Assembly: GCA_965223665.1 (NCBI GenBank) | Contig: OZ245011.1 | Location: 1,760,001-1,824,000 of the forward strand | Reading direction: 5' to 3' | Source of the DNA: Nitrospinaceae bacterium | Lineage (GTDB): Bacteria > Nitrospinota > Nitrospinia > Nitrospinales > Nitrospinaceae | Length of the DNA: 64,000 bases | Shown here: one piece after another, positions 1 to 64,000 of the stretch | How the letters are laid out: each line of letters begins with the position of its first letter | How positions within the stretch are numbered: position 1 is the first letter of the stretch | The notes under the pieces: model-generated | Database searches by the model: none | The model's input: the letters and a program-made list of their open reading frames with translations, nothing else | What the model was told of the DNA's origin: nothing | Translations under genes and position numbers: made by a program

Positions 1-616
1 GTCCAACGACTTCACGCCCGATTCCAATAATTTTAGTTTCACCGGTTTGTAAGTACTTTGATAAATATTCATCATGCTCGGAGCGCCAGGGTTCAGGCAT
101 TAATAGGCTTACATTTTTATTCAGAATCTCGGACTCGTTGTATTGAAATAACTTCTGAGCGGCGGGATTGATCGATTGAATTTGCCCCCTATGATTAATG
201 GTGACGATACCGTCGACGGATGTATTGAGTACCGCTAACAACCGAGCTTCATTGGCTAAATGGATGGCATCATCCTTAATAATTTCATTCCCTCTTTGGA
301 AAGCAACGGATAAACCGGCAGTGACCCAAAGGACAAACAAGGCCAACCCACGGTTGGTTAACACTTTCCAATCTTCCCCTCCGTTGGGAGAGACAAAGTA
401 TCCCAGGACGGTGAGTGCCGTTCCCAGTGAAGCTCCCACAAATATATAGAAAGGTTTTCCAGGGTATAAGGAGAACAGAACCAGAAGTGTATAGAGCACT
501 CCACTCGCCACTCCCAATTCCACATTGATATCAAATAGAAAAATACTGAGAGAAAACAGATATAGAGAAAGATAGTAGAGGGGTTTGTTAAATGATTTTT
601 GAAAGGAATCGACCAT
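1..616 (-). CDS. Membrane-bound PAS sensor protein, N-terminal part; runs off the window edge (probably a histidine kinase or cyclase)
   Basis: Not in the ORF track. Manual translation from ATG at 616 gives MVDSFQKSFNKPLYYLSLY..., about 4 TM helices, then a FixL-type PAS (AVLNTSVDGIVTINHRGQIQSINPAAQKLF...LLMPEPWRSEHDEYL...IIGIGREVVG). Confidence 0.85.
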   Translation of the reverse strand, partial: MVDSFQKSFNKPLYYLSLYLFSLSIFLFDINVELGVASGVLYTLLVLFSLYPGKPFYIFVGASLGTALTVLGYFVSPNGGEDWKVLTNRGLALFVLWVTAGLSVAFQRGNEIIKDDAIHLANEARLLAVLNTSVDGIVTINHRGQIQSINPAAQKLFQYNESEILNKNVSLLMPEPWRSEHDEYLSKYLQTGETKIIGIGREVVG

Positions 617-822
617 AAACGTTTTTACTGAATTGGGATTTCATTTAAATTTTGAAAGTCGAAATTAAAACAGAGCTTAATTCCAATTTAAAGGCAAGGA
701 CAAAGAAAGTAAACGCTATTTCTGAATATCTTATGGAAAGAGATTGATATTCCCCAATCAGGAGGATACAACAAGAGGTGGAATCATCACAAGTTCATGG
801 AGTTTTTTAGTAGGCGTGAATC

Positions 823-1767
823 TTATTTTTTGAGAAATTCTTTTTTCTCTTTTTCACTCCACCACCAATAATGGTCAGTCGTTTCATCTGCATAAAACCC
901 CTCGAATAATTCATGAGGTTTAATTAATTTCGCTACTTCTTCCTTGGCGCAAATCAAAGTAAAAAAACTATCCCAATCCACAATGAACAAAACCGACTTA
1001 TCGACAGTAAAAAATTTCGTTGGCCAAAGTTTTTGCACCAAGATATTTAATACCGAATTATCAGGGTCTATCATATCCGAAACTGAAATAATACTTTCTT
1101 CCAAATTAAATTCATCTCTTACTATAACCTCACCGACCCCGGCTCTTTTTAAAGCCTCTCCAAAACCTGATTCCAAAATAGGTTGAAATTCACCTTCTGT
1201 CGGCGGGTAAATTCCATTTTTACTACAATAATTTTCTAGTTTTTCAGCACCTGACTCATCTGAAAATTTATTATTGAGCGCCAATATTGTGGTGAGCAAG
1301 GCTCTATAAAACTCTTCTAATGAAGAAAAACCAATTCCGCTCATCATAGATTCCCAGCTAATTGACTTTCCTTCCTTTTTAATCGTATCTCTAAAGTCAA
1401 TCGGTGAATCATTAGGATCTATTTTCGGTAAAGAAGTGATCAATTTGCTTCGTTCTTCATCGGAATAATCCGATGCTCGATGAACACGAGTTCCATGGCG
1501 ACAGGATTCAGGATGATACCCTTCAATAGTGCAAAATGGATGGAAGGCTATAAAGACGATCTGGTACACTCCTTCATAATTTTTCAAAAAAGGAGTGTCG
1601 TAATCCGGATAATCTATGGTTCGATCACACTCTATACTTTTATTATCATTTTCACTTCTTTTTGATTTGTATTTATTTGACCCAATCAGCTGCGCCAACT
1701 TAAAAAATGAGATCCATCGTCTCAACCACTGCATGATTTTCTTTGTTACTCCACCTAATAAAAACAT
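823..1767 (-). CDS. Hypothetical protein, DUF2711-like
   Basis: 314-aa ORF. The motifs FIAFHPF, P-TEG and VDWDSFFT recall DUF2711. True start is probably downstream. Confidence 0.55.
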   Translation of the reverse strand: MFLLGGVTKKIMQWLRRWISFFKLAQLIGSNKYKSKRSENDNKSIECDRTIDYPDYDTPFLKNYEGVYQIVFIAFHPFCTIEGYHPESCRHGTRVHRASDYSDEERSKLITSLPKIDPNDSPIDFRDTIKKEGKSISWESMMSGIGFSSLEEFYRALLTTILALNNKFSDESGAEKLENYCSKNGIYPPTEGEFQPILESGFGEALKRAGVGEVIVRDEFNLEESIISVSDMIDPDNSVLNILVQKLWPTKFFTVDKSVLFIVDWDSFFTLICAKEEVAKLIKPHELFEGFYADETTDHYWWWSEKEKKEFLKK

Positions 1768-1809
1768 CTTTATTCAACCCACCCTGATTGAATCCCTTGA
1801 GTTAAACAA

Positions 1810-2001
1810 TCATTCCGATTCGCAGGTTTGATCCAGAATAAAATACACTGGGCAAAAGCTGGTAAAAGCGCTTTGCAAAAGCGTCAGCCCTAATACTCCA
1901 GGTATAATCAGCCAGACCGAATCAACCCAATAGCCCAATGCCGTTCCCAGAGCGACCACCAACCCCGCAACTCCATCGTGAACCCTTCTTTTTTTGTTCA
2001 T
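1810..2001 (-). CDS. DUF2892 / YgaP-like small membrane protein
   Basis: MNKKRRVHDG..., two TM helices ending LQSAFTSFCPVY. RBS GAGGGG precedes the ATG at 2001 (shorter than the track ORF). Confidence 0.8.
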   Translation of the reverse strand: MNKKRRVHDGVAGLVVALGTALGYWVDSVWLIIPGVLGLTLLQSAFTSFCPVYFILDQTCESE

Positions 2002-2062
2002 ATGACTTCCCCTCATTAACTTTAAATTGTTTGAATATTCTCGGAAACTTTGTTTAGAAATT

Positions 2063-2698
2063 TCAAAAAAACCTAGAGAACGCTTGCCCAATATTTTTCA
2101 TACAATTTTCTGTGGATCCTTCTAAGTTTATCTCCACTTCAATAAGGTCTTTTCCTCTACCCAAAATGCAAAAAGCAAAAAGTAGCGTTTTATCTGTGCT
2201 TTTGAAATTGCTTTTTAAATCCTCGAATGAAGACACAATTTTTCTACAAATAGAGCGCATGGTACCCCGATCAACATTATAAATGGTGTGAAACCACATA
2301 CCATCCAGTCCCTCTCGAATAAGTTTTTCAAAATCTTTTTTAAAATGTTCTTTAGGTGGATTATGCGCCTTGAGTTCAATATTGACTATTTTGGAATCAG
2401 GGGAAGAACTGGTATAAAGACTTAAATCGGAACCTCCGCTTCGGTAGCCTTTCCCCTTTTGTTGATATTCTTGTTGAGTCGGGGTTTCAATAGAATAATA
2501 CCAACAGGATTTCTCCAGTAACTGGCAAAAAATAACTCGGGATTCCTGTTCACTGATACGAACACTTTGATCTCTTTTTATTGGAAAAATCAATTTAGGT
2601 TTTTCTGAAATAATTTGCGAACCTTCAGAAATAGCCCATAGTCGCTTTGCTACTTCCTGGTTTAATTCTATGAGTTTTCTTTTTAAATCAGAGTCCAT
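2063..2698 (-). CDS. Putative PD-(D/E)XK nuclease-fold protein
   Basis: Motif series SEQE...YSIETPT...SDLSL...NIELKA matches the E...D...ExK pattern. Confidence 0.5.
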   Translation of the reverse strand: MDSDLKRKLIELNQEVAKRLWAISEGSQIISEKPKLIFPIKRDQSVRISEQESRVIFCQLLEKSCWYYSIETPTQQEYQQKGKGYRSGGSDLSLYTSSSPDSKIVNIELKAHNPPKEHFKKDFEKLIREGLDGMWFHTIYNVDRGTMRSICRKIVSSFEDLKSNFKSTDKTLLFAFCILGRGKDLIEVEINLEGSTENCMKNIGQAFSRFF

Positions 2699-2724
2699 TT
2701 TTGATTAGGTTAATCTTTTCTCTT

Positions 2725-3228
2725 TTATTTTAAAATTACACGCCACGCTTTAATTTTTGCATTCAGAGTATACCTGGCATTCGCTGGACTTGTGGAGGGC
2801 AGCCCCGTATATATCTTTTGTCTTAACGAGTCAGGCATATTGGGATAAACGTATTTCATATAAACTGCCTCAACTTTTTTCCCATTAAAGAAAACATTCT
2901 TTATCTTGGGTCTAGATCTATAAAATTTCTTAAAATCATTGCAAATTATTGTGGATTCAATAATATCTGAATCCAGGCTCGATTTCCGAGTACAAGTTTG
3001 TAACACATCCCAAAGAGCAATCTTATTTCCCAGCAAAATTTTCTTTCTGGCGGAATAGGTCGCTTCCTCAGGAAAGTTTAATATTTCCTTCATAATTTTC
3101 CAAAATGAGTTTCTGGGATGTGCATAGTATTCGTTTTTTGCCAATGATTCTTTACCCGGCATACTTCCTAAAATCAGTATTCGAGAATCTTTGTTAGAGA
3201 TATGAGGAAAACTATGAATACGACTCAT
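2725..3228 (-). CDS. DNA-deoxyinosine/hypoxanthine glycosylase (UDG superfamily, Mug-like/family 6)
   Basis: ILGSMPG, YYAHPRNSFW, IALWDV, FNG and LPSTSPANA motifs. Confidence 0.9.
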   Translation of the reverse strand: MSRIHSFPHISNKDSRILILGSMPGKESLAKNEYYAHPRNSFWKIMKEILNFPEEATYSARKKILLGNKIALWDVLQTCTRKSSLDSDIIESTIICNDFKKFYRSRPKIKNVFFNGKKVEAVYMKYVYPNMPDSLRQKIYTGLPSTSPANARYTLNAKIKAWRVILK

Positions 3229-3592
3229 AACAGGTTAAGTTCCATCACTTCAAAGGTTTTATTAGTTGTAACAGAGAAACGAGCGGTCCTTTATTTTGCC
3301 TTATTTTGAAGTTTTTTCTTAATTTTTCATCCTTCTATCCTCCAGGGTCAACGGTGTTTTTTTCTTTTATCTGATTTGGATTGAAATTTGAGTCCCGGGT
3401 TAAATTTGGTATATAATGGCACCATAAAATATCCATTGGAAATTAACTGCTATATATAAGGGAGCAATCCATTATAAAATCGTTTTTTGAGAGGCGGTTT
3501 CCCTGCTTTTGATTTCGCTTCCCCACGGATTCTGGATGCCCCTCAGCCGAGTCTAAATTTAATTCGTCACTTTTTGGAGGGAGGGACGTATT

Positions 3593-4429
3593 ATGAAAAA
3601 ATTATATTCCACTCTTTTCACTTTATCATTTTGTTTTTTATTGAGCACTCCGGTCTACGCGATCCTCGATCATTTTGACAATCCACAGGAAAGTTATTTG
3701 CGCGAAACCTCACCCGACATAAATTTTGGGACAGAACATATATTAATTGCGGATGGCGTATCGAAAGATCCCTACAACAATCTTGAAGGTGAAGTGGTCA
3801 CTTTAATCCAGTGGGATATTTCTTCCATTCCGGAAAATGCCACCATCACCGGTGTGACGCTTACCTTAAACTACACGGATTCCAGCACCGGGGATTACCA
3901 TATTTATTCGCAAAACAGTTCATGGATAGAAAACAGGGTCACCTGGAACGATTTGGATCCGGGCTCTACAGATCTGGGCACCGTTCCACCTGAAATTTTA
4001 GGCGAACAGGCCATTGGTTTGAATGTCAAAGGAATCGCCTTAGTTCAGGGATGGGTTGACGGTTCGATTCCCAATAACGGGTTCGTCATTCGATCCGCCG
4101 GAACCCAAAACGGAATTGATATGGATTCGAATCAATCAGACGGAATTCGTCCTACACTGAATGTGGTTTATGAGGGACACGATGTTCCGGGATGGGAGCG
4201 TGTCGAAGGACCCGCCGTTACCCTGCCACCTGCTTCTTCCGGAAAGTCGGACGCTACCTGTCCGCAGGGGAAAGTCGTTCTGGGCGGAGGTCATTTAAGC
4301 AATAATGACCTGGTGAATATTGATTTTTCTCAAGCGGAGGCAATTAACAATTGGTTGGTCCAGGCTCAAAATCCTACAAATTCTCATATTACATTCAAAT
4401 CCTGGGCCATTTGCGCGAACGAAAACTAA
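3593..4429 (+). CDS. Secreted DNRLRE-domain protein with small C-terminal disulfide domain
   Basis: Signal peptide, YLRE..PDINFG, WDISSIP, LVQGWVDGSIPNNG, and C-terminal CPQGKVVLGGG...AICA. RBS GGAGG. Confidence 0.75.
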   Translation: MKKLYSTLFTLSFCFLLSTPVYAILDHFDNPQESYLRETSPDINFGTEHILIADGVSKDPYNNLEGEVVTLIQWDISSIPENATITGVTLTLNYTDSSTGDYHIYSQNSSWIENRVTWNDLDPGSTDLGTVPPEILGEQAIGLNVKGIALVQGWVDGSIPNNGFVIRSAGTQNGIDMDSNQSDGIRPTLNVVYEGHDVPGWERVEGPAVTLPPASSGKSDATCPQGKVVLGGGHLSNNDLVNIDFSQAEAINNWLVQAQNPTNSHITFKSWAICANEN

Positions 4430-4684
4430 CAACAGGAAAGCTGTACATAAAATAGGACCCTTTCATTAAAAACCTCCTTTTTAACTGCCATTTAAACCTA
4501 TTTTCATTTTTATCCGTTCGCCCTATTTGACTAACTCCAGTTACGGTTTATAATCTTTCCCGGGATTAGTGATTCGACCTATTGTGTTTCGACAATTCAT
4601 TCAATTTTTATTCGTTGCAATTGGTTTTTCTCCCTTACGAAACTATTTTAAAATACAAACTTCAAATCCTTTTTTCAAAATGGA

Positions 4685-5257
4685 ATGACAATGCGAATCA
4701 TTTCGACTTATATCATTCTATTAATTTTAACCCCTTGTGTTTTCATTGGCTGCACCAAAAAAGTTCCACCTGAACCCGCGAATTATAATAAAAGCCACAT
4801 TGACCTGGCAATCCAAAGGGGCAAAGCATTGTATGAGGCCTATACCGCAGAACCGACAAACAAAGATGCCCTTTTCATTCAAAAAGCAAAAGATATCATC
4901 AAAAATTTTTGCGATTTGAATTATCGTGGACTAATTGTTATCCAAGACAATAAAAAGGTAGTTTATTTTATTGGAGAACCTCCCGCAGAAAATGATGTGG
5001 TTTTTGGAAGACATTTTAAAGTAAGAGAAAACGTAGTGACTCAATCAACTCTATCCTGTTTTGTTCTCCCAACTCATCCTAAATCAGTGGCTGTATATTC
5101 TTCGCATTTGCTTTCCAGGACACCCACCGAATATCATGTTTTTTTATCACTTTTACTGGAAAAACCCATTTATGTCTTTAACACATCAAATGAAATCTGG
5201 AGAATTGTAAGGGATAAAATCGTATTCATAGGAACCAAAGATCAGAAGAAAAAATAA
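4685..5257 (+). CDS. Hypothetical lipoprotein
   Basis: 190-aa ORF with hydrophobic N-terminus and lipobox-like FIGC. Confidence 0.7.
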   Translation: MTMRIISTYIILLILTPCVFIGCTKKVPPEPANYNKSHIDLAIQRGKALYEAYTAEPTNKDALFIQKAKDIIKNFCDLNYRGLIVIQDNKKVVYFIGEPPAENDVVFGRHFKVRENVVTQSTLSCFVLPTHPKSVAVYSSHLLSRTPTEYHVFLSLLLEKPIYVFNTSNEIWRIVRDKIVFIGTKDQKKK

Positions 5258-5347
5258 GTAACAGATATTTTCTATTTTGAAAAAATATTAAAGCATTTCG
5301 GAGGTAATAATTAGTCAAATCTAAAATTTTTCTAAAGGAGGGGCAAA

Positions 5348-5875
5348 ATGAATATTGACAATATGAAAGACCTGGCTTCGATAGTGGAATCGTTAGTCAT
5401 AATGCTCACTCTGATGATAGCTGCCTATCAGATTTTTAGAGAGAGAAAGTTAAGAGCATTCCAATTGTATCAAAGCCTGGCTGAAAAATATTCCGAACTT
5501 TTATGGCATTCAAAAGATGATGCTGATTTAGACAATGCATGGAAACCCCTTTCTCCAAATTTAAAAAATGATATAGATTTTGCTTTGAAGAATAAAAAAG
5601 AAATTAACTGGCCGGTTTGGCATAGCATTGAAACTAAGGAAAAAAAAATATACCGATTTTCCCGGGCAGGATTGGAAATATTTGAACAGGCCTATTTAGG
5701 GAGAGGCCAGGGATGGGCCGAAAAAGAAATTTGGGAAAAATGGAAAATTTGGATGAAAGACTGGGAAAATACTATTCCCATGACAAAGTATGTTTTTGAG
5801 GAATGTAAAAGTTGGTTTACAAAAAGCTTTGTTGAGTTTTGGGAAAAAGAAATCAGGGAAGAGAGTGAAGGATAA
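5348..5875 (+). CDS. Hypothetical protein with single N-terminal TM and Trp-rich C-terminus
   Basis: 175-aa ORF with strong RBS AAGGAGG. Confidence 0.75.
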   Translation: MNIDNMKDLASIVESLVIMLTLMIAAYQIFRERKLRAFQLYQSLAEKYSELLWHSKDDADLDNAWKPLSPNLKNDIDFALKNKKEINWPVWHSIETKEKKIYRFSRAGLEIFEQAYLGRGQGWAEKEIWEKWKIWMKDWENTIPMTKYVFEECKSWFTKSFVEFWEKEIREESEG

Positions 5876-5974
5876 AAAACATTTATCTACCTGGTGATGG
5901 AAGGATTTTGCTCAAGCTTCTTTTTGATTAGCTCCTGAGCAAAAGGATTACTTAAAAAATTGTTTCAAGACTCG

Positions 5975-7330
5975 TTAATTTAACTTCTTCCAGGAAATGG
6001 TTTTGAAAGTGTCTTTGGTAATTTTCTTAAGATTTTCCAAAGCGGCACAGCTATGATAAATTTTTCCATCTCCATCAAATTTAATAGCAGCGGAATTGCT
6101 ACCGGAACTGGCGATGATCATCGCTCCATAAACTTCAGGACTTCCGGATCCATTATAAAATCTCCCCTGGCACTCCTGACAACCCCCTACAATGATAAGA
6201 CCATCCCATTGAAAATCTTCCTTGATCGCTAAAATATTATCAACCACCAGAATTCCATTTCCCATTAAATCGCCCCCACCCACAAAGGATCCGTTGGCAT
6301 GAAACACTCCCGGCTCGGATTCTGATCCTAAAATTCCGGTGGTCATTTCTGAAGGAAGAATTTGAATGTCTGGCACTGACAAAATTCTTTCACGCAATTG
6401 CTGTATATCTGTAGAAGACATGCTCGGGTTTTGCGTGCTTAAAGTATCTACCCCGGTTACATCATTAAGATCCGCAGATGTGGTTGCCGTCTTAGCTGCA
6501 GTCCAATAATCCCACAAAGATTGCAAAAAATTCATTAAATCCTCAGCGGTTTGAACCTCTTGCAAAGCACTCCAGTCAAACGAGGATAAATCCACCGTTT
6601 CACTGCTGTTTCCATAAGTCCCTATTTGAAGTTCAGAGGCAGTAGTGGCCACATCATTTATTGTAGAACAACCCGTATCAATTTCAGGACCTAACGACCC
6701 ATGGGTGGTCCCTTGCCCACTAACCAAAAAATCTGTTCCTTGAGGATCCATTCTCGCGGTATCGCTTACCAGAGAAATAGTTCCCGGAATTTCGGGAATG
6801 TCCAAATTGATTTTTCTCACCTTAGCTTCCAAATGTTCAGACATTCCTTCGGAACTTACGCCGATCGCGTCGATCAAAATGATATTGTCCGAATCCCTCC
6901 AAATGTCTCCGTCGTCCCTATTGTCCGTAATTCTTGTATAGTACTTACCATCATTAAAATTCACTTTGGTGTAGTTACTGCCTTTAAAGTTCTCTATGGT
7001 ACCTACGGAAGGAAACTGGCCATTATCCGCCACTAAAACCTTATCGCCGTCTTCACCCGCCAATGCCTTATTAAAATCCTGATCCCGTACAATAGACTTG
7101 GTATGCTCCAATCCTGCTTCCGCAATATAAAAAGCTTCTTTCCCCTGTTCGTTGGCGCTGGTTTGTTTGATTTCGTTGTTGGTCTGCATTACCATTATGG
7201 GAACCACAATCGAAACTACCAAGAGTAGAAGTAATACAACAACAAGAACGGATCCTCGATCATCCTTTAACTTTTGACTTTTTCCTTTAAAATACCCGGA
7301 AGTTTCTAATAGTAATCTCACTCTACCCAT
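5975..7330 (-). CDS. pilX: PilX-like minor pilin
   Basis: RGSVLVVVLLLLL (no E5) and AFYIAEAGLE PilX N-terminal motif. Third gene of the cluster. Confidence 0.8.
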   Translation of the reverse strand: MGRVRLLLETSGYFKGKSQKLKDDRGSVLVVVLLLLLVVSIVVPIMVMQTNNEIKQTSANEQGKEAFYIAEAGLEHTKSIVRDQDFNKALAGEDGDKVLVADNGQFPSVGTIENFKGSNYTKVNFNDGKYYTRITDNRDDGDIWRDSDNIILIDAIGVSSEGMSEHLEAKVRKINLDIPEIPGTISLVSDTARMDPQGTDFLVSGQGTTHGSLGPEIDTGCSTINDVATTASELQIGTYGNSSETVDLSSFDWSALQEVQTAEDLMNFLQSLWDYWTAAKTATTSADLNDVTGVDTLSTQNPSMSSTDIQQLRERILSVPDIQILPSEMTTGILGSESEPGVFHANGSFVGGGDLMGNGILVVDNILAIKEDFQWDGLIIVGGCQECQGRFYNGSGSPEVYGAMIIASSGSNSAAIKFDGDGKIYHSCAALENLKKITKDTFKTISWKKLN

Positions 7331-7332
7331 TA

Positions 7333-8349
7333 TTAATGATTGTTCCTCACATTGACCGTATTTTCAATCGTATTAGTTTTTTCAGGATTCTCCGGATCAT
7401 ACAGGGTCATGCTAATTTCGATTTTTTGAACATCCGAAGGGTTCGTCGTCACTGTATCGGTAGCATCCTTATATACTAGTTTAAAGTCACTAACATTATT
7501 AACAATAGGAATTACGCCTTCTTTCTCAGATTTTTGAAACACCTGATGATTTGTCGAGTCAAAAGCAATCTTATATACATCGTATTTACTGACAACTATA
7601 GAGGCGCCTGCTGGGAATGTTTCAGAAAAACTGGGGCTTACAACCATATAGTTTTCCGTTGTTGTAGTGGATGTCGTAGATTCAGTGGTTGAATCCATTG
7701 TTGATTCTGAAAGCGCGGCTAAATCACTGTCCGTGGCATATGCTGTATCCATAGTACTTGTGGTAGTGGTTTCTTCCGTTGTGGGACAAATTGTTTGTTG
7801 GGTTTCTGCATCATATTTGCAAAGATCGGAGGAGGTTCCGGATGTGCCTCCATCGGTAGTTTCACCTGAACTGTCACTTGTTTCTGTAGACTGAATATCT
7901 GTAATCTCTACGTTTTCGTAGACCAGTTGACCTTCATCCGCAAAAGCGTTATAAACCAAAATAGTATCGCCGACTTCAAATCCCAAAATACTTTTTACTT
8001 TCACCACATCCTGGTCGACTGCAATATCCCCCGCCAGGTTTGTGGAGACATCATCGCTATTCTTCCAATAAGTCAGTCCCTCCCCTGCAATTTCCCTAAT
8101 CCCTTCTTTAGGAGGAACGCCGTAACCAATTTCCATAAACTCATTTGTGATCCGGTTCACCGCAACATTCCCGGAAGAGTGACTGTTCATTCGGGACATT
8201 TGCTTTTGCATAATATCGCCACTTTTAAAAAACATGGCATACCCGGCGCCTAGAATTACGGCTCCAATTGCTATGGATACCATTAATTCTGTGAGGGTAT
8301 ATCCCTCTTCGCCGGCAAAAGCATTATGTTGTGGTTTAAAATCTCTCAT
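7333..8349 (-). CDS. pilW: PilW-like minor pilin with Thr/Ser-rich insertion
   Basis: Prepilin site G/YTLTELMV and C-terminal KIEISMT...VNVRN. Confidence 0.8.
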   Translation of the reverse strand: MRDFKPQHNAFAGEEGYTLTELMVSIAIGAVILGAGYAMFFKSGDIMQKQMSRMNSHSSGNVAVNRITNEFMEIGYGVPPKEGIREIAGEGLTYWKNSDDVSTNLAGDIAVDQDVVKVKSILGFEVGDTILVYNAFADEGQLVYENVEITDIQSTETSDSSGETTDGGTSGTSSDLCKYDAETQQTICPTTEETTTTSTMDTAYATDSDLAALSESTMDSTTESTTSTTTTENYMVVSPSFSETFPAGASIVVSKYDVYKIAFDSTNHQVFQKSEKEGVIPIVNNVSDFKLVYKDATDTVTTNPSDVQKIEISMTLYDPENPEKTNTIENTVNVRNNH

Positions 8350-8350
8350 C

Positions 8351-8752
8351 TCATTGACTGACGACGGTGTTTAATGATACCGAATCATCTCCTGCAGGAC
8401 CATTCCATTTGGCCATAACATTAATCGAAGTTAAGTTGCCCTCTCCACCATTGGAAATGGTCCAAGTTCGTTCATACCCTTCCAGTATATCGCTTCCACT
8501 ATCTGAATTTTCTAAGGCAGTGGATAACCCTTGGGTTTTCAATTCTTCTAATTTTTCCTGTACTAAATTAAGTGCGATGGATTTCTGTTCCGCTGCAGAA
8601 CTCTTACTGACCACATTGCCCTGTAAAGTCATAAATGCTGAAAACCCAACAGTTAAAACAACAATCGCCATTAAGCATTCGATTAAGGTATAACCGCTTT
8701 CATTCTTATTGGCTTGTTTGAAGAAGTTTTTAATTTTGTTTTGAGTTTTCAT
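8351..8752 (-). CDS. pilV: PilV-like minor pilin
   Basis: Prepilin site G/YTLIECLMA, QEKLEELK and YERTWTI. Start reassigned to ATG 8752, behind RBS AAGGA and downstream of the sigma54 site. Confidence 0.8.
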   Translation of the reverse strand: MKTQNKIKNFFKQANKNESGYTLIECLMAIVVLTVGFSAFMTLQGNVVSKSSAAEQKSIALNLVQEKLEELKTQGLSTALENSDSGSDILEGYERTWTISNGGEGNLTSINVMAKWNGPAGDDSVSLNTVVSQ

Positions 8753-8808
8753 GACTGTTTTCCTTAAAACGTTGTGTTTTCCATTTTTCACATATACACC
8801 CTTTCCAA

Positions 8809-8824
8809 AGCAATGAAGATGCCA
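8809..8824 (-). promoter_or_regulatory. Sigma54 (-24/-12) promoter of pilVWX
   Basis: Minus strand TGGCATCTTCATTGCT has exact GG-N10-GC spacing and lies ~57 nt upstream of the pilV ATG. Confidence 0.75.
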
Positions 8825-9666
8825 ATTGAAAGAAAATGGGGCTAATGCCAAAACGCAATTTTCTAAAAGGGCTTTTTAGTTAGAATCTAATTATTAGGTT
8901 TACACCCTTGGTAAACCAACTATTTCAAGGGCTTTAGGGAATGCACCCTCAAATAGAGACAATATTTGTCAGGACTGGGACCGTAAATTGTTACAGAATT
9001 TCTCGAATTTGCGATTTGGGGTAATTCTAATGAGAGGAAGTTAGTCAATCTGAGAAAAGTATGAGTTGGTTCTACATATGTAGATTGAAAATAAGGGTTG
9101 ATTGTTGCAGAGTTGTAAAAAGCCGCGCCGATTAATTTAATTCTGAACCAGTGCTAGCAAAAAGGTCAAATTCCATATAGAAAAATTTGTATTAGGCATG
9201 GGAGCAAAAAATGGAATCCAGGTCGGCTCCTTGATTTTGGCCGAAATACTATTTCTGAAATGGTGACCACCCAATGTATCAGGTATGTTGGGCTGGGGAA
9301 GAACAAGGGAATTGTATTGTAAATAGAGAGGCATGAATATTAAAAAAAGAGTACCAATCAAAAATAGTTATTAAAGCCTTTTTGGGGAGGATTTCACCAT
9401 TTACTGGATAACTTTATTCACCGGGACACCAATGTAAGAAAATTTTTTTTAAATTAAAATTGTATAAACCAAATTTCCTATACCACAAATAAAGTCGTTC
9501 TTCTCTTAAGTTTTCAAATTAACCTACCACGAGCGGATGACAGAATTGCCCGATTTGGCAAATTTTTAATTTCTCTGTAAGCTTTAATGATTTTCCTCGA
9601 CTTTACACTAAGGATAGTTATATTCAATCCCACCAAAACAATTTCAAAACAAAAAAAGGAGGAACT

Positions 9667-10335
9667 ATGAAGACATCTCATTCACACATTAAGACCTATG
9701 CAACTCGTATAGTCAGAATGTTTGTATTAACGCTCACTTTACTGGCGCTGGCTCTTCCAGCCTATGCAGACATTCCTGTTAAGTTTTTTGGAGAACTGAC
9801 ACCGAACGCACTGGATGCTGAATTCGAAACGGTCGTAAATGATTTTTTTAATAACGATCCCAGAAATCGCGGGGACTTCGCCTGTTTTCAGGGGGACTTA
9901 TTGAATCTCACTACCGGAAATCCAATAGGAACAGGTATTGATTGTTTAAGTATCGCCCCAATCAATGACACCACCAATGGTGACACCACCGGGGGCGTAC
10001 CCGATGTGGGGGTGATTAATAACACGGTTGATGTCAGTTTAGTTATTGATGCAGTGACTTTCTTTTTTCTTCCCGGGGGCTATATTATAAATGACGGCTT
10101 AACTACCGTTCGACCCTTTTTTGAGGGTGTGGGTAATGGCGATGGGACCGATAACGAAGGGAGTGTCACACACATTACCGGTTCTGTTCCCGGCGAATCC
10201 GCAAGTATTGTCTCTGCTACAGGAAGGTTTGCCAATTTAGAAAATTCAGGAAACGTGCGTCTATCCGGTGCGGTGAATCTCGGGCTGCCGGGCACCGTTT
10301 TCTTTAGCTGCATATTTGTGATCCAATTCGGTTAA
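9667..10335 (+). CDS. Secreted protein, allene-oxide-cyclase/dirigent-like barrel
   Basis: Signal peptide (PAYA), TGNPIGTGIDC and IVSATGRF...SGNVRLSG. RBS AGGAGG. Confidence 0.55.
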   Translation: MKTSHSHIKTYATRIVRMFVLTLTLLALALPAYADIPVKFFGELTPNALDAEFETVVNDFFNNDPRNRGDFACFQGDLLNLTTGNPIGTGIDCLSIAPINDTTNGDTTGGVPDVGVINNTVDVSLVIDAVTFFFLPGGYIINDGLTTVRPFFEGVGNGDGTDNEGSVTHITGSVPGESASIVSATGRFANLENSGNVRLSGAVNLGLPGTVFFSCIFVIQFG

Positions 10336-10381
10336 GTGATTTTAAATTGAGGTTTTTAACAATTTAAAATGAGGGGGACTT

Positions 10382-10903
10382 ATGAAGCTATTCAGTTTTT
10401 ATTCGATATGTTTTATTTTATTACTGCAAGCCACTTCTTACGCCAGCGATAAAGTAATCCAAAGTGCGGAAAGCGCTGCCTTTCCCGCCTTATCGTCCAA
10501 CGCCACCATCATGGATTGGAATGACAAAGTCATCCGTAAAGGAACCAACGGCTGGACTTGTCTTCCCGACCGCGACACACCGGGAAACGATCCCTGGTGT
10601 GTGAACGAGGCGTGGATGAACTTCTTACAAGCTTATAAATCCAAAACCAAACCTTCTTATGATCAGGTTGGAGTGGCTTATATGCTGCAGGGGGACACCC
10701 CAGTAAGTAATAGCGACCCTTATGCCACAAAACCCGATGGTAACTGGGTCACGGGTTTGGGGGCTCATCTCATGATTCTGGTTCCGGATAAAAAATCCAT
10801 TGCCAGTTATCCATCCGATTGGAAACAAGGCGGTCCCTGGATCATGTGGGGAGGCACTCCCTACGAGCACTTGATGGTGCCACTCGATAAAGTTGGGAAA
10901 TAA
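10382..10903 (+). CDS. Secreted hypothetical protein
   Basis: Signal peptide, then GTNGWTCLP, GVAYMLQGD, HLMILVP and HLMVP motifs. Confidence 0.75.
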   Translation: MKLFSFYSICFILLLQATSYASDKVIQSAESAAFPALSSNATIMDWNDKVIRKGTNGWTCLPDRDTPGNDPWCVNEAWMNFLQAYKSKTKPSYDQVGVAYMLQGDTPVSNSDPYATKPDGNWVTGLGAHLMILVPDKKSIASYPSDWKQGGPWIMWGGTPYEHLMVPLDKVGK

Positions 10904-10959
10904 TTATTGATCTAATTTTTATTGTGCATTTGCTTCCTAAGTTTGTGGGCAAATCTCGG

Positions 10960-10988
10960 CCGCTGAGGGATAACCCTCAGCGGTTTTT
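10960..10988 (+). terminator. Rho-independent terminator
   Basis: CCGCTGAGGG-ataa-CCCTCAGCGG followed by TTTTT. Confidence 0.9.
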
Positions 10989-11319
10989 GTATTTTTAGTC
11001 TATTTAACAAAACTTTTTGACGCCTAAAATTTTTTTCCTTTCAAAAAATATTAAAAATTTTTCTACAAAAAATGATATGTACCCATTAAATTTCCACATG
11101 GTAAGTTTAGTTTGTTTAAAGATAATAAATTTGTTTCCATAGCGGACCTCGGTTTGTTTCGAGTTCTATTATTTATTCGTTGCAATCTAACTCGAATGTT
11201 TATCTTAGAAGACTACCGCTTCCACAAATGATTATACTTTTAGAATTGGAATCATTGAATATTTGCTAATATATTTTATCGGCCAATTTTGAGTTCAATT
11301 TTCTCTGAGACGTTGCCGG

Positions 11320-11492
11320 TAAGGAAAATTTTATTTCATCCTAAAGGTTGGGTAAAATAAGACACTTTTTGGGAACGTGCGCAACCCGAAAACAGGTTCC
11401 CGATTTTAACAGCACGACTCTAATTCTATGAAACGAAAATTCAATTCGATTTCAGTTGAAAAAGCTTCCGGAGACTCGCAGAATTTTCCCAG
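11320..11492 (+). repeat. Direct repeat copy 1 (~173 bp)
   Basis: Matches 22065-22238 except for one T missing near the 3' end. Offset 10745 bp. Confidence 0.95.
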
Positions 11493-11520
11493 AGTCTCCC
11501 CTCCCTGCAATCCAGCTTGA
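11428..11520 (+). pseudogene. Truncated 5' duplicate of the ATP-cone/nuclease gene at 22173
   Basis: Encodes MKRKFNSISVEKASGDSQNF, identical to the 22173 gene, then diverges and stops. Confidence 0.85.
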
Positions 11521-11826
11521 CAATAAAGACAAATTCAATTATTTTCTTCAAACCGATAAAGTTTTATTGTAAATCTATAATTTCGAAATACCGACTCAGG
11601 GATTAGTGGGAAACAGGCTCCAAGAACCTGGAGTTTTTAAGGTAAAACCTGATTTTGGAAATGGTTTACTTAAAATTCATTCTTAAAACCATCTATAAAC
11701 TTTATCCGATGAGTCAAATATTTTTGAGCTTTAATAGGTCTACCAGCTAAATCCACTAAATGGATTGGTATAAATTGTTTTAAAAGTTTGTCCTTAAATT
11801 AATTACTCAACTGAGTATAAATTTTT

Positions 11827-14800
11827 ATGGCACTTGAGACGACAAAACCTACCTTCCCAAAAAAAATCAAAGTATTCCTTTCGTATTCACGAAAAGACGT
11901 AGATCTTGCAGTTTTATTGCAAGAGCAATTGGAAAAACTCGGTTACGAAGTGTTTCGTGATGTTCATGATATTGCCTATGGTGAGGAATGGAGGCAGCGT
12001 ATAAAAAACCTGATCACCAAATCCGACGTTGTAGTTTTTGTATTATCTCCCCGTTCTGCAGAATCGATTGAATGCCAAAGGGAAGTAGAATTTGCAGATT
12101 CGCTTACGAAACGAATCATCCCTCTGGTCATTGAAGAGGTAGACTGGAAATCCGTGCCCGGAGGACTTGCCGAAAGAAACAGTTTTACAATAAATAAAGA
12201 AGAGATTAATAGTGAATTGCCTGAGGCTTTTATCACTGCCATAGAAACGGATATAGATTGGGTTCGGGAACACACTCGCCTGGGAGAACTGGCGCAATAT
12301 TGGGAGAAAAACTCAAAAGCCGAAAACCTATTACGTGGAAAAGAATTAAAAGCCGCTGAAAGTTGGCTTACCAAACCACCTCCACCCTCAGCCAGACCAC
12401 CCAGTGAATCACATCACGGGTTTATTCAGGCGAGTCAGGTTGAAGCTCAATCGCGGTTATATAAATGGATTGCAGGATCGGCAATAACCCTGTTAATTAT
12501 TATTGTGATTAGTATCTACGGAATTCAACAAAGAGAACTCAAGGAACAGCAGGAGAATTTTACTACGATTGCTAATGCTAAGAAGCTAAGCACAAAAGCA
12601 TTTCAAGTCACGAGTGAAGGTAATGCCACGCTAGGAACCCTTTTATCTCTGGAAGCGCTTTCCAAAACGAAAAGCATCAAGGATACCACCGTGCCCGACC
12701 CGGAAGCTTCCCTCCTGAACGCAATTTTTGCACAACAGGAAAAACACGTTTTGGAGGGACATAAAGGGGGAATCAATCAAGTCAACTTTTCACCCAATGG
12801 TAAATTGGCCGTGACTGCCTCACTAGATCAAACTGCTCGAGTATGGGATGTGGATACAGGGAAATCCATTCATACTTTAAAGGGCCATAAAGGACAAGTT
12901 TATTCTGCCCGATTTTCCAAAGATGGGAAAAAAATTATAACCGGTTCTTCGGACGACACTGCTCGAATTTGGTCGGTAAAAACGGGAAAGGAAATTATCA
13001 AATTAGTAGGTCATCAAAATGATGTTTTGAATGCGTTCTTTTTTGCCAATGATTCAAAAATAGCCACCGCATCCTGGGATGGGACGGCACGGATTTGGGA
13101 TGCTAATACGGGAAAGGAAATAGAATCATTTTGTCATAAAGCACAAGCCGTTTTCTGGGTAGATGTCTCACCAAATGGCAAGCGTCTGGTCACAGCTTCG
13201 GCCGATAAAACAGCTAAATTGTGGGATTTAGAAACAGGAAAAGAAATAAACACTTTAAACCATGATCATTGGGTATTACAGGCTACTTTCTCTCCAAATG
13301 GTAGCCGCATAATCACTGCCTCCTGGGACACAACCGCTAAACTTTGGGATGGCCACTCGGGAAAACTCCTTTCTATTTTAAAAGGCCATGTCCAAGGAGT
13401 TAGTAAAGCATTATTTTCGCCCAATGGAAAAAATATTGTCACTGCTACAGCATATAAAGAAATTGGGCTTTGGAATTCCAAAACAGGGAAATTGTTGAAT
13501 ATCTTTAAGGAACATCGCGGTCAAGTTAATGATGTTAGATTTTCTTCTGATAACCAGCGGTTGATTTCAGCTTCGGCAGATGGGACTTCCCGAATATGGG
13601 ATATAAAAAACAAAAAAGAATTAAAAATATTGTCTGCCCATTTCGGAAAAGTTTGGTCAGCAGCCTTTTCTCCAGATGGGAAATCGATAGTCACGGGTTC
13701 CGAAGATAAAACTGCAAGACTGTGGGTTGCAAAATCGCCCATTCATTCTCTGGATTTATTGGATCATAAAGATCGCATCCATAGCATAAAGTTATCTCCC
13801 GATAAAACTACATTTTTGACTTCATCAGATGATCGAACCGCCAGGATATGGAATATTAAAACAGGAAAATCCATCGCTCTTATTGGACACACTCATGATG
13901 TCTGGTATTCCATATATTCTAAAGATGGAAATCGAGCACTAACAGCTTCAAAAGATGGAACAGCTCGAATTTGGGACACCTCGAATGGAAAACTATTACA
14001 CACCCTTCCACAAGAGAAATTGAATCATGTTCATTTTTCTCCAAATGGAGAACAGGTGGTAACCGGAGGAGAAAAAGGAGCCAATATTTGGAGTGTAAAA
14101 TCTGGAAAAAAAATTAAGACCTTGATCAAGAAAGGTAAAACTGTCAATTATGTAGAATTTTCTCCTAAGGGTAATAGAATAGTCACGGCAACAGCAAAGT
14201 ATGGATCGGATAAAAGATCTATTGCACCGGAACCAGGAGATGGAACTCTACAACTTTGGAATAACGAAGGAAAACTAGTTGAATCTATGGATGGACATAC
14301 ACAGCAGGTTATCAATGGAGAGTTTTCAATAGATGGGAAATACTTAGTAACCACATCCTGGGATCATACAGCTGGATTATGGAATGCTCTTACGGGCCAT
14401 CTGATTTATTTTTTGAAAGGTCATTCGGAGGCTGTAAAAGTCGCCAGGTTTTCGTCTGATGGAAATTTTATTGTGACTGGTTCTTCAGATAATAGAGCAC
14501 GGGTATGGGATATAAGAAAACCCAAACCTTCCTCCATAGCTTTAATCGGACACCAAGGAGAAGTAACCGACGCATCGTTTTCGGAAGATAACCGACTTGT
14601 TTTTACTACTTCCGAGGATGGCACCGCACGTGTTTGGCAAAGAGAAAGCGGTATCCCTGTTTTAATTCTTGATGGACACAAAAATTTTGTGAGTGGTATG
14701 CAAGTCCTTTCAAATGAGAAATTAGCCACTGTTTCCTGGGACAGCACAGTGAAACTTTGGACATTCCCCATAGGTTTCAAAAATAACTGGAAAGATTATG

Positions 14801-14883
14801 CTTTGCAAACGCTTCCTCGAGAGAAATTATCTTATGATGAAAAACTTCTATATCTCGAAAAAGTTAAAAGTTTAAAAAAATGA
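11827..14883 (+). CDS. TIR domain - TM helix - WD40 repeat protein (~16 repeats)
   Basis: KVFLSYSRKD and SIECQREVEFA (TIR, catalytic Glu position kept), TM WIAGSAITLLIIIVISIYG, and GH...W repeats. Confidence 0.92.
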   Translation: MALETTKPTFPKKIKVFLSYSRKDVDLAVLLQEQLEKLGYEVFRDVHDIAYGEEWRQRIKNLITKSDVVVFVLSPRSAESIECQREVEFADSLTKRIIPLVIEEVDWKSVPGGLAERNSFTINKEEINSELPEAFITAIETDIDWVREHTRLGELAQYWEKNSKAENLLRGKELKAAESWLTKPPPPSARPPSESHHGFIQASQVEAQSRLYKWIAGSAITLLIIIVISIYGIQQRELKEQQENFTTIANAKKLSTKAFQVTSEGNATLGTLLSLEALSKTKSIKDTTVPDPEASLLNAIFAQQEKHVLEGHKGGINQVNFSPNGKLAVTASLDQTARVWDVDTGKSIHTLKGHKGQVYSARFSKDGKKIITGSSDDTARIWSVKTGKEIIKLVGHQNDVLNAFFFANDSKIATASWDGTARIWDANTGKEIESFCHKAQAVFWVDVSPNGKRLVTASADKTAKLWDLETGKEINTLNHDHWVLQATFSPNGSRIITASWDTTAKLWDGHSGKLLSILKGHVQGVSKALFSPNGKNIVTATAYKEIGLWNSKTGKLLNIFKEHRGQVNDVRFSSDNQRLISASADGTSRIWDIKNKKELKILSAHFGKVWSAAFSPDGKSIVTGSEDKTARLWVAKSPIHSLDLLDHKDRIHSIKLSPDKTTFLTSSDDRTARIWNIKTGKSIALIGHTHDVWYSIYSKDGNRALTASKDGTARIWDTSNGKLLHTLPQEKLNHVHFSPNGEQVVTGGEKGANIWSVKSGKKIKTLIKKGKTVNYVEFSPKGNRIVTATAKYGSDKRSIAPEPGDGTLQLWNNEGKLVESMDGHTQQVINGEFSIDGKYLVTTSWDHTAGLWNALTGHLIYFLKGHSEAVKVARFSSDGNFIVTGSSDNRARVWDIRKPKPSSIALIGHQGEVTDASFSEDNRLVFTTSEDGTARVWQRESGIPVLILDGHKNFVSGMQVLSNEKLATVSWDSTVKLWTFPIGFKNNWKDYALQTLPREKLSYDEKLLYLEKVKSLKK

Positions 14884-14914
14884 TTAACTACCTTATCCAA
14901 ACATCGCCGATTAA

Positions 14915-15742
14915 TTGAATTTGGTAAATTATTTGCACAAACTCAATACATTCACAAATAAATTTCTTTTTGCAATTTTATCTTATATTTTATTTTCTAG
15001 TTGCGCATCCCCTTCGGTTTCATTTGATGAAACCGCCGCATCTTATCAATTTAAAAAAGGAACCGTTAAGGGCAAAAGCTTTAATCACATCGTTTATTAT
15101 AATAAAAACCCCTCAACCAAAATGCTCCGCGTGTATTTAGGAGGTGACGGAACACCTATACTTTATGGAAAACCTTCCAATGACCCTACCCCCAGAAATC
15201 CAATCACGCTTCAACTCATGGCATTAGATCCAAATTCGACCATTTTTTTAGGGCGTCCCTGCTATCATGGTTTGGCAAACTCTCCTGAATGTTTTCCTAA
15301 ATATTGGACTGGGGCTCGCTATTCGGAACCGGTAGTGAAGAGTATGGCCTCGGCGATTCGCAAAATTTACCAAACGGGTGGATATAAATATATTGAACTG
15401 TTTGGTTATTCGGGTGGAGGTACTCTGGCTATGTTATTGGCTGAGCGATTACAGAAGACGCAACGGGTAGTTACCATTGCCGCTAATCTCGATGTCCACA
15501 ACTGGGCAAAGCATCATGAAATTCCCGGGTTGGAAGCATCTCTTAATCCCATACTTCGACCTATTTTACCGAACCACATTGAGCAAAACCATTATGTTGG
15601 GGAAGAAGATTATGTAGTGCCTCAAAAGTTCACTGCACAAGGAGTACGTGGTCAAAATTCCCGGTTAATTGTGGTAGAGAATTTTAACCACATTTGTTGT
15701 TGGGTTGATTATTGGCCACGGATATTCAAAGAATTGAACTAG
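14915..15742 (+). CDS. Alpha/beta-hydrolase lipoprotein
   Basis: Lipobox-like FSSC, GYSGGG nucleophile elbow, GEEDYVVP (Asp) and FNHICCW (His). Confidence 0.85.
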   Translation: MNLVNYLHKLNTFTNKFLFAILSYILFSSCASPSVSFDETAASYQFKKGTVKGKSFNHIVYYNKNPSTKMLRVYLGGDGTPILYGKPSNDPTPRNPITLQLMALDPNSTIFLGRPCYHGLANSPECFPKYWTGARYSEPVVKSMASAIRKIYQTGGYKYIELFGYSGGGTLAMLLAERLQKTQRVVTIAANLDVHNWAKHHEIPGLEASLNPILRPILPNHIEQNHYVGEEDYVVPQKFTAQGVRGQNSRLIVVENFNHICCWVDYWPRIFKELN

Positions 15743-17042
15743 GGATACGAACACCAATCATCCCGGCATGGCTGTTAAAGAATGAATGAAAAAGCATCGA
15801 ACGATAGTTTACAAAAATTTGGATCTTACTTTGGAGTAATAAGGTAACTCCTGCATTGAGTTCCATCCAATCCCGATCCGGAGATTGTGTTTGAAATAAG
15901 AAACGTTTTGCTCGCGTATCATCTACAAAGCTAACCGCCACGTCTCGCTGATCATTTTCAAATTCGTGTAGCCAATCTAAAGTTAACAAAGGTACAATTC
16001 CAATTTCATTAAAAGAAAGACCGCTATAAATCGTTTTAAGACCCAATCTAGATTTAAATGAACTTATTGTATCATCGTGAAAAGTAAGACCTAAACCATC
16101 GCCTCCCGCTTCACTATAAGTTGCAAAATTTATATAAAAAAATTCAGCTCCCACTTGTGGCATAAGCACAAAAGATGTACCTTCCACTTTGTATTTAAAA
16201 CTAACTAATGCGTTACCTATAAATTCATTGGCATGAAAATCCGTTTCAGCTAACCCACCATGAATGTTTACAGGATTTTCAGTAATAAAATTTGTAATTC
16301 GACTTCGATTATATTTCTTATATGAATATCCCCCTAAAAAGCTAAGGAATAAATTGTCGATTGGTCTATACAATCCAAACCCCAATAATCCAAATGAATT
16401 AATTTTAAAATCTCCTTGATTAGTAAAATCTCCATAGTGATGAGAGTAATTCAACACCGCACCCCCTGAAAAGCGATCAGAAAACCGATAATCAAAACCA
16501 GCTAAAAGCTGGTTAATACTTGATTCAAATCCATTTGCAAACTCTGTCACGTCTCTATCTAATATCTGATGCTCTACTGAAAAAAGGAATTTCAATTTTT
16601 TATCAAGAAATAAATTACTGTCAGAACTCCCACCATTTACTTTTTTAGTTCCTACATTTAATTTAGCTACTTCCCTAGCTTTTTGCTGAAAAGCAGGGGG
16701 CAATGTTGTAGGGGCTCCCCCGTTAGATGTGGGAGCCGAAGAAGGAGAAGTAGTTGGCGTATCTGGAATCCGCGAACAGATTACTCTCAGGTTTCCTGTC
16801 AAATCACCTACATTGCCACCACCTCCCAGCAATTTACCACAAACCAAACCATCAACCTTCAATTGCTCATTTATTGCCTGATCCAATGTAAGCGCATGAA
16901 CTCTCGAAACAATTACAAAAAAGCAACAAATTCCAACAGAAACTGTTTTAAGGTGTTTTGTCACAATATTAAATAAGATCCTAATCATACTCTTTTTATA
17001 GCAAATCAAAATCAAGGCTTTGGGATTCAACGAATAAATCAA
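15726..17042 (-). CDS. Autotransporter-type outer-membrane beta-barrel with very short passenger
   Basis: AGFDYRFSD, YSEAGGDGLGL, SRLG and WLHEF barrel motifs. Signal peptide ends VHA. Start is probably ATG 16988. Confidence 0.85.
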   Translation of the reverse strand: MIYSLNPKALILICYKKSMIRILFNIVTKHLKTVSVGICCFFVIVSRVHALTLDQAINEQLKVDGLVCGKLLGGGGNVGDLTGNLRVICSRIPDTPTTSPSSAPTSNGGAPTTLPPAFQQKAREVAKLNVGTKKVNGGSSDSNLFLDKKLKFLFSVEHQILDRDVTEFANGFESSINQLLAGFDYRFSDRFSGGAVLNYSHHYGDFTNQGDFKINSFGLLGFGLYRPIDNLFLSFLGGYSYKKYNRSRITNFITENPVNIHGGLAETDFHANEFIGNALVSFKYKVEGTSFVLMPQVGAEFFYINFATYSEAGGDGLGLTFHDDTISSFKSRLGLKTIYSGLSFNEIGIVPLLTLDWLHEFENDQRDVAVSFVDDTRAKRFLFQTQSPDRDWMELNAGVTLLLQSKIQIFVNYRSMLFHSFFNSHAGMIGVRIPSSIL

Positions 17043-17076
17043 AAATTGTTTTTATTTTGTTTCATTGGGATTAATG

Positions 17077-20000
17077 TTATTTGAAAATGTTTTTAAACCA
17101 ATCAAAAAACCTCTGAAACCCATTTTTTTTACCAAATCGGGAAACTTGTCCTTCATAAATTATTTCATCTAACAAACTAAGGGAAAAATTAGTCTCCGGG
17201 TCGCCGACAAGATCAAGGGTATAACCCCCATTTTGATGATCTGTTACCTTCTGAAGCCTTATATTATTTCCGGCAACTTTGAACCCACTTCCTTGAGCGG
17301 GACCAATAAATCGGCCATCTTTTCTTTTAGGCCTCAGTTCAATTTTTATTAATCGGTTATTAGAGCTGCCAGGTGTTCCTAAACTTTTCACATTTAAAGA
17401 AGAATTATCGGGGTCAATTGCATCGAAACGAACATAAACACTTTGTAGAGCAGTGCGTTGAATGTCCCCCATCTCTTTACTTTTATTGGTTGCATAGTAA
17501 ATCACATGATAAACCCCCGAAATTCCGAATGGCTTAAAGGAGGCAGTGTATTGCCCATTTCCCTGATGTTTTAAAAGCGTAGAGTTTTCAGTTCGTTGCA
17601 GTTGTTTTAAAAATTTGGAATCATTTTTTAATAAAAACTCGTATTTTTGTTGACCAGCAGATTCAGCATCGGGTTTTTTATTCAGGTCTTTCACTTTATG
17701 CTCGTGCTTAGCTAACAAATCGCCAACATCATCGCCAGGTTGCAAAATGATTGCTTTAACCGTGGCATCTTTAATCGGTTGTCCCCGCCAACTCAAGCTA
17801 ACATTCGGAACAAACGGTTGATTGACACGCGGCGAACTTGGATTAACTGACCAAGTCATGTCCAATCGATGATCGTCACCGTAAACCACAACACGGTAGT
17901 CCAGAGGTGGGCCTTTCGGCTTATTTATTTCTATGGAATATTTTCCTTGAGGTTCCATGGAAACAATTTCGCCCTTAATTCTTTTAGAAAAAAAAGTTTT
18001 AAAAAGTATAAAATTAGTAGGACCTTCAGAAAAAATGGGTTGGAAAAATTCTGTGACATCTACAGAATTTCTTTTAAACCTAATTCCATTTTTAATTTCT
18101 AAAATTTTTTGACGCGAAATATTTTTAGACAAAGAAACCTTAACCAGTAATTGAGAAACTTTATTGACATCAAAAAAAGGTAACGTTGCGGAATGTGGTC
18201 CACCGGAAAATTTCACAGTATCCACTGTGATCATTTGCGGACTATTTCCATAGAGTGCAGGTCCAAGCGCACAATCGAAAATAGCACTCATAGTACCATT
18301 GCAGGTAGTAATCCCACCTAAATTATCAAAGAAGTTTCCGTCAGTTGTAACAATGTAATCTCCTCCACTGCTGGATGCCAACTGTTGCAATATCGTGTGA
18401 TAGGTCATACCAACATTCGTATCAATGCCAACTGTAATTATCTTAGCTTTTGGACTACACCCCCCATTGTGAATTGGCATAGGGTCGGAAATGCCATCCC
18501 CATATTGGCATCCATTTAACACCACTTGATCACCCGAGCCGTTTTGCCGACCATCAGTAAATAACACAACAACATTTTTATCATCAGCCATTGGATCATC
18601 AATTAAACCTAAACCCGCTTTAAGACCTGAACCTAAAGGGGTACCGCCTGTTGGAAAGCTACCGGAAAATTCCGAATTAACCGTTAAAACTGCGTTTGAG
18701 CTATCATCTATGATGGATGGTTCGGTCAAATCATTACCAATCCTATGAAAACGTACCGACCCCAGCCGACTATTGGGAGGAGCCACTTGGGAAATCATTG
18801 TTGCAAATTGCTGAGCTGAACCTCCTATTTTATCCCACCGACTCGGCATCCCAGAACCCATACTTCCGGATTGATCCAATACAAATGCAATATCTGTCTG
18901 ATCATATATTGTTCTTAAACAATTTAGGAATTTTGGTTCAGGCCAATCCATTTCGGCACCTGATATTGAGGGCATCGTATCCGCGTTATCTAGTAAAATA
19001 GCGTGTATTTCTTCTGGAGTGAGAGTTGAGTTTTTCCACTCTCTATTTGTCGCTGCGAGAACAGCAGCACACCCTGAAACCAAAGGAACCGCCCAACTTG
19101 CTCCATAATCTAGTGGTCCACCCGCATCATTTGCTTCAGGCAAATCCCAGCCGGGAGCATAAATTTCCCCTATTTTGGTTTTTAAATTCCCTTCTACCTC
19201 TGCGCGACAAGAGTCTCCACGATTATCATTCCTGTCAGTACCTCCAACAGTTAGTATTCTAGCTGCAAGATTAACGGAACAAGGAGTAGTGCAATCAAAA
19301 GAAGACCCATAACCATATCTACCAGGGTAACCTGCCTCTTCCTCCGAAACTGTACATATTCCCATTCCATTAGGACTCACTTCAATATTGCCTGCAGAAG
19401 CAGTGACTAGGATATTGCCGCAAACTGCATGACATAAGGCATCTCTAATTTCAGGTACATTTTGTGCATTCCCAGCACTAATATTTATCACATCGATCTG
19501 GTGATCTTGGTGATCATGCGCTTCTCTTGCACAATAAATAGCCCCTTCTAATTGGAAATCACCCAGATTTCTATCAATTCGGTAAAGTGTTGTATTGGGA
19601 GCAATCCCTTCATCTACATTATCAGAGGCAGGATTTCCCGTAATTAACGCCGCGACCTTATTTCCATGATGGTTTCCCCCATGAACCAATTGACCTGGAT
19701 TTACATAGTGATTATAGCAAACCAAATTTTCCATATTAATGTTTTCCACTCCGGATTCAAATGGGATCACTCCCCCACTTGGGCAAGCGTCACCCCCTCC
19801 TCCACATGGAGTACCTGCCTCCAATACAGCTACCCCTGCTCCCTTTCCAAACAAAATTGATTCGGCAATTGGAAATGATTCGGGTCTTAAGTTAAAACCC
19901 CCAACAGTATCAATCCACCAATGGCTTGATGTAGGTGGGACGAAATAATTTGGCGAAGCTTTCTTAATTTCATTTTTATATTTGACATTTTGAAATTCAA

Positions 20001-20862
20001 TAATAAATTGCTCTACTTCTTCTCGAGTTCCTTTCAAGGTTCCAGCTTCTTCGAATCTAACTAAATAAGAATTTGATTGTGAAAGATAACCAACAATGTT
20101 TATGGAATCTGGGTTCGATAATCCAAAAGACAGCCCCACTTCCTTAACAATTTTATTAACCTGTTTAGCAGTAGTACCTTTTTGGGCTCTTATGATTACC
20201 TCGTTGGAAAAGAATTTTTCTTTTTTATTTGGCCCACCTACCAGCTTTTTTATTTCTGAAGATGGATAACCAATTGGAATATTGGTAATGGGGAAAACGG
20301 TGGTTTTAGACCTTAAAATTCTTCCATTATGAATTGTGCTGTAACGAAAGTATTTTTCATTTTCTTCGGCACCACGTATTTCTAGAGGCTCCTGCCCCGT
20401 ATAAAACTGGTTCCCTGCTTCTTTATCAGGGGCCTTGCCATCGTCGAGAAGCTTTCTATGCGCCTCACTATTTTTAATCAACACATTATCTTTATCAACT
20501 TCTTCTAGGCAGATAAACTTGGGAGGAGAGTCGGTGGGAATAACCCGGGTTCCAATATTTAACGTGATTATCTTTTCTTCATTCGGTTTATTAGGGTCCA
20601 ATGCGAGTCCCGATGGAGAAAACGTAGGTGGGTTGAGGTAAAATTGCTTCGGTAGCGATTCCTTGCCTGGCCGATTTGGCGAAGGATCTTTTGGATCTGT
20701 ATCCGTAGGCATCCCCGCATCTATTATGGGACAATTTTTTGTGGAGCTATCTTGAGTATCTGGAATTTGTTGGCGAGTGGGATCCTGGGCCAAAATGGAA
20801 GCTGGCGCGAAACAGAACCCAACTTGTATTAAGATGGTTAAGCCTAATAAATAAATTCTCAT
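17077..20862 (-). CDS. Secreted S8 subtilase + vWA domain protein
   Basis: VAVLEAG, HHGNKVA, SAGN and GASWAVPLVSG (S8). VLDQSGSM...GTP...FTDG (MIDAS). DDG..PD..AG anchor-X-like motif and Ig-like C-terminus. Confidence 0.85.
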   Translation of the reverse strand: MRIYLLGLTILIQVGFCFAPASILAQDPTRQQIPDTQDSSTKNCPIIDAGMPTDTDPKDPSPNRPGKESLPKQFYLNPPTFSPSGLALDPNKPNEEKIITLNIGTRVIPTDSPPKFICLEEVDKDNVLIKNSEAHRKLLDDGKAPDKEAGNQFYTGQEPLEIRGAEENEKYFRYSTIHNGRILRSKTTVFPITNIPIGYPSSEIKKLVGGPNKKEKFFSNEVIIRAQKGTTAKQVNKIVKEVGLSFGLSNPDSINIVGYLSQSNSYLVRFEEAGTLKGTREEVEQFIIEFQNVKYKNEIKKASPNYFVPPTSSHWWIDTVGGFNLRPESFPIAESILFGKGAGVAVLEAGTPCGGGGDACPSGGVIPFESGVENINMENLVCYNHYVNPGQLVHGGNHHGNKVAALITGNPASDNVDEGIAPNTTLYRIDRNLGDFQLEGAIYCAREAHDHQDHQIDVINISAGNAQNVPEIRDALCHAVCGNILVTASAGNIEVSPNGMGICTVSEEEAGYPGRYGYGSSFDCTTPCSVNLAARILTVGGTDRNDNRGDSCRAEVEGNLKTKIGEIYAPGWDLPEANDAGGPLDYGASWAVPLVSGCAAVLAATNREWKNSTLTPEEIHAILLDNADTMPSISGAEMDWPEPKFLNCLRTIYDQTDIAFVLDQSGSMGSGMPSRWDKIGGSAQQFATMISQVAPPNSRLGSVRFHRIGNDLTEPSIIDDSSNAVLTVNSEFSGSFPTGGTPLGSGLKAGLGLIDDPMADDKNVVVLFTDGRQNGSGDQVVLNGCQYGDGISDPMPIHNGGCSPKAKIITVGIDTNVGMTYHTILQQLASSSGGDYIVTTDGNFFDNLGGITTCNGTMSAIFDCALGPALYGNSPQMITVDTVKFSGGPHSATLPFFDVNKVSQLLVKVSLSKNISRQKILEIKNGIRFKRNSVDVTEFFQPIFSEGPTNFILFKTFFSKRIKGEIVSMEPQGKYSIEINKPKGPPLDYRVVVYGDDHRLDMTWSVNPSSPRVNQPFVPNVSLSWRGQPIKDATVKAIILQPGDDVGDLLAKHEHKVKDLNKKPDAESAGQQKYEFLLKNDSKFLKQLQRTENSTLLKHQGNGQYTASFKPFGISGVYHVIYYATNKSKEMGDIQRTALQSVYVRFDAIDPDNSSLNVKSLGTPGSSNNRLIKIELRPKRKDGRFIGPAQGSGFKVAGNNIRLQKVTDHQNGGYTLDLVGDPETNFSLSLLDEIIYEGQVSRFGKKNGFQRFFDWFKNIFK

Positions 20863-21083
20863 CGGTTTACCCTCCCCCTAAGAATTCATTATTCCAAATT
20901 TCCTATTGGTATCGGAATATTACTATAACTAAATTAGATAGCAAGCGAAATTATTACTAAACCAAACCTTTTTGATTATATTTCGGGTAGCGGAACTTTG
21001 TGCTGCCCTACCAGGCAATTCATTGTGGGCAAATGGAGATTAAATGGAGTGAAGATAATTTTGAAAGGATATTACTTGATGGG

Positions 21084-21539
21084 CTATTTCTTTTCCTTAT
21101 TTTTATTTTCGAGATGGTGTTCAAACCAAAGGGTATTTTCCCGTGAGATGACCCGTTCCACCCGGCCGACAAAAAGGGCTTCTTTATCTTCTGCCTCTTT
21201 ATAATCCCCAAGGCTTGCCTGATAAAGATATTTTTCTTTCCTCAAAGTTTCACAGGTGGTTCGATAGTTGATCCAATTCTCCTGGTATTTAAAGGTCTTA
21301 ATAGCCGCGGAACAAATGGTGACCAAAAGAGAAGTCACAATGGCCAATCGGCTCAATTGAAAATCTTTGAAAAAATCTATATGTAATTCGATTAAAACAG
21401 GAGTGAGTGCCGAGAAGATAATGATTATCCACTGGAGACGTTTATAAACCTTTTGATTATGGAGGGATTTTTTATCGTACCAATTGACCTGGTCGTCATA
21501 ACGTTCACTTAAAAATTTGGAAAAAGTTTCTTGGTCCAT
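21084..21539 (-). CDS. DUF4231 / SLATT-family two-TM protein
   Basis: QVNWYDKKS, two TMs, YQENWINYRTTCETLRKEKYLY, FVGRVE. Probable start ATG 21539 (track ORF starts at 21599). Confidence 0.85.
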   Translation of the reverse strand: MDQETFSKFLSERYDDQVNWYDKKSLHNQKVYKRLQWIIIIFSALTPVLIELHIDFFKDFQLSRLAIVTSLLVTICSAAIKTFKYQENWINYRTTCETLRKEKYLYQASLGDYKEAEDKEALFVGRVERVISRENTLWFEHHLENKNKEKK

Positions 21540-22064
21540 AACAACCCTATGTTTAATTGAATTCGGAACAAGTTTTTGACTGAAAGAGTCAATCCTCATT
21601 TTTTAGTTAAAGTCTAAATTTTCATTACGGTTGTACCATATTTAGTGTCCTCAGAATAGGAAATAGTTTCAAGGGTACGGCCAAAGTGGAGCCAATAAAA
21701 ATCCGGCTAACCGATTATAATTATCATTGACGAGTATGAGTTTTCATCCCCGGTTCTTAAGGAGATCCTTGCGTAACCACAAAATTGGAAAACCTCTGGA
21801 GGTGAATCACCCCAACCAGGCAACGCCTGGAGGAAGCATGAATTTCCTAAGGTTCTTTTCAGTTTGTCTATCCGTCAACTTCTGAATATCCTTTTTGCCT
21901 CCAACCCCTAGGTTGGGAAAGAGGGAGAACATGGATCTCCGCTCTTTTACTGGACTTGTTTGTTCAATAATCCTTGGTTGTGCAAAGGTCTCGTTCATAA
22001 GGGGTCGAAAAGATTCCTTATTATATAAACCGTTGTTTAAATCTTCCCCAAGTGGGATCGAAAA

Positions 22065-22238
22065 TAAGGAAAATTTTATTTCATCCTAAAGGTTGGGTAA
22101 AATAAGACACTTTTTGGGAACGTGCGCAACCCGAAAACAGGTTCCCGATTTTAACAGCACGACTCTAATTCTATGAAACGAAAATTCAATTCGATTTCAG
22201 TTGAAAAAGCTTCCGGAGACTCGCAGAATTTTTCCCAG
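22065..22238 (+). repeat. Direct repeat copy 2 (upstream region and first ~21 codons of the intact gene)
   Basis: Direct comparison with 11320-11492. Confidence 0.95.
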
Positions 22239-23012
22239 CAAAAACTGTATCGTTCCCTGAGAAAGGCCGGGGCTTCTAAAGATTTGGCGGATAGAATTCT
22301 GATTATTTTGCAGGATCAAATTTACTCCGGCATGCCCACCCATAAACTGTTTCGCAAGGCGTATCAACTGCTCTATAAGGAAGCGCGTTCCCTGGCCGCC
22401 CGCTACAGTTTGAAAAAAGCCATTATGCAATTGGGCCCTTCCGGGTACCCTTTTGAAAAAATGATAGCGGCGATCTTTGCTCAGCAGGGTTATAAAACCC
22501 GAGTCGGTCAAACTTTAAAAGGCAACTGCGTCAATCATGAAGTGGATGTGGTTGCCCAGAAAAATAACCATCGATTGATGGTCGAGTGTAAGTTCCGTAA
22601 CGATTCCGGAAAAAAGAGCGATGTCAAGGTGACCTTATACGTATACGCGCGGTGGCTGGACCTGAAGAAAAATAAAGACCACAGCTCCTTTAACGAATTT
22701 TGGTTAGCAACCAATACCAAGTTTACGAAAGATGCCATTCGTTATGGTAATTGTGTGGGTTTAAAATTACTGGGATGGGATCATCCCAAGGGTAAAAGTT
22801 TAAAAGATCTCATTCAGTTGGCACAAATCCACCCCATCACCTGTCTGACCAGCCTCAAATCTTTCGAAAAAGACAAACTGATCAAACAAAAGATCATTCT
22901 CTGTAAAGAAGTGCTGCAACGTCCCGAATTGCTATCTCGAATAGGATTTCAGGATTCAAGAATCAGTCGCGTTTTAGAAGAAATAACCGCCTTAACAGAA
23001 CCCCCGGTCTAA
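22173..23012 (+). CDS. ATP-cone + Mrr-like restriction-endonuclease-fold protein
   Basis: VEKASG...F..QKLYRSL (ATP cone), LGPSGYPFEK, HEVDVVA, MVECKF, TNTKFT. Confidence 0.88.
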   Translation: MKRKFNSISVEKASGDSQNFSQQKLYRSLRKAGASKDLADRILIILQDQIYSGMPTHKLFRKAYQLLYKEARSLAARYSLKKAIMQLGPSGYPFEKMIAAIFAQQGYKTRVGQTLKGNCVNHEVDVVAQKNNHRLMVECKFRNDSGKKSDVKVTLYVYARWLDLKKNKDHSSFNEFWLATNTKFTKDAIRYGNCVGLKLLGWDHPKGKSLKDLIQLAQIHPITCLTSLKSFEKDKLIKQKIILCKEVLQRPELLSRIGFQDSRISRVLEEITALTEPPV

Positions 23013-23401
23013 ATTTTCACTCTTCCCTATAATCACGTGCCATCAAAGGAAAACAGACTCTAAACCTTTTATTAAACAGTGCCTTATAGAGTGCCATATT
23101 GTTAAAATCAGTTTACAATCTGAACTAAATATTTTTTTGTAATAATTGTTTTTACCAAGGTTTTCTTCATTATTAAGTTGTTTGGATTAAGAATTCCCCA
23201 AATCCCCCCTAATTAGGCTGCAAAACTACCAAAAATCAAACCTTTTCCTAATTATTCTTTTTCGTAATAACGAAGTTTTTGGTATGCTACCCTTCGTGAA
23301 AGGATGGTTGCCTGAGATTTAATCGAATGTAACGGAATTCTTTTCCATTATTTTTCTGCCTTCAATTAACTGGCTCGCTGGTTCATTTACGGAGAACCAT
23401 A

Positions 23402-25885
23402 GTGCACTTAACAACGATTTTCAAATTGTTCTTAATTGTGACCTTAAGTCTTTTCTCTGTGATTGGATATTCTTCCTACAAAATGAGCCAAAGTGAAATC
23501 TATCAAATTAACGCCCTGAACAATCAGAAAAAACTGGAAGCTTTAGGGGAACAGTTGGCTTCCGGATCGGACTATTTAACGAGTCAAGTGAGAAGGTATG
23601 TTCAGTTTGGAGCCATAGAATATTTTCATAACTTTTGGAAAGAAGTTAATGAAACGAAAACCCGAGAAGTGATTGATGACTTGATCGCATTGAAAGCCCT
23701 TCCCTCAGAAATAAATCTCATTAAGGAATCCAAGGCGGTTTCTGACAATTTGATTAACACCGAAATACTGGCGATGGACGCAGTGAAGCAGGGAGATTAC
23801 ACTCAGGCCAGAAAACTGGTTTTTGGCGGCTATTATGACAGTCAAAAAGAAATCATCATGGGAAAAATAAAGAGTTTTCAAAATGCCATCTATTTAAGAA
23901 CCAACAAGGTGGTGCGGGAAGCCCAGGACCAAACGGTTTTTTTCATGAAATTGACCAATATTCTTTTAGTCATTTCCGGTGGGCTGATCCTTTTTGCCTT
24001 GGTGGGAATTACCAGGAAACGAATCATTGTACCCATTCGAAAGTTATCGGGAATGATGAACGAGGTTTCCGCGGGAAATTTGGAAGCACAAATTCCCCTG
24101 GGAAAACCCAAAGATGAAATTTACCATATGACGACCACCTTCAATGAGATGGTGAAAAATGTAAAAAATGTAAAAGAACGAGAAGAATCTTTTCTGCGCA
24201 ATCGAGAAAAAATTGCCAAGCTGATTAAAGAAGTAGCTTCCGCCGCTAACCTGGCCAAGTCCATACAAGAAGTGATTTATTCCGCGTTGTCCCACATCGC
24301 CCAATACAAGGACTGGCCGGTAGCCAATGCTTATCAGGTGATTAAGAAAGACAATGAAAATATATTGGTTCCCACCGGAATTTGGAAATTCAAGGAAGAA
24401 AAACCTTATAAAGAATTCAAGGCCATCACTGACAAAACCTCCTTTAAACCCGGGAAAGGATTACCGGGAAGAGTCTACCAGCAAAAACGAGCGGCGTGGA
24501 TTGAGGATATTTCCCAAGACGAAAACTTTCCTCGTAATAAGTTAATGAAAAACATTAATTTGAAAAGCACTTTTGCGTTTCCGGTGTTTGTAAAAAAAGA
24601 AGTGGTTTACGTTCTTGAATTTTTTTCTAAGGAAATGGAAAACCCTAATAAAGAGCTACTGGATTCTATCGATCAAATTGGAATCGAAATTGGCATTGCC
24701 ATTGAAAGAAGACAGAGTGCAGTGGACCTTCATCGTGCATGGCAGGTGGCCGAAAAAGCTAACAAAGCTAAATCCGAATTCCTGGCCCGGATGAGTCATG
24801 AACTACGAACTCCTATGAATTCTATTTTGGGGTTCACGCAATTGCTGGAAAGAGATCACCAGAATCCTCTGGCCGATTACCAACTTCAAAATATAAAAAT
24901 TATTCATTCGGCCGGCACTCACCTTTTGGATTTAATCACAGAGATACTGGACCTCTCTAAAATTGAAGCGGGTCATTTAAATATTGACCTTAAAGTTCTG
25001 GATTTGGCAGAAATTGTTGAAAGAGTCATTTCCATATCTGAACCGTTGGCAGTGCCCAATAGTATTAATTTACGCTTCGAAAATTTTCTAAAGGAAAGAC
25101 ACTTAGTAGAAGCTGACCCGCTCCGCCTCAATCAGGTCATTGTGAATCTGATTTCCAACGCTATTAAATTCAATAAGCCTGGCGGATCGGTTATCATTTC
25201 ATTTGATTTTCCTAAAGAGGGACATATTCGATTAGTGGTTAAAGATGAGGGCAAAGGCATTCTGGAGCATCAACAGAAAAAATTATTCCAACCCTTCGAA
25301 CGCCTGGGGATTGATGCCGATGGCATAGAGGGAACCGGGATTGGGTTGGCTATTTCCAAAAGGCTGATGGACCTGATGGGAGGTACCATTGGAATGGAAA
25401 GTGTTTTAGGGAAGGGAAGTTCCTTTTTCATCGACTTGCCTTTGACTTCTAAAAAGCCTTGTAATAAAAATGAAACAGACACCGAAATTATACCTTCCCC
25501 GGAAATTCCTTCACCTAAAAGAAAAATCCTGTATGTGGAAGACACGCAACATAATATTGATTTAATAGAACAGGTTTTTTCTATTCAACCTGAGATGGAA
25601 CTGGTATCCGCTTTGACAGGAAAAGAAGGCATTGCCTTAACTCAGCATCAAAACTTTGATTTAATCCTCCTCGATATTCACCTGCCGGATATGAATGGGT
25701 TCAAAATATTTGAAAGAATAAACCAGGATCCCGCAACCAAACACATTCCAATAATCGCTTTGTCAGCGGATGCTATGGCGGACAAAATTCACCAAGCGTT
25801 AGAAATGGGTTTTTATTCTTACCTTACGAAACCCATCGACATTGCCAAGTTGTTAAACACAGTCCACGAAGCCATGAAAAAGTGA
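23402..25885 (+). CDS. Hybrid histidine kinase (periplasmic sensor-HAMP-GAF-HisKA-HATPase-REC)
   Basis: Two TMs, GKGLPGRV (GAF), MSHELRTPMN, NAIKF, GTGIGL, LLDIHLPDMNG. Confidence 0.93.
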   Translation: MHLTTIFKLFLIVTLSLFSVIGYSSYKMSQSEIYQINALNNQKKLEALGEQLASGSDYLTSQVRRYVQFGAIEYFHNFWKEVNETKTREVIDDLIALKALPSEINLIKESKAVSDNLINTEILAMDAVKQGDYTQARKLVFGGYYDSQKEIIMGKIKSFQNAIYLRTNKVVREAQDQTVFFMKLTNILLVISGGLILFALVGITRKRIIVPIRKLSGMMNEVSAGNLEAQIPLGKPKDEIYHMTTTFNEMVKNVKNVKEREESFLRNREKIAKLIKEVASAANLAKSIQEVIYSALSHIAQYKDWPVANAYQVIKKDNENILVPTGIWKFKEEKPYKEFKAITDKTSFKPGKGLPGRVYQQKRAAWIEDISQDENFPRNKLMKNINLKSTFAFPVFVKKEVVYVLEFFSKEMENPNKELLDSIDQIGIEIGIAIERRQSAVDLHRAWQVAEKANKAKSEFLARMSHELRTPMNSILGFTQLLERDHQNPLADYQLQNIKIIHSAGTHLLDLITEILDLSKIEAGHLNIDLKVLDLAEIVERVISISEPLAVPNSINLRFENFLKERHLVEADPLRLNQVIVNLISNAIKFNKPGGSVIISFDFPKEGHIRLVVKDEGKGILEHQQKKLFQPFERLGIDADGIEGTGIGLAISKRLMDLMGGTIGMESVLGKGSSFFIDLPLTSKKPCNKNETDTEIIPSPEIPSPKRKILYVEDTQHNIDLIEQVFSIQPEMELVSALTGKEGIALTQHQNFDLILLDIHLPDMNGFKIFERINQDPATKHIPIIALSADAMADKIHQALEMGFYSYLTKPIDIAKLLNTVHEAMKK

Positions 25886-25990
25886 ATCCACTGAAAAATA
25901 ATTTCAATTAAAAAACATAAGAATAAACAAGGTGAGTTTTTAAAGAGAGCCCACAAATTGCATAAAACTTTTGTGAGTTGGAAGTGTCGG

Positions 25991-26917
25991 CTATTTTATT
26001 TTAATGCAGTTTCTTCCATTTTGTTTGGCAGAGTACATCGCTTGATCTGCCCTTTCAAATAACGTTTCCTCAGAATCGGTTTTATTTAAAGAAGTCATTC
26101 CAATGCTTACGGTCACCCTCAACTTCTTACCCTCGTGCATCAAAAATAAATTTTCAATATTTTCCCGAATTTTATCCGCCACTTGTTTTGCGGAATCCAT
26201 AGAAATTCGTTTTAAGAGGACCACAAATTCTTCCCCTCCGTAGCGGAACACTAAATCGGAAGGCCGGATAGAATTGCTTAGAGAAGTGGCGACCAATCGC
26301 AGAATATTATCTCCCACTTTATGTCCGTAACGATCATTAAAACTTTTGAAGTGGTCAATATCCACCACAGCAAGAGCTGTGGGTTCTTCATAGCGTTTAT
26401 ATTCGCGGATCGCTTGCTCAATAGACATGCTATAGGCCGTACGGTTTAATACATGGGTCAGGGAATCGACCAGCGCTTTCGTTTTCCATATTTTTGCTTC
26501 GTCATTTTGATTGGAATTAATCGCATTGATAACCGTGTCAAAAAATAATTCCTTTGAAAAATTTTCCTTTACAATATAATCATGGGCTCCGCCTTTCATA
26601 GCCTGGACAGCAATGGACTCACTGCCATGCCCGGTAAGCATAATGATAGCTCCCTGAAACCCTTTATCATTTATTATTGAAAGAAATTGCAATCCGTCCA
26701 TGTCCGGCAAAGCATAATCCAAAAGAATGCAATCGGGATTTTCTTCCAAGCATAGCTGAATACCTTCTTCACCCGTTTCGCTTATTGAGAACGAGTAATC
26801 GGATATTGTCTCTTTACCCAATTGCCGCAGGTATAAAGCACAGTCATCCGGATTATCCTCGACAATCAAAACTTTTAATTTTTGAATTTTGGAGTCGACC
26901 TCTTTATCAATAATCAT
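25991..26917 (-). CDS. REC-GGDEF diguanylate cyclase (paralog 1)
   Basis: LIVED...LLDYALP receiver, DIDHFK, RPSD I-site, YGGEEF. Confidence 0.93.
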   Translation of the reverse strand: MIIDKEVDSKIQKLKVLIVEDNPDDCALYLRQLGKETISDYSFSISETGEEGIQLCLEENPDCILLDYALPDMDGLQFLSIINDKGFQGAIIMLTGHGSESIAVQAMKGGAHDYIVKENFSKELFFDTVINAINSNQNDEAKIWKTKALVDSLTHVLNRTAYSMSIEQAIREYKRYEEPTALAVVDIDHFKSFNDRYGHKVGDNILRLVATSLSNSIRPSDLVFRYGGEEFVVLLKRISMDSAKQVADKIRENIENLFLMHEGKKLRVTVSIGMTSLNKTDSEETLFERADQAMYSAKQNGRNCIKIK

Positions 26918-26981
26918 TTGAACCTCTTTTCAATTACGACTTATCCTTAAACCCAGGATTCGGCAAAACATTCAAATCCCA

Positions 26982-27908
26982 TTACTTGACTTGAATACAA
27001 TTTCTTCCTCTTTCTTTAGCTAAATACATTGCCTGGTCTGCCCTTTCAAACCATGTTTCTTCCGTATCTTTTTTATTTAGTGAAGTGAGGCCAATAGTAA
27101 TGGTGACTCCCAACTTCTGCCCCTCATGTAAAACCTTTAAATATTCTACATTTTCACGAATTCTTTCAGCCACAACTTGTGCGGACTCGGTATTAATTCT
27201 CTTTAGAAGAATGGTGAACTCTTCTCCACCATAGCGAAACACTAAATCTGATGGTCGAACTGAATTAACGATAGATGCCGCAACGACTTTTAAAACGTTA
27301 TCACCCACTTTATGTCCATATGAATCGTTAAAACTCTTGAAATGATCAATGTCAACCACTGCAAGAACCGTCGGTTCTTCATAACGTTTAAATTGTCGAA
27401 TGGTTTGTTCCATGGACATATTATAAGCAGTTCGGTTTAACGCCCCTGTTAAGGAATCCACCAGAGCTTTCGTTTTCCACTTTTTGGTTTCATCGCCTTC
27501 ATTCGAATCAATCGCGTCAATGACAACATCAAAAAATCCTTTCTTGGAAAACTTTTCCTTAACAATATAATCATTGGCACCCCCTTTGATGGCCTTGACC
27601 GCAACCGACTCGTCCCCCTGCCCTGTCACCATAATGACGGCACCCTGATATCCTTTTTTATTAATTAGCGACAGAAACTCAATCCCATCCATGTCCGGCA
27701 ACATATAGTCAAGCAGGATACAGTCCGGGTTTTCTTCCAAGCAAAGCTGCACTCCCTGCTCCCCCGTTTCACCGATAGAAAATGAAAAATTAGAATTCAC
27801 ATCATTTCCCAATTCGCGCAGGTAGAGGGCGCAATCGTCCGGATTGTCCTCCACAATCAGAATTTTTAAATTCTGAATTTTATTATCCAATGTTTTTTCA
27901 GCGTTCAT
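26982..27908 (-). CDS. REC-GGDEF diguanylate cyclase (paralog 2)
   Basis: Same motifs and same 308-aa length as paralog 1. Confidence 0.93.
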   Translation of the reverse strand: MNAEKTLDNKIQNLKILIVEDNPDDCALYLRELGNDVNSNFSFSIGETGEQGVQLCLEENPDCILLDYMLPDMDGIEFLSLINKKGYQGAVIMVTGQGDESVAVKAIKGGANDYIVKEKFSKKGFFDVVIDAIDSNEGDETKKWKTKALVDSLTGALNRTAYNMSMEQTIRQFKRYEEPTVLAVVDIDHFKSFNDSYGHKVGDNVLKVVAASIVNSVRPSDLVFRYGGEEFTILLKRINTESAQVVAERIRENVEYLKVLHEGQKLGVTITIGLTSLNKKDTEETWFERADQAMYLAKERGRNCIQVK

Positions 27909-28629
27909 TTTCCTCCATCACCTTGGGCCAAAAAAAGCGAAATGTGGCTCCTTCTTTCGACTTAGACTCCAACTCTATGGTTCCCCCGGAATCTTCTATT
28001 ATTTTTTTTGCAATTGGCAACCCCATACCCGTGTTTTCCATTTGACTCTGCGGAATCAAAGATGAAAACACCTTAAATATTTTTTCACTATATTTGGTAT
28101 TAATACCAGGTCCATTATCCTTAACTGAAATTTCAATAAAATTACCTGCCTCCACCGCAAATAATTCAACCCGAGGATGTTCACTATTATTGAACTTAAT
28201 GGCGTTTTCAATCAGACGGCTCAATACCTGCTGGAACTGAGAAAGATCCGTTTTAATTTCCGGTATTTCCGAATGAATCTCAACAGCAACCTCTTCAGGA
28301 AGCTGCAGCTTCTGGATAATGTCCTGAACACATTTTTCGAAGTTTAAAGGTTCAACCTGCAGAGACCCTTTCCCCACGCGGGATAACTCCATCATGCCAT
28401 CAACCATTTTTGTCAGTTTTTCAACTCGATTCTGGATTAACTCCAGGTTTTTCCTGGCTTCTTCAGGAACCTGATCTCCAAAATCTTCTTTAATCCATTC
28501 AGAAAGATTTTTGATGGACCGAATGGGAGCCTTAAAATCGTGCGACACCGTAAACACAAAGTCCTCAAATTCCTTTTGGATTTTTTTTAATTCAGCCAGT
28601 AATTTTTGATCCTGTAATTTTGATGCCAT
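27898..28629 (-). CDS. Sensor-less histidine kinase (HisKA-HATPase only, Cph1-like H-box)
   Basis: VSHDFKAPIR only ~30 aa from the N-terminus, ENAIKF, DNGPGI, TGMGL. Confidence 0.88.
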   Translation of the reverse strand: MASKLQDQKLLAELKKIQKEFEDFVFTVSHDFKAPIRSIKNLSEWIKEDFGDQVPEEARKNLELIQNRVEKLTKMVDGMMELSRVGKGSLQVEPLNFEKCVQDIIQKLQLPEEVAVEIHSEIPEIKTDLSQFQQVLSRLIENAIKFNNSEHPRVELFAVEAGNFIEISVKDNGPGINTKYSEKIFKVFSSLIPQSQMENTGMGLPIAKKIIEDSGGTIELESKSKEGATFRFFWPKVMEENER

Positions 28630-28737
28630 TAGTCTTTCAAAACTTTTTAACTGTGTTATATTTTTAAATGATAGTAATTGAGAACTTTAACCGTTTTCAT
28701 TCCTCAATTTTTCACCTCTTTTTAGAAAGCCTTCCTT

Positions 28738-29154
28738 ATGATTAAATCTCTTTGCATGATTGACGACAACGAAATCGATGTTTACCAGGTTGATCGAATC
28801 ATTAAAAAATCCGGTTCGGTTGAACATTTTTATTCTTTTGCCAACGGCCAAGAAGCTTTGGATCACTTTAACGACCTCAATAAAAGCCAGGAGAAATACA
28901 ACGGATATTTTCCTCCAACTGTTATTCTTCTCGATATCAATATGCCCATTATGGATGGCTTTGAATTCCTTTCTGAATATTCCAAACTTCCCGAAGCAAA
29001 AAAAGAAAGTATCATTGTCATCATGCTCACTTCATCCAATCAACAGAGCGATAAAGAAAAAGCCTCCGAATACTCGGTGATCAAAGACTTTTTTGTTAAG
29101 CCCTTCAAACAGGAAGATATCGAAAAAATCATCCAGATTGCCCAATCCAGTTAA
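28738..29154 (+). CDS. Single-domain response regulator (Rcp1-like)
   Basis: MIDD, LLDINMPIMDGFEFL, MLTSS, KP. Confidence 0.92.
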   Translation: MIKSLCMIDDNEIDVYQVDRIIKKSGSVEHFYSFANGQEALDHFNDLNKSQEKYNGYFPPTVILLDINMPIMDGFEFLSEYSKLPEAKKESIIVIMLTSSNQQSDKEKASEYSVIKDFFVKPFKQEDIEKIIQIAQSS

Positions 29155-29205
29155 GGGTGCTTCCCTTTCAACCTTCATTTTTTGGGTGGAATATTCAGAA
29201 AAAAA

Positions 29206-30786
29206 CTAATGCACCCTGGTTACAGAGCGAAAGAGAGGCAGCCGGATTTTAAATACACTGCCCTCTTCGCTACTTTCATATGTAATTTCTCCATGAATTT
29301 TATTAATATTCTTTTTCACAAGATAAAGCCCCAGACCGCTGCCAAAGGACTTGGATTGATGAAATCGTTTAAACATTTCAAAAACCTGATCCTTATATTT
29401 TTCCGGTATTCCCAGTCCATTGTCAGACACTTCAATATGAATCTCCTCATTGGATTCTGAAAATTCAATGTTCACAAACCGATGCTTTTTCTCCGGATCA
29501 GAAAATTTCACCCCATTGGAAATCAGATTTTCCAGTACCCGAGTCATAAGTTTTTGGGGAAGCCACATTCTTTGAAATTCGTTCTCCCGGATTCGCACCT
29601 CCACCTGATATTCCCGGATAAGAGTTGCTAAATTTTCTTTAACCGTTCCTACCAATAATTCCACATTAATTTCTCTATAAGGGTCACTTTCCCTGTCAAT
29701 TTTAGACGCATCGACAAGGTCATCGACTAATTTTTCCAGTTTGGTGGTGAGCTTATTGACTCGGTCAATATTGGTAGCTACTTCTCCGTAATTTTTTCCC
29801 TCCAAGTCCTCTTTCATAAAAGAGCTCAATCCGCGAATATTTATCAGAGGAGCTTTCAGATCATGCGAAGTACGGTAAGAAAACTCTTCCAATTCCTTGT
29901 TGGCTTGCAAAAGAGCTTTCTTGGTAACATCCAAAACTTGATAGGGATGAAGAATGATTTTCTTTCCAATGAGAAATAAAATGACAAAAGCAATTCCTGC
30001 CAAATACAATGTATTAATACTAAATTCGTTCAATAAGTTTCTTTTTTGTTCCAGAATGTTTTGGCGATCGGTAATTTGGGTAACTTCCAGGTTATAATCT
30101 TCAATGAGAATGCTTTCGGCATGAGGCTTCACGATACTTTCCACATGGGATCGAACATGGATGCCGTCTTTCGCGTAAGCCACGGCAAAGCTTAGATTAT
30201 TCTTTTTTACACTTGGAAAGATTTTTTCTGGCTCGGCATTGAACCGGGAAATCAAAATCCCCTCTTTTCCATTTCGATATCGTACCGGGACGGCCATTTC
30301 AAATTGCGGACGATCGTCCATGTAAACCAGATTTAGAATTTGATCTTCGCTGCCATCAATAATAGATCGTGCCCATTCGTAATTCTCATCTTCCCCCTCT
30401 GTGAGCAAAACCTTTCCTCGAACATCCAGAACGGTGAGCGTCGAATCTTCCCCTAACAATAAAACATTGGTGATGTAATCCTGAAATGCCGGGTTATCAG
30501 CGCTTCCCATTAATACCGCGCTCGCCACTAAAGGATGATTGGCAATATCTTCCAAAGCCAATTTCCGATTCCAAATGTATTGTTGAATTGTGGAGGCGAC
30601 CGTTTCCACCGCGGTACGGTCCGATTCATTGCGCAATTGATCAAATGTTTTGTCAACTTTTGGAATGAAAATCAGCAATATGGATATCAAAAATATTCCT
30701 ACCGAAACGGTAATAAACAGCATAAAAAACTGCAGCATGGAATATTTTTTATTTTGCGGTTTCAAATTTGTTTCACTCATTCTCAT
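29206..30786 (-). CDS. Membrane sensor histidine kinase with periplasmic (Cache-like) domain
   Basis: Two TMs, SHDLKAPL, DNGLGI, GSGLGL. Confidence 0.9.
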   Translation of the reverse strand: MRMSETNLKPQNKKYSMLQFFMLFITVSVGIFLISILLIFIPKVDKTFDQLRNESDRTAVETVASTIQQYIWNRKLALEDIANHPLVASAVLMGSADNPAFQDYITNVLLLGEDSTLTVLDVRGKVLLTEGEDENYEWARSIIDGSEDQILNLVYMDDRPQFEMAVPVRYRNGKEGILISRFNAEPEKIFPSVKKNNLSFAVAYAKDGIHVRSHVESIVKPHAESILIEDYNLEVTQITDRQNILEQKRNLLNEFSINTLYLAGIAFVILFLIGKKIILHPYQVLDVTKKALLQANKELEEFSYRTSHDLKAPLINIRGLSSFMKEDLEGKNYGEVATNIDRVNKLTTKLEKLVDDLVDASKIDRESDPYREINVELLVGTVKENLATLIREYQVEVRIRENEFQRMWLPQKLMTRVLENLISNGVKFSDPEKKHRFVNIEFSESNEEIHIEVSDNGLGIPEKYKDQVFEMFKRFHQSKSFGSGLGLYLVKKNINKIHGEITYESSEEGSVFKIRLPLFRSVTRVH

Positions 30787-32006
30787 TTTTTACTCAACAC
30801 GCGAATTTCATCTTTGGAACCGTAATGAGCCATACAGAGATCGTTAACATTCAATGCTTCATGGGCATCGAGATTAGACTGACTAAAAATACCAAAAGGG
30901 TTTTTATAAGTTTTAATTAAACCTTCTACGGGTTGATCCAGGTTTTCCAAGGCCGTTCGGACTTTTTGACGGTTCGATTCCATATCACTTGTCAATTTGA
31001 TTTTTTGCAGAGCACTGATAAGCAATTTGGTAATATCATAGCCGTGGATGAATCCCACCGGAGAGCGAATATCAATGGGATTCCTGATATGCTCAGGAAA
31101 GGTAAGTTTTGCTTTGGTAAATACATTTTTTCCAATCTTACTCTGAGGAGTTTTCATAAAGGAAAAACAAGATTGGATAAAAGACAGATCCACCTGTTTA
31201 CGCTTTTTGAAATTAATTTTTTTATGAAAATCACCCGCCGTGATTCCCCAATGGCTAATGACCGGTAAGCGGTGTTTCGGTTCCAGAGTTAACATGGACT
31301 CAATAATTTCTGCTCCTTCAATCGCATTCGCCACCAGCAGCAAACAGTCCGCGCCCCCTTGTGAAATATTTAGCAACATATTCCGCGCCGTATATTGTTT
31401 TAAGTTCCAATTAAATCGAGTGACTCCTGACAAGACACTCTTTTTATTCCTTAAAGCAATTTTCATATTTTTAAGATTGGAATCTCCCCATGAAGTATCC
31501 TCCAACAATAAATGTGGAGATTTGCAGGCTTTGACATTTAAAGCATAGTCGACCAAAACCCCACCGGCCATGGTATCGTCAACCGACAAACGAAATATCC
31601 AGTTATTCTGCGACGGATACCGCGTGATTGGCCCCCCCGCCGCCCAGGGCACCAAAGTGAGGGCTCGGTTCTCATTGATAAAGGTTCGGTTTTTTATCAA
31701 AGGAGGTGAATGAATTCCGGATATCACCGCCAGCGCCGTTGGGTCCTTCAAAAAAGTTTCGTAGTTTCCTAAACTCCGTATCACGTTACCGCTATGATTT
31801 TTTTTCACCAGTTCGATTCGATACCCCTGCACGCTATGATCAACTTCGCTCAACGCAGTTTGTACCCCACGCCAAATCGCCTCCGCAGATTCAATATGGT
31901 TCAACCAATCCGCATCGTGGTACAACCGAAGCACTTTGTCTTGAGCAACCGAATGGCTGGGAATCAAAAGCAATAATAAAATTAAAACAAAACGCATAGT
32001 CACCAA
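30783..32006 (-). CDS. Periplasmic binding protein, LivJ/type I family
   Basis: Signal peptide, GYRIELVKKNH.GN, SGIHSP, WIFRLSVDD, HGYD. Overlaps the downstream kinase gene. Confidence 0.85.
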   Translation of the reverse strand: MVTMRFVLILLLLLIPSHSVAQDKVLRLYHDADWLNHIESAEAIWRGVQTALSEVDHSVQGYRIELVKKNHSGNVIRSLGNYETFLKDPTALAVISGIHSPPLIKNRTFINENRALTLVPWAAGGPITRYPSQNNWIFRLSVDDTMAGGVLVDYALNVKACKSPHLLLEDTSWGDSNLKNMKIALRNKKSVLSGVTRFNWNLKQYTARNMLLNISQGGADCLLLVANAIEGAEIIESMLTLEPKHRLPVISHWGITAGDFHKKINFKKRKQVDLSFIQSCFSFMKTPQSKIGKNVFTKAKLTFPEHIRNPIDIRSPVGFIHGYDITKLLISALQKIKLTSDMESNRQKVRTALENLDQPVEGLIKTYKNPFGIFSQSNLDAHEALNVNDLCMAHYGSKDEIRVLSKK

Positions 32007-32020
32007 TTTCTATTTTTTCG

Positions 32021-34492
32021 TTAACAATTCTTTTTTAAATTTTCAGGGACCGGTAACACAATCTTAAACACACTTCCCTCCGGACTGCTATCCAGGGAAA
32101 TATCCCCTCCAATTTTATCAATGGTCTTTTTAACCAGATAAAGACCCAAGCCACTTCCAAATGCCCTCGACTGATGAAACCGTTTGAACATGCCAAATAC
32201 CTGGCTTCCATATTTATCGGGAATTCCTAAACCGTTGTCAGACACTTGAATTGTGTTGGACCCATTGGATTCTGCAAAATCTATTTTCACAAAACGGTTC
32301 TTTTTATCAGGGTCGGAGTATTTAACCGCATTGGAAACCAGGTTTTCTAATACACGCGTTATGAGTTTTTTCGGAAGCCACAGGTTAGGAGATCCGTTCC
32401 TCTGAACTTGCACTTCCACTCCGTTTTCATTAATAAAAGTTTCCAGGCCCTCCTTAATGGATTCAACTAAACCTTCAACATCGGTTTCTTCAAAGGAATC
32501 ATTTTCACGACCAATCTTTGATGCATCGACAATGTCATCAACCAATCCCTCTAACCGAGAAGTAAGTTTATTCACCCGATCAATATTGGTCGCAACTTCC
32601 TCATAGTTTCCACCTGCAAGGTCTTCCTTCATGAAAGAACTCAAACCGCGAATATTGATTAAGGGGGCTTTTAGATCATGCGAAGTGCGGTAAGTAAATT
32701 CCTCCAACTCGGAGTTAACCTCTCGAAGATCTTCGATCAGTCGATTTTGTTCTTTTTCCAATTGGGCCATATTGGTTAAATCCCGAATAATCCCTGTATA
32801 CATAATGCGGTCATCCAGATAAATTTTTCCTATGGCCAGGTTCATCGGAAATTCGGTTCCATCCTTTTTCAGGCCCAGCAAATCTCGAGTCACACCAATC
32901 ACCTCAGAACTTCCTTTACCTAACGATTTTTTCAAATAATCATCATGCTCGCTAAAATAAGGTTCCGGCATTAACATTTTCACATTCTTTCCCATCACTT
33001 CACCGGCCTGATACCCAAAAATAGATTCCGCGGCAAAATTGAATTGATTGATCAAACCCTCGGCGTCAATGGTAATGATCGCATCTACCGCGTTGTTCAG
33101 AATCGCTTCATTTTTATGCTGAATTTCATGGAGATCTACAGTCAGGCGGGATTGTTCCTTCTCCAAATTAATAACATTGGATATATCCCGAATAATCCCC
33201 GTATACATAATGCGGTCATCCAAATTAATTTTTCCTAGGGCCAGGTTCATCGGAAATTTGGTCCCATCCTTTTTCAGGCCCAGCAAATCTCGAGTCACAC
33301 CAATCACCTCAGAACTTCCTTTAGCCAATGATTTTTTCAAATAATCATCATGCTCGCTAAAATAAGGTTCCGGCATTAACATTTTTACATTCTTTCCAAT
33401 CACCTCATTAGACTGATATCCAAAAATAGATTCCGCGGCAAAATTGAATTGATTGATCAAACCCTCGGCGTCAATGGTAATGATCGCATCCACTGCGTTG
33501 TTCAGGATCGCTTCATTTTTATGCTGAATTTCATGGAGAGATAAAATCAGTTCCTCTCTTTCTTCATTGACTGTCCTGAGATTTTCTATCCCTACTTTTA
33601 TGTTTTTATTAAAATTCCTGTATTCCAAAACCAACCCCAAAAATGGAACGAAGTAAGCCAATATTTTTAAGAAATGAGCAATGTTAAAATGGTTATCAAA
33701 TAAGGCGGAAGAACCAAAAGCCATGTGTGCCTCCAGAATAATTCCGGGAATGAGCGCAACAAATAAGCCTGAGGTGAGCAGATTTGGAACTCTTTTGTAA
33801 AGATTCCAGAATACTGGAGCACTAATGATGGACAAACATAACGGAACCACGTCATATGGACGGGTAATAAAGGAATTTGGAAAAATCGTTATCGGTAAAT
33901 TCTCGTTGGTCGCACTAAAGGTGATTAAAAAATAAGCCAGACCGCTAAAAATTAAACTCACTAAAGTGATTTGCGAAATACCTGCCGGGGAATTTTCCGA
34001 TTTCAGCCTCAGACAAATTAAGGCACCGATTAAAAGAATAGTCGCATTGAATCCCCTGGCCAACGCCCAGGTAAAAGGAAGAAGCAAGTTATTATCAGCC
34101 ACCGAATCAATTAACCTCATTGCCGCCAGGGTATGAAACGCATCCATGGTTCCAGAGCAAAACAGAGCCACTCCAATAATGGGTGTAGTGGCGTCTTTAT
34201 TAATAGAAAAATAGGAAAAGGCCAGAAAAATGGTCAGGACCGCCACACTCACCGCGCTCCATTCCAGAAGCCCGTGTTCCAGGGCACCGGTCAAGGCATA
34301 AAACATCTCATCCTCTAGAGCCTCATAGGCAATCCCCCAGGAGGCAATTTCTTTAACATGGAACCCGTGTACTTCAGAACTAAAATCGTAACCCGCCAGG
34401 TTAAGCATAAAAGGCAGAACAGATAGCAATAAAACAATTGCAAAAAATGTTTTAGGAAATTGATAGGCTTTTAGTTTTCTCTTCATATTCAC
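32021..34492 (-). CDS. Multi-TM sensor - 2x FixL-type PAS - histidine kinase
   Basis: About 8 TMs (MDAFHTLAA, HFNIAHFLK), two near-identical PAS domains (MPEPYFSEHDDYL), SHDLKAPL. Confidence 0.92.
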   Translation of the reverse strand: MNMKRKLKAYQFPKTFFAIVLLLSVLPFMLNLAGYDFSSEVHGFHVKEIASWGIAYEALEDEMFYALTGALEHGLLEWSAVSVAVLTIFLAFSYFSINKDATTPIIGVALFCSGTMDAFHTLAAMRLIDSVADNNLLLPFTWALARGFNATILLIGALICLRLKSENSPAGISQITLVSLIFSGLAYFLITFSATNENLPITIFPNSFITRPYDVVPLCLSIISAPVFWNLYKRVPNLLTSGLFVALIPGIILEAHMAFGSSALFDNHFNIAHFLKILAYFVPFLGLVLEYRNFNKNIKVGIENLRTVNEEREELILSLHEIQHKNEAILNNAVDAIITIDAEGLINQFNFAAESIFGYQSNEVIGKNVKMLMPEPYFSEHDDYLKKSLAKGSSEVIGVTRDLLGLKKDGTKFPMNLALGKINLDDRIMYTGIIRDISNVINLEKEQSRLTVDLHEIQHKNEAILNNAVDAIITIDAEGLINQFNFAAESIFGYQAGEVMGKNVKMLMPEPYFSEHDDYLKKSLGKGSSEVIGVTRDLLGLKKDGTEFPMNLAIGKIYLDDRIMYTGIIRDLTNMAQLEKEQNRLIEDLREVNSELEEFTYRTSHDLKAPLINIRGLSSFMKEDLAGGNYEEVATNIDRVNKLTSRLEGLVDDIVDASKIGRENDSFEETDVEGLVESIKEGLETFINENGVEVQVQRNGSPNLWLPKKLITRVLENLVSNAVKYSDPDKKNRFVKIDFAESNGSNTIQVSDNGLGIPDKYGSQVFGMFKRFHQSRAFGSGLGLYLVKKTIDKIGGDISLDSSPEGSVFKIVLPVPENLKKNC
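32781..33539 (-). repeat. Intragenic tandem duplication of the PAS domain (405-bp period)
   Basis: 32781-33134 and 33186-33539 are nearly identical in nucleotide sequence. Confidence 0.92.
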
Positions 34493-35439
34493 AACATCGT
34501 CTCCACAATTTCAATACTTTTACTGACCATGTCGTAAACTTGTGAAGGAGTTTTCTTTTCGGGTAGGCTCGCTTCAATTTTCTGGTTTAGGCCCAGGGAG
34601 GATCGTAGCGTTTCTACGTCTGCCAATACATTGGTAAGGATTTCGATGACGTCATAGGGAATGATTCGGCTCTTTTTGCGGTCCCACAATTCCACATTCC
34701 CCGGAATGACATAATTCGGTTTTTCAGAAAGTTTTTTAAACTTCTCCATCAATTCATGAACCCGCTTATACACATCTCGCGGATGTTTTCCCCTGGAAGC
34801 GGTGACTGAGGCAATAGGTTGAGTAATTCCCTTTTTGGCCTGGATCTCCTGCAATTCTTCCTTAATGATATAAGCAATTTGAAATACATTGTTGGGTGTT
34901 ATATTCCGGCTGTCTATACCCAGAAGTATATTGTTGATTAAAGATAGGTTCTTATAGACATCACTCGATAAAGCATTGTCTGGCAAGGGGGAAGGATCCG
35001 GACCGTTTTGGATACCCATAGATTGTCGTAAATCCTTAATGCTGGAAAGAGTATTCGCCAAAAGTTGATAAACCTTTTCGGGATTGAGATCTTGTGTAAT
35101 TAATGAAGGAGTGACTTCCGTTCGTAATTTAAGTCTGGATCTAACGGTTTGGGTAGCAATATAAACTAACCGTGCCTTGTGCCAAACATGACGGGGAAGG
35201 AGATTATTAAAATATCTTTTATAGGGCCGGGCTCGTGTATTCTTTTTTTCCTGGATTAACTTGAGTTCGGCGAGAATATTTTCCGTAACCTGCAGATTCT
35301 TCCGAAGCTGCATCCGCTCTTCAGGAGTAAACTTTGATGCCCGGTTGGACAGATTACATCCCAAGGCAAATAAAACAAAAACCACTCCTAACAATAAAAG
35401 AAGTGGAAACGATTTGTACTTAAACTTTTTTGCAATCAA
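34489..35439 (-). CDS. Hypothetical helical-repeat lipoprotein, first gene of the kinase operon
   Basis: Lipobox ALGC and recurrent P-x-x-V-[YFW] motifs. 4-bp overlap with the kinase gene. Confidence 0.75.
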   Translation of the reverse strand: MIAKKFKYKSFPLLLLLGVVFVLFALGCNLSNRASKFTPEERMQLRKNLQVTENILAELKLIQEKKNTRARPYKRYFNNLLPRHVWHKARLVYIATQTVRSRLKLRTEVTPSLITQDLNPEKVYQLLANTLSSIKDLRQSMGIQNGPDPSPLPDNALSSDVYKNLSLINNILLGIDSRNITPNNVFQIAYIIKEELQEIQAKKGITQPIASVTASRGKHPRDVYKRVHELMEKFKKLSEKPNYVIPGNVELWDRKKSRIIPYDVIEILTNVLADVETLRSSLGLNQKIEASLPEKKTPSQVYDMVSKSIEIVETML

Positions 35440-36213
35440 TAGTTAACGTCTATTCGAGTTAAATGAGCAAGAACAAAGATCAGCAATTCATTTTGATAAC
35501 TTTAGTTTCGAACAAAATTAGTAAGGAATCCTAACTAGCTTGCCCTCAATTTTTATCATTCCCCTTCTTTTAGGCACAGACATTAGATTTACTAAGCATG
35601 TAAATTTTACCATATTGGAAATTCTGACCCAATAAAATAACGGTACAAGGATGTAATTCTTTAAAAACTTGCCTGAACTGAAATCGTGCGGTTCTATTTG
35701 CTTCCGAAATATTCGTGAAAACATCCGATTTATGAGGCTATTTACTCTTTCTCCTGAGGGCTGTTTTTGACCCATCTTTAAAATCTAACGCCTAATTTTA
35801 GGTATAAATAGTTAAAAATTACTGAAAAACACTTGGTTAGAGTTGATTCTAAAGGCTTTCTTTATTGTCTTTTTAAAAGGTTTGAGACCCGTGGTTCGAA
35901 ACACAACCGTTGAACAGGAAAGAAACGCTGGAGGTTGATTTTGAAGTCGAGAAACGATATTTTTGCAAACTCCATTATAGGTGGCATAAATACAAAACCT
36001 TTCAATTTCCTATCCTTTTCATTTCACAAATCAAAAGCATTTTTATCCCTTCACACCGATCTCGGGTTTCTATCACGCAATTCCTTGTATTTTATACTCA
36101 AAACTAACCACTAAAAAACTTTCGTGTATAAATCAAAAACTGTGATAGATTATGGTTGAACTTAATCCCGTATTATCGGGTGAGTTCAAGAACTGGGAGA
36201 TGGAAAGATTTCA

Positions 36214-37779
36214 ATGAAAACGCTAAAAGAGTTACTACATTCTATCAATGAAGATTCTAACGTTCGAGCCTTGATACAGTCTTCACCGATTTGCCATAAA
36301 ATTTTTGATCCGGAATACAATTTATGGTTCATGAGCAAGAGTGGTGTGGACGCATTAAAAATAAAAAACATCGAAGAGTTTTATGGCATTCCGTTTCCAA
36401 CAGAAGCGGCCCCTGAAAGCACTCGAGAAATTTTTAATAAAACCATGCGCCTTGCCTCCAAGGGAGAAACGAACACCATAGAGTATTCCTTCACCGTGGA
36501 TGGAAAAGAAATCTGGTACAGAACCACCATCACTCCATTTTTCTGTGATAACGGAAATGTTTGTTACATTAAAGCCGATTCCATGGATATTACCGAGAAC
36601 GTAATGAATCGGAAGGCCCTGGCAAAAGCCAAAGAAGCTGCTGAAAAAGCGAATCAAGCCAAATCCGATTTTTTATCCCATATGAGCCACGAACTCAGAA
36701 CTCCCTTAAACTCCATTGTTGGTTTTTCACAATTACTGGAAATGGATGCTGAATTCCTGACCCCGATTCAATTAAGAAATATCAGCAGGATTATGGATTC
36801 CGGGAATCATTTACTGCACCTCATCAATGAAATTCTTGATTTGTCTCAGGTGGAAGCAGGAAAGTCCAGCATGTCCATGGAGTCTGTTGCGATTGTGGAT
36901 TTATTAAAAGAAGTCATTTTATTAATGAACCCCATTGCAAAAGAAAATGGCATCAATATCCACCTGGAGCAAAAAGATAATTCACATGAATTCATTCTTG
37001 CGGATAAAACTCGCTTGAAGCAGGTCATCCTTAATTTAGTTTCCAATGCGATTAAGTATAATTCCAAAAACGGCAAAATTGATATCGCCATAGAAGATGC
37101 ACCGGAAAATCTTTTACGTGTGTCTATCACTGACACCGGAAGGGGAATCTCGGAAGAAAAACAAAAGGAATTGTTTAGTGCCTTTAACCGTCTGGGTGCT
37201 GAAAAATCTAAAGTTGATGGGACCGGAATCGGTTTATGTATCACCAAAAAACTGATTGAACTGATGGATGGAACTCTTGAGGTAAACAGCGCTTTAGGCC
37301 AAGGAAGTTGTTTTTATTTTGAACTTCCATTAGGCGAACCTCATACAGATGAAGACAAGACACAAAGTGTGGAAACACTCCCTGTAACGTTGATCAATCC
37401 TTCCGTTGAAAATAAATTCAGTATTCTTTATGTGGAAGACAATCCCCACCACCTGGAGTTAGTCAAGCAGGTTCTTTTAGCCAGAAATAACATTGACGTG
37501 TTTTCCGCTCCCGATGCCAGACTCGGAATCGATTTGGCCAAAGTCCATCAACCGGACCTTATTTTGATGGATATCAATCTACCGGGATTGAGCGGTATCG
37601 AGGCCTGTAAAATTTTGAGAAAAGATCCTAAAACTTCAAGAATACCGGTCATGGCCATCAGTGCCAACGCCATGGAAAAAGATATTCAGAAAATTGAAGA
37701 AGCCGGGTTTGTCGATTATTTAACCAAGCCCATCAAAGTAAGCCTGCTAATAGATAAAATCAGCGGCGTTTTAAAATAA
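36214..37779 (+). CDS. Cytoplasmic hybrid histidine kinase (PAS-like-HisKA-HATPase-REC)
   Basis: MSHELRTPLN, NAIKY, GTGIGL, LYVEDN, LMDINLPG. Confidence 0.92.
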   Translation: MKTLKELLHSINEDSNVRALIQSSPICHKIFDPEYNLWFMSKSGVDALKIKNIEEFYGIPFPTEAAPESTREIFNKTMRLASKGETNTIEYSFTVDGKEIWYRTTITPFFCDNGNVCYIKADSMDITENVMNRKALAKAKEAAEKANQAKSDFLSHMSHELRTPLNSIVGFSQLLEMDAEFLTPIQLRNISRIMDSGNHLLHLINEILDLSQVEAGKSSMSMESVAIVDLLKEVILLMNPIAKENGINIHLEQKDNSHEFILADKTRLKQVILNLVSNAIKYNSKNGKIDIAIEDAPENLLRVSITDTGRGISEEKQKELFSAFNRLGAEKSKVDGTGIGLCITKKLIELMDGTLEVNSALGQGSCFYFELPLGEPHTDEDKTQSVETLPVTLINPSVENKFSILYVEDNPHHLELVKQVLLARNNIDVFSAPDARLGIDLAKVHQPDLILMDINLPGLSGIEACKILRKDPKTSRIPVMAISANAMEKDIQKIEEAGFVDYLTKPIKVSLLIDKISGVLK

Positions 37780-37920
37780 CTCACCTGCCAAACTTAGCTT
37801 TCTTAAAAATTCCACCAAAGTTTAATCCCCTAACCTTCTCTTCAAAAACACAATTGCTATCATCGCCTCATCCGGCCTTGTTCTCAGAAACTCTTCTAAA
37901 CTCCTCCTTTCCTTGATAAA

Positions 37921-37986
37921 TTTTGGACCCTTCAGTCCAAAACTAAGAATAAAAGATCTCTTCGGAGTATCTATATAAATAGAGGG
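37921..37986 (+). promoter_or_regulatory. Shared operator + ECF-like promoter, copy 1
   Basis: TTTTGGAC-ccttca-GTCCAAAA, then GAATAAA-N15-ATCT-ATATAAATAGAGGG. Confidence 0.7.
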
Positions 37987-38064
37987 ATGTTTTCTTAAAA
38001 GTTTTTAAATGATTGAATGCTATTTGTAGTTTTTCAAAAAGCCATTCATTTGTGGGAGGGTATT

Positions 38065-41000
38065 ATGAATATTTCTACTTCAAACCAAATTATCACCCCT
38101 TCAAATTATTTTTTCCCTACCTGCAAGAATGAATCTGAAAAAGAAAAAGACCAAAACCCCGACTCGAAAAGAATTAATCTAAATTTTCCATCGACAGGGA
38201 AGAGGAGGAAAACAATCTTCCAAACAGTTTTATTTCGTTATGGGAGCTCGATAAAGTCATTTTACAATTCCGGATTTTTAAAAAATTTTTGCTTGGTGTT
38301 GACAATCACCTTATCTGCAATCCTTTTAGATTATTTTTATCCAAAATCAACCCTGGCCGCAGGATTGAAAGCCATAGACCCCGCTCAATGCGCTACTCCG
38401 GAAGAAGATCGGATACTAAGACCCAAACAAAAAAAAGGTAAAAAAATAACGGGGTTAATGGGCACTCCGTACAAAGTCCGACTCGGTACCGCCAGCGGAC
38501 AACATCAACTTGCTCTTACCGGTTGCGAAAGCATTGGGGCACCTTCCTCCGCCGGGCATGACTTTATTTTTTATGATCTCGACGGGGGCAAATTAGAAGA
38601 TGGCAACAAAATTGCCATTGTCGGTCCTCATGGTTGGTTAGTCGGCGTCACCAAAAACAAACAATTACGCGCAGATCGATTCGACGTAAATGAAGACACA
38701 ACTTTCATCATCAAAAGGTTGAAAGTCATCGAGGATATTTCACGGATAGGAATTTTTACCGAACTCAAAACTTATTTTTCGGCAGTCGATAAAGGGGGAG
38801 ACGCCATTATTGCTGCGGCCACTCAATTGGGACCTGAAGAAACTTTCAGCATAATGGACCTGGATGACATCTCCCTCGAAATGTCAGTGAAAGGTTTTCA
38901 AAAGGGAGTTAAAAGTGTAGGAGGTTTGGTGGCCAAAGCGGTGATGGAAAAATTATTTGGCAAGCCGGTGGCCGACAAATCCGAGGTTAAAGTCCTCCCG
39001 GAAGCCTGTGCCACGGAACTGGCAAAACAAAAGGTGAGTAAGGATACACAGAAGGAAGCTAAATCCGAACCCAAAACTCCTGAACAGAAAAAAAGCAAAT
39101 TTAAAAAAATCATGAGTTGGGTATGGGACAAAATAGATAAGGCACGTGCGTGCGAAACCATATCTTTTGCACTCCAAATTCCCGGCACTGATCTGGGGGC
39201 GGAAATGTTCTACACACGAGAAGACAAAAAATCTGTCCCCGTATGGCATGTAGCTCTCATGGCGGGTGATAAAACGTTAAATGAAAACCCATTGATCAAT
39301 GCCATCCCCAAATTAAAAAACTTGGTAGGGGATCCTAAGCTTAAAAGTTTAGTCATGGTATTTAGCGAAGAGAAAGGGATCAAGGATGTGACAGACCTCA
39401 GTGCACCTCTTCGAAAATATTTAAAGGACCACCATGAGGAAATTGAAATTCCGGAAATTTTCGAAGACACTTCCCATGATCTTCAAAAGGTTCGTTTTGA
39501 TCAAGGAGTCAACCTGTTTGCAGAAGTGGAGAGTGCTAAAAAAGGGGTTTTGGGAAAGGTAACAAATTTGGTACTGCCCAATGCCACTCAAAGTAATGAA
39601 CCCTGGAGAATAGACGGTGTGATCGGCGGCGCTTTCATGTGGAAACTACTCAACAAGGAATCGTCAAAATATAAAAAAGATCTTCCCATTGCTTACAAAG
39701 ATAAAAATCAATTCAAAATTGATTTATGGATTCCGGGCCACACGCCCTACCCTTTTAATTTTTTGAACCAACGCAATGCTTTCCACACAGAAGTCGTAAA
39801 AGCTCGCTTTGAAATCAGAGTCTCCAAAGATAAACAGGCCACCAAAGGAGAACAACCGGAAAAGACAGAATATGGTCTGGATTTGGAAATCGAAAGTTGG
39901 AATGAATATTGGTTACTGGGCAAGAGGTTTCCCATTAAAGTGGAAAGTCCTATTCATATCAAAAAGGATGATATCGAAGTTTATTTAAAAGGAGTTTACG
40001 AACCTAAAAAACACGAAGACCCTCTGGCATTCATTCCAGGGTTTCACGTGCGGAAGTTAGTTTTTGGAGGCGGTTTTGCCAAAAAAGAAATTCCAAAAAA
40101 AACTAAAGATACCAGTAAGAAATCCATTCTGAGTTTTCAGGTCGGTTCCCAAGTAGGGATCGAAGGATATCAGGAGGTCGCCACAGGATTTCAAATCGAT
40201 TTGGCAGCACAAGGTAAAAAAGTTTCTCTTGACGACATCCGTCTGCAAATTCAGGGAGATGAAGACGAAGGACGAATCCTGCTCGATAAATTACCGGTGT
40301 TAAAGAGCATTCCTTTGATCAATGAATGGGTATTGGAAAAAGGAACGTTAGGGTTCAAACCCACCGCCGGTATTCCGGATTTTTACATCACCGGTGGCGC
40401 CACCTGGACCCGGACCAATATGGGAAGCAAAATTGCCATTATGAAAAAGAAACTCAACGGAAAAGATGAATTTTTCCTCTTTTCCCGTGCCAATGATTTC
40501 AGTTTAGCCGGTCTGCTTCCGGCAAAAACTCCGGATGCAGTCAAAGGCATTTTCACTGCCCTTAAAATGCCACGTATGTTGCTTCTGTTGACCACGGCAA
40601 AAGGGAAAGATAAGAATGAAACCGGAGCGTTATCCATAGAGGATATGCCCAAACCTTTGGTTCCCCTGTTCGACGGGATTGTAAAGGAGGCTGATGAAAG
40701 CATACCCGTTTTTGGAGATGGGATTACATTAGTTTCGGCCCTGGATTTTTCTCAAGCTGAAGATAAACTAATGAAAAAAACCTTATCCACACTTGGCTTG
40801 GACAAACTGGGCACCAACGGGACAATTATGATAGCAGGAAGCGTTGGAGGATTATTGAACGGTGAATTGAGAATTGGCCTTGCGGCAAAACTGCCCACGT
40901 TCGAATTGCCCACAACCTTACCGGGAGGATTCAAAAATCCTCTGGGGTACTTAGTCGAATTTGATAAAGTTGCCTCGGATTTTTATTTAGATTTTAAAGC

Positions 41001-43731
41001 CCTACCGGAACCGGGGGTAGAGTTGGGAGTCTCTGGAGATCTCTGGTTGAACCTGCCGAAATTAGGAACGCATGCTTCTGCGGACACCACCGACAAACTG
41101 CTCCTCGATGGACGAGTTTATCTGGTCGCCAACGCTGCCGGGGATTCAGGATTTCGCGTCAACGGGAGTATGCGGGGACGCTGGAACACTCCCTTAGGCC
41201 TGGGGAATTTAGCTTTAGAGAATACCGCTTTTATCGCGGGTATGGATGTGGGTGGCCCCCGAATTGAAGTGGGCATGGGCGGAACCATGTATGTCAACCT
41301 ACCCGGAAAATCGGAAAAGGAGTTTGGAGCCGATGCTATTCTCAGTTTAACCACATCCGTTCCACCCATTCCCACGAAATTGGGATTCCGCTATACGGCT
41401 GGTGAAATTTCCGCTTTAACCAACATGGAAATTCAACATGCTTTGTTTGTGGGAGCACTTACAGGTCCACTTGCCCAAACCGTGGTCAAAGCCATCCCTG
41501 GCGAAAAAGTTAGAAACGCGGCTAAACAATTGGGAGAGCAGTTGAACAAGCGATCTCTGGTTCAAATCTTACAATTAGACAAAATTCCGTTACCTCTCCT
41601 AAAACTTAAGGACGTAGATGTCTATTTCGGTACTCCCGGCGCAAAAATTCCGGGTCGTGGCGACAAAGGGGTTCCCGGTCTGGGATTTCGGTTGGCCGCA
41701 CAAGCCTGGTTGGAATTGTTGGGTAAAGAACATAAGTTAGCGGCCGCAGACTTGACTTTATCGGTTAAAGACGGGTTTCGTGTTTACGGAGAGCTTCCTA
41801 AACTGGAAGTTAAACCGCTTCTACTGGGTCCTTCGATACTGGACATCAAAGCCAGCTTTTCAGATATCCCACATTTCAAAATGAAGGGACATGTCAAACT
41901 GGATCCGCTGCTGGATGACGAAACCGATGTGGAATTGTCCAAAGAAAGAATCGCATTTTACTTTCATAAAAAATTTGGATCCTTGTTCGACTTCGAATTT
42001 GACGCTCATACCGAAGGTGAAAATGTTTTATCCAGTAAGGAGTTCCAATTAACTATGCGGTTAGAACAAAATATTGATACGTTTATCAACGATAAAGTTT
42101 TGCCCAAACTTGGAGTACCGAAACCTATCATTAATGCCTTGAAAATGACCAATCCCCTGATCATCAGAAAGTATCAGGTCCATGGGGATATGGTTGGATT
42201 TGTCGGTGGAAAAACTCCACTGGACGTCTACTTAGAACCCAGATATTTCGGAGATGATGTGGAGCCGGTGACGGCAAAAATCCGTGGGCCTAACTGGAAA
42301 CATCCGGAAACGGTTTTGTTCCTGGGAAACGAATTTACCGGAGCCATGGCTGGCTCTTTTCTCCAATACCTCATGAATAATCCAAAACAAACCGCGGCGT
42401 TTAAAATTTTGCCAAGTCTGTTGGAATTTAAACCGGGATATTTGGGAGGAGCCTGGAAATGCAAAAGCAATAAGGATGCAACCTGTAGGAGTTTAATTCA
42501 AACATCGAACAAAATTCTTTTTTGCCGTCAAAAATTGAAGTTGTTGGGAAAATCATCGGAGGCTCCTCACTTATGTGGAAGTTTACTACCAAAACAAAAT
42601 GAGGCGCTAAGTCATCGGGCAGAAAAAGTATTTTTTGTTTCCGGCGGCATGAAACTTCCAGCAACTTCACCGGAAGTTAAAATGACCTTCAGCAAAGAAA
42701 AATTTGGACATGAAATTAAACACAAAATGGACTTGCAGTTTCAAGACAACTTACTGGATGGGTTAATAGTATCCGACTATCATGTGGTTGGGACTTTAAC
42801 TAATGGAAAGCCTAAGAATTTAAGTTTAAAAGGCGTGGTCTCAGGCGATCTCAACCAGTGGTTTCAAGGCCAGGTTATTAAAATACTAGGAAAGAACCCT
42901 ACCACTAACTTTCTCATCAAAGAAATTAAGAAACTTGATCTGGTAACCGTCGAAAAGGGAACCATTGAGGGTAAATTCAAAGATTTCTTTTTCAAGAACC
43001 AATCGGCGGATTTAACATTAACCATTCGTGTACTGGGAAAATACAGAGGTACGGCCAAGAAAGACCAGGTAAAATATTTAAAAACCACAGTTCCCATATA
43101 TGCGTTAAATCTTAATCCTGCCATTAATGTTGCCAACGCTGCAAAGACAGCCCTGGGAGCGACGAAAATAATCGCACAGGTCATTGCAATTCTTGTTTCA
43201 GACGCTGCCAATGTGTTTGCTGGCGGTATTGATAAGTTTCTTGGGGGTGGCCGAGAATCTCCCTACTGGTTCTTAATGCAGGCCCAGCATAGTAAACTAT
43301 GTTTAACTCCCGCCGGTGGGAAACTGACTAAGGGAACTCAATTGGTGGAAGTTGAATGCAACCCTAATCAAAAAGCTCAGCTTTGGAAATACCAAGTCAA
43401 AGCCTTAGGCGCGGTAAAACTTTATAATCAGGCAGCCAATAAATGTATGGATGTCGCCAAGACTTTTGTATGGCCTATCTGGTATTACAGCTTGCATAAC
43501 GGGGTTAAGGTTCAAATTTCAGATTGCGCAAGCGATGCAAATCTAGCCGCATTGAATCAGCGTTTTTGGGTGAAATGGCAAAATCGAAATCAACAGATTG
43601 CCAAATTCATTCCCGCATCCGCGGTGCTGCATTGTGTCGATGTTTCTCCAAGTGAACATTACGTTCATCAATGGCGCTGCCATAAAAATAAGGATCAACA
43701 ATTCAAATTGATTCCTGTAGAAAAAAATTAG
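38065..43731 (+). CDS. Giant exported protein: fascin-like N-terminal repeats, long beta-rich core, C-terminal ricin-B lectin
   Basis: RBS GGGAGG before ATG 38065. TM/signal segment, fascin-like YFSA..GG..I.A....GPEETF, and ricin SKLCL...QLW, NKCMDV...QRF, CVDV...QQF. Confidence 0.75.
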   Translation: MNISTSNQIITPSNYFFPTCKNESEKEKDQNPDSKRINLNFPSTGKRRKTIFQTVLFRYGSSIKSFYNSGFLKNFCLVLTITLSAILLDYFYPKSTLAAGLKAIDPAQCATPEEDRILRPKQKKGKKITGLMGTPYKVRLGTASGQHQLALTGCESIGAPSSAGHDFIFYDLDGGKLEDGNKIAIVGPHGWLVGVTKNKQLRADRFDVNEDTTFIIKRLKVIEDISRIGIFTELKTYFSAVDKGGDAIIAAATQLGPEETFSIMDLDDISLEMSVKGFQKGVKSVGGLVAKAVMEKLFGKPVADKSEVKVLPEACATELAKQKVSKDTQKEAKSEPKTPEQKKSKFKKIMSWVWDKIDKARACETISFALQIPGTDLGAEMFYTREDKKSVPVWHVALMAGDKTLNENPLINAIPKLKNLVGDPKLKSLVMVFSEEKGIKDVTDLSAPLRKYLKDHHEEIEIPEIFEDTSHDLQKVRFDQGVNLFAEVESAKKGVLGKVTNLVLPNATQSNEPWRIDGVIGGAFMWKLLNKESSKYKKDLPIAYKDKNQFKIDLWIPGHTPYPFNFLNQRNAFHTEVVKARFEIRVSKDKQATKGEQPEKTEYGLDLEIESWNEYWLLGKRFPIKVESPIHIKKDDIEVYLKGVYEPKKHEDPLAFIPGFHVRKLVFGGGFAKKEIPKKTKDTSKKSILSFQVGSQVGIEGYQEVATGFQIDLAAQGKKVSLDDIRLQIQGDEDEGRILLDKLPVLKSIPLINEWVLEKGTLGFKPTAGIPDFYITGGATWTRTNMGSKIAIMKKKLNGKDEFFLFSRANDFSLAGLLPAKTPDAVKGIFTALKMPRMLLLLTTAKGKDKNETGALSIEDMPKPLVPLFDGIVKEADESIPVFGDGITLVSALDFSQAEDKLMKKTLSTLGLDKLGTNGTIMIAGSVGGLLNGELRIGLAAKLPTFELPTTLPGGFKNPLGYLVEFDKVASDFYLDFKALPEPGVELGVSGDLWLNLPKLGTHASADTTDKLLLDGRVYLVANAAGDSGFRVNGSMRGRWNTPLGLGNLALENTAFIAGMDVGGPRIEVGMGGTMYVNLPGKSEKEFGADAILSLTTSVPPIPTKLGFRYTAGEISALTNMEIQHALFVGALTGPLAQTVVKAIPGEKVRNAAKQLGEQLNKRSLVQILQLDKIPLPLLKLKDVDVYFGTPGAKIPGRGDKGVPGLGFRLAAQAWLELLGKEHKLAAADLTLSVKDGFRVYGELPKLEVKPLLLGPSILDIKASFSDIPHFKMKGHVKLDPLLDDETDVELSKERIAFYFHKKFGSLFDFEFDAHTEGENVLSSKEFQLTMRLEQNIDTFINDKVLPKLGVPKPIINALKMTNPLIIRKYQVHGDMVGFVGGKTPLDVYLEPRYFGDDVEPVTAKIRGPNWKHPETVLFLGNEFTGAMAGSFLQYLMNNPKQTAAFKILPSLLEFKPGYLGGAWKCKSNKDATCRSLIQTSNKILFCRQKLKLLGKSSEAPHLCGSLLPKQNEALSHRAEKVFFVSGGMKLPATSPEVKMTFSKEKFGHEIKHKMDLQFQDNLLDGLIVSDYHVVGTLTNGKPKNLSLKGVVSGDLNQWFQGQVIKILGKNPTTNFLIKEIKKLDLVTVEKGTIEGKFKDFFFKNQSADLTLTIRVLGKYRGTAKKDQVKYLKTTVPIYALNLNPAINVANAAKTALGATKIIAQVIAILVSDAANVFAGGIDKFLGGGRESPYWFLMQAQHSKLCLTPAGGKLTKGTQLVEVECNPNQKAQLWKYQVKALGAVKLYNQAANKCMDVAKTFVWPIWYYSLHNGVKVQISDCASDANLAALNQRFWVKWQNRNQQIAKFIPASAVLHCVDVSPSEHYVHQWRCHKNKDQQFKLIPVEKN

Positions 43732-43882
43732 GGAAATTTCAAGGGTTTATCCAGCACAGATCGAAAAGACATGGATGTCTCTTCTGATCTTTGGGTTGGG
43801 TTAATAAAAAAAGATAGGTCATGTTTTTATTAACCACAATCCCACCCTCCTCTGCTAAAATTTCAAGAACAGCTTTTTAGAT

Positions 43883-43946
43883 TTTTGAGCCAATCAGTCC
43901 AAAACCAAGAATAAACAGTCCCTCCCACGGGTCTTTATATATAGAG
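43883..43946 (+). promoter_or_regulatory. Shared operator + ECF-like promoter, copy 2
   Basis: TTTTGAGC-caatca-GTCCAAAA, then GAATAAA-N15-GTCT-TTATATATAGAG. Confidence 0.7.
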
Positions 43947-44031
43947 AAGAAGTTTTTGCTCCCTGAGTGGCGGCAAAATTCGCAATCTTTTATTTATGAT
44001 TGAAAGTGGTATTTCTTTTAGGGAGGTTCGT

Positions 44032-44514
44032 GTGAGAGTTTTTTCATCAAAGCCGATTTCCATACTCATTATTTTTTTAGTGAGTGGAGTGATTTTTTAT
44101 TTTATAAATTCTGACCGGGAGAGACCCGGAGATTGTCCCCAAGACAGGGAGACAGTTGCGGCTCCGGAAACCTATTCGACAATGAAAAATACCCTGGAGC
44201 CTACTCAGGAAAATATTTTGGCGGGAAAACAAATTTTTAATACAACGGCTAAACCGATCCCGTGTATTATTTGTCATGGAATTAAAGCGGATGGGTTAGG
44301 ACTCATTTACCCGCATTTGAAGCCTTTTTCAAGGAATTTTACCTGCTACCAAACCATGAAGGATGTTTCTGATGGTCAATTGTTTTGGGTCATCCAAAAA
44401 GGATCCCATGGCACCCGTATGCCGGGTTTTGCGAAATTGGAGGAGAAGGAGATTTGGCAATTGGTTCATTATATAAGAGATATGGAGAAAAAAGATAATA
44501 CGAACGATTCTTAA
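44032..44514 (+). CDS. Membrane-anchored monoheme cytochrome c
   Basis: CIICH heme motif, SDGQLFWVI..G, distal Met in TRMPGF. GTG start behind GGGAGG. Confidence 0.9.
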   Translation: MRVFSSKPISILIIFLVSGVIFYFINSDRERPGDCPQDRETVAAPETYSTMKNTLEPTQENILAGKQIFNTTAKPIPCIICHGIKADGLGLIYPHLKPFSRNFTCYQTMKDVSDGQLFWVIQKGSHGTRMPGFAKLEEKEIWQLVHYIRDMEKKDNTNDS

Positions 44515-44563
44515 CGATTCAACAGTTACTTCTTTTTCAAACTGTCCCAAGGGAGGATAAGTC

Positions 44564-44983
44564 ATGAATAAAACCATCACAATTCTATGTATTTTTTTTG
44601 TCATGATATTTCTAGTAACTCTTTCACCCGCCCTGGCGAACCGGGCCGTCAAAATTATTAAGCCAAAGCATTTAGCAGTTGTATCTAACCCGGTGGAAAT
44701 CTGCATGGAAGTATATGGACTTGAAGTGGAGCCGGCAAAAAAGGGTGTCAACGAAGGAAAAGGACACCATCATCTTCTGGTTGATGTAGAGATCCCAACC
44801 AGTGTCGGAATGGCAAAACCCTTGGCAAAAGATTCTCGTTACATTCATATGGGAGATGGTTCTTCCTGTAAAACATTAACATTAACCACGGGTCGACATT
44901 TCATTAGAACTCTATTTGCAAAAGGAAATCATGTGCCGTATGATCCTCCCATTAGCGATACCATCATCATCGATGTCAAATAA
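44564..44983 (+). CDS. DUF4399-family secreted His-rich protein
   Basis: GLEVEPA, GHHHLLVD, IHMGDG, G.HFI...H.PY. Confidence 0.8.
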   Translation: MNKTITILCIFFVMIFLVTLSPALANRAVKIIKPKHLAVVSNPVEICMEVYGLEVEPAKKGVNEGKGHHHLLVDVEIPTSVGMAKPLAKDSRYIHMGDGSSCKTLTLTTGRHFIRTLFAKGNHVPYDPPISDTIIIDVK

Positions 44984-45012
44984 TCGGTTTTAATCGTTCG
45001 GGGAGGAATTCC

Positions 45013-45624
45013 TTGATGGCAGGATTATATGGTTCTTTAAAGAATTCCAGAGGAAAATGGATTTTCATGGTAGTTCTTTTCACCGTTATTTTATTTCCAT
45101 TAAATATTTGGGGGCAAACCATGCCTTGCCAACCCAAACCTCCTTACCAGGCTCCGGAGCACACTCCTCCTCCTGCCCAACCTCCATCACCGAAATCTCT
45201 ATTAGTCGACAACGGTGATAATACGATTTCAGATCTTAATACCGGGCTCATGTGGGCTCAAGCAGACAGCTATGCAAATTTGAATCATTGTTTGAATTTA
45301 CCTGAGTCAAAACAGTATGTAAAAAGTCTCAAAACCGGTGGTCATAACGATTGGCGAATTCCTTCCATTAAAGAGCTGGCCACTCTATATGACTCGACTC
45401 AAGAAAACGTTATGGCATGGGACCAGAATTCAGAATACCCGTTGGCTCTGGATAAAAAGTTTGCTGACGGTGCGGCCTATTGGTATTGGTCCAGCGATTA
45501 CGGAACCACGGAATTCGCCGATCATTGTGCAAAGACTCTTTACTTTGTAAACGGTATGATTGAGTGGCGCCGCTTCGAACTCTGCAATAACGGCGGTGTC
45601 CGCGCTGTCAGAAATATAAAATAA
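45013..45624 (+). CDS. DUF1566 (Lcl-like) secreted protein
   Basis: DNGDNTISD..TGLMW, GGHNDWRIPSIKEL, YWSS, VRAVR. Confidence 0.88.
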   Translation: MMAGLYGSLKNSRGKWIFMVVLFTVILFPLNIWGQTMPCQPKPPYQAPEHTPPPAQPPSPKSLLVDNGDNTISDLNTGLMWAQADSYANLNHCLNLPESKQYVKSLKTGGHNDWRIPSIKELATLYDSTQENVMAWDQNSEYPLALDKKFADGAAYWYWSSDYGTTEFADHCAKTLYFVNGMIEWRRFELCNNGGVRAVRNIK

Positions 45625-45675
45625 GTCACAAGTTTCTCTATTATAGAGTTGGGCATTTATAATAGGTAAAGTCTC

Positions 45676-46845
45676 ATGGACGATTTAGCTCTTTCTCTAA
45701 TAACTATTGGAGTTATTCTCCTTTTCGGATTGGCCGCGGATGTAATTGGTCGTCGGACGAAATTACCAAGAGTCACACTTCTTTTATTATTCGGTTTATT
45801 AATTCGACAAACACCCTGGTTTCCGGAAAACCTCAATCATTGGTTTCCCTTTATTACAGATTTGGCTCTTTTAATGATTGGATTTCTCTTAGGAGAAAAA
45901 CTCGTCTGGTCTTTCCGAGGGAAACAATCCCTTACTGTCTTTTGGGTGTCAGGTAGTGTGGTAATAGTTACGGCGGGGTTGATTTTGGGAGGTTTACTCC
46001 TAATTGGGATCCCTCTGGAAATTGCTTTAATTTTTGCCGGAATTTCTACAGCCACGGACCCTGCCGCTACAACAGATGTTGTTGTCGAAACAAAAGCCAA
46101 AGGAAACTTTTCCAGTACCCTTTTAGCGATTGTAGCTATTGATGATGCCTGGGGATTGATCCTCTTCAGTTTTCTGCTGGCCCTGGCGCAATCTATTCAA
46201 GGCCAACCCGGGAGTATGGATATCCTGCTGACCGGAGCCTGGGACTTGGGAGGGGCCTGCCTGGTTGGAATCATGCTGGGAATTCCCATGGCTTTATTAA
46301 CCGGTCGCGTTCGTCCCGGCCAACCTACACTCCTGGAAGCATTAGGCATTGTAGTTCTATGTGGTGGAATTTCTCTGATGTTGAACGTTTCCTTTATTTT
46401 GGCTTCCATGGTATTGGGTGGAATGGTGGCACTGCTGGCGACTCATCACGAATATCCCTTTCACGCTATTGAAGACATCGAACCTCCTTTTATGATTTTA
46501 TTTTTTGTATTGGCAGGGGCTTCATTAGATATTTTCCAGTTAGCAGAAATAGGTTGGTTAGGGATAACATACATTTTCCTTCGTATTTTGGGTCGAATCT
46601 TTGGATCCTGGCCCGGCGCTTTGTTGGCTCAAGCAAAACCTTCTATCAGAAATTTTACCGGAATGGCTTTAATGCCTCAGGCGGGAGTCGCGTTGGGTAT
46701 GGCCCTGGTAGCCACCAATCGGTTTCCAGAATTAAGTCAGGTTATTTTTCCGGTTGTCATTGGCACCACCATTTTTTTTGAACTTATAGGTCCCATCCTG
46801 ACTCGTACCGCCCTGATTCTGGCGGGAGATGTTGCCAGGAAATAA
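45676..46845 (+). CDS. Cation:proton antiporter (Na_H_Exchanger family)
   Basis: About 12 TMs, TATDPAAT, AIDDAWG, FFVLAGA, PQAGVALG. Confidence 0.92.
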   Translation: MDDLALSLITIGVILLFGLAADVIGRRTKLPRVTLLLLFGLLIRQTPWFPENLNHWFPFITDLALLMIGFLLGEKLVWSFRGKQSLTVFWVSGSVVIVTAGLILGGLLLIGIPLEIALIFAGISTATDPAATTDVVVETKAKGNFSSTLLAIVAIDDAWGLILFSFLLALAQSIQGQPGSMDILLTGAWDLGGACLVGIMLGIPMALLTGRVRPGQPTLLEALGIVVLCGGISLMLNVSFILASMVLGGMVALLATHHEYPFHAIEDIEPPFMILFFVLAGASLDIFQLAEIGWLGITYIFLRILGRIFGSWPGALLAQAKPSIRNFTGMALMPQAGVALGMALVATNRFPELSQVIFPVVIGTTIFFELIGPILTRTALILAGDVARK

Positions 46846-47000
46846 AAAAGCTTTAGCCATAGAAACCCAAAAGACTCAATTTTTAAAACGGAAACACGGG
46901 TGAAAAATAACAATAATTTTTTTCAATTTAAAAATCATTAATCGAAATTTTAATTATTCTAAATACGATTGGGACCTATAAAAACAAAAGGAATGAATCA

Positions 47001-47636
47001 TTGCAGCGGTCTATCCTAAATTTAATTTTTGATGCCTTAGCACTGGTGGGATTGATATTACTGATTGCCACCGGTTTAATAATACGGTTTGTGCTGCCTC
47101 CACTAAAAGGAAACCCCGAGAGCCCTTATACCTTATGGGAAATGAACCGGCATCAGTGGGGCGACATCCACTTTTGGATGGCCATTGGACTGTTTATCGT
47201 TTTAGTCATTCACCTCTACCTGCATAGGAAATGGATTGTCTCTATGGTACAGGGAAAATCAGAACAAGGGTTTGGTTTGAGGTCAATGATCGCCATATCC
47301 ATTCTGCTTTTATTATTGATTCTGGTTATCATTCCTTTTTTGAGTCCCACAGAAAAAAAAGCTGCTCCAAAAAATAAACATCTGCAACAAAAATTTAAAA
47401 AAGAACCTGCCAAAGGAAGCAATCCTTCGGAGGAAACCACATCTAACCTGAATATCAGGGGTTATATGACTCTCAACGATTTGGCTCAAGCCACCGGAGT
47501 TCCAGCAAATTATTTTATAAAAGAACTGGGGTTACCAGAAAACATTTCTTTAGATTCCAAACTGGGTCACTTACGAAAACAATACGACTTCAAGTTTTCA
47601 AAGATTCGAACCCTGGCCCAAAATTTTCAAAAGTAA
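47001..47636 (+). CDS. DUF4405-family membrane protein (possible heme b ligands)
   Basis: TG....F.LP, WGDIHFW, HLYLH.KW, and C-terminal IRGYMTL domain. Confidence 0.8.
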   Translation: MQRSILNLIFDALALVGLILLIATGLIIRFVLPPLKGNPESPYTLWEMNRHQWGDIHFWMAIGLFIVLVIHLYLHRKWIVSMVQGKSEQGFGLRSMIAISILLLLLILVIIPFLSPTEKKAAPKNKHLQQKFKKEPAKGSNPSEETTSNLNIRGYMTLNDLAQATGVPANYFIKELGLPENISLDSKLGHLRKQYDFKFSKIRTLAQNFQK

Positions 47637-47718
47637 TTCCCCCATCTCTTCCCTTTTTCAACTGCCTTTATTGATGGGTATCCTGTCTTCACTCCCAACC
47701 AAAAATCTTTCCCGGTTA

Positions 47719-47785
47719 TTTTGAACCATATGGTCCAAAACCAAGAATAAACCCTCTCTCCCACGGGTCTTTATATATTGAGGGG
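47719..47785 (+). promoter_or_regulatory. Shared operator + ECF-like promoter, copy 3
   Basis: TTTTGAAC-catatg-GTCCAAAA, then GAATAAA-N15-GTCT-TTATATATTGAGGGG. Confidence 0.7.
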
Positions 47786-47827
47786 TGTGTTTTTTATTAG
47801 CGTGTAAATCCTTTGAGGAGGTTCATT

Positions 47828-48070
47828 ATGACCATCGAAACGATTCGATGTTTTTTGGGTTGGTGCACCATAATTAATTTAGGATTCCTTCTTATTTGGT
47901 GGCTCAGTTTATTGCTGGCCCATGACTTTATATATCGATTCCATAGAGAATGGTTCAAACTTTCAGAACAACGGTTCGATGTCATTCATTACAGCCTGAT
48001 TGGTATTTACAAATTTGGAATCATTCTCTTGAACATAGCCCCCTATTTTGCTTTACATATTATGGGTTAA
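47828..48070 (+). CDS. DUF6868-like small membrane protein
   Basis: FLGWCTIIN.G.L..W...H..WF.LS...FD..HY...YK......PY.AL. RBS GAGGAGG. Confidence 0.8.
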   Translation: MTIETIRCFLGWCTIINLGFLLIWWLSLLLAHDFIYRFHREWFKLSEQRFDVIHYSLIGIYKFGIILLNIAPYFALHIMG

Positions 48071-48180
48071 TGCAAAGTATTTTCTCAAAATCTTTGTCAG
48101 CGGAGGGAAAAACCGAACCGCTGCGGGAATAGAGGACTGGGTAGCGGGCAGTTTGTTTGAGGATAATTAACCGTTTCATT

Positions 48181-48208
48181 GGCAGACCTTTCGAGGTCTG
48201 CCTTTTTT
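48181..48208 (+). terminator. Rho-independent terminator
   Basis: GGCAGACCT-ttcg-AGGTCTGCC followed by TTTTTT. Confidence 0.92.
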
Positions 48209-48319
48209 GGTTAATTTAAATCAAAACAAATTTTGTATTTCATATTCATTCTCAGAGTGATCCCTTTTTTCATATAATTTTTCACTCAAAACTTTTTGAT
48301 TCATACTTGCCGAATTATC

Positions 48320-48360
48320 GAATAAAAGTCTCCCCAAAAATATCTTTATATATAGAGGGG
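48320..48360 (+). promoter_or_regulatory. ECF-like promoter, copy 4 (no operator palindrome)
   Basis: GAATAAA-N15-ATCT-TTATATATAGAGGGG. Confidence 0.65.
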
Positions 48361-48496
48361 ATGAAATATGGAATAAATCCCCTATAAAAGGGAGGGGGCT
48401 TTTTCGCACCCTATTACACGAAAAAGAATTGATTTGATTTAATTGGAAATTAAAACAATTGAATCCCTCTTAAGTTCTTATGAGAAGGAGACCCGC

Positions 48497-51400
48497 ATGA
48501 AACGATTTTTGATTTTTCCATTTTTGTTTTTACTAATATTTTCTTTCCTTTCCCCAGTGTTTGCTGCTCCTCCAGGAGACTTGGAGTGTCAAACCGGTGA
48601 TCCCGAATCCTCTTTAACCTCTGATCAATGTGTGTCCTGGGATATTGGTGACTGTGAAAACAATGACCTAGAATGGTCCTTTGGAATCATTACGGATATC
48701 CACGTGGGAGAAGAGTCTCCGGATTTTGTTTTTTGGGGTTGGGATGACCCTAGAGTAACACTTCCCTATGGATTAGGTGACAAAGGAGCAGAACATCTGA
48801 GAAGGGCCGTCAATTGGATCAATGAAAAGGCTGAATCCCAAAAAATAAAATTCGTGGCAGAGCTGGGAGATCTTACCGATGGTGGCGAAATATCAGAACA
48901 GAAATTCGCTATAGAAGAATTAGATCGACTTTCAGTTCCTTGGTTACCCGTAATAGGAAACCACGATGTATGGCCTCATGTTAAGCCTATAGATAACACC
49001 ACCTCCTCAATATTATTTAGTTTCGATAATGTTCCTATTAATCCCGCAGTAGTATTATATCAACACGAGAATTTTGAAGCAGTAGACGATGGCAACATTG
49101 AAGATCCAATTGGAGAGTACGAGGTCTTTATCGCTAGTAATGGTAGACTTCGTGACACACGTGTGGGCAATGATAGAGCTTCTTCGATGAAAATTTTTGG
49201 AGATTGTACCGTGACACTATGGGATGACTTTAGATTCCCAAATTCTGGTGGTAAGAGAACTTTTTCAAATCCTGGTGGGGGTGTTCGCGAAATCCCCAGG
49301 TTATCCGATTACGGTTTTAATGATACAACTTCCGCAGTTGAAATTACCAACTGCGCTACGGACGGGGTTGTATTGTATGAGGACGAAAATTATGAAAATA
49401 AACATGAAAATTTCATCGCAGATTCAAAGTTTATACATGATGATGGACGTACTACAGAGCATATTATTGCGAGAAACGCGGTTAGTTCAGTAGTTGTTAA
49501 AAATAATTGTCGGGTGACTTTTTTTGGCGACAACGACGAGGTTTTAACGCTAACTTCATCAGCACCACGTCTTTCGGATTTTAATTGGGATAACCGGGCC
49601 ATAAAGGAAATCAAAATTGATAGATGTAATAACCCATCAAAAGGAGCTTATTTATATCAAAAAGGTGAATTTTCCGGAAGGGCGGAGTTGTTTCTTACCA
49701 ACATACCTTCATTTAGAAACAGTTTTGTCGGTAATAATGTGGTTACTTCCATCAAACCCCTGAATGGTGCGTTAGTAGCTCTCTATAAGAATATTAATTA
49801 TGACGGGGGTTATACCCTGTTTGACCGGGACGTTATAAATTTCGTTGATTTACAACAAGTAGCTTCAAATCAGGATACAGAAAATGCTGATAACCAAGTG
49901 GCTTCAGTAAAGTTTAGCGAATGGCAAGAGCCGGTCAATTCATCTGTTGTTCTTTATAAAAATGCAAACTTTGAAGGACCCTACGAAGTCTTTATTGCCA
50001 GCAATTATGATTTAAGGGGAGGCGGAATCATCCCCATTCCAACGCGGATCGGTGATGATGCGGCTTCGTCCATGAGAATTTTTGGGGCCTGTAAAGTCAC
50101 CCTATATGAAGATCCTAAAATGGGTGGCGGGAGTTTCACTCGGGAAAATGTACTAGGAGTTATGGAGTTAGGTAATTTTATCGGTCAGACATTCGATAAT
50201 GGTCACAGTTTGCAGAATGCTGTTTCCTCCGTAGAAATCGAAAACTGTGACACGGATGGCGTTGTATTGTATACCGATTCTAATTACCAGGGACGACAGG
50301 AGAATTTCATTACCGATACTTCCTTAAAGGGACATTTCCTTCCAATGAACAAAGTGAGTTCGGTCTTTGTAAAAAATTGTCCTGTGACCTTGTTTGATGA
50401 TACCGGCCTCAGTTTGAGGCTAACGTCTTCTGCGCCTCAGCTCTCCCTCAACGGTTGGGATGATGCCCCTCTTACCAGGATTGAGGTAGAAAGTTGTTCC
50501 ACGCAAGGGGCTTATTTATATGATGAGGCCAACTATTCGGGAAGATCCGAGCTTTTCTTAAACAATACTCCAGATCTCAAAAGCAGTTATTTGGGGAAAT
50601 ACGATGCTTCGTCAGTGAAACTCATCAACGGGGCACAAGCTAACTTATTTGTATTGCCCAATTTTCACCTGCCAGGTTTTAATGATCCCTATTGTGATTC
50701 CAATTGTTTTTTCACTGAGGATAACCCTGACCTATCTAAAGTATCCTTAGCGATGAATAGAGTATTTGATATAACCCCTGACAGTTACGCTTATAACTTC
50801 TACCTCCCTAAAGTAAAATTACTCGAATCCCTTCCAGAGGTCAGCAATTTTGAAGTAACAAAACCTCATATTCCTAACTCAGAGGTTTTTCAAGGTGAAT
50901 CTAGCTTTTTAAATTATCATTTCGATTATACCGCTGAGGGAAGTACACCCATGCATTTCATTGCTCCAGATTTTTCAAGTCGCTCGATCGCACCATTTTT
51001 AGCAGGAGGTTCCTTAGGCGAAGCAGACCTACACAATTTTGAAAACGGTACTTTTCAATGGTTGGAAAACCACATTCCTTCCATATTCAAAAGATCTATC
51101 ATATTTGCCCATCATTTGTTGGACCCAGATTTATTGGGCTTGTTCGGGCCATTTGTACATTTTACTGATACTGAATTTACAGCTTTGATTAATCTTCTTG
51201 AGCAAAAAGATCTATTTGTTAATCATTGGTTTGGTGGACATGGTCATAAAGTTTATGAAAGTGATCAACCGCAAGAAGATCCTTTTTTGAAAGTGATTGA
51301 AACCCCAGCATTAAAGCATCTAGATGGGCCGACAGGTGGAATTTTTCCTGAAGATCAAGGATTTGTCAGACTAGTCCGAATGTGCAGCAATTCATTTAAA

Positions 51401-52912
51401 GGTAAGGACCAAATGATACAACTAATAGATGACAACTCCGGAGAACTGAGTCCATTCGCTTTTAATTTCCAAAACCTAAGGGACGATGGCACCACTAAAC
51501 TAAAAATAAGGACTTCCGGGATGGCTCCACCCCCTGGATTTATTAATGGGGAGCCCGCCATGTTTTTTGAAACCGAAACCTCGGCAGGTTATTTTGGTCT
51601 TGTTGATGTAAAAATTGACTACAGCAATATTCGTTTTGGAAACGAAAGTACATTAGAACTTTTTTCTTATAATGGTTCATCTAATGAATGGACTCCAATT
51701 ACCACTGAGCAGGATTTAGACCATAATATTATTTCCGGAGTCGTAAGTGACGTAGACACGGTTTTTGCCCTCTTCGAACCGGGAATCCAAACCATGTTCC
51801 AGGATGGCGTTTACCCGGATGCAAGTTATGGCGGAACCCAGGACACCTACGTCAGGCAAACTTCACCCACGGAAAACTATGGAAGTGAGTCAACACTCCT
51901 GGCAGATGGTATTGACCAAGATCCAGTCAATGGCAATTATGGTCAAACTCAGTCTGTGCTCTCCTGGGACATATCTTCAATTCCTAGTAACGCAGTCGTT
52001 CAATCGGTAAGCATTACTTTGGATTTATCGAATACCAGTTCACAACCGTATTCACTCTATCAAGTGAACAATAGTTGGACGGAAGGATCCGCGGTCTGGG
52101 ATGACTTCAGTAATCCTGGTAATATTGGTTCCACAGTTTTAGGAATGGTGCCGGCGGATCCTCGCGGTGAAAATATTGGAGATAACATTGTTTATCTGAA
52201 TAATGAGGGAATCAATTTGGTTCAGGGCTGGATCAATGGCAGCATCCCCAACAATGGCATTCTCATTCAGAATCCGGACACCAATGATGGAATTGATATT
52301 AATTCCAGTGAAGCCGGGACGGGTCGACCCAAACTCACCATCAATTATGCTTTTTCCGGAATGGCTCAAAGTATTGTTGCCAATCAGGACAGCTACATTC
52401 GTCAAACCTCACCGGACACAAACTACGGGAGCGAAACGGAGCTGTTAGCGGATGGCGTGGACCAGGACCCGGTCAATGGCAAGTTTGGTGAAACCAAGTC
52501 GGTGATTTCCTGGGATGTTTCTGTCATTCCAAGTGATGCGGTGATTCAATCGGTGACTCTGACTATAGACATGTCCAATACCAGTGGAGAGGCCTATCAC
52601 CTTTATGCGGTGAATAGTTCATGGTCTGAGGGAACGGTAGCTTGGAACGATCTTAATGATCCTTCCAATATCGGTACCACAGTATTAGGGATGGTCCCGG
52701 CTGATCCACGCGGAGAAAATATTGGAGACAATGTTGTTCAATTTAATACGGATGGCGTCAGCCTGGTTCAAAGTTGGGTAGACGGCAGTATTTCCAATAA
52801 CGGGATTGTGATTGGTAATCCGGCTAACAAAGACGGCATTGATTTTAGTTCCAGGGAAGTGGCCAGTAGCGGTCCTAAACTGACGATTAATTATACTATG
52901 CCCAGCCTTTGA
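48497..52912 (+). CDS. Secreted calcineurin-like metallophosphoesterase interrupted by beta/gamma-crystallin repeats, with two C-terminal DNRLRE domains
   Basis: RBS AAGGAG and signal peptide. TDIH, GDLTD and GNHD precede crystallin repeats (LY..NF...SS); FAHH and GHGH follow them; then two DNRLRE domains. Confidence 0.85.
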   Translation: MKRFLIFPFLFLLIFSFLSPVFAAPPGDLECQTGDPESSLTSDQCVSWDIGDCENNDLEWSFGIITDIHVGEESPDFVFWGWDDPRVTLPYGLGDKGAEHLRRAVNWINEKAESQKIKFVAELGDLTDGGEISEQKFAIEELDRLSVPWLPVIGNHDVWPHVKPIDNTTSSILFSFDNVPINPAVVLYQHENFEAVDDGNIEDPIGEYEVFIASNGRLRDTRVGNDRASSMKIFGDCTVTLWDDFRFPNSGGKRTFSNPGGGVREIPRLSDYGFNDTTSAVEITNCATDGVVLYEDENYENKHENFIADSKFIHDDGRTTEHIIARNAVSSVVVKNNCRVTFFGDNDEVLTLTSSAPRLSDFNWDNRAIKEIKIDRCNNPSKGAYLYQKGEFSGRAELFLTNIPSFRNSFVGNNVVTSIKPLNGALVALYKNINYDGGYTLFDRDVINFVDLQQVASNQDTENADNQVASVKFSEWQEPVNSSVVLYKNANFEGPYEVFIASNYDLRGGGIIPIPTRIGDDAASSMRIFGACKVTLYEDPKMGGGSFTRENVLGVMELGNFIGQTFDNGHSLQNAVSSVEIENCDTDGVVLYTDSNYQGRQENFITDTSLKGHFLPMNKVSSVFVKNCPVTLFDDTGLSLRLTSSAPQLSLNGWDDAPLTRIEVESCSTQGAYLYDEANYSGRSELFLNNTPDLKSSYLGKYDASSVKLINGAQANLFVLPNFHLPGFNDPYCDSNCFFTEDNPDLSKVSLAMNRVFDITPDSYAYNFYLPKVKLLESLPEVSNFEVTKPHIPNSEVFQGESSFLNYHFDYTAEGSTPMHFIAPDFSSRSIAPFLAGGSLGEADLHNFENGTFQWLENHIPSIFKRSIIFAHHLLDPDLLGLFGPFVHFTDTEFTALINLLEQKDLFVNHWFGGHGHKVYESDQPQEDPFLKVIETPALKHLDGPTGGIFPEDQGFVRLVRMCSNSFKGKDQMIQLIDDNSGELSPFAFNFQNLRDDGTTKLKIRTSGMAPPPGFINGEPAMFFETETSAGYFGLVDVKIDYSNIRFGNESTLELFSYNGSSNEWTPITTEQDLDHNIISGVVSDVDTVFALFEPGIQTMFQDGVYPDASYGGTQDTYVRQTSPTENYGSESTLLADGIDQDPVNGNYGQTQSVLSWDISSIPSNAVVQSVSITLDLSNTSSQPYSLYQVNNSWTEGSAVWDDFSNPGNIGSTVLGMVPADPRGENIGDNIVYLNNEGINLVQGWINGSIPNNGILIQNPDTNDGIDINSSEAGTGRPKLTINYAFSGMAQSIVANQDSYIRQTSPDTNYGSETELLADGVDQDPVNGKFGETKSVISWDVSVIPSDAVIQSVTLTIDMSNTSGEAYHLYAVNSSWSEGTVAWNDLNDPSNIGTTVLGMVPADPRGENIGDNVVQFNTDGVSLVQSWVDGSISNNGIVIGNPANKDGIDFSSREVASSGPKLTINYTMPSL

Positions 52913-52995
52913 ATATTCCTTTTATTAAGGGAGGTTTAAAATGTATGACATTGGCTGAGTAAAATACACCACTTAAAAGGAGATTAAAAAAAGTC

Positions 52996-53017
52996 CCCGC
53001 CAGAATCCTCTGGCGGG
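52996..53017. terminator. Terminator-like hairpin
   Basis: CCCGCCAGA-atcc-TCTGGCGGG with an upstream A-run. Confidence 0.65.
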
Positions 53018-53081
53018 AGTAATTTAGGGTTGTATGTTATTAGAATAATTTTTCTTAAGATTTTTCATTTCTTCCATTGCT

Positions 53082-53120
53082 TTAAAGTCCCGAAGGCTCA
53101 TCCGGTCTTCGGGACTTTAA
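53082..53120. repeat. Intergenic inverted repeat with 14-bp arms
   Basis: TTAAAGTCCCGAAG-N11-CTTCGGGACTTTAA. Confidence 0.85.
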
Positions 53121-53285
53121 TGCTAAAGGATTCTTTATAGTGGGGATGGGTAAATAGAAATTCAGAAACAATTTTTTCTTTTGAAATTCCCGCAATTAAA
53201 AATACTGTTTTAGAGACTTCCTCTCAATCCTAATCCAACTTCTCTTTTTTTTTGAATTTAATTCTAATACACTTATTCTATTAGG

Positions 53286-54416
53286 ATGAAAAAATATCTC
53301 AATTCCGAAGTTATCAAATACACTCTATTTGGCGTGGTTTTCGGCTTCTTGTTTCCGTTTGTCGCCACTCTATTCGTATGTATTCAAAACTTTGGAACTA
53401 TTCACTGGGCCGGGATTGTCCAGGTACAAAAAGCCGACCCGCTGCTTTGGATTATAGATTCCGCGCCTTTTTGGCTTGGACTCTTTGCTCTTTTTGGTGG
53501 AATAAAACAGAGCGAAGTCATCACTCACAAAAAAGTTTTGGAAGAAAATCTTAAAACGCTCGATCAATTAAATGAAAACCTTGAACTGAAAATTGAAGAA
53601 CGAACCAAAGATTTAATCAAAGCAAAAGAGGATGCGGAAAACGCTAACAAAACGAAATCCAATTTTATTTCGCAGATGAGCCATGAATTACGAACTCCCT
53701 TGAACGCCATCCTGGGTTTTGGGCAATTAATGAAATTTGATGCAAAGCAGCCCTTATCCTCTTACCATCAAGATCGCCTGGACAGCATATTAAAATCCGG
53801 AAATCATTTGCTGACCCTTATTAATGAATTATTAGATCTCGCAAAAATTGAGTCCGGCGAAATGGTTATGTCTATAGAACCGATCAATATAAACGATCTC
53901 ACTGAAGAAATTTTTGGAATGATGAATCCCATTGCAAAAGATCAGGGGATTAGATTGATCGATACTTCACGAAATCAAAAGCCCACATTTATCAATGCCG
54001 ACGAGGGGCGACTCAGGCAGGTTTTATTAAATCTAATTTCAAATGCAATTAAATACAACCGAGAAAATGGAGAAGTCGTTTTATCTTATGAAGAACAACT
54101 GAATGGCCGACTCCGCATTGAAATTATGGACACAGGTTTTGGAATCCCAAAGGAAAAACATGACAGATTGTTTCAGCCCTTTGATCGACTGGGAGTCGAT
54201 GAATACAAAACTGAGGGAACCGGGATTGGACTCACCATTACTAAAAACCTTGTGGAACTAATGAATGGAGAAATTGGTTTTGAGAGTACTTTAGGTAAAG
54301 GCACCTGTTTTTTTATTGAATTGCCCATTTCCACCGAAACAGACTCAGAAAATTCCGCAGCTTCTTCTATTGAAAATAACCTGGAATCAGTCGCTAATGA
54401 GTCCAAGGTCCTTTAG
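53286..54416 (+). CDS. Membrane histidine kinase, receiver domain apparently lost
   Basis: Two TMs (WIIDSAP), MSHELRTPLN, NAIKY, GTGIGL. Ends at ..SKVL-stop. Confidence 0.88.
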   Translation: MKKYLNSEVIKYTLFGVVFGFLFPFVATLFVCIQNFGTIHWAGIVQVQKADPLLWIIDSAPFWLGLFALFGGIKQSEVITHKKVLEENLKTLDQLNENLELKIEERTKDLIKAKEDAENANKTKSNFISQMSHELRTPLNAILGFGQLMKFDAKQPLSSYHQDRLDSILKSGNHLLTLINELLDLAKIESGEMVMSIEPININDLTEEIFGMMNPIAKDQGIRLIDTSRNQKPTFINADEGRLRQVLLNLISNAIKYNRENGEVVLSYEEQLNGRLRIEIMDTGFGIPKEKHDRLFQPFDRLGVDEYKTEGTGIGLTITKNLVELMNGEIGFESTLGKGTCFFIELPISTETDSENSAASSIENNLESVANESKVL

Positions 54417-54465
54417 AACCCCATCTTGATTTTCCTGAAACTTTTCCTGAATTCTAAAACAAAAT

Positions 54466-55248
54466 CTACACCGTTTCGTTCACCCAGGGCACAGCGCGCT
54501 CCATTCCTCCGAGATTCAGTACCTTGTTAAGACCTTTTGCCTTTAGCTTCTTGACTCCCTTATAACTTCGGATACCACTTTGACAATACAAAATAAATGT
54601 TTTGTCTGGATCAAATACTTGATCCTCCAGAGTTTCAAATGGAATGTTCACCGCATGTGGCAAATGTCCATTAGCAAATTCTTCAGGTCCTCTCACATCC
54701 ACCAGGACCCCATTCGATTTCATTGCATTTAAAAACTCGGATTGAGAAATGGGTTCATGCCATTGACCGACAAGTTTTACAGCTTTTTCAAATATCCAGG
54801 AGGCCAAACAAAAATGAGTGAAAATCACAACCAGTTGCAGGGAAATTAAGACAGCCCCAAAGCTATAAGCCCAATTTGGCATTTTATATATAAAGAAAAG
54901 ACCAATCGCCAGATTCATCATTCCCCCCATAAAACAGGCAATCCTTCGGGGCAAAGGATTCGGCGGCAGAACCACTCCATTCCAAAGAGGGCGTAAAAGG
55001 CGATTGTAGATCAGATCTACCGGATGACCTCTGGGAAACCAGAAAGGCAGAATACCAAGAGCCGCTAACGAGAAATGCATTAAAGGTTCTTTAAGAAAAA
55101 GACCCAGAAGCGCGAACCCCATACACACTAAGGGTGTAAATCGAAGTCCCCAGGATAACTCGCGCAATTCGTCGGAACCGTAATGGTACCCTTGCTGAAT
55201 AAGCCCGTGCTCCTGATAACTTTTGGAAGGCGAGGATGAAGTAACCAT
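54466..55248 (-). CDS. DUF4395-like membrane domain fused to rhodanese
   Basis: HP.D.IYN...P.R.AC...FCL (DUF4395-like), DVR.PEEF..GHLP.A.NIP, YCQSGIRS (rhodanese Cys). Confidence 0.82.
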   Translation of the reverse strand: MVTSSSPSKSYQEHGLIQQGYHYGSDELRELSWGLRFTPLVCMGFALLGLFLKEPLMHFSLAALGILPFWFPRGHPVDLIYNRLLRPLWNGVVLPPNPLPRRIACFMGGMMNLAIGLFFIYKMPNWAYSFGAVLISLQLVVIFTHFCLASWIFEKAVKLVGQWHEPISQSEFLNAMKSNGVLVDVRGPEEFANGHLPHAVNIPFETLEDQVFDPDKTFILYCQSGIRSYKGVKKLKAKGLNKVLNLGGMERAVPWVNETV

Positions 55249-55501
55249 ACATAATTAGTTTACCAAGAAATAAATGTTCGAACAAACACAGGATCGACTG
55301 AATAAAAAAAAGGCTGGCACCTTAAAGAAAGGTTTCTGCTCAAGGATTCTAAAAATTTTATAGAGATTCGTGTTTCTTGCATTATTTTTTGACAACTGCT
55401 TCACTTTTAATTTTGCAAACTCTGTTTTTTTTGAGACCATGCACAGCGTTGATTTTATCAAAACTAATTTTTGAGGTGGAGTTCGTTCCCTCTATCTAAT
55501 C

Positions 55502-56044
55502 ATGTTTACGAAAGAATTTTTTAAAGATAATTCTCTTGCTGGCAAAATAGGATTCTGGGTTTTGATTTTGGTGGGGATGATCGCTTTCAATATGGTTGCC
55601 CTGGCCATACTGAAAGGTTGGGATAGTAAGTCCTGGCCTTCCACTAACGGCACTATTGTCTCATCCAGGGTGAAGACCGTAACCACCCGCAGCACATCTA
55701 CCTCAAAAACTCCTGGTAAGAAACGTACAAGATATTTTCCTGAAATCCATTATAAATATCAGGTTGATGGGAAGGAGTTTACCGGCAACCGCTTTGCATT
55801 TGGATTTAGTAATCGAACGAAGGAAACATCCAAAAATATTGTAGCGCGCTATCCCGCCGGCGCTAAAGTCCCGGTTCATTATGATCCGGACGACCCTGAA
55901 GAATCTGTTTTGGAACCGGGAGTTTATACTCTCAATTGGTTTGGGATTCTCTTTGGATTAGGAGCCATCGGCTTTGCCTATCTCGTTCGAAGTGCAGATG
56001 CCAAAGTTCAACTTCGCAAAAAAGCCAAGCCACCCCAAAACTAA
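55502..56044 (+). CDS. DUF3592-family membrane protein
   Basis: SKSWPST.G.IVSS, Y.Y.VDG..F, YP.G..V.V.YDP.DP..SVLE. Confidence 0.88.
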   Translation: MFTKEFFKDNSLAGKIGFWVLILVGMIAFNMVALAILKGWDSKSWPSTNGTIVSSRVKTVTTRSTSTSKTPGKKRTRYFPEIHYKYQVDGKEFTGNRFAFGFSNRTKETSKNIVARYPAGAKVPVHYDPDDPEESVLEPGVYTLNWFGILFGLGAIGFAYLVRSADAKVQLRKKAKPPQN

Positions 56045-56154
56045 ACGCAAAGAATCTGTAATTTGATCCTCAACTATAAATAAGCTTTTGCTTTTTTAAC
56101 GAATTTGCAATGTTCATCCTCTACACTTAAGAAACGCAAAAAATAGTAACAATT

Positions 56155-56928
56155 TTAATTGGATTGCTTTTTATAAAGAATCGGCTGAGCACTGTTAATA
56201 TGTTCCGTTTCGAATATTGTTTCACTGTCCTCCATAATTGTCACCTTTAAAGTTCCCTTGGGGGAAGTGCGGCGCACTTCCAGATAAGTCAACGCTTCCC
56301 CCCGCACAATCTTCGTGACGTTACCTCCTCCCATATCTTCAACAGGATCACGGACCGGTTTTCCACCCTGCAGATAAATCATATGCCCTTTAAATTTTAC
56401 TGGAGGATTCCCAATCCCTAACACCATCACCTGGATTTGTTTGCTGGGAGGTAAATTTCCGGAAAGTTTTTCCATGGCAGTACCCACAAACAAAAATTGA
56501 TTCCCTTTTTTTCCATAGGGGATACTGGTGCCGGTCACACCCGCTTCGGCAGAACGTTTATAGCTGAACTTGATTCGACCCAAAGGTTTTAAATTCGCAA
56601 AATAGCGGAACCCGTCGACCACATATTCCGAGCGAAAACCTTCAGGCAAAGATTCGAAGGTGATGTCTTTTAATTCCGAAGCCATTAATGGTTTCATGGC
56701 GTGCTTTTTCATAGTGGCTTTCAGCTTCTCAGGCACACCTTCTAAATTAAAAAGTCCCCAAAACGCTTTTTCATCTTTGTTTTGAATTGCGGTGCGAATG
56801 TCTTTCAGAAATTGATCCTCCGAGGAAGTTCCAGCGAACGCAGTGAGACTGGTTGAGAGAATTAAGAGGATAAAGAAAATTTTTGAAATAAAAGGATACA
56901 AACCGGGATAGCGAAAGAGTTTTACCAT
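56155..56928 (-). CDS. Secreted hypothetical protein
   Basis: ATG 56928 behind GAGG, signal peptide ending AFA. Confidence 0.7.
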   Translation of the reverse strand: MVKLFRYPGLYPFISKIFFILLILSTSLTAFAGTSSEDQFLKDIRTAIQNKDEKAFWGLFNLEGVPEKLKATMKKHAMKPLMASELKDITFESLPEGFRSEYVVDGFRYFANLKPLGRIKFSYKRSAEAGVTGTSIPYGKKGNQFLFVGTAMEKLSGNLPPSKQIQVMVLGIGNPPVKFKGHMIYLQGGKPVRDPVEDMGGGNVTKIVRGEALTYLEVRRTSPKGTLKVTIMEDSETIFETEHINSAQPILYKKQSN

Positions 56929-57700
56929 GAATACCTCAAAAAAGTTGAATGAATTTCCCTCCCAGTAAATATTCAACATTAGTCGTGAGAACTCCCCAAC
57001 CCTTACATCCAATTTTTTAAGGTCGCAAAATTGAATCCGTTTCGTTAATTCCCTTTTCTTTCTCTAATTTCCTGTATTCGGGAATCCGCCTTTCGGGCCG
57101 ATCTAAAAAATATATTACTCTTCAATTTGCTTATGATATTCATGGAACCAGTGTTTCTTTTATATTTAAATATCTTAAATGGAAAACTTATTGAAAGTAT
57201 CTCCTCCCTGGAGGCTCCTTTAGGGTTGCACCTGCCCATATGAAGATATGCAGGAAACATATTAAATGTTTGCACCTGCAATTTTCACCTCTTTTTAGGG
57301 AAAACCCCTGAAATCGGAAAAAATATTTATTTTCGGTATCCCCTAAACCAAATTTCTTTTCAAAGGGAAAGTTTACCCCCTGGAAATTTAAGGCACCTAA
57401 ATGAATGCCCCCCTTATTTTGGTACTGGTTTTTAAATTAATCATTCATAAAAAGGTATATTTCAGAGGGGTTACCAGTTTACGGGTAATTATTATTCATG
57501 GTTATCTTAATGAAAAGAGGTTCCACTTATTATGGTTCACCTTTATTTTTTTATTCCTCAAACCAATTTATTTTTTAGCAACATCAGTTCTTCGATATTC
57601 CTAAAAAAAGGGAAGTTTTTCCCTTAAAGTTCTGATATATATTGCGTTACATAATCATCATCCTTTGGAGGAGGTATAGGAAATACTGAGGGGAGGAACC

Positions 57701-57772
57701 ATGTCTTTAGATAAATGGTTATTCGTAGTTGTTTTGGCGATGTTATCCATTGGGTGGTTTAAACTACTTTAA
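57701..57772 (+). CDS. 23-aa single-TM peptide MSLDKWLFVVVLAMLSIGWFKLL
   Basis: Strong RBS GGGGAGG and hydrophobic helix. Below the ORF track cutoff. Confidence 0.55.
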   Translation: MSLDKWLFVVVLAMLSIGWFKLL

Positions 57773-57871
57773 AAAGTGAGCGACTTAAAATCAATCTCTA
57801 AATCTTTTCTCATATTTTTCTAATTATATTTTTATATACATTAGAGAAACCACTGAATCGAGGGAAGAGTT

Positions 57872-58072
57872 ATGGGAGATGAACTTGAACGAGATTGGTT
57901 TTGGTCGGACGATGCATTGAACTATATTGAAGAGTTTGAAACTACCTTTTATAAACTTGCCAGAAAGCAAGCGATTCAATTAGTCATTCGTAAAAATAGA
58001 GAAGTCATCACTAAAGAAGATGTTCAAGGTTTTTTAAAAATCGTTTTGAATGAAATGAGTGAGAAGATTTAG
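57872..58072 (+). CDS. 66-aa histone-fold-like / PCP_red-like protein
   Basis: WSDDA-x18-AIQL-x5-REVITKEDV. RBS GAGGG. Confidence 0.55.
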   Translation: MGDELERDWFWSDDALNYIEEFETTFYKLARKQAIQLVIRKNREVITKEDVQGFLKIVLNEMSEKI

Positions 58073-58527
58073 TTTTTATCTCTAAAAAACTCCTTCAGTA
58101 AATTACCCTCCAGGCTTAAATACAAACTCCTTCCTCTCTAACACCTCTGTAATAAACGCAACCTAAAACATTCCAATCCTTTAAATCGCATTCCCTTCAA
58201 TAATTGTTCAGCTTTCTTCTAAATGTTTTTTTAGAATCCCATGACCTATAAAATGCTAATAAAAATATAGAACAATTCAGTCTCCCTATTAAATCAAAGT
58301 TGATAACCTTAAAAGAATTAATAGGTTACACCTCTTTTATCCCCAGGCTTATTTCGCTCTGCTTAAGAAACCATTGCAATTAGGCTGTTATTCCTGGCCC
58401 AAATGGGTGCACACCTCTTTTCCCCTTATAAAATCAAGGCTTGCCAACCAACTCAATTAGGAGTAAGGTTCGATTATTAAATCAGGCACTAATGTTTTTT
58501 CGGGGATAAGCTTTCAAGGGGGGGTCC

Positions 58528-59250
58528 ATGATTAAGTTTTATCTCATTGTGACCAAAGTAATTTTAATTCCTACGCTCCTATTTTTATTCGTGGGTTTTT
58601 TAGCGTTATCGCGCACCAGCTTTGACTTTCAAAGCTTTGTCGCTCTAGATGACAATGATCCGGTCATTGATACCGCGCCATCCCTGCCTGCGAAATTTTG
58701 CCCCACTGGAGAAACGTTTATTAAATTGGACAGCCCGGGTAATATTTCATGTGTGCCTGTAAAGTTTCCTTATAACTGTTCACGCATCACGAGCGGTGCC
58801 AACTTAAGTGGATGTGACCTTCAGGGAAGAGATTTACAATATCACGATTTATCGGAAGTGACTCTTCAGGATGCTTTATTGATAGACTCGAATCTGGAAA
58901 GCGCCAATTTAACCCGTGCCGTATTATCCAACACAAATTTGAGTAACACTCGCTTAACTGGCGCAAACTTTTCAGGAGCCGACCTGCAGAACGCTAGTTT
59001 TGATGGGAATCTATCTCTGACACAAACCAATTTTTCGAACGCCAATTTGCAATTTGCAGACTTATCCCGAACGAATCTGTCTAATGCAATTTTATCTGGA
59101 GCCAACCTTACCGATGCCAACTTGCTGAACGCCGACTTGACCGGTGCCGATGTCCTCGGAGTGACATGGAGTAATACCTTGTGTCCCAATGGCACTAACT
59201 CAAATAGCCATCCTACCGGAGATTGCAGCGGCCAAGGCGGCGGATTATAG
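58528..59250 (+). CDS. Pentapeptide-repeat protein with N-terminal TM
   Basis: A[DN]L.. repeats and C-terminal TLCPNGT cap. Confidence 0.9.
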   Translation: MIKFYLIVTKVILIPTLLFLFVGFLALSRTSFDFQSFVALDDNDPVIDTAPSLPAKFCPTGETFIKLDSPGNISCVPVKFPYNCSRITSGANLSGCDLQGRDLQYHDLSEVTLQDALLIDSNLESANLTRAVLSNTNLSNTRLTGANFSGADLQNASFDGNLSLTQTNFSNANLQFADLSRTNLSNAILSGANLTDANLLNADLTGADVLGVTWSNTLCPNGTNSNSHPTGDCSGQGGGL

Positions 59251-59296
59251 CAACACATAAGGTTCCCTTTCAAAATAGAACAGACCGATCTTTTTC

Positions 59297-59443
59297 TTAT
59301 GCCGAGAAGAAAGCCCAGGCCATAAAACCAAGAGCAATGGCAATCGCTGTAACGAACCCCGTATGAATAAAAATAGTTAACCAACGCGGCTCATGGTTAT
59401 AACTCAAATATTTAAAGATTCCTTTTTTGTTTGCTGTTTTCAT
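59297..59443 (-). CDS. 48-aa tail-anchored membrane protein
   Basis: RBS AGGAGG before ATG 59443. MKTANKKG... with a C-terminal TM. Confidence 0.65.
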   Translation of the reverse strand: MKTANKKGIFKYLSYNHEPRWLTIFIHTGFVTAIAIALGFMAWAFFSA

Positions 59444-59590
59444 GATTAACCTCCTTTTAAATGACCCTTCATAAAAAGGGATTATTAATAAACACAACTT
59501 GTTGAATCAGGAGACCCATGTATTCCCTCTTTTCTAAAGAGGGCCAGGGTGATTCACCTTAAGGAGTTTTCAAATTAACTAACATTTCTT

Positions 59591-60238
59591 TCAATCCAAC
59601 CATTCCACTTGTCCGGTGTCTAAATGATAAAACCCTGAAACCACCTTCACCGAACCGTCATAGACATGTTTATAGATCGACTCACTCATATGTTTGATAT
59701 CTTCACAGGTGAGACGCACATGCATTCTTGTCACTGCTTCCAAAGATTTCTTATTCGCCGCCTTGACTGCGGGAGTGAGCCCTTCCACCAGGCTGGGCAG
59801 GTAACCGGGAAGATTCTCATCTTCCATAGCCGCATGAATGGTGCCGCATTTCTGGTGACCCAAAACAACAATGAGCGACACTCCCAAATAATCCACCGCA
59901 TACTCCAGGCTGCCGAGATTCATATCATTGAGTATGTTCCCGGCAACCCGCACAACGTACAAGTCCCCCAGCCCGCAGTCGAAAAGAATTTCCGGAGTCA
60001 CCTGCGAATCCGCGCAAGTCAGAACTGCAGCAAAAGGGTATTGACCTGTGGACACTTCCCGGATCCGCTCCGGATCCTGGTTCGGCTTCAAAGAAGTGCC
60101 CATGAAGTGCCTTTGATTGCCTTCACTTAAAAGTGTGAAGGCATCCTTAACCAACGGGTTGCCCATTTTGTTTTTATTCCTTTTATTTTCCATTCTCATA
60201 GTTAACATTTTCATCTCCAAAATATCAGGCAAACCCAT
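59591..60238 (-). CDS. Beta-class carbonic anhydrase (Arg-to-Gln variant)
   Basis: EGNQR, GQYP, CADSQ, PEILFD, VRVAGN, LGSLEYAV, GHQKCG. True start is probably one of the downstream ATGs. Confidence 0.9.
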   Translation of the reverse strand: MGLPDILEMKMLTMRMENKRNKNKMGNPLVKDAFTLLSEGNQRHFMGTSLKPNQDPERIREVSTGQYPFAAVLTCADSQVTPEILFDCGLGDLYVVRVAGNILNDMNLGSLEYAVDYLGVSLIVVLGHQKCGTIHAAMEDENLPGYLPSLVEGLTPAVKAANKKSLEAVTRMHVRLTCEDIKHMSESIYKHVYDGSVKVVSGFYHLDTGQVEWLD

Positions 60239-60313
60239 TTCTTTTATATCTTGTGCCTGCGTTGGATAATCCCAAATCCTCAGGCGCGAAATTATTTATT
60301 TAAAAAAACCTGA

Positions 60314-60487
60314 CGGTTAGGCCAGTCGCCGATCCGGAAACTCAAAATCATCTCCGGATACCCCTTTTACTAAATTACCTGCCACCGTTGCGGCAATTTA
60401 TCCGGCTTCCATTCTGGCACCCGGTGCCAGAAAAAACTTTAACTACAATGGAATGGCGAAATTACAACCGCCCGACTGGCCCATCCG
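60314..60487 (-). ncRNA. Candidate structured cis-regulatory RNA (five-way junction) upstream of carbonic anhydrase
   Basis: GC-rich patch with a closing stem and four hairpins. The mismatches read as G-U wobbles only on the minus strand. Confidence 0.55.
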
Positions 60488-60693
60488 CTCCAATTCGATA
60501 TTTGAATTTTTGTATTCATTTTTTTTCAACTCAAACCCAAAATTCTTAAATATGGAACTGCGGTCTTGGGGGGGAAAGCCTCATTTCGGCTTACCCTTTT
60601 TACCTTTCTGTAAGTTTAGAGGTTAATTAGTTTATTAAGTTCCTTAAATGTTTTTATGATATAATTTGATTTAATTAAACATTAGGAGGGCCT

Positions 60694-61614
60694 ATGATCT
60701 GGTTGAATTATCAACATTTACGTTACTTTCAAGTCGTCGCGCAGGAAGGAAGTATCGTCCGTGCCTCCGAGAAATTGAACCTGGGACAACCGGCCATCAG
60801 CATCCAGCTCAAAGAATTGGAAAACCAACTCGGGCACACACTTTTTGAACGCAGAAACCGAAAATTAATTCTGACCCAGGCGGGAAAAGTGACTCTGGAA
60901 TACGCCAATCTTATTTTTAATTTGGGGGATGAGCTGAAAGAAGTTTTGCAGGATGGATCCTTCAAAAAGAAAGTGCACCTGGAAGTCGGGGTTCTGGACA
61001 GCATTCCCAAAACTATTATTCAACACCTGACCGATGCCGCTCGAGATTGGGGTCCGTGCACTGTAACCATTTTGGAAGGACCCGGCGATTTTCTTTTTCG
61101 GGAACTGTTAGCCCATCGAATAGATCTTGCGATTACCGACTACCAGCCTGATATTAGCGATGCAAAACGTTTTAACATTCGATCCCTGGGAAAACACAAA
61201 ATGACCGTATTCGGTGCGCGCAAATTCAAAAACCTTGCGAAAAATTTTCCGGCGTCGCTAAAGGGACAACCTTTTCTGCTACCGACACTTCACAGCAAAC
61301 GCCGGCACGACCTGGATCACTATTTCCAAACGCGCAAACTGAATGTGGAAGTGGCAATGGAAACGCAGGATATCAGTGTTCAAAAGTTGATGGGAATTTC
61401 CGGAATGGGTATGATTGCCGTTCCCGATTACGCCGGTCAGGGTTTGGTGAAGGACAAAAAACTGTTTCCCATAGGGGTTATGGAAAACGTTCACGAAGAA
61501 ACGTTTCTGGTGTCATCGCCAAGAACCATCACCAACCCCGTCGCTGATTTTCTGATGGAGGAGTTCGACCTGTTGTTCCACCAGGCCACCAAACCCGAAT
61601 CCTCAGAACTTTAA
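60694..61614 (+). CDS. nhaR: LysR-family regulator, NhaR-like
   Basis: WLNYQHLRYF..VA.EGSI.RA...L...QPAIS.Q and VGV.DSIPK are NhaR-type signatures. RBS AGGAGG. Confidence 0.75.
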   Translation: MIWLNYQHLRYFQVVAQEGSIVRASEKLNLGQPAISIQLKELENQLGHTLFERRNRKLILTQAGKVTLEYANLIFNLGDELKEVLQDGSFKKKVHLEVGVLDSIPKTIIQHLTDAARDWGPCTVTILEGPGDFLFRELLAHRIDLAITDYQPDISDAKRFNIRSLGKHKMTVFGARKFKNLAKNFPASLKGQPFLLPTLHSKRRHDLDHYFQTRKLNVEVAMETQDISVQKLMGISGMGMIAVPDYAGQGLVKDKKLFPIGVMENVHEETFLVSSPRTITNPVADFLMEEFDLLFHQATKPESSEL

Positions 61615-61733
61615 AAAAGAGCGGGGTGGGCTCTATAAGATAGATAGAGCTATTTTATACACCATGGGATTCATCGGCCTGAGATTGTCTCATGGATAAA
61701 AGTAAGTCATGAAATAATGACTCAACTTTATCT

Positions 61734-63899
61734 TTAATTTTGTCCGGCTCTTTGCAACATTTGGCGAATCTGATTTGTTTTGGCAACCTTAAGAGCGGTC
61801 TCGCCATTTTTGGTTTGAAGACTTACATTGGCTCCCTTATCCAGCAACAACTGAACTATTTGGGTAAAACCCCTCTCTGACGCCATCATTAAGGCCGACC
61901 ATCCTTCACTGGTTTGGAGATCTGCGTTGGCTCCCTTGTCTAATAACAACTGAACTATTTCGGGGGCGCCCTTTTCAGACCCTTTCATTAAAGCCGTCGA
62001 TCCCTTACTCGATTGGAGGTCTACGTTGGCTCCCTTATTCAACAACAACTTCAGTATTTCTGTATGACCTTCTTGAGACGCCATATATAAAGCCGTGAAT
62101 CCCCCATTGGATTGAAGATTCAGGTTTGCTGTCCTGTCTAAAAATAATTTCACGATTTCTGTATGACCATTCTTGGAAGCTATCATTAAGGACGTCCAAC
62201 CTTTATTGACTTGAAGATTTATGTCGGCTCCTTTTTCCAACAACAACTGCACTATTTGGGCATGACCGTTTTGTGACGCAACATATACCGGCGTCCATCC
62301 TTTGTCGACTTTTAGATTCGGGTCAGCCCCCTTATCCAATAACAACCGCGCTGATTCTGTATGACCATTTTGTGACGCTAAATATAAGGCGGTCCAACCG
62401 TCATTTGATTTAAGATCCGGCTTGGCTCCCTTGTCCAACAACAACTGCACTATTTCGCTATAACCCTTATCCGCGGCTATCGTTAAGGCTCTCCATCCGT
62501 CACCTGCGGGAAAATCTATATTGGCTCCCTTATCTAATAACAACTGCACTACCTGGGTATGCCCCTTATCCGAAGCTGCCATTAAGGCCGTAGATCCTTT
62601 TTTGGTTGGAATATCTGTGTTGGCTCCTTTATCCAGCAACAACTTCACGATTTCTGTAAAATTCTTTTGTGACGCTACATATAAAGCCGTCCATCCTTTT
62701 TTGGCTTGAAGATCGGTGTTAGCTCCCTTTTCCAGCAACAACTTGACGATTTCTGTACGACCAAACTCAGAGGCTACCATTAAGGCCGTCCACCCCTCTT
62801 TTGCTTGAAGATTGATGTTAGCTCCCTTATCCAGCAACATCTTCACGATTTCTGTTTGACCTACTTGTGACGCTACGTATAAGGCCGTGTATCCCTTATC
62901 AGATTGAAGATTTGCGTTGGCCCCCTTATCCAGCAACATCTTGACGATTTCTTTATGACCATCCTGGGCTGCCATATATAAGGCGGGTACTCCTTTTTTG
63001 GATTGAATATCTACGTTGGCTCCCTTATTCAATAACAACTCGACTATTTTTCCATGACCCTCCTGAGACGCAATTTTTAAGGCCGTCGCACCTTGATTTT
63101 CCTGCAAATCCACCTGGGCTCCCTTATCCAGCAACAACTTTACAATTTCTGTATGGCCATCCTTAGTCGCCAGCATTAGGGCCGTCCATCCGTTATCGGT
63201 TTGAAGATCTGTGTTGGCTCCCTTATCCAGCAACAACTGCACTATTTCTTTGCGTCCATCCTGAGACGCTCTCGTTAAGGCGGTCCATTTTTTATTTACC
63301 TGAAGATCTACGTTGGCTCCCTTACTCAGCAACAACTGGACTATTTTTGCATGACCCTCCTGAGACGCCAGATATAAGGCCGTCCACCCTTTGTTAGCTT
63401 GAAGATTTACCTTGGCTCCCTTGTCTAACAACAACTGCGCTATTTTTAAATGACCATACTCAGACACCACTATTAAGGCCGTCCATCCTTTATCGTTTCG
63501 AATATTTACATTTGCTCCCTTATCCAGCAACAACTGCGCTATTTCTGCAAAACCATTTTGTGACGCTATCATTAAGGCCGTCCACCCTTTCGTTGACTGA
63601 AAATTTACGTCTACTCCTTGTGACAACAATGATTTTACCTGCGCTATTTTATTATTAAATGTTGCCTCTATTAAGCGCCTTTCATTTTGAGATGAAGATA
63701 ATGGTTTGGCTTTTGAAGTTGAAAGAGGTTTATTGGAAAGGCTGGGGCTTTTTTGACTTGTCGAACAGGACGTTAAAAACAAACCTGCTAAAAAAATAAC
63801 GAGCAAAAAATATTTAGAAAGTAACTTAACGGTATGATCCGTACGGTTCGGGTAAGAGTATTGACGGGTTCCTTCCATTATCCTCAGATGCCTCCACAT
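61734..63899 (-). CDS. Ankyrin-repeat lipoprotein (~18 full repeats plus caps)
   Basis: 33-aa G.TAL..A...G...IV.LLL.KGA repeats and lipobox LTSC. Start uncertain. Confidence 0.92.
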   Translation of the reverse strand: MWRHLRIMEGTRQYSYPNRTDHTVKLLSKYFLLVIFLAGLFLTSCSTSQKSPSLSNKPLSTSKAKPLSSSQNERRLIEATFNNKIAQVKSLLSQGVDVNFQSTKGWTALMIASQNGFAEIAQLLLDKGANVNIRNDKGWTALIVVSEYGHLKIAQLLLDKGAKVNLQANKGWTALYLASQEGHAKIVQLLLSKGANVDLQVNKKWTALTRASQDGRKEIVQLLLDKGANTDLQTDNGWTALMLATKDGHTEIVKLLLDKGAQVDLQENQGATALKIASQEGHGKIVELLLNKGANVDIQSKKGVPALYMAAQDGHKEIVKMLLDKGANANLQSDKGYTALYVASQVGQTEIVKMLLDKGANINLQAKEGWTALMVASEFGRTEIVKLLLEKGANTDLQAKKGWTALYVASQKNFTEIVKLLLDKGANTDIPTKKGSTALMAASDKGHTQVVQLLLDKGANIDFPAGDGWRALTIAADKGYSEIVQLLLDKGAKPDLKSNDGWTALYLASQNGHTESARLLLDKGADPNLKVDKGWTPVYVASQNGHAQIVQLLLEKGADINLQVNKGWTSLMIASKNGHTEIVKLFLDRTANLNLQSNGGFTALYMASQEGHTEILKLLLNKGANVDLQSSKGSTALMKGSEKGAPEIVQLLLDKGANADLQTSEGWSALMMASERGFTQIVQLLLDKGANVSLQTKNGETALKVAKTNQIRQMLQRAGQN

Positions 63900-64000
63900 T
63901 TTTAGTCCAAATTGAATAACAGAATACTACAACAGGCAGAAATTTTAGTGAAATACTAATTTGGGAAAGCTGAATTGCCAGGTATGTATAAAAATTATGT

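Follow-up and report, generated by a model that had tools for sequence, protein, structure and literature searches.

In a marine Nitrospinaceae genome, what occupies the spacer that separates the gene of a LysR-type regulator from that of a carbonic anhydrase, and what could it be doing there? The original prediction for this locus, which lies in the window analyzed here (the whole stretch of 64,000 nucleotides), was a riboswitch-like RNA built around a single five-way junction in the leader of the carbonic anhydrase gene, sensing pH, a cation or bicarbonate, or else a small RNA controlled by NhaR. Between the two genes, we find a folded non-coding RNA element of about 190 bases, located on the minus strand at 60302-60496 and head to head with the LysR gene (60694-61614, plus strand; Pfam HTH_1 and LysR_substrate), with a control region common to both. 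Downstream, on the strand of the element, follow a beta-class carbonic anhydrase gene (59591-60238; Pfam Pro_CA, E 4.6e-33) and, as the last gene of the unit, a gene for a conserved 48-aa single-pass membrane protein (59297-59443). In composition, the element stands apart from the flanking spacer, with a G+C content of 43-55% versus 20-30%, and is G-rich on the minus strand.

The minus-strand sequence from 60496 to 60302 forms one closed domain, in which a long closing helix leads into a four-way junction and a nested three-way junction and is followed by a run of seven U. The minimum free energy computed with ViennaRNA is -78.0 kcal/mol for 206 nt, compared to -58.3 +/- 4.5 for shuffled sequences (z -4.44), and the counterpart in another species of the genus (genome G001, hereafter the sister species) adopts the same fold at -76.6 kcal/mol (z -4.17). 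None of the 200 shuffles equaled the native value in either case, and a chance origin of the fold is thereby excluded for both species. All the stems that had been proposed are present where they had been placed, and ViennaRNA arrives at the same fold, with an additional stem, GCCGG/UCGGC, that encloses the last two hairpins, so that what had been described as a single five-way junction is a four-way junction with a three-way junction nested in it.

The closing helix consists of a 5' strand at 60473-60496, with its core at 60487-60474, and a 3' strand at 60306-60328, with its core at 60327-60314, all on the minus strand; in letters, CGG.UGGGCCAGUCG (60487-60473) pairs with CGACUGGCCUA.CCG (60328-60314). 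An outer extension, 60496-60489 with 60312-60306, which likewise amends the original description, carries the helix into the U run at 60308-60302, the first three U of which are paired. Between the two species, the 5' core is the same except for the bulged base 60484, and the outer extension is present in both, in a different register. The four-way junction, seen with both ViennaRNA and RNAalifold, joins the closing helix, hairpins P1 and P2, and a sub-domain. Only two bases at this junction are unpaired, and at one of them the two species differ. P1 (60455-60472) is the GGCGG/UCGCC hairpin with an 8-nt loop, in which 7 of the 8 bases are conserved; P2 (60407-60453) combines the stem UUCCAU/AUGGAA with the apical stem CUGGCAC/GUGCCAG across a 16-nt internal loop that is changed at 6 of its 16 positions. 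The sub-domain (60328-60406), closed by GCCGG/UCGGC (60406-60402 with 60332-60328), holds the three-way junction of P3 (60400-60371), with a loop conserved at 7 of 7 positions, a 12-nt purine-rich joining strand, GUAAAAGGGGUA (60370-60359; 10/12 conserved), and P4 (60358-60333), the loop of which is variable. The hairpin stems UAAAUUGCC/GGUAAUUUA and AUCCGGAGA/UUUCCGGAU were both found at the predicted positions. Two further sets of pairings were considered and set aside: alternative GCCAG/CUGGC pairings (1:2 and 3:4), each 5 bp long by eye, compared to the 10 and 8 bp of the native fold, and a kissing pair, GUUG/CAAC, between the P1 and P3 loops, which is broken by a G-to-U change in the sister species. 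As for the mutually exclusive GCCUG/CAGGC/UGCCUG pairings that had been proposed on the side of the ribosome-binding site, the repeats are present in the window but in sequence that the sister species lacks.

Is this fold maintained by selection? Judged by four-fold degenerate sites, the two species are far apart, in that the LysR gene has 75 of 123 such sites identical and the pentapeptide gene 33 of 85, that is, 39-61%. Across the 179-nt core of the element, 154 of 179 bases are identical, and the differences are unevenly placed: in the fold derived from the window alone, they affect 6 of the 116 paired positions versus 19 of the 63 unpaired ones (Fisher p 1.6e-5), which bears out the expectation that the stems would be kept (110/116 paired versus 44/63 unpaired positions unchanged). 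With the RNAalifold consensus fold, the counts are 3/108 versus 22/71 (Fisher p 1.2e-7), a figure that carries a bias, since a pair broken in one of the species does not enter it. When the sequence of the sister species is threaded on the window fold, its energy is -65.9 kcal/mol, whereas the same substitutions placed at random positions yield -47.7 +/- 6.4 kcal/mol, with only 0.14% of 5000 trials matching the real value. As far as two genomes can tell, selection acts on the stems of the element. Among the 54 pairs in these two sequences, none is changed on both sides, and true covariation is therefore absent so far; given that copies were found in two genomes only, all comparative inference rests on two sequences.

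The choice of strand is a subtler matter. The stems are palindromic, which is why the plus strand passes the threading test as well, and its own fold, at -61.1 kcal/mol, has a z of -5.09; the case for the minus strand is therefore built on the wobble pairs and on a difference of 17 kcal/mol in its favor. The G-U pairs that had been taken to point to a minus-strand RNA are indeed there, accounting for 6 of the 54 consensus pairs in the window sequence and spread over five helices. Substitutions hit six pairs of the minus-strand fold, three of which persist in wobble form, the other three, all of them terminal, being lost; on the plus strand, five pairs are hit and none is kept. The GCCGG/UCGGC stem illustrates the point, with one-sided changes in two neighboring pairs (from G-C to G-U in one, from G-U to A-U in the other) that leave both pairs intact on the minus strand, whereas on the plus strand each species would have a mismatch at the changed pairs. 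Comparison of the two species thus favors the minus strand as the RNA strand. The good plus-strand fold and its success in threading are also what speaks for the element not being an RNA at all, that is, for a DNA-level element, such as clustered protein-binding palindromes or the relic of a mobile element, or for a chance fold. We consider this very unlikely, given that the loops drift while the stems stay, that the one-sided changes preserve pairs as G-U on the minus strand only, that this strand folds so much better, that shuffling excludes chance, and that the element is present in a single copy, with no match in viral contigs.

Nor does the conserved stretch appear to encode a protein. 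We looked for a coding pattern in all six frames and found none, with 4-6 synonymous versus 17-23 non-synonymous codon changes. A leader peptide beginning at the ATG at 60518 was rejected on an alignment read by eye: of 11 codons that changed, only 1 did so synonymously, the two species have different stops, and a Shine-Dalgarno sequence is lacking.

The element belongs to no family represented in Rfam, as had been anticipated. At gathering thresholds, Rfam 15 yields no match in the whole window; at E <= 10, the locus has two chance-level matches, both outside the domain, at 16.8 bits (cut-off 70) and 11.3 bits (cut-off 60), and the copy in the sister species has seven, all at 14-19 bits against cut-offs of 40-229. 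The families without a match include lysine, cobalamin, M-box, nhaA-I, DUF1646, yybP, c-di-GMP, 6S, SRP, and RNase P, and ARAGORN detects no tRNA or tmRNA at 59000-61000. The expectation that the element is not a dispersed repeat was borne out as well: when the 4.35-Mb genome is searched with the 211-nt element by BLAST, the element alone is recovered, the next-best match being 23 nt long (E 0.066), and with a single match to the covariance model per genome, a dispersed repeat, MITE or REP-like element can be dismissed.

The distribution of the element is extremely narrow. It was found in 2 of 120 Nitrospinota genomes, both of the same genus: a DNA search of 41 related genomes recovered it from the sister species only, and an exact 21-mer scan of genome contigs matched the contig of that species alone. 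A covariance model built from the two copies (a 179-column alignment) scores 218 bits in the window genome and 217 bits in the sister genome and finds nothing credible elsewhere in the 102 genomes of the order or the 120 of the phylum. Run with filters off on eight LysR loci of other genera, the same model attains 8.7 bits at best (E 0.32), and there is therefore no diverged copy at those loci. A metagenome scan with the LysR protein retrieved seven loci, the best 69-70% identical and therefore from other genera, none of them from the genus of the element, and the four public sequencing runs that cover the locus, all from one sample of one study and none of them registered as RNA, contain only two alleles, the window type and that of the sister species. 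In a further genome (G002), there is a 39-nt match to the U-tract region (E 5.4e-5). Taken together, these searches and the comparison of the two species confirm the element, at the level of sequence, as a real structured RNA candidate that is under selection and outside the known RNA families.

Which genes, then, does the element accompany? That it is the leader of carbonic anhydrase, as originally proposed, does not hold for the genus: the sister species keeps the element without a carbonic anhydrase gene at the locus, and its sole detectable homologue of the enzyme is encoded elsewhere in the genome. The pairing of the LysR gene with the carbonic anhydrase gene recurs, without the element, in a genome of another family (G029), which suggests that the enzyme gene was lost from the locus in the sister species. 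In the window, the start of carbonic anhydrase is uncertain, with candidate ATG codons at 60238, 60208 (with GGAG 7 nt upstream), and 60166, and from the element to the next start codon on the same strand there are about 95 nt (to the ATG at 60208). In the sister species, the gene for the 48-aa membrane protein comes directly after the element, at a distance of about 55 nt. Substitution patterns indicate that this small gene is clearly real, the protein being 88% identical between the two species with many of the codon differences silent at the protein level. It represents a single-copy family that, among the 102 genomes of the order, has matches in 15; beyond the genus, the identity is 37-65% and the contexts vary. 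Neither Pfam nor NCBIfam has a family that matches it, and a large protein collection offered no candidate homologue. In a second genus (g2; genomes G009 and G012), the gene again belongs to a LysR-divergent unit, there behind a gene for a secreted protein, and the sister locus together with these two loci implies that the stable partners of the element are the LysR gene and the small membrane-protein gene, and not carbonic anhydrase.

Such proximity to a small hydrophobic protein raises the prospect that the element is the structured 5' untranslated region of a type I toxin-like peptide, keeping the 48-aa mRNA translationally inert or stable, with carbonic anhydrase as a later passenger. The mRNAs of type I toxins typically have long folded leaders, and the spacing in the sister species would suit this arrangement. 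The peptide, however, is a conserved single-copy family found in varied contexts; when the regions upstream of its ORF were folded at seven loci of other genera, none carried a comparable or homologous structure (best z -3.3 and -2.5), and the covariance model has no match at E <= 1 in the genomes of those loci. Of all the accounts weighed here, this is the least likely one.

On the other side of the element, the sequence falls into three segments. Immediately upstream of the domain lies an A/U-rich segment of 64 nt (60497-60560, minus strand), with 56 of 62 aligned bases identical in the sister species, which could be a promoter/operator for the RNA or part of a longer transcript. It is followed by a poorly conserved stretch (60561-60605, minus strand; 26 of 45 aligned bases identical, plus 8 gap columns), and here lies the hairpin that had been predicted at 60569-60597, AAGCC-GAAAUGA-GGCUU, which is present and terminator-like when read on the plus strand but shares the weak conservation of its surroundings. 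The third segment is the 88-nt LysR control region (60606-60693), conserved across Nitrospinaceae families in an alignment of ten loci, with a palindromic box, TTAAG-N3-CTTAA (60635-60647), a putative -10 element for the LysR gene on the plus strand, TGATATAAT, and, towards the minus-strand side, the conserved CTCTAAAC-TTACAGAAAG; the labels of LysR box and promoter in this region presumably apply, as they do for LysR-type regulators in general. By analogy, we infer that the control region might serve as a common operator with back-to-back promoters and a LysR-dependent minus-strand start near 60600. The LysR protein itself scores best with the NCBIfam NhaR model (NF008284, an equivalog), at 139.3 bits against a cut-off of 219, and the gene is therefore NhaR-like only; CynR follows with 84.7 bits. 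Control of the RNA by this NhaR-like LysR protein, as originally proposed, is plausible.

A start closer to the domain is conceivable as well. On the minus strand at 60497-60620, no sigma-70-like promoter passes the threshold of the scan, and the same applies to the sister species; a weak promoter candidate, TTGAGT-17-AAAAAT, can be read by eye, with a start that would fall at the base of the helix, near 60499, and its spacing is altered in the sister species by a 2-nt indel. A sigma-54 promoter at the CTGGCAC of the P2 apex was discarded by eye, its spacing and -12 element being unfit.

At the opposite end, the U7 run that had been predicted to follow the closing stem is found at 60308-60302. 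In the predicted fold, the locus has the features by which an intrinsic terminator is recognized, namely, a stable G+C-rich helix extending to 60306 and, immediately thereafter, the U7 tract. U7 in the window and UUAUUUUU in the sister species directly adjoin the helix, and in both species, by different pairings, the outer helix extends as far as the U tract. The scan also reports a small alternative hairpin ahead of the U tract, CUGGC-CUAACC-GUCAG, and canonical hairpin-plus-U terminators occur elsewhere in the genome. With a closing helix of about 22 bp that runs straight into the U tract, the two together most likely act as an intrinsic terminator. A terminator with a folded domain of 150 nt for its loop is, to our knowledge, unusual, and we know of no test of the efficiency of such a structure.

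The combination of this terminator-like anatomy with a leader position and no promoter-like site downstream (a consensus scan found none between the element and the next start codon) leads us to favor, tentatively, a genus-specific minus-strand RNA of the LysR-divergent unit that functions as a self-terminating leader, releasing a stable short RNA and giving access to the downstream genes by read-through only, an account to which we attach nearly as much belief as doubt. Transcription from the LysR control region would then mostly end at 60302-60308, and the discrete, stable RNA so released would be about 195 nt long if the start is near 60499 and about 300 nt long if it is near 60600. The carbonic anhydrase and the 48-aa membrane protein, or in the sister species the membrane protein alone, would be expressed only from transcripts that read through, with the balance of termination and read-through as the putative regulated step. 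A point against the self-terminating leader is that efficient termination would leave the expression of the downstream genes unaccounted for.

Under the main rival explanation, the element is a stand-alone gene for a trans-acting small RNA with its own promoter (start near 60499) and terminator, activated by the LysR protein in the way that gcvB is by GcvA; the targets of the RNA would be mRNAs elsewhere, bound by base pairing, with separate expression of the downstream genes. Much of the anatomy would fit: the divergence from the LysR gene, the paired 5' and 3' ends with a U tail, the integrity of the element in the sister species despite the disappearance of the carbonic anhydrase gene, the conservation of the 64 nt upstream to the degree that would be expected of a promoter/operator, and a very stable fold with no conserved alternative. 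Possible seeds are conserved too, in the P3 loop (7/7), the joining strand (10/12), and the P1 loop (7/8). Against a stand-alone small RNA, there is no match to Hfq (PF17209) in a genome that is 98.6% complete, and the scan finds no promoter for the RNA; nor does it find one for the genes that follow after 55-95 nt and that, on this account, would require a separate promoter. We regard it as a possible but, on balance, unlikely alternative.

The riboswitch reading with which this inquiry began shares with the self-terminating leader the 5' leader position and the terminator-like end. A small molecule or ion (bicarbonate/CO2, a cation, or a signal linked to pH) would be bound by the junction domain and thereby stabilize the closing helix, which would be the terminator itself, so that the downstream genes are turned off. 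Size and multi-junction architecture are reminiscent of large aptamers, the conserved parts include the P3 loop and the purine-rich joining strand, and the element adjoins a carbonic anhydrase gene and the gene for an NhaR/CynR-like regulator, all of which argues, weakly, for such a device. The sister species nevertheless maintains the element with no carbonic anhydrase gene at the locus. Moreover, blocking the closing helix on either strand costs 14-19 kcal/mol, with no alternative fold common to both species; of the two unpaired bases at the four-way junction, one varies, and unpaired positions as a whole differ at 19 of 63. Whereas a riboswitch class usually has a wide distribution, this element was found in just 2 of the 120 Nitrospinota genomes searched; LysR already provides the unit with a protein sensor; and, in the literature that we searched, no riboswitch is tied to carbonic anhydrase in this way. 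A ligand-sensing riboswitch thus seems to us improbable. The same low expectation attaches to its most far-reaching version, a new class of terminating riboswitch or attenuator in which the closing helix of the aptamer is itself the terminator, and which would report an inorganic-carbon, pH, or ion signal beside an NhaR/CynR-like sensor and would control the 48-aa protein and, in one species, carbonic anhydrase.

If the element is transcribed as predicted, it would be the first structured regulatory RNA known to us in the Nitrospinota, which are major marine nitrite oxidizers; a search of the literature on small RNAs or riboswitches in Nitrospinota and Nitrospina found no such RNA described. 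It would, furthermore, be an instance in which a terminator downstream of a LysR-controlled promoter has a whole multi-junction domain for its 'loop'. The value of the case is limited by its being known from two uncultured genomes only, and we consider the element a moderately interesting, genus-restricted orphan RNA candidate.

How does this candidate compare with better known systems? The lysine riboswitch has a five-way junction of similar size, and, like terminating riboswitches and attenuators of this kind, the element combines a large junction fold in a 5' leader with a helix and a U tract ahead of the genes. Unlike lysine-type riboswitches, it has no Rfam match even at E <= 10 and is restricted to one genus; it has neither a separate expression platform nor a conserved alternative fold, the closing helix itself being the candidate terminator, and its junction spacers are minimal and partly variable. 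A second set of parallels concerns the genes rather than the RNA. In cynR-cynTSX of E. coli and in nhaR-nhaA, a LysR-type regulator controls an adjacent carbonic anhydrase or ion-homeostasis operon, and here, similarly, a LysR gene with NhaR and CynR as its best NCBIfam matches adjoins a beta-class carbonic anhydrase gene, a pairing repeated in the other family mentioned above. The likeness is limited by the NhaR score of 139.3 bits, below the 219-bit equivalog cut-off, and by the sister species, where the RNA is kept and the carbonic anhydrase gene is dispensable; we know of no structured RNA between regulator and target in either of these systems.

A third comparison is with small RNA genes. 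In enterobacteria, the gcvB sRNA gene is described as divergent from gcvA, a gene of the LysR family (PMC1557403). The element differs from GcvB and OxyS in having no sequence or Rfam match, in belonging to a genome with no Hfq match, in the presence of protein genes within 55-95 nt on its own strand, and in being a single closed multi-junction domain instead of a row of hairpins with an open seed region. Small RNAs of the gcvB type are activated by the product of the divergent LysR-family gene, and the same is true of OxyS and OxyR. As in the GcvB/GcvA and OxyS/OxyR pairs, the element diverges from a LysR-type gene with which it has a common control region, and like GcvB and OxyS, it spans some 200 nt and comprises several stem-loops, with a helix and a U tract at its end.

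The upstream region of the NhaR-like LysR regulator gene (window 60606-60693) is conserved across several families of Nitrospinaceae, as seen in a comparison of the window with ten loci from related genomes (L010-L017, L023 and L024, where L010 is the orthologous locus of G001, another species of the same genus). The conserved region contains a palindromic box, TTAAG-N3-CTTAA, along with the segments TGATATAAT and CTCTAAAC-TTACA. The cargo encoded divergently from the LysR gene varies by genome, and can be a carbonic anhydrase, a secreted protein with repeats (of which there are two kinds), or the small membrane protein.

At this locus the genome of the window (G000), which encodes three homologues of the enzyme, carries the carbonic anhydrase gene, and the orthologous site of G001, which encodes one homologue, lacks it; the breakpoints lie at about 60262 and 59465 of the window (59465-60262 against about 1445-1500 of L010). 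Contigs with the window-type allele and contigs with the G001-type allele of 60150-60720 co-occur in one sample (four public sequencing runs, X1-X4), and contigs of other genera, also present there, match the LysR box region only. The A/T-rich stretch directly after the U tract of the structured RNA element (query positions 395-433 in a DNA search of related genomes) has a 39-nt match in the related genome G002 (G002:C1:3020771-3020809; 85% identity, E 5.4e-5), which is probably a low-complexity similarity.

Among the neighboring genes, the one for a pentapeptide-repeat protein (58528-59250, plus strand) has diverged between G000 and G001 at a much higher rate than the LysR gene has, with 33/85 versus 75/123 identical four-fold sites and 192/241 versus 289/307 identical residues. 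Adjoining the LysR gene, a gene on the minus strand (61734-63899) encodes a 721-aa lipoprotein-like protein consisting almost entirely of ankyrin repeats. The small single-pass membrane protein gene (59297-59443, minus strand) had no matches in a large protein collection, and no Pfam or NCBIfam family was found for its family. Members of this family, also encoded at L030-L039, are 47-49 aa long and share the motif FKYLSYxNEPRWLNIFIHxGF, with matches in 15 of the 102 genomes of the order.
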